The position numbers were made by a program, and so were the translations under genes. From Fonticula alba ATCC 38817 (Eukaryota; Protista; Nucleariida), in the NCBI GenBank assembly GCA_000388065.2, contig KB932202.1: a stretch of DNA of 23,868 bases; one strand, written 5' to 3'. The notes below the pieces were generated by a model. The model was not told where the DNA came from. It worked only from the letters and a program-made list of their open reading frames with translations, and ran no database searches. Shown piece by piece: positions 1 through 23,868 of this stretch. How positions within the stretch are numbered: the first letter of the stretch is position 1; the number at the start of each line of letters is the position of its first letter.

Positions 1-50
1 CCCGCCCGCCCGCCCGCCCGCCCGCCCGCTCGCTCGCTCGCTCGCCCGCC
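1..50. repeat. Compound (GCCC)n/(GCTC)n tetranucleotide repeat in the upstream YME1 intron
   Basis: Read directly from the sequence. Confidence 0.9.
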
Positions 51-79
51 CTGACTCCCCGCTCCCCGTCCACGCGCAG

Positions 80-2920
<2,841 letters not shown>

Positions 2921-4037
2921 GCCCGGCCCGGTCCTCCTCCCCCCCCCCCTCCTCCCCTGCGCGGCGGCGACCCCGACGAGAACGCGAGGCGACACTTGCC
3001 ATATTTCATGTGCGTCAGGGAAAAGAGTGTGACATCACCCCTCCCCCGCTCCTCCTGAGGTTGGGACGAAACCCTCTCTCTGGGGGAGAGGAGTGGCGAG
3101 CCGGGGCCGGGGGGCTGCAGGGGGGGGGGGAGGGGGGGAGGCTGCACATGTTGTGCGCGTGTGCGCGTGCGCGTGTGTCCTCTCCCTCGCCCCCTGCTTC
3201 AACCCCCCCTCCCTCCTCCCCCTCCTCTGTCGCTGTCGAGGGTAGGCGAGCGCTGGAGCCGCGTCCCTCCTGCCACCCTTTCCTCCATCCCCCCGTTGCG
3301 GACCGGCCCCCTCTCATGCCCTGCGGACCGGCATGTGTGCTTCCATCCCCTCCCATCTCCTGCTCCTCCTCCTCCAAGTGGGGGCGATGCGTGGGGGTGG
3401 GGCGCGCTTCTGTCGTCCGTCCGCCGCATGCCAGCCACGCGCGCTCGCCTTTCCTCGACAGAGCATCTCCCTCCCCCTCCCTTTCTCCCTTCCTCTCTGT
3501 CTCTCTCTCTCCCCCCCTGTCCCTCCCTCTCGCCGTGTCGCCCTCATCCCGAGAGCCCCTCGTTGTTGTCCCCTTGTAGAATGCCTTCTTCCTCCCTTTC
3601 CCCTCCCCCCAATTCCACACCTAGAGCCCTTTCCAAGTTTTGTTTGTGTTCGCATTTTTCGACCGCGATCTCTGTCTCCGCACGAGCGGCCGAAGGGGGG
3701 GGTGGGGTGGGGGGGCGGGGGGGGGGACACGCGCGCGCACAGGGCAGTTCGTTCGGCAGCAAAGAAAAGAAAGGAGGTTCCATTGCCCCTCTGCCCTCCG
3801 TCCACGCTCTTGCCTCGCCCTGTCCCTCCCTCCCTCCCTCCCTCCCTCCCAACACACGGACGCGTGCACCTCGCACACGTCGTATACACACACACACACA
3901 CACATTGCAATGGCTGGTCTTCGCGGAAAACAGGGGAAAGGAAAAAAGGGCAGCGAGCGGCGCAAGCTACTCTCTCCCTCCCTCTCTCTCTCTCTCTCTC
4001 ACACACACATGCAGCGGAGGCACTCACGCGCCCCAGG

Positions 4038-5913
4038 TCACTGAGCCGGGCCCGGACGCGGCACGGGCTGCCGGCTGATGCGCAGCTGGCTGGTCAGAGC
4101 ACCCAGCGACTGCGTCGGCAGCACGCAGTCCACCTTGCTGCGGTTGAGCATGAAGGCCGGGGCCACCCAGTCGCCGCACGGGCATTGGTGGCCGATCCAG
4201 GAGAAGCCCCCGAGCTTGGTCTGGCACTTGGCATTCGGGCAGGCGATCTTGCCCTGCATGGCCGACGGATCGCCGGTCACATCCAGCATCCACTCCATGG
4301 GCTCCACGAAGAAGGAGCTACAGAGCGACCCGCCGAAGGGGCGCAGGGCCCGGGCCAGCGGGGATTCCGGCCCGGCGTGCGTCACCGGCGTGGCCGACGC
4401 GGCCAGGTCCCCCTGGTGGCTGACCATCACCGAGTGCGAGTAGTCCGCCCGATAGGACCGGTGCGAGGCGAGGCCCTTGCGCAGCAGGCGCCCCGGAGCC
4501 GACGAATCGCCGGCCCCGGCCCCGGCATCGGCCCCCGTCCCGCCGGTCAGCGGCTCATGCGGCAGGATGTGGTCCGCGTCGGCCAGCGGCCGGCGGCATT
4601 GGCGGCACCGCAGCAGGAGCTTCTGATTGGACACGGCGCGCGTGGCCTGCGGGTCCTGGCCGTAGATCGGCTCGGCGGCCACGAAGTTGAAGTCCTGGCG
4701 CAGGGCCGCGATGTCGTACAGCCGCCGGCGCCGGTACACCGGGTTGTTCATGTCCAGCTTGAAGCCCATGTCGCGGAAATTCCGCAGCTGGGCAACCAAC
4801 TCCCCGGGGAGGCTGCCACGCGGGGAGGAGAGGGGGGGGGGGGGTGCATGTTGCCGGGGGACCGATGCACAGCAGGGGCAGGACGCGTGCGTGTGCGCGC
4901 GCGCGTGTGAGACAGGAAAAGCCGACCGTCAGTCCGTGAAAGTTCCCCTCCCCCACATGGCTGGCGCGGGCAGATGGCATGGGTACGCACAGGGCGCGTG
5001 GCTCCTTCTCCGCAAGGAAGGCCACCAGGCCGGGGAGGATGTCGATTGGGGTGCCATCTTCGGCCGGGGCCGGGGCATGGTCCTCGAGGATCGCGGCCAC
5101 CTCGTCCGCCGGGGCCTCGGCCAGGTCGCGGTACAGTGCCGCCGCGGCGAAGAAAGCCGCCACGCTGAGGGACAGGTCGCTGGACCAGGGACGAGGGCGA
5201 GGGGGGAAAGGGGGGGGGGGGGGCGGTTAGTGGCCACGACCAGGGGCGGGGGGCCTATTCGCGCCGGGATGCATGTGTGCACACATGTGCACGTGCGCGT
5301 GCGCCGGTACAGGCCGCGGGGCGATGTGCGAAGGGGGGCCCGGGGCGGGGAGACCCGCGGGCCGCGGGCAAGCAAGGCGCGCACCAGCACAGCAGCGTGG
5401 CATCGGCCAAGGCGCCGGGCTCCTGGTCGACCGGCCGCAGCAGGTCCAGCACCTGCGTGGCGAAGGGGACCAGGTACGGCCCGGCCGATTGGCTGTCCAG
5501 GGCGGCCGCGTCGTCGGACCACTCGCACGTCTGGCTGATGGGGGGGATCTCCACCGCGGTCACGCGAATGTCCTTCAGATTGGTGACGGCATCCAGCTCG
5601 GGCAGCGAGCCGTCCGGCCGGCGGCGGTCCGCCACCTCGGCAATCTCGCCCAGGTACACGATCTGCCGGATGGCATGCCGGTCCAGGCGGGCGCGCTGCT
5701 GCGAGGCGATGTAGCTATGTGTCGCCAGCGAGTGGAGGGCGGCGGGTGATGAGTGGCCAGTGGTGAGTGGCCAGCGGTGGGTGATCGGTGGCGGGTGATC
5801 AGTGGCAGGCAGCAAGTGGCAGGCAGCAAGTGGCAGGCAGCAAGGGCAGGTCGGGGGGGTGTGAGCAAAACGCACTCGCCAATGAAGAGAGTGTCGGTCA
5901 CCTTGAAGAACAT
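4038..5913 (-). CDS. YVH1: YVH1/DUSP12-like atypical dual-specificity phosphatase-fold protein with C-terminal zinc-binding domain, about 443 aa; catalytic motif degenerate. Exons 5913-5876, 5714-5385, 5179-4991, 4812-4038
   Basis: DUSP-like start MFFKVTDTLFIGDYIAS. C-terminus RCRQCRRPL...HEP...CSSFFVEPMEWM...GKIACPNAKCQTKLGGFSWIGHQCPCGDWVAPAFMLNRSKVD matches the Yvh1/DUSP12 zinc domain. Exons sum to 1332 nt, in frame, with GT-AG junctions. Confidence 0.9.
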
Positions 5914-6715
5914 GGTGATATCGTGTCGGAGGGAGTGGGTGGGGGGAGGGGGCTTGAGAGGCGGACAGGGGCCGGTGTCTTTCTCTCTTTCTCTGTGTCT
6001 GTGCGTTCCGTGCGTTCTGCGTGTGCGTGCGTGTGTGGTGTGCGGGGAGAGTCTGGCGCGCGGCCCCCCGGGTGCGCGGCCACGGACGAAGCCCGCCCAT
6101 AATCGTGCCCCGGGCGCATGTTTTTTTTGGTCGCCCGGATCGCATCTTGCCGGCACACACGCGGCGGGCAGGGGCTTCCCCTTGCGCCCCCCCCCCCCCT
6201 TCCCCTCCTTGGGGGGAGTCGCTGGGGGGACGGCGTCGGGCGAGGCGCGGCGATCTCCCGGGCCGCGCGCCGGGAGCATGGCCAGCAGGTCCGGCGGGAC
6301 CTTGAGTGCCAACCGGCCTCACATGCCACGGGAATGGCGTTCCGGGGATTCATGTGCCCCAGCCTCCCCACCTGGTCCCCCGCCCGGCCGCGGCGGTGGC
6401 GGCGGTGGCAGGGGNNNNNNNNNNNNNNNNNNNNNNNNNNNNNNNNNNNNNNNNNNNNNNNNNNNNNNNNNNNNNNNNNNNNNNNNNNNNNNNNNNNNNN
6501 NNNNNNNNNNNNNNNNNNNNNNNNNNNNNNNNNNNNNNNNNNNNNNNNNNNNNNCCCCCCCCCCCTCCTCCCTGCCCGCCAGTTTCGCTTTCACGCCATC
6601 TGCCCTGGGTCCCTCTTTGCCGGCTTGAGCCTCGCCTCCTCCTCCCCCCTCCCCCTCCCCCCTCCCACCGGCCGCCCGTCAGCGCCCGCCCGCCTCGGTT
6701 GACTCTTTCGGTCAG
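5914..6715. promoter_or_regulatory. Probable bidirectional promoter region between divergent YVH1-like (-) and NOG1 (+); contains a 140-nt gap
   Basis: Positional inference from head-to-head start codons at 5913 and 6874. No specific core promoter element is proven. Confidence 0.5.
6415..6554. other. Assembly gap (140 N)
   Basis: Run of N. Confidence 1.
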
Positions 6716-6844
6716 GTACTTCCGCGCTGCGGTGTCTTTCTCTCTCTCTCTCTCTCTCTCTCCCTCGCGGGGAGCCACCTTCCTTTGCTGCCGACCCTGA
6801 CGCCCTCCGCTCTCGTCCCTCCCCCGCGCCCCCTCGTCGCGCAG
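6716..6844 (+). other. Probable 5'-UTR intron of NOG1
   Basis: CAG|GTACTT donor at 6716, (CT)n tract, CTGAC branch site at 6797-6801, pyrimidine tract and GCAG acceptor at 6841-6844, ending 29 nt before the ATG at 6874. Confidence 0.65.
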
Positions 6845-6873
6845 TTCCCCGGCCCCCGCAGTCGCCCGCGAAG

Positions 6874-8003
6874 ATGTCCTACAACTTCAAGAAGATCCAG
6901 GTCGTCCCCTCCTCGACGGACTTTGTGGACATTGTCCTGTCGAAGACCCAGCGCAAGACGCCGACCGTCATCCACAAGGGCTACGCCATCTCGCGTATCC
7001 GTAACTTCTACATCCGCAAGTGCAAGTTCTCGCAGCAGACCTTCCACGACAAGCTGAGCCAGATCCTGGCGGACTTCCCCCAGCTGGACGTGCGTGCCGG
7101 TGCTCCTGCCCCTGCCGCGGTCTCGGTTTTTTTTTGCAAGTGCTGACCCGCTTTCTTGCTCGGCTGCCCTCCCCCTTCCTTTTCCCTCTCCCCCTTCCTT
7201 TTCCCCCTCCCCTTCTCCCCTTCTCCCCTTCTCCCCCTCGCTCCAATAGGATGTCCACCCGTTCTACGGCGACCTGATGAACGTCCTCTACGACCGTGAT
7301 CACTACAAGCTGGCCCTCGGTCAGATCAACGCCGCCCGCCAGCAGGTCGACAACATCGCCAAGGACTACCTGCGTCTGCTCAAGTATGGTGACTCGCTGT
7401 ACCGCTGTAAGCAGCTGAAGCGCGCTTGCCTGGGTCGGTGCGTTCTCCTGCCGGCCGGCCGACCGCCGCCCCGGGGGCGAGAGGGCCCCCCCCCCCTTTC
7501 CCCCTTCCTCGCCTCGCCGCGCTGCACCCCCTCCGCCCCCACGGCTCCTTCCTCACTCTCTCCCCGCCTTCCCCCCCCTCCCCCTCCTCCTCCCTGGCCC
7601 CAGGCCCCCGAGGACAAGGACGATCGCCGGCAGCTTCACAAGGCCGTGCGTGATGCCCTCCCCCGGCTGGAGACCTCTTTCGTCCGGCCCGGCGAGCGTG
7701 GGTATCCGGCTGCCCCGGTCGACTCGGCCGATGCCGCTCCTGCCCCGACCGACACCATGATCGCTGTGTCGGTGGCCAAGTTCGTGCAGGGCCAGCGGTC
7801 GCGTCGCTCGACCCGACGGGGTCGAGCGGTTGCTTACTGGCCGGCAGCCTCCTCCGGTCTGTATTGTTGTTATTTTTTTTGAGGCCGCACAATGAAGGAG
7901 GCCTCTCCAATGGATGGAGGGTGTGTCAGTTTCTCTTGGAGCCATCGGTGCCATTTGCGCCGGGCGGCGGCCGCAGCCGGAATGGCCCGTGCTTCCAAGC
8001 CCG

Positions 8004-8034
<31 letters not shown>

Positions 8035-9080
8035 ACTCGCAGCATGTGCACCCTCATGGCCCGGCTCAAGGACACCCTGGCCTACCTGGAGCAGGTCCGC
8101 CAGCATCTGGCCCGTCTGCCCTCCATCGACCCCAACACCCGTACCCTGCTGATCACCGGGTACCCGAACGTCGGGAAGTCCTCCTTCATGAACAAGGTCA
8201 CTCGCGCCGATGTGGAGGTCCAGCCGTACGCCTTCACCACCAAGTCCCTCTTCGTGGGCCACATGGACTATCGGTACCTGCGCTGGCAGGTGATCGACTC
8301 GCCGGGAATCCTGGACCACCCGCTGGAGGACCGGAACACCATCGAGATGCAGTCGATCACCGCGCTGGCCCATCTGCGCTGCTGTGTGCTCTTCTTCATC
8401 GACGTGTCGGAGGATTGCGGCTACACCCTGGCCCAGCAGGTGGCCCTGTTCCATTCGATCCGGCCGCTGTTCACCAACAAGCCGGTGGTGCTGGTCCTGT
8501 CCAAGCTGGACCTCATGCGCTATGAGCAGCTCAGCGACGAGGGCAAGGCCCAGATCCAGACCTGCCTCGATACCGGGGCCACCATGGTCGAGGCGTCCAC
8601 CCTGACCGAGGAGGGCGTCATGGATGTCAAGCAGACCGCCTGCGACAAGCTGCTGGCCATGCGCGTGGAGAACAAGCTCCGCAACAAGAAGGCCGAGGAC
8701 ATCACCTCGCGCCTGCACCTGGCCATGCCCACCAAGCGCGATGATGTCATCCGCATGCCCATCCGCCCGGAGGGGGAGATCGTCCCGTACGACCCGAAGG
8801 ACCCGAACCGCGTGCTGCTGGCCAAGGACTACGAGCGCATGGGCGGCGGCGCCGGTGTCTACAATGTGGACCTGCGCGCGGACTACCTGCTCAAGAACCC
8901 GGAGTGGAAGTACGACGCCATCCCCGAAATCTGGGACGGCAAGAACATCATCGACTTCGTGGACCCGGACATCGAGGAGAAGCTCCTGGCTCTCGAGCGC
9001 GAGGAGGAGGCCCTCGAGGCGGCCGGTTTCTACGACGAGGACGAGGAGATCGAGGTGCGTGTGGGGTCTGGCTGTTGGGT

Positions 9081-9146
<66 letters not shown>

Positions 9147-9885
9147 CCTGCGGTCTTTCCTTCTTTGTGTTTTTTTGCCCCGGCTGTGTGTCCCCCCCCC
9201 CGCGGCCGGGGAGGGGGGCTGGCGCGAGGCGCGTGCCCCCCGCGTACATCCGGCACTCGGCCGACCCTAACAGTCTCTCCCCCTCCCGCCCCCCTGTCTT
9301 CCCCGTGCACACCCACACCCACACCCACAGGACGAGGAGCTCACTGCCAAGCGCGAGCTCGCGGCCCAGATCCGCGCCAAGAAGGACGTCCTCAAGCAGC
9401 GCAACCACATCAAGGCCATGTCGCGCCGCAACAAGGCCCCCATGCCCCGGACGAAGACCGCCGTCTCGGCCACCGAGTTCATCTCCACCATGCGCGAGCT
9501 GGGCCTGGACATCACCGACGTCAATGGCGGCGAGCGGACCTCCCGCCGGGAGCGCTCCAAGCGCATGCGCGACGGCGAGGAGGGCGGCTCCGACGCCGAG
9601 ATGGCCGTCGACACCGACGGCCCGGCCGGCGGCCCGGCCAAGCGCTCCCGCTCCATGGTCCGCAGCGAGTCCCGCGCTCGCAGCCTTTCCATGCCGCGCG
9701 AGCCGTCGGCCATGGGTCTGCGCGACTCGCGCCAGGTCCTCCTGGCCGCCAACCAGATCAGCCAGTCCCAGCGCCGTCTCAAGACCGACGGTCGCCGCGG
9801 CGAGGCCGATCGCCACATCCCCACCAACATGCCGCGCCACATGTTCTCCGGCAAGCGCAAGCAGGGCACCAACGACCGCCGCTAA
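6874..9885 (+). CDS. NOG1: Nucleolar GTP-binding protein 1 (NOG1/GTPBP4), 60S biogenesis GTPase, about 656 aa. Exons 6874-7089, 7250-7437, 8043-9054, 9331-9885
   Basis: Diagnostic N-terminus [10 protein letters not shown]...[17 protein letters not shown]1 [10 protein letters not shown]2 [10 protein letters not shown]3 DSPG, NOGCT region [10 protein letters not shown]...[24 protein letters not shown]-terminal [17 protein letters not shown]. The conserved LGR|MCT junction joins 7437 to 8043. GTGCGT donors; total 1971 nt in frame. Confidence 0.97.
7604..7856 (+). other. Orphan coding exon resembling pseudouridine synthase PUS7 (TruD family, region just before the catalytic core), nested in NOG1 intron 2
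   Basis: Preceded by a pyrimidine tract and CAG (7601-7603), followed by a possible GTCTGT donor at 7857. Codons are GC3-rich like neighbouring exons. The translation [22 protein letters not shown]...MIAV...WPAASSG matches, from memory, the PUS7 pattern EDxKExRxxIHxAIKxxFPxLET...YIV...WPKSRG. The frame differs from NOG1. Confidence 0.7.
9085..9144. repeat. (GT)30 microsatellite in NOG1 intron 3
   Basis: Read directly from the sequence. Confidence 0.95.
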
Positions 9886-10568
9886 TAAGGGGGCGGGCGA
9901 GAAAGGCCCGCGCGGGTGGCTTGTGTCCCCCTTTCCTCCCCCCTCCCCCCCCTCTCTCTCCGTTTCTCCCGCGTTCCCCCCGGCCTCCGCCGCCGGCCCT
10001 CCTCCTCCTGGGCTCCGTGCCGATGTGTGTCGCTTTCTGGTGGCCGTGTGGCGGCCGTCTGGCTCGCCCGGTTGTTCATCGATCCATCGCCGGCGCCCGG
10101 GGGGAGGGGCGGCCGGCAGCGACTCCGGGGGGCGCCCCCGGGGCCTCGGGGTGGTGGTGGTGGAACGGCGGGGGACGACACACGCCATGTCCTTGTCCTG
10201 TCTGCCTCGCTCTGCCTGCGTGCTGGGTCGGCGCGGCGCGCCGCGCCGCTGGGGCCCTTCTCCTCCTGTGCATGCGGCACTGGCCTGTGTTTGGCCTGCG
10301 CGCGCCTGGGCGGGGGGAGAAGAGGGCCTGGCCACTACTCGTCCGGGCGGGCATCCGCCCACGGCCGAGACGCTGGCGCGTGTCTGTGCATGCTCTCTGT
10401 CTCTGTCTCCCTTTCCCCTTGCTTCTCCCTCCCTCCTGTGTCATTCTTTCATAGATCATTGTAATATTATATACCTTCCCCAAAGAGCGCCGTCCGAAGA
10501 GGGGGGCGGGGGTTGGGCAGGGGACCGGCACCGGGGGCCAGGGGGGGCGTCACGCCCGGGGGCCGAAG

Positions 10569-10806
10569 NNNNNNNNNNNNNNNNNNNNNNNNNNNNNNNN
10601 NNNNNNNNNNNNNNNNNNNNNNNNNNNNNNNNNNNNNNNNNNNNNNNNNNNNNNNNNNNNNNNNNNNNNNNNNNNNNNNNNNNNNNNNNNNNNNNNNNNN
10701 NNNNNNNNNNNNNNNNNNNNNNNNNNNNNNNNNNNNNNNNNNNNNNNNNNNNNNNNNNNNNNNNNNNNNNNNNNNNNNNNNNNNNNNNNNNNNNNNNNNN
10801 NNNNNN
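10569..10806. other. Assembly gap (238 N)
   Basis: Run of N. Confidence 1.
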
Positions 10807-10834
10807 CCCCCCCCCGCCGACCTGTCTGGCCGCC

Positions 10835-12196
10835 ATGCTTCGCACCACCCGCCAGCTGTCGATGGCGCGCGCGCCGTTCGCGCGCTGCCTTTCGAGCGCC
10901 TTCGAGGCGGTTCCCGCACAGGCATCCTGGTATGTGAGCCTGGCCCGGCGGCGCCAGCCGCCTGTTGCTCCTCGCCCTGCTCGCGGGATGCTGTTGACTG
11001 ACCCGTGTGGCCGCGCTCGAACCCGGCCACAGTATGATCATCGCGGCCCGGGCCCCGGCCAGCGAGACCCCCGCCCCGGAAGATGGCTTCCGGCTGCTGT
11101 TCCTCAAGCGCTCGGCCACCATGCGCTTCCAGCCGAAGTGCGTGTCCCTGCGGCCCGGTCCGCTCCTCGCTCGCCCTGCTTCCCCGCCGGCGCACGCCGC
11201 ATGATCTGAGCTGACCCGCCTGCTTGCGCCGCGTGCGGCAGCTTCCACGCTTTCCCCGGGGGCAAGGTCGACCCGACCGATGCCCTGCTGGCGCAGGCCC
11301 TTCGCGAGGCGGCCTTCCCCACGCTGGATGCCAGGTATGTTCGGCCGGGGGCGGGCCCCGTGAATCGCCAGGCCGCCCACTGACCCGTCGCGCCGCCCGC
11401 CTCCCCCCCCGCCCCCCCCCGCCACCCCCCCCCCCCCGCCCCCCCCCCCCCCCCCCCCCCCCCCGCCCCTCCCCCCCCCCCCCCCCCCCCGGGGCCGCCC
11501 AGGGGGAAAAAAGGGGCCAACCCGCTCGCCCCCCCCCCCCCCCAAATCCCCCCCCCCCCCGGGGGGGGCGCACCCCCCCCCTTTGGGGCCCCGCCCCCGG
11601 GCGCCCCGCCCCCCCCCCCCCCCCCCCCCCCCCCGCCCCCGCCCCTCTCCCCCCTCCCGCGACCTGGACCCCTGACGCATCCATCTGCCGCCCTGCTCGT
11701 GCCTCGCGTCTGGTGCCCCCCTCCCCCCTCGGTCCTCGCGCGCGCGCGCGCGCGCGCGGTCGACAGTGCGGCCGTCGATCGCTCGGCCAACTGGCACGCG
11801 GACATCGACGCGCGGGCCATCTTCCTGCGGGACCGGGCGCCCTCGCTGGATGCCCCACTGGGCCCGGACGCGATGCTCATCACCCGCGCCTGCCGGCCGC
11901 CCTTCTCCAACCGGGCCGAGCTGCCGGTCCTGGGGGATCTGCCGGCGGCGCGGGCCCCGCGGCCGGCCCCGGCCACCCGGACCACGGTCCTGCTGCCGGG
12001 CGACGCGGACTACCCGCGGCACCTGGCGGCCTTGCTGGCGGCGCAGGGGCCGGATGCGCGGGCACCGGCGCCGGACGCCGTGCCGGTGGCCGCCGCCACC
12101 CCCGGGGCCGCTCCCCGCCGCCGGCGCCTGGTGCGCTTCGACCTGGACGAGGAGGACCCGCCCGGCGCCGAGGCGCCCTTCCTGCTGCTGCGCTGA
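10835..12196 (+). CDS. Nudix hydrolase, NUDT19-like (acyl-CoA diphosphatase-type); model incomplete. Exons 10835-10929, 11033-11137, 11242-11334, probable missing exon(s) in 11400-11640, then 11767-12196
   Basis: The spliced peptide ASCMIIAAR...FRLLFLKRSATMRFQPNFHAFPGGKVDPTD fits the NUDT19-type N-terminal half. Donors are GTATGT, GTGCGT and GTATGT, with CTGAC branch sites. No RExxEExG half-box is visible. Confidence 0.7.
11400..11640. other. Low-quality poly-C/poly-G stretch, probably an assembly or sequencing artefact
   Basis: Almost pure irregular C and G homopolymers with scattered A/T runs and no codon structure. Confidence 0.7.
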
Positions 12197-12562
12197 ACTC
12201 GCCGCCCGGCGATCCGGTGGCACTTGCCCCGCCCAATAGAGACCCCCCGCGCCGCACACACGCGCGCGCGAGCGCCGCGCCCCCTCTTGGCGCCCGGGAC
12301 GGCGGAACAGGGAAAAGGGCGACAAAAAAGGCCCGGAACATAGAAAGGGCGGGGGGGGGGGGGGGGTTTGCGCCAGCGCGGGTGATTAAGCGGGCAGCGA
12401 TCGGCGCGGTGTGGCCGGCCGGAGGGGGGGGGGGGCGACGTGCATCGGTGGCACCCCTCCTCCGCCCCGCCCCGTTAGGTGGCATGTTTCCGGCGGGGAG
12501 GGCCGGCCGAGCACCCCGGGGGCGCACCCGATCAGATTCCGCCTCTTCTTGGACGGGCGTGC

Positions 12563-13056
12563 NNNNNNNNNNNNNNNNNNNNNNNNNNNNNNNNNNNNNN
12601 NNNNNNNNNNNNNNNNNNNNNNNNNNNNNNNNNNNNNNNNNNNNNNNNNNNNNNNNNNNNNNNNNNNNNNNNNNNNNNNNNNNNNNNNNNNNNNNNNNNN
12701 NNNNNNNNNNNNNNNNNNNNNNNNNNNNNNNNNNNNNNNNNNNNNNNNNNNNNNNNNNNNNNNNNNNNNNNNNNNNNNNNNNNNNNNNNNNNNNNNNNNN
12801 NNNNNNNNNNNNNNNNNNNNNNNNNNNNNNNNNNNNNNNNNNNNNNNNNNNNNNNNNNNNNNNNNNNNNNNNNNNNNNNNNNNNNNNNNNNNNNNNNNNN
12901 NNNNNNNNNNNNNNNNNNNNNNNNNNNNNNNNNNNNNNNNNNNNNNNNNNNNNNNNNNNNNNNNNNNNNNNNNNNNNNNNNNNNNNNNNNNNNNNNNNNN
13001 NNNNNNNNNNNNNNNNNNNNNNNNNNNNNNNNNNNNNNNNNNNNNNNNNNNNNNNN
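12563..13056. other. Assembly gap (494 N)
   Basis: Run of N. Confidence 1.
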
Positions 13057-13067
13057 GCACTCGCACC

Positions 13068-14804
13068 ATGGGCGCCTCCATTCTGCCATACATACCGCAC
13101 CTGCCGCAGTCCCTGCTGGTCATCTGGATGGTGCCGATGTACTTCCTGGCGCGGGATCGCCTGCGCCGGCAGCCCTGGCTCCGGGGCCTGGCCGAGCACC
13201 TGGACGCGGTGATGGACCGGGTGCCGGCCGTCGGCTCGGCGCTGGAGCGCCTGCTGGCGGTGCACTTCCTCCGGGGCGCCCGGTCGGCGCTTCCGCTGGC
13301 CGGGGAGGCGCGCATGCCGGCCCCGCCGGCCGGCGCCGGGCCCAACTTCCCGGGGCTCTGGGCCGCGCACGTGGATCGCGTGTGCCGGGCCCAGGTGTGC
13401 CTGCTGCTGGAGCGCGAGGGCCTACTCCAGGATGCCTCGGTGCCGGAGGAGGTGGTGGCGGAGATGGCGGTGCGCACGCACCTGGCCGCGCCGGGGCCCT
13501 TTGCCCTGGCGCCGGGGGTCCCGCCGCTGGGCTGGCCGCCGGCCGCCGGCATCGGGCCCCCCCTGCAGGCGGCCCTGGCGGCCGCCATGCGCGCGCACTT
13601 CGAGCGGCAAATCCACGCGGCCGCCGCGGCCGGCCGGGCCCGGGGCCACTCGCGCCTGGGCGGCTTCACCTGTGTGCCCTTTGACCGGGGGAATCCGGCG
13701 CATGGGGCCCTGCTGTCGGAGTGCCTGTGGCCGGCGCTCTTCCGAGCCGGGTGCTCCGGGCCCGGGGGCCCGGCCGACCTGGGCCCCGGCGGGCCTGGCG
13801 CCGCCCCGGTGCCGGCCATCGACCCGCACTCGGACCCCCTGTGGGCCGAGGTGGCCGGCTTCCAGGGCCCGGCCCCCTGGAGCGACCTGCGCAGCGTCGG
13901 CATCACCGGGCCCCTGCACCTGGCGGCCTTCGCCCGGGCCTTCCCCTCCCTGGCCGGGTACATGATGCACCTGTCGGTGGGCGGGGCGCCGCTGGAGGCC
14001 GGGGGCCCGCCGTCGGTGCCATCGCCGCTGGCCGGGCGCCTCTCCCGGGCGGCGGCGGCGGCGGCGGCGGCCGGGCCCGGGGCCGACCCCGGGCCCCCGG
14101 AGCCGGCCTCCGACAGCATCCAGTGGTTCCCCTTCGCGGCCTTCGGGGTGAATGTGTCGCGCATGGTGCTGGACCTGCTCTTCCAGCTGGGGCCGCAGGT
14201 TCCGCGGCTGCGGCCGGCGGCCGGCGGCCCGGGCGCCCCGTCGGTCACTGTGGCCTTCGCCGGGGCCACCGAGGCCGAGCTGGCCGCCGGCCGGTCCGTC
14301 AGCCTGGACACCGGGCCCGACCGGGCGTTGGCCGCGCTGGATGGCCTCCACGCCCCGGCCGACGAGCCCGGCCTGGCGGCCACCACCCAGGCCCTTTGTC
14401 GGGATCTGGCGGAGCAGATGCGCCGGGCGCGGGCGCACGCCCGGGCCCCCCCGGGCGCGGGCTCCGGCCCCGGCACCGACACCCCCACCGACCTGGTGCT
14501 GGGGCACCTGCTGCTCGGCCCGGCGCCCCGGCCATCCGGCCAGCCCGATGCCCTGCCCCATGCCGACTGCCTGGCCCTCACGGTGTACTGCCTGCTGATG
14601 CTGGGCTTCGCCGTGGAGTGGGCGGCCGACGCGGCGCGCGGCCGGGCCACGGTCCTCACCTGCTCGGCCATCCTCCGGCGCGCGGCCACCCGCGTGACCC
14701 TCCTGCTGGCGGCCGGCACGCATCCGCTCTTCGAGGCGGCCTACCACCGGGTGGCGGCCACCGCGCCGGCGGCCCTGGCCGGCGTGGACTTCTCCGCGCT
14801 CTAG
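13068..14804 (+). CDS. ELMO/CED-12 domain protein (ELMOD-like, putative ARF/ARL GAP), about 578 aa, apparently single exon; the true start could lie in the upstream gap
   Basis: Motifs VPFDRGNPAHGALL..LW, WAEVAGFQGPAPWSDLRSVG (ELMOD WxxxGFQxxxPxxDF/LRxxG), FPFAAFGVNVSRMVLDLL and VYCLLMLGFAVEW. The ATG has GCACCATGG context and a hydrophobic N-terminus. Stop TAG at 14802-14804. Confidence 0.85.
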   Translation: MGASILPYIPHLPQSLLVIWMVPMYFLARDRLRRQPWLRGLAEHLDAVMDRVPAVGSALERLLAVHFLRGARSALPLAGEARMPAPPAGAGPNFPGLWAAHVDRVCRAQVCLLLEREGLLQDASVPEEVVAEMAVRTHLAAPGPFALAPGVPPLGWPPAAGIGPPLQAALAAAMRAHFERQIHAAAAAGRARGHSRLGGFTCVPFDRGNPAHGALLSECLWPALFRAGCSGPGGPADLGPGGPGAAPVPAIDPHSDPLWAEVAGFQGPAPWSDLRSVGITGPLHLAAFARAFPSLAGYMMHLSVGGAPLEAGGPPSVPSPLAGRLSRAAAAAAAAGPGADPGPPEPASDSIQWFPFAAFGVNVSRMVLDLLFQLGPQVPRLRPAAGGPGAPSVTVAFAGATEAELAAGRSVSLDTGPDRALAALDGLHAPADEPGLAATTQALCRDLAEQMRRARAHARAPPGAGSGPGTDTPTDLVLGHLLLGPAPRPSGQPDALPHADCLALTVYCLLMLGFAVEWAADAARGRATVLTCSAILRRAATRVTLLLAAGTHPLFEAAYHRVAATAPAALAGVDFSAL

Positions 14805-15007
14805 TCTCCTGCCTCTCTCTCTCTCCCTCTCTCCCCCCCCCTCTCTCTCTCTGGTCCATCCCGCCCGGGCGCGTTGTCTGCCATGCGCGGAATGAACAAA
14901 TACACTGGGCCATCCCCCACCCGTCCCTCCTCCCACTCCCCCAGGCCCATGGGTTCTAGGGCAGCCCAGAGCGGTCGGTACATTTGGCAGGCCGGCGGAC
15001 GAGCACG

Positions 15008-18000
15008 CTACAGCCGCGAGTCAGCCACCCCCGGCGATCGGTACATCGAGGCGTGGTGAGCATACTGGTGCCCGGGACGCGAGGAGGCCGGCTGCTGCGC
15101 ATGGCCCGGCGCCGGCACTCGCCCGGTGCCCGAGGCTGGCCCGGCTGGCGTCGGGGCCCCCTCCGCGCGGTGGTGGCGGTGCTGCTGCGGCTGCTGCGGC
15201 TGCGGCTGCTGCGACTGCGGCTGCGGCTGCGGCTGCTGCGGATGGTGGTACTGCAGCAGCATGTCTGAAGAGTAGGAGGAAAGCGGCACGTCCAGCAGGG
15301 GAGCCGTCGTGGCCGCCGGCCGCAGAGGGTCCACAAAGCGGCCGGCCTGGCTGGCTACCCCGCCGAGCGGCGCCGGCTGGTGGCGGGAGTGGTAGCCCCC
15401 CCCGCCGGGGGCGAGGTTCGACGAGAAGGTGGTTGTCAGCAGGGGCTCCGTGGCGCCGCGATCGCCGAGGGCATGCACGGGGCCGCCCGGCCGGCCGGCG
15501 TCCGCGAAGCGCCGCGGCAGCAGGAACCCCGACCGGGCGGGCCCCGGCGAGTCGGCCGCCCCCGCCACCGGCGGCGGCGGCGGCTCCGACAGCAGCGACG
15601 GCGGGTCATTGGCCGCCAGCAGCGACGACGGGTCGTGGCCGGCCAGTCCCGACGCCCGGCGCACCGGGCTGATGACATCCACCAGGGACTTCGGCCCCGG
15701 GGCCGAATGCCCGGCCAGCGGGTCCGCCCCGGCCCCGCCGCCGCCGCCGCCCCCGCCGCCGATGGCCGGACCCCGGTTCAGCAGGGCATTGGCCGGGGCC
15801 GGCAGCGGCAGGCAGGTGGCGTCATAGCGCCGGCGATCGGCCGGGTGCGAGACCACCACTGACGCGTCGGCCGGCCGGGCCGCCGCCAGCGGCAAGCGCC
15901 CGCCGCCGGCCGGCAGCGGCAGCATCGACGCCGAGGAATACCCCGGCACCGGGGCCGGCATCATGTCATCCGGACTGGCCGGGCTCCCGGTGCCCAGGAG
16001 GGACACCAGCCCCGTGCCGGGGCCCTCCGGGGACCCGGGCGGCCCGGCCCCCGGCTCGCCTCCCGGCGGGGACAGCCCCGGCGGCGAGGGCGACGGCGAG
16101 GAGGGCCCCCGAGCCGAGCCGAAGCCCGGCCCCCCATCAAGCCCACTGGCCCCGGCCGACCGGTCCCCGGCAAAGGGGAACGACCGACCGGCGGCCGGGC
16201 CGGCATCGTCGGCCGGCCGCTGGTGCGCCCCGGTGGCGCTGGCCGAGTGGCGCCGCGCGCTGGCCGTCGGCCGCATGGCCGCCACCAGCGGCGTGAAGAC
16301 CGCCGGCGAGGCGTCCCGCGGTGCCGGGCCCCCGGGCCCCGGGCCGACGGTCATCACCAGCCCCCGGTCGGCGGCCAACTGCTGGCCGACCGAGGTCCGC
16401 GGGGTGAAGGGTTCCCCGGGGCCCGGGGCCGGGCTGCCGCCCGTTCGCGGCACCGACGAGCCCCCGCCCTCGGTGGGGGTGTGTGAGCGTGACATCGAGT
16501 GTGACGAGTGCAGTGGCGTGGCCGGCGACCCGGTCAGGTCGATCACCTTGCCGGGGCCCACTGCCGGACGGGGCGCGGACGCCATGCGGGGAGGCAGGAC
16601 AATCGGGAACCGGGGGAGGTGGAGGGGCAGGGAGTGTGCGGGGGAGCAAGGGGGGGGGAGGAGGCGAAGGAACAAGCGGGAGGCGAAGGGGCAGAGAGGG
16701 GGCAAAGGAGCAGGGGGGAGGTGAGGAAGCAGGGGAGAAGCGAGGGGGGAGGCCAAAAAGCAAAAAAAAGAAGGGACGAGGCGAAGGAGCAGGGGTTAGC
16801 CCACCAAGACACAGACAGAGGGCGCAGGGCGCGAGGGGGAGGAAGAGGCACAGAGGGCCGAGGCGCCGGGGAGGGAGAGCCGCCGAGCCAGCGGGACATG
16901 CTCGGCGCACCTGACCGCCCGGCGGGCGTCGACCCTGGCGGGAAGACCGAAATGTCCATGTACGAGGTGGAGGCCGCGAGGGCCGGCTGATGCGACGGGT
17001 GCCCCAGGGCCGAGGGCGCTGCCTCGGCGCCCGGGCTGGCCAGCGCGGCGGCCCGCATGAATGGTCCGTCGGATGGCAGATCCGCAGACCGGCGGGCCGA
17101 GCCCAGCCCCAGGGACTCCAGCGACCCGATCACGGCGGAGGGAGTGGCGGCGGCGGTGGCGGCGGCGGCGGCGGCGGCGGCGGCCGGCGAATGCACCGAC
17201 CCGCCAGCGGGCCCCCCCCCGCCAGCCGCAACTCCATACGGCGACAGCGGGTGCGCGATGGAGGGCCGGCCGGGGGTGCCGTCGGCCGAGCCGCCGGCCG
17301 CCCGCTGGGCCAGCTTCTGCCACTGGCGCTGGGCGTCTTCCAGCTGGGCGGCCGCCTGCTCCTCGCGCTGGAGCAGGGTCTTCTGCTGGTGCTGCTGCCG
17401 GTCGCGCTGCTCGACCAGCCGGGCCTCCAGCAGGGCCAGCTGCTGCTCGCGGGCCTTGAGCTGCTGCTCGGCCGCCTGGACCACGGCCTCGCGCTCCTTC
17501 AGCGCCAGCTCCTTCTGCCGCATGATCTCCTGGAAGGCCAGGAGGTCCTGCTCGCGCGTCACCAGAGCCGTTTCGATTTCCTTGAGTTTGACGTAGCTAC
17601 AGGGGGCGGGAGTTAGCCGGGACACAGGGCAGCCGGCCGAGCCGGGGGCAGGCAAGAAAAAAAAAGAAGGAAGGTTCACAGGCACGGAGAGAGGGAGAGA
17701 GAGAGAGAGAGAGAGGGAGAGAGGGAGGGAGAGGGAGTGCCCTCGGGGGATGGCATGGCGGCCGCACGGGCCCCAAGCGGCCGGGGACTTGACGCACTGC
17801 TTCTGGATGCGCCGCTCCCGGTACACCAGGCGCACCGGGCGGAAGCGCAGGATCTGGTCCGTGGTCGGGCGCTGGTCCTGGTTGCGCTGGAGCATCCACC
17901 GGACCAGGTTGTGCAGATCGGCCGAGTATTGCGCCGCGGCCGGCAGGGCCGGGCACTGCGCCGTCAGGATCTTGGCATTCAGTTGCTTCTGATCGGCCGC

Positions 18001-18986
18001 ATCGAAGGGGGGACTGGCGTGCATCGTGTCAGGCACCGGGTCAAGGGGGGGGGGGGCGAGGAACGGCGGAAAGGGGAAGCAGCAGGCACGGCGCACGAGG
18101 CGCGAGGCACAAAGCGCGAGGCGAAGAAGAGCGGGCAGAAGCCCGACGGGGCCGGGCTCGGGCACGCACACCAGGCTGCACATCTCGAAAAGCAGGCACC
18201 CGAGAGACCAGATGTCGGACTTTTGGTTGTACCCGCTGTGGTCCACCTGCTCCGGGGACATGTAGTACGGCGTGCCGAGGAAGGTCTGCGCCAGGGTGGC
18301 CGACGACTCGAGGGTCCGCGACAGGCCGAAGTCCCCGAGCTTGACCGTCGTGTGGCTGGGGTCCAGGAAGAAAATGTTCCCCGGCTTCAGGTCCCGATGC
18401 AGGATGATGCCATCCTTGTGGGTGTGGCACTCGTGCAGGGCCAGGACGATTTGCGTGAAGATGCGCCAGATGAGATCCTCATCGAGGAAGGTCCTGCGCC
18501 GGGCCCCGGGTCCGATGCCGACCGCCGGCGAGAAGCAAGACAGACCGTCAGTCGGGCGGGGGGACTTGCTCTTCCCTGGGCCTTTGCCTCTTTTGTTGTG
18601 GCACACACACACACACATGGCCCTCAAAGCGAGCGGGCAACGCACCGTTCTTTCCGATATTTCGACAGGAACATCTTCAAGTCGCCGCCCTCGCAGAACT
18701 CCATCAGCACATACAGGCGGCAGTGCTCGCTGTCCAGGATCCGGTCGAAGTAGCGCACGATGTTCGAGTGCCGCAGCGCTCGGAGGATGTTCACCTCGGC
18801 CACCAGCTGCTGCTTCTCCCGCCGGCCCATGTTCTTGTAGTCGATTTCCTTCCAGACCAGCTGCTGGCCGTCGCTCCGCCGGCGGACCTTGACAATCCGC
18901 CCGAAGGACCCGTGGCCGACCTCCTCGATCCGCTCGAACTGGTCCAGCGTGGCCGGCGCGCCGGCGTCCGCCGCGGGGTCAGCCAT
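15008..18986 (-). CDS. NIMA-related Ser/Thr kinase (NEK2/NimA-like), about 1039 aa: N-terminal kinase, coiled coil, long low-complexity tail. Exons 18986-18646, 18493-18170, 18013-17798, 17596-16911, 16560-15008
   Basis: GHGSFG, VWKEIDY...EKQQLVAEVNILRALRHSNIVRY, HRDLKPGN, DFG and GTPYYMSPE (NEK signature). Heptad-like REQDLLAFQEIMRQKELALKERE segment. Exons total 3120 nt in frame with GTGCGY donors. Confidence 0.92.
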
Positions 18987-19576
18987 GCTGCGCTCGGGGG
19001 GCCGGTGGGCAGGGCGGGACACGCGCAGGCAGGAGGCGAGGATGGGGGCAGGGGGGGGGGGAGGGGGCGGAGGGGGGGAGAGGGAGAGCGCGCGCTAGAG
19101 ACCGAGAGAGGCAGGGGGAGCCCGGGGAAAGGAGGCGAAAGAGGGAGGTAGGGGTGGGGCAGGGAGGGTGTGTGCTGCTCCCCGAGCGAGGTGCTTGCGC
19201 TCCGGGGGCGGGCGCTCTTGACTCCCGGCGCATGGAGGCGCACGCGAGGCGCCGGCCCCGGTCACGGCCTGGGATCGCCGCGCCCGCGCGCCTACGCGCA
19301 TCCGTGGGAAGGCAGATGCCGGACCCGCCGCCCCGCCCCCCTTGCGGTGTGGTGCCCGGCGGTGGGGGGATTCCGGACAAGCCGGCAGCAGGTTACCAAG
19401 TCGGGCCGGGCTCGATCGGCCGGTGTCCGGAGTGCCCCGCCGCCCGTTTCCCGGTAGCCGCCGCCGCGCGCGGGCATACCCGAATGCACGGGCCCGCGCG
19501 CAGCGGCCGCCCCGGCAGGGGGCAGGATGGTTACTCTCGACCGTTAGAAAGCGGCGATCCCGGACAACCCCCCCCC

Positions 19577-19996
19577 NNNNNNNNNNNNNNNNNNNNNNNN
19601 NNNNNNNNNNNNNNNNNNNNNNNNNNNNNNNNNNNNNNNNNNNNNNNNNNNNNNNNNNNNNNNNNNNNNNNNNNNNNNNNNNNNNNNNNNNNNNNNNNNN
19701 NNNNNNNNNNNNNNNNNNNNNNNNNNNNNNNNNNNNNNNNNNNNNNNNNNNNNNNNNNNNNNNNNNNNNNNNNNNNNNNNNNNNNNNNNNNNNNNNNNNN
19801 NNNNNNNNNNNNNNNNNNNNNNNNNNNNNNNNNNNNNNNNNNNNNNNNNNNNNNNNNNNNNNNNNNNNNNNNNNNNNNNNNNNNNNNNNNNNNNNNNNNN
19901 NNNNNNNNNNNNNNNNNNNNNNNNNNNNNNNNNNNNNNNNNNNNNNNNNNNNNNNNNNNNNNNNNNNNNNNNNNNNNNNNNNNNNNNNNNNNNNNN
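19577..19996. other. Assembly gap (420 N)
   Basis: Run of N. Confidence 1.
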
Positions 19997-20106
19997 GCCT
20001 GCCCCCCCTGGGTCGGTTGGGCGGGGGACGATGGCAAGTGTGCCCCCAAGCCACCCCGGGCACCCGGGGAAGCTGCTCGCGCGCGCGCGCGTACGTGCGT
20101 GTGTTT

Positions 20107-20107
20107 G

Positions 20108-20142
<35 letters not shown>
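20107..20142. repeat. (GTGC)9 microsatellite, intergenic
   Basis: Read directly from the sequence. Confidence 0.9.
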
Positions 20143-20594
20143 TGCGGCGGCACACGACCGCGCCGCCCCCGGGGCCGACAGGGGGGAGAGACCACCGCCG
20201 CCTTGCGCGCGTTTGGCGATTCCAGAAGGGACGCGCCGGCGGGCGGGCGGCGCGCGCGGCCGGTGGCGTTACTCCGGCGGCGGCCCAAGAGGGAGGGGCG
20301 CGGGGCGAGCGCGGCGGGGAGCAAATTTAAATAAGTATAACGTGCAGCTGCGTTGGCGCATCGCGTGATCAGCGCGCGACCGGGCGGCTGGCCGCGCTCC
20401 GCCGCCCGGACGGCCTATCGCCCGTTCTTGGGGGCGGATTAATGGCCTTAACTGGACGGCACCGGCACGGGGGAGCACGCCCACAGCAAGGAGGGGGGGG
20501 CGGGGGGCGCGGAGCAGCACTTGCACGGAGGGGCACGCGAGGAACATGTGTGAGCAGTGTGTATATTGCGCGCGGGCGGCGGCCATCGCCCCCT

Positions 20595-23500
20595 TCAGGG
20601 GCAGATGCCGCGGAAGCCGATGGGCGGCGGGGGCGGCACATGGACCGGGCGCTGGAGGTAGTGCACCGGCTGCCCGGGGCCGCCGCCGCCGGTGCGGCGT
20701 AGCCGCTCGGACTGCTCCAGCGACAGGGGCCGGATGCTCATGGAGAGGGCTTCCCCGAAGGACCCGCCGGCCCCGGCGGCGGCGGAGGAGGAGGAGGAGG
20801 AGGAAGACGAGGAGGCGGCGGAGGACGGGGGCTGGGGGTAGTCGGAGCCGAGGCGAGCCCCGGACGGGGGACCCCCGCCGCCGGAACTGCTCGAGTGGAG
20901 GTGGCCCCGGCCCGGCATCAGCGGCGTGGTGGGGGTGGTGGTGCCGCCGGCCCCGGCCACCAGTGACGAGGATGCGCCCGCGGGCGGGGCGGCGGCCGGC
21001 GCCCGGCCCAAGTGCAACGACGGGTCCAGCAGGCGCGCGGCCGCCGGCGGCGGCATCGGCCCGGCGGCCACGCACCGGCGCATGGTCAGCAGCTGGTCGG
21101 AGAAGTCCTGATCCCGGCCGCCGGCCCCCAGCGGCAGGGCCGAGCTGCTGGGCAGGGCGCCCTCCTGCTCCGGGTCATAGGGCCGGATGTGGCTGAGCAG
21201 GTGCCGCGCCAGCAGCCAATCATACATGAGCACCAGCTGGAACAGGCGCCGGACCGGCGGGACCAGGGCCGCCAGCGAGTACACCCGGCCCTTGAGCCCG
21301 GACCGGGAGACCTCCTGCTCCAGGAGGAAGAGCGCCAGATGGTCGATGGTCGAGGTGTCCCCCGGGGCCGAGAGGCTGACCAGGGCCGACAGCTCGGCCC
21401 CCAGGCAGGCCAGGGTCTGGGTGATGTCCACCCGCGACCAGAGGGTCGGCTGGGCTTCCTGGCCGGTGGGCGCGCGCGGCGGCGTCGGCAGGACCAAGTT
21501 CAACTCCTGGAAGAAGGCCGCCAGCATGGCCCGGCAGGAGGGGGCCCCGGGCCCGGCCCCGGGCCCGGCCCCGGCGAACCCGGTGATGTCCAGTTGCCCG
21601 GTGGTTTGGCACTCGGTGCAGCCGGGGGCCACCGTGGTGGCCGGGCCGTCCCCCGGCGCCGGGCCCGGGTCCGGGTACAGGGAGGCCACATCGTCCGCGC
21701 ACTGGCAATCCACAAAGTCACTCATGTCCACATCGAACAGCAGCAGCTTGATGATGGACAGGTAGCCGGAGATGTTGGGGATGGCATTGAGCGGCTGCTG
21801 GTGTGGCTGGGCCGGGGCCGGGGCCGGGGCCGGGGCCGCGTCGGCGTCGGCCCCGGTCCCGGTCCCGGGCGGCCGGGCAAAGGTCGAAGACCGGGAGGAG
21901 GCGGAAGAGGCGGAGGCCGCCACCGCCGATGCCGGCAGGATCAGCGGCACCGGCGACTGGCGCAGCTTCCCCAGCAGGGCGCTCACGGCAAAGTGCAGCG
22001 GCGTCTGGCCGAGGACCGCGTCCCGCGACCGGATCCGCGCCCCGTAGTTGACCAGCAGCTGGGACGTCTCGTAGTCGCCGTGTGCGCAGGACAGCGACAG
22101 CTCCGACCGGCGGGGGTAGGCCGACGGCTGGCCGGAGGAGCCGCCCCCGGGGCTGGGGGCCACGATCGACAGGGGGTTGAAAAAGGCGTCGGCAATGTCG
22201 AGCGTGGCGCCGTTCCGCAGGAGGAGCTGCCCCGGCCGGGGGTGGGGTGGGAGGGGGGGACGCCGGGAGAAGGAGCGAAGGAGAGCAGGGCACATGCATG
22301 CGTTAGGGGGGCCTTCGCCAGGGCGGGAGGCAAGGAAGCTCCGGCCGGGGGGGGGGGGGGGGGGGGGGGCGGCAGAAGACCCGGGCCGGGAAGGGCGTAC
22401 CAGGACACAGGCCCGCCGGCTGCCATGGTAGCATGCGTCGTAGAGGGGCGTGCGCAGGACGTGCCCGGTCCGGGCGATCTCCGCCTCGGACAGGGCCGAC
22501 GGGGTGAGCCCCAGGCCGTCCGGGCTGGCGCCCAGGTGCAGCAGCACCGCCAGCGACTGGGGCCGGTTGGCTCGCACCGCCAGGTGCAGGGCCGTGTGTC
22601 GGCGGAGGTTGGCGAAGTCGACATGCGCTCCGCCTGGTGGAGGGGAGGGGGGGGGGCGGGGGAATCCAGGGGTGTCAGCGGTGGAAGGGGGCCCCCGGCG
22701 GACATGGGTGTATGTGTGCGGGGCGTGCGGGCAGGCGGACGGGCGCACCCTCGAGCACCAGTAGCCGGATCAGATCCACGGCGTCCAGCATGGCGGCCAT
22801 CGACAGGGGCGAGTGGTCATCATACTGCAGGGCCTCATCGATGTCCTCGACCTCGTCGCCGAAGGCGTCGAAGCACGCGCGCGGTGGCGCCGGGCGCGCG
22901 TCGCCCCCGAGCGAGGACTCCAGGAAGTTCGGGTCCAGGCCGTTGCGCAGGAGGCGCCGGATGTTGTTGACTGGGGCGAGGGCGGGGGCGGGGGCGGGGG
23001 GGGGGGGTACGACATGTCAGCCGGGCGGGCCTTGCATTTCTCCTCCGGCCCCGATCGGAGGGCGCGCCCGCGCCCACGCCGGCCGGATCGGCACGCGCCA
23101 GCACGGGGGCCTGGCAGCCAGGGGCCGAGGCAGCAAGTCGAGAGGAGCGGGGTGGAGGCGAAGCAGGGGGGGGGGGGAAGGGAGAGAGAGAGAGAGAGAG
23201 GGGGGGGGAGAGCCACGCACGCGAGGGCTCCCCCTTGCGGATGAGCTGCATCAGCAGGACACGCTTGTCCCGGCTGTTGGCCTTGAGCAGGGAGCGCTCG
23301 GCGCTCGAGGCCCCGGGCGGCCGGTAGGACTCCATGGACTGGATGTCGAAGCGGGGGATGTCCGGCATGGTCACCGGGGCCGCATGGAACCCGGGGATCT
23401 TCGGCGGGGTCCGGGTCATGGGCACCAGGTAGAGCGTGGTGCCGGCCGGGAACTCGTAGTCCAGCAGGGCCACCCGGTCGTCCAGGAAGCCGGCCTCCTC

Positions 23501-23851
23501 CAGCAGCCGGGCCGGCCCGCCCCCGGGCAGGGAGCTGAGCGACTGGCTGGAGCCGCTCGGCCGGAGGGGGGTGTCGCAGCCGGCCGGGCCGGAGGCGCCG
23601 GCCGGGCCGGGGGTGCCGGCCGGGCCGGTGCCCGCGTCATCCGCCCCGGCGAGCGGCGAGAAGAAGAAGAGCCCGAAGTTGGGCGACGGGTAGTATGCCC
23701 GGTTGGACTCGATCAGCTGCATGCGCAGGGAGGCCACCGTGTCGAAGGTGCTCAGCCGCATGGTCTTCGTGATGCCGGCGCGAAGGAGGTTGATGCGGAT
23801 CATGCTCTCTGATCGGGAAAACATGGACGGGTCGCCGGACAGGAGGGACAT
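20595..23851 (-). CDS. SHANK-like N-terminal SPN (FERM F0/ubiquitin-like) domain plus ankyrin-repeat protein with an unrecognised C-terminus, about 905 aa. Exons 23851-23221, 22970-22749, 22633-22401, 22226-20595
   Basis: IRINLLRAGITKTMRL, NFGLF, GFLDD..LLDY, then RLLRNGLDPNF, SPLSMAAMLD, GGAHVDF, TALHLAV..N...LAVLLHLGASPD, TPLYDAC, LLLRNGA, LLVNYGA and GQTPLHFAV follow the SHANK SPN-ANK order. The ATG has GCCGCCATG context. Exons total 2718 nt in frame. Confidence 0.8.
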
Positions 23852-23868
23852 GGCGGCCGGGGGGGGGG

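Follow-up and report, generated by a model that had tools for sequence, protein, structure and literature searches.

A fragment of PUS7 in intron 2 of the Fonticula alba NOG1 gene: templated insertion or assembly chimera

In the Fonticula alba draft assembly GCA_000388065.2, the second intron of the NOG1 gene contains a block of DNA that reads as part of a different protein, PUS7. The question raised by this locus is whether the block is an exon at work, a stray copy of a piece of a gene, or something put together during sequencing and assembly. The window analyzed is a stretch of 23,868 nucleotides of scaffold KB932202.1 (a locus taken from the record of that scaffold, L002, is identical to the window across 9,012 bases).

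NOG1 is annotated as H696_01371 (P0124, 656 amino acids). Exact spliced alignment of this protein to the window places its exons on the + strand at 6874-7089 (exon 1), 7250-7437 (exon 2, which carries a match to Pfam NOG1_N), 8043-9054 (exon 3) and 9331-9885 (exon 4). The introns are 160, 605 and 276 nt long and all three start with GTGCGT. Intron 2 (7438-8042, + strand; GTGCGT...TCGCAG) is removed in the annotated model. None of the other seven introns defined in NOG1 and PUS7 is as long; they measure 98-276 nt. The initial annotation had given this intron the same boundaries and had called its 605 nt unusually long; it had also held NOG1 to be complete without the block, and the exons of P0124 do splice across intron 2 with the block skipped (the annotated protein runs from ACLGR directly into MCTLMARL, and the PUS7-like block is not part of it).

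Outside the block, intron 2 has a C-rich left flank at 7438-7559 (+ strand, 79% GC). The right flank, 7829-8004, is 59% GC and contains an AT-rich island (7853-7902) as well as the hexamer GTCTGT at 7857; a C30 tract on the + strand (8005-8034) follows, and is the pyrimidine tract ahead of the true acceptor at 8042. Searches of the window and of the PUS7 locus for a source of the two flanks returned low-complexity matches only. Native intron is one possible origin for the right flank, and insertion of a second piece another; folded as RNA, the flank gives no structure signal (z -0.4), and Rfam yields no match, and no sign of an intronic snoRNA, in 6600-9400.

Several features of introns and of base composition in this DNA can be recorded at this point. 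Homopolymer runs of at least 10 nt number 34 in 24 kb, and all are C or G (examples are the C runs at 7486-7496, 8005-8034 and 9192-9201, and the G runs at 4832-4844 and 5210-5223). The runs appear to take their strand from the gene, with C on the sense (+) strand of NOG1 and G at the neighboring gene, which is encoded on the minus strand (L002 165-2040, corresponding to window 4038-5913), and poly-C seems to act as an intronic or UTR pyrimidine tract. Branch-point-like CTGAC/CCGAC motifs lie far from the acceptor (by about 57 nt in intron 1 of PUS7 and some 110 nt in intron 1 of NOG1), and are followed by a long C/T-rich tract, which makes for an unusual intron layout (window 7090-7249 and 7438-8042; 10556-10710 of the PUS7 locus, L001); the segment 7203-7241 is one C/T-rich stretch of NOG1 intron 1. 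The eight donors comprise five GTGCGT, one GTGCAT and two GTATGT, so that C at +4 is common and not universal. AT-rich islands (40-nt GC of 0.42 or less) occur at just four places in the window, 3611-3669, 7853-7902, 10426-10494 and 20322-20362. The third of these is about 540 nt beyond the NOG1 stop codon and may mark a 3' end; the second, in NOG1 intron 2, is GT/T-rich (tgtattgttgttatttttttt) and might represent either another captured piece or a cryptic polyadenylation element. Two microsatellites accompany the gene, a (CT)n repeat directly upstream of the NOG1 start (6737-6762) and a (GT)n repeat within NOG1 intron 3 (about 9170-9215).

The identity of the block is secured by a single protein. 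By itself, its 84-residue translation makes a sub-threshold match to Pfam PUS7L_N (E 0.0016; 19 bits vs a cut-off of 27) and no match to PDB sequences (phmmer). A phmmer search of 1.84 billion representative proteins returns one strong match, P0001 (E 5.5e-37, 96% identity), with residues 1-76 of the block translation aligned to P0001 residues 186-261. P0001 is the PUS7 of F. alba itself, a protein of 711 amino acids with a full TruD domain (PF01142, E 1.1e-60) and the catalytic motif AGTKDKRGVT, matching human PUS7 (5kkp_A) at E 4e-92. The PUS7 identity proposed in the initial annotation is upheld by this match and by the DNA alignment described below, and the human PUS7 motif that it cited is real (it aligns with P0001 187-212 in the 5kkp_A alignment). 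It had also seen no other PUS7 motif in the window. In agreement, tblastn of P0001 on the window finds residues 185-249 and no further piece, the TruD catalytic part with its GTKDKR motif (located at L001 about 11080-11100) is not in the window by Pfam or tblastn, and the PUS7 motif AWPEDRP (P0001 266-272) is not found there. Set against the PUS7/TruD family (human PUS7, PDB 5KKP; Pfam PF01142 and PF23943), the block is alike in encoding F. alba PUS7 residues 186-255, among them a stretch that aligns with the human protein; it differs in that it holds 70 of 711 codons, all upstream of the TruD domain, and is without the GTKDKR motif, a start codon or a donor site. The block is a PUS7 fragment, and is neither a gene nor a functional member of the PUS7/TruD family, because it has neither the catalytic domain nor the exon boundaries of one.

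PUS7 is encoded on another scaffold of the same assembly, KB932208.1, as a gene of six exons that translates exactly to P0001, with no assembly gap in the relevant stretch. In this locus (L001), intron 1 ends at 10710 and exon 2 occupies 10711-11258 (548 nt). Alignment by blastn and MAFFT shows window 7560-7813 to be the counterpart of L001 10667-10920, at an identity of 252/254 bases and without a gap; low-complexity sequence aside, the 22.9-kb PUS7 locus has no similarity to the window beyond these 254 nt. The copy takes in the final 44 nt of PUS7 intron 1 (7560-7603, + strand, corresponding to L001 10667-10710), comprising its pyrimidine tract and CAG acceptor, together with the first 210 of the 548 nt of exon 2 (7604-7813, + strand), that is, 70 codons specifying P0001 residues 186-255. 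The exon-derived part matches the donor at all 210 positions. Mismatches occur at 7562 and 7584 only, both of them in the C-rich intron-derived part, and both change a base other than C into C within a C-rich tract.

These limits differ from the unit 7604-7856 delineated in the initial annotation: the homology begins 44 nt further upstream and ends 43 nt sooner. Homology breaks off sharply at 7813/7814, where there is no donor site; past the equivalent point PUS7 runs on as GGGRAGKRGLPAWPEDRPRY, and the window sequence is unrelated. Since it ends mid-exon without a donor, the copy is not an exon. The splice signals that had been credited to the block as its own are therefore of mixed standing. 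The pyrimidine tract and CAG acceptor are genuine, being the copied tail of PUS7 intron 1, and the GTCTGT donor lies outside the homology and drops out. The perceived likeness of WPAASSG to SWPKSRG was coincidental, as 7814-7856 is not derived from PUS7. Because the copy contains intron sequence, its template cannot have been mature mRNA and must have been either genomic DNA or unspliced RNA.

The two edges of the copy are of different kinds. The left edge is fuzzy, and can be placed anywhere in 7560-7563, within pyrimidine-rich sequence that is similar and not homologous between the two introns. Across the right breakpoint lies an inverted repeat (7805-7828), perfect over 10 bp and with a loop of 4 nt: CGCTCGACCC-gacg-GGGTCGAGCG, with arms at 7805-7814 and 7819-7828. 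In the left arm, nine bases belong to the PUS7 copy and form its end; the last base of that arm, together with the loop and the right arm (7814-7828, 15 nt), is new sequence with no counterpart at the PUS7 locus. About 45 kb of F. alba DNA contain four hairpins this good, and the chance that one should straddle a given breakpoint is therefore about 0.002. Treated as single-stranded DNA, the right-junction region folds with a z of -3.7, and none of 200 shuffles does as well. Neither a target-site duplication nor poly(A) nor notable terminal inverted repeats accompany the PUS7 piece, and its flanking direct repeats are low-complexity C-rich sequence only. Junctions of this make-up (no target-site duplication or poly(A), a fuzzy left edge, a 15-nt hairpin-forming segment at the right) are those expected of a templated insertion, and a donor that is both remote (KB932208.1 vs KB932202.1) and intact is likewise what such an insertion calls for.

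The copy brings a 3' splice site (7603/7604) into NOG1 intron 2. To judge by its sequence this site is potentially usable, and its use is the one possible effect of the patch. Splicing from 7437 to 7604 would, by computation, shift the frame and end NOG1 at a TGA at 7758 after 52 foreign residues. It is solely through the left flank, left unspliced, that the block shares the open frame of NOG1 exon 2 (ORF 7277-7882), and at about 70% GC open frames of this sort are common. With regard to RNA, sequencing runs of RNA type contain 0.48-0.53 of the words sampled from 7250-8250, and the share expected is 0.531 for spliced NOG1 exons plus PUS7 mRNA and 0.346 for NOG1 alone. Spliced NOG1 and PUS7 mRNA thus account for the RNA word share of 0.53 by themselves; no intron words are needed, which fits removal of the intron.

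Three rival explanations have to be weighed, and the one that assigns the block a job can be dealt with first. It takes the block for a working exon, whether of a scattered or trans-spliced PUS7 gene, of a second PUS7-like gene nested in NOG1, or of NOG1 itself as an alternative exon, and it would have in its favor that the block is open in the PUS7 frame, is preceded by a genuine, if copied, acceptor, and is in frame with the exon 2 ORF through the left flank. We consider it very improbable. The initial annotation had entertained an interleaved or trans-spliced gene with dispersed exons, and had suggested looking for a main locus lacking exactly this exon, with the proviso that an intact copy there would make the block a mere duplicated fragment. 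The main PUS7 locus on KB932208.1 is gap-free and has the exon intact within its six-exon gene, and the interleaved or trans-spliced reading is refuted by this intact copy: nothing is needed from a NOG1 intron. Against the exon in any of its forms stand also the end of PUS7 homology in mid-exon without a donor, the C at +3 of GTCTGT (unlike all eight donors seen), the lack of the TruD catalytic part in the window, the frameshift and stop at 7758 that a 7437 to 7604 splice would bring, the annotated NOG1 that leaves the block out, and the RNA word shares, explained as they are without intron words. A captured or duplicated exon had been suggested as well, and of this the duplication of a gene fragment survives; it is not a whole exon that was duplicated, the copy consisting of an intron tail and part of an exon. 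Mobile elements could in principle have moved such a fragment. Capture by a transposon of the Pack-MULE or Helitron type, or a LINE-mediated retrocopy, nevertheless seems to us distinctly unlikely: gene fragments spanning intron-exon junctions are known from transposons, and the right flank (7829-8004), for which the window and the PUS7 locus offer no source, contains a T8/A8 run, but the PUS7 piece is not adjoined by terminal inverted repeats, a target-site duplication or a poly(A) tail, there is no second copy within the window or the PUS7 locus, and the genome of F. alba, reported to be 0.36% repetitive (bioRxiv 10.64898/2026.06.24.734286), has few repeats to offer. As to a processed retrocopy or LINE-mediated (class 1) insertion in particular, this is rejected, the 44 nt of PUS7 intron 1 being retained and a 3' A-run and target-site duplication being absent.

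The remaining rival is of a different nature. It holds that the PUS7 fragment was put into the NOG1 intron in the course of library construction or assembly, by PCR template switching in C-rich DNA that is hard to sequence or by assembler patching, and we give such a chimera somewhat less than an even chance. The assembly is a fragmented draft, with four gaps in 24 kb; the left breakpoint lies within low-complexity sequence common to both loci; the exon part of the copy is 100% identical to its donor, and both mismatches are error-like, going into C within a C tract; and PCR template switching in vitro can give the same junction signatures. Reads bear on the matter to a small extent. Fourteen sequencing runs contain parts of window 7250-8250, and the word shares of DNA-type runs of the original sample (0.41-0.63) are barely above those of RNA-type runs, so that intron words may be under-represented; a 60-nt query of words spanning the right junction lists no run, weakly in favor of a chimera in that it sampled two words, and the same count of two limits what this junction test can say against an insertion. 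The missing junction words lean weakly to the side of an artefact, or of an allele lost from the contigs. A chimera, on the other hand, needs two independent false joins 254 nt apart in one contig, in a block that is at least 1 kb from the nearest assembly gap. The poly-C tracts flanking the block had been thought of as points of misassembly, but the breakpoints are elsewhere, near 7560-7563 on the left and at 7813/7814 on the right; no repeat that could mislead an assembler is present at the right join, and the 15 nt of new hairpin-forming sequence there is not something that an assembler can invent. Scanning the window outside 7203-7241 for Illumina and 454 adapters turned up chance 10-mers only, none of them in or near the block. 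The divergence of the copy from its donor at one or two bases speaks for a real insertion. Searches beyond the assembly add little on either side: ORFs 7277-7879 and 7864-9267 used as protein queries retrieve NOG1 of other species (at most 87% identity, none from a close relative) and the annotated F. alba protein, from a collection apparently without other F. alba contigs, and two metagenome scans, one for a pattern from the right flank and one for a pattern from NOG1 exon 3, gave no match.

We give an even chance to the best explanation, namely that some 254 nt of F. alba's own PUS7 were inserted by templated copying into NOG1 intron 2, where they form a recent and inert patch. The sequence of events would be as follows. 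A break or a stalled replication fork in the C-rich tract of the NOG1 intron would be repaired by a polymerase; a pyrimidine-rich 3' end would anneal within PUS7 intron 1, at the pyrimidine tract similar to it, and the polymerase would copy about 250 nt of PUS7. The end would then come off, snap back on itself for 10 nt (generating 7819-7828) and be rejoined. The route would be alternative end-joining or microhomology-mediated template switching, of the type represented by Pol theta and by class 2 templated sequence insertions, and the hairpin at the right edge, by analogy with these systems, reads as the snap-back mark of polymerase template switching. A variant of the templated insertion, to which we assign low probability, has PUS7 pre-mRNA or a splicing intermediate as the template. 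It is suggested by the start of the copy, 14-17 nt after the predicted branch point CTGAC. (For a cDNA of a lariat intermediate, the start would have to be at the predicted branch A, L001 10653, and not 14-17 nt past it; this candidate is kept as nothing beyond a low-probability variant.)

Two known systems provide the terms of comparison. Class 2 templated sequence insertions have a distant, intact donor, end-joining junctions and no target-site duplication or poly(A) (PMC5110952). The F. alba patch resembles these insertions (TSI or TSIP; Onozawa et al., reviewed in PMC5110952) in being short (tens to hundreds of bp) with a donor that is far away and intact, in having no target-site duplication or poly(A) and in the end-joining features of its junctions. 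It resembles them also in type of donor, since TSI donors are often transcribed regions, intronic sequence included. The class 2 insertions have been described in human cells and genomes, with an RNA intermediate and the LINE-1 reverse transcriptase invoked, whereas F. alba is a TE-poor protist, the template here is DNA or pre-mRNA, and the insertion is known from the assembly alone. In snap-back synthesis by Pol theta, or SD-MMEJ, a 3' end folds back and copies itself, leaving a short inverted repeat (PMC4912351, PMC5728401, PMC5068794). The likeness to this process is in the inverted repeat at the junction (10 bp with a 4-nt loop in the present case) and in entry by microhomology within a similar pyrimidine tract. 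The difference is one of scale and distance: typical templated insertions of Pol theta are of a few to a few tens of nt and use a nearby template, and here ~250 nt come from another scaffold. A 250-nt copy from another chromosome is nearer to MMBIR/FoSTeS or to fragment capture than to Pol theta insertions.

The patch is without function and makes no PUS7 product. A more consequential version of the event, which we regard as unlikely, is that template switching took place in vivo between the two C-rich intronic poly-pyrimidine tracts and that a cryptic 'poison exon' was newly born. Were this true, the unusually long poly-C intron tracts of Fonticula would be fragile sites that seed inter-chromosomal copying, and a genuine 3' splice site would have been placed in an intron of an essential ribosome-biogenesis gene.

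What can be taken from this locus is, for the most part, sober. The feature is ordinary whichever way it arose: if real, it adds one case to a known kind, and otherwise it is an artefact. A false lead is removed: Fonticula alba does not have an interleaved or trans-spliced PUS7 gene. For users of the reference assembly, NOG1 intron 2 is a spot that needs checking at the level of reads, and annotators should be aware that similarity searches will show a stray PUS7-like open frame in it. If the insertion is real, it would be a clean and very young templated break-repair insertion, complete with snap-back junction, in a TE-poor protist near the root of the fungi. It would also be a case of a ready-made splice acceptor carried into the intron of another gene, and as such of modest interest for the growth of introns and the birth of exons.
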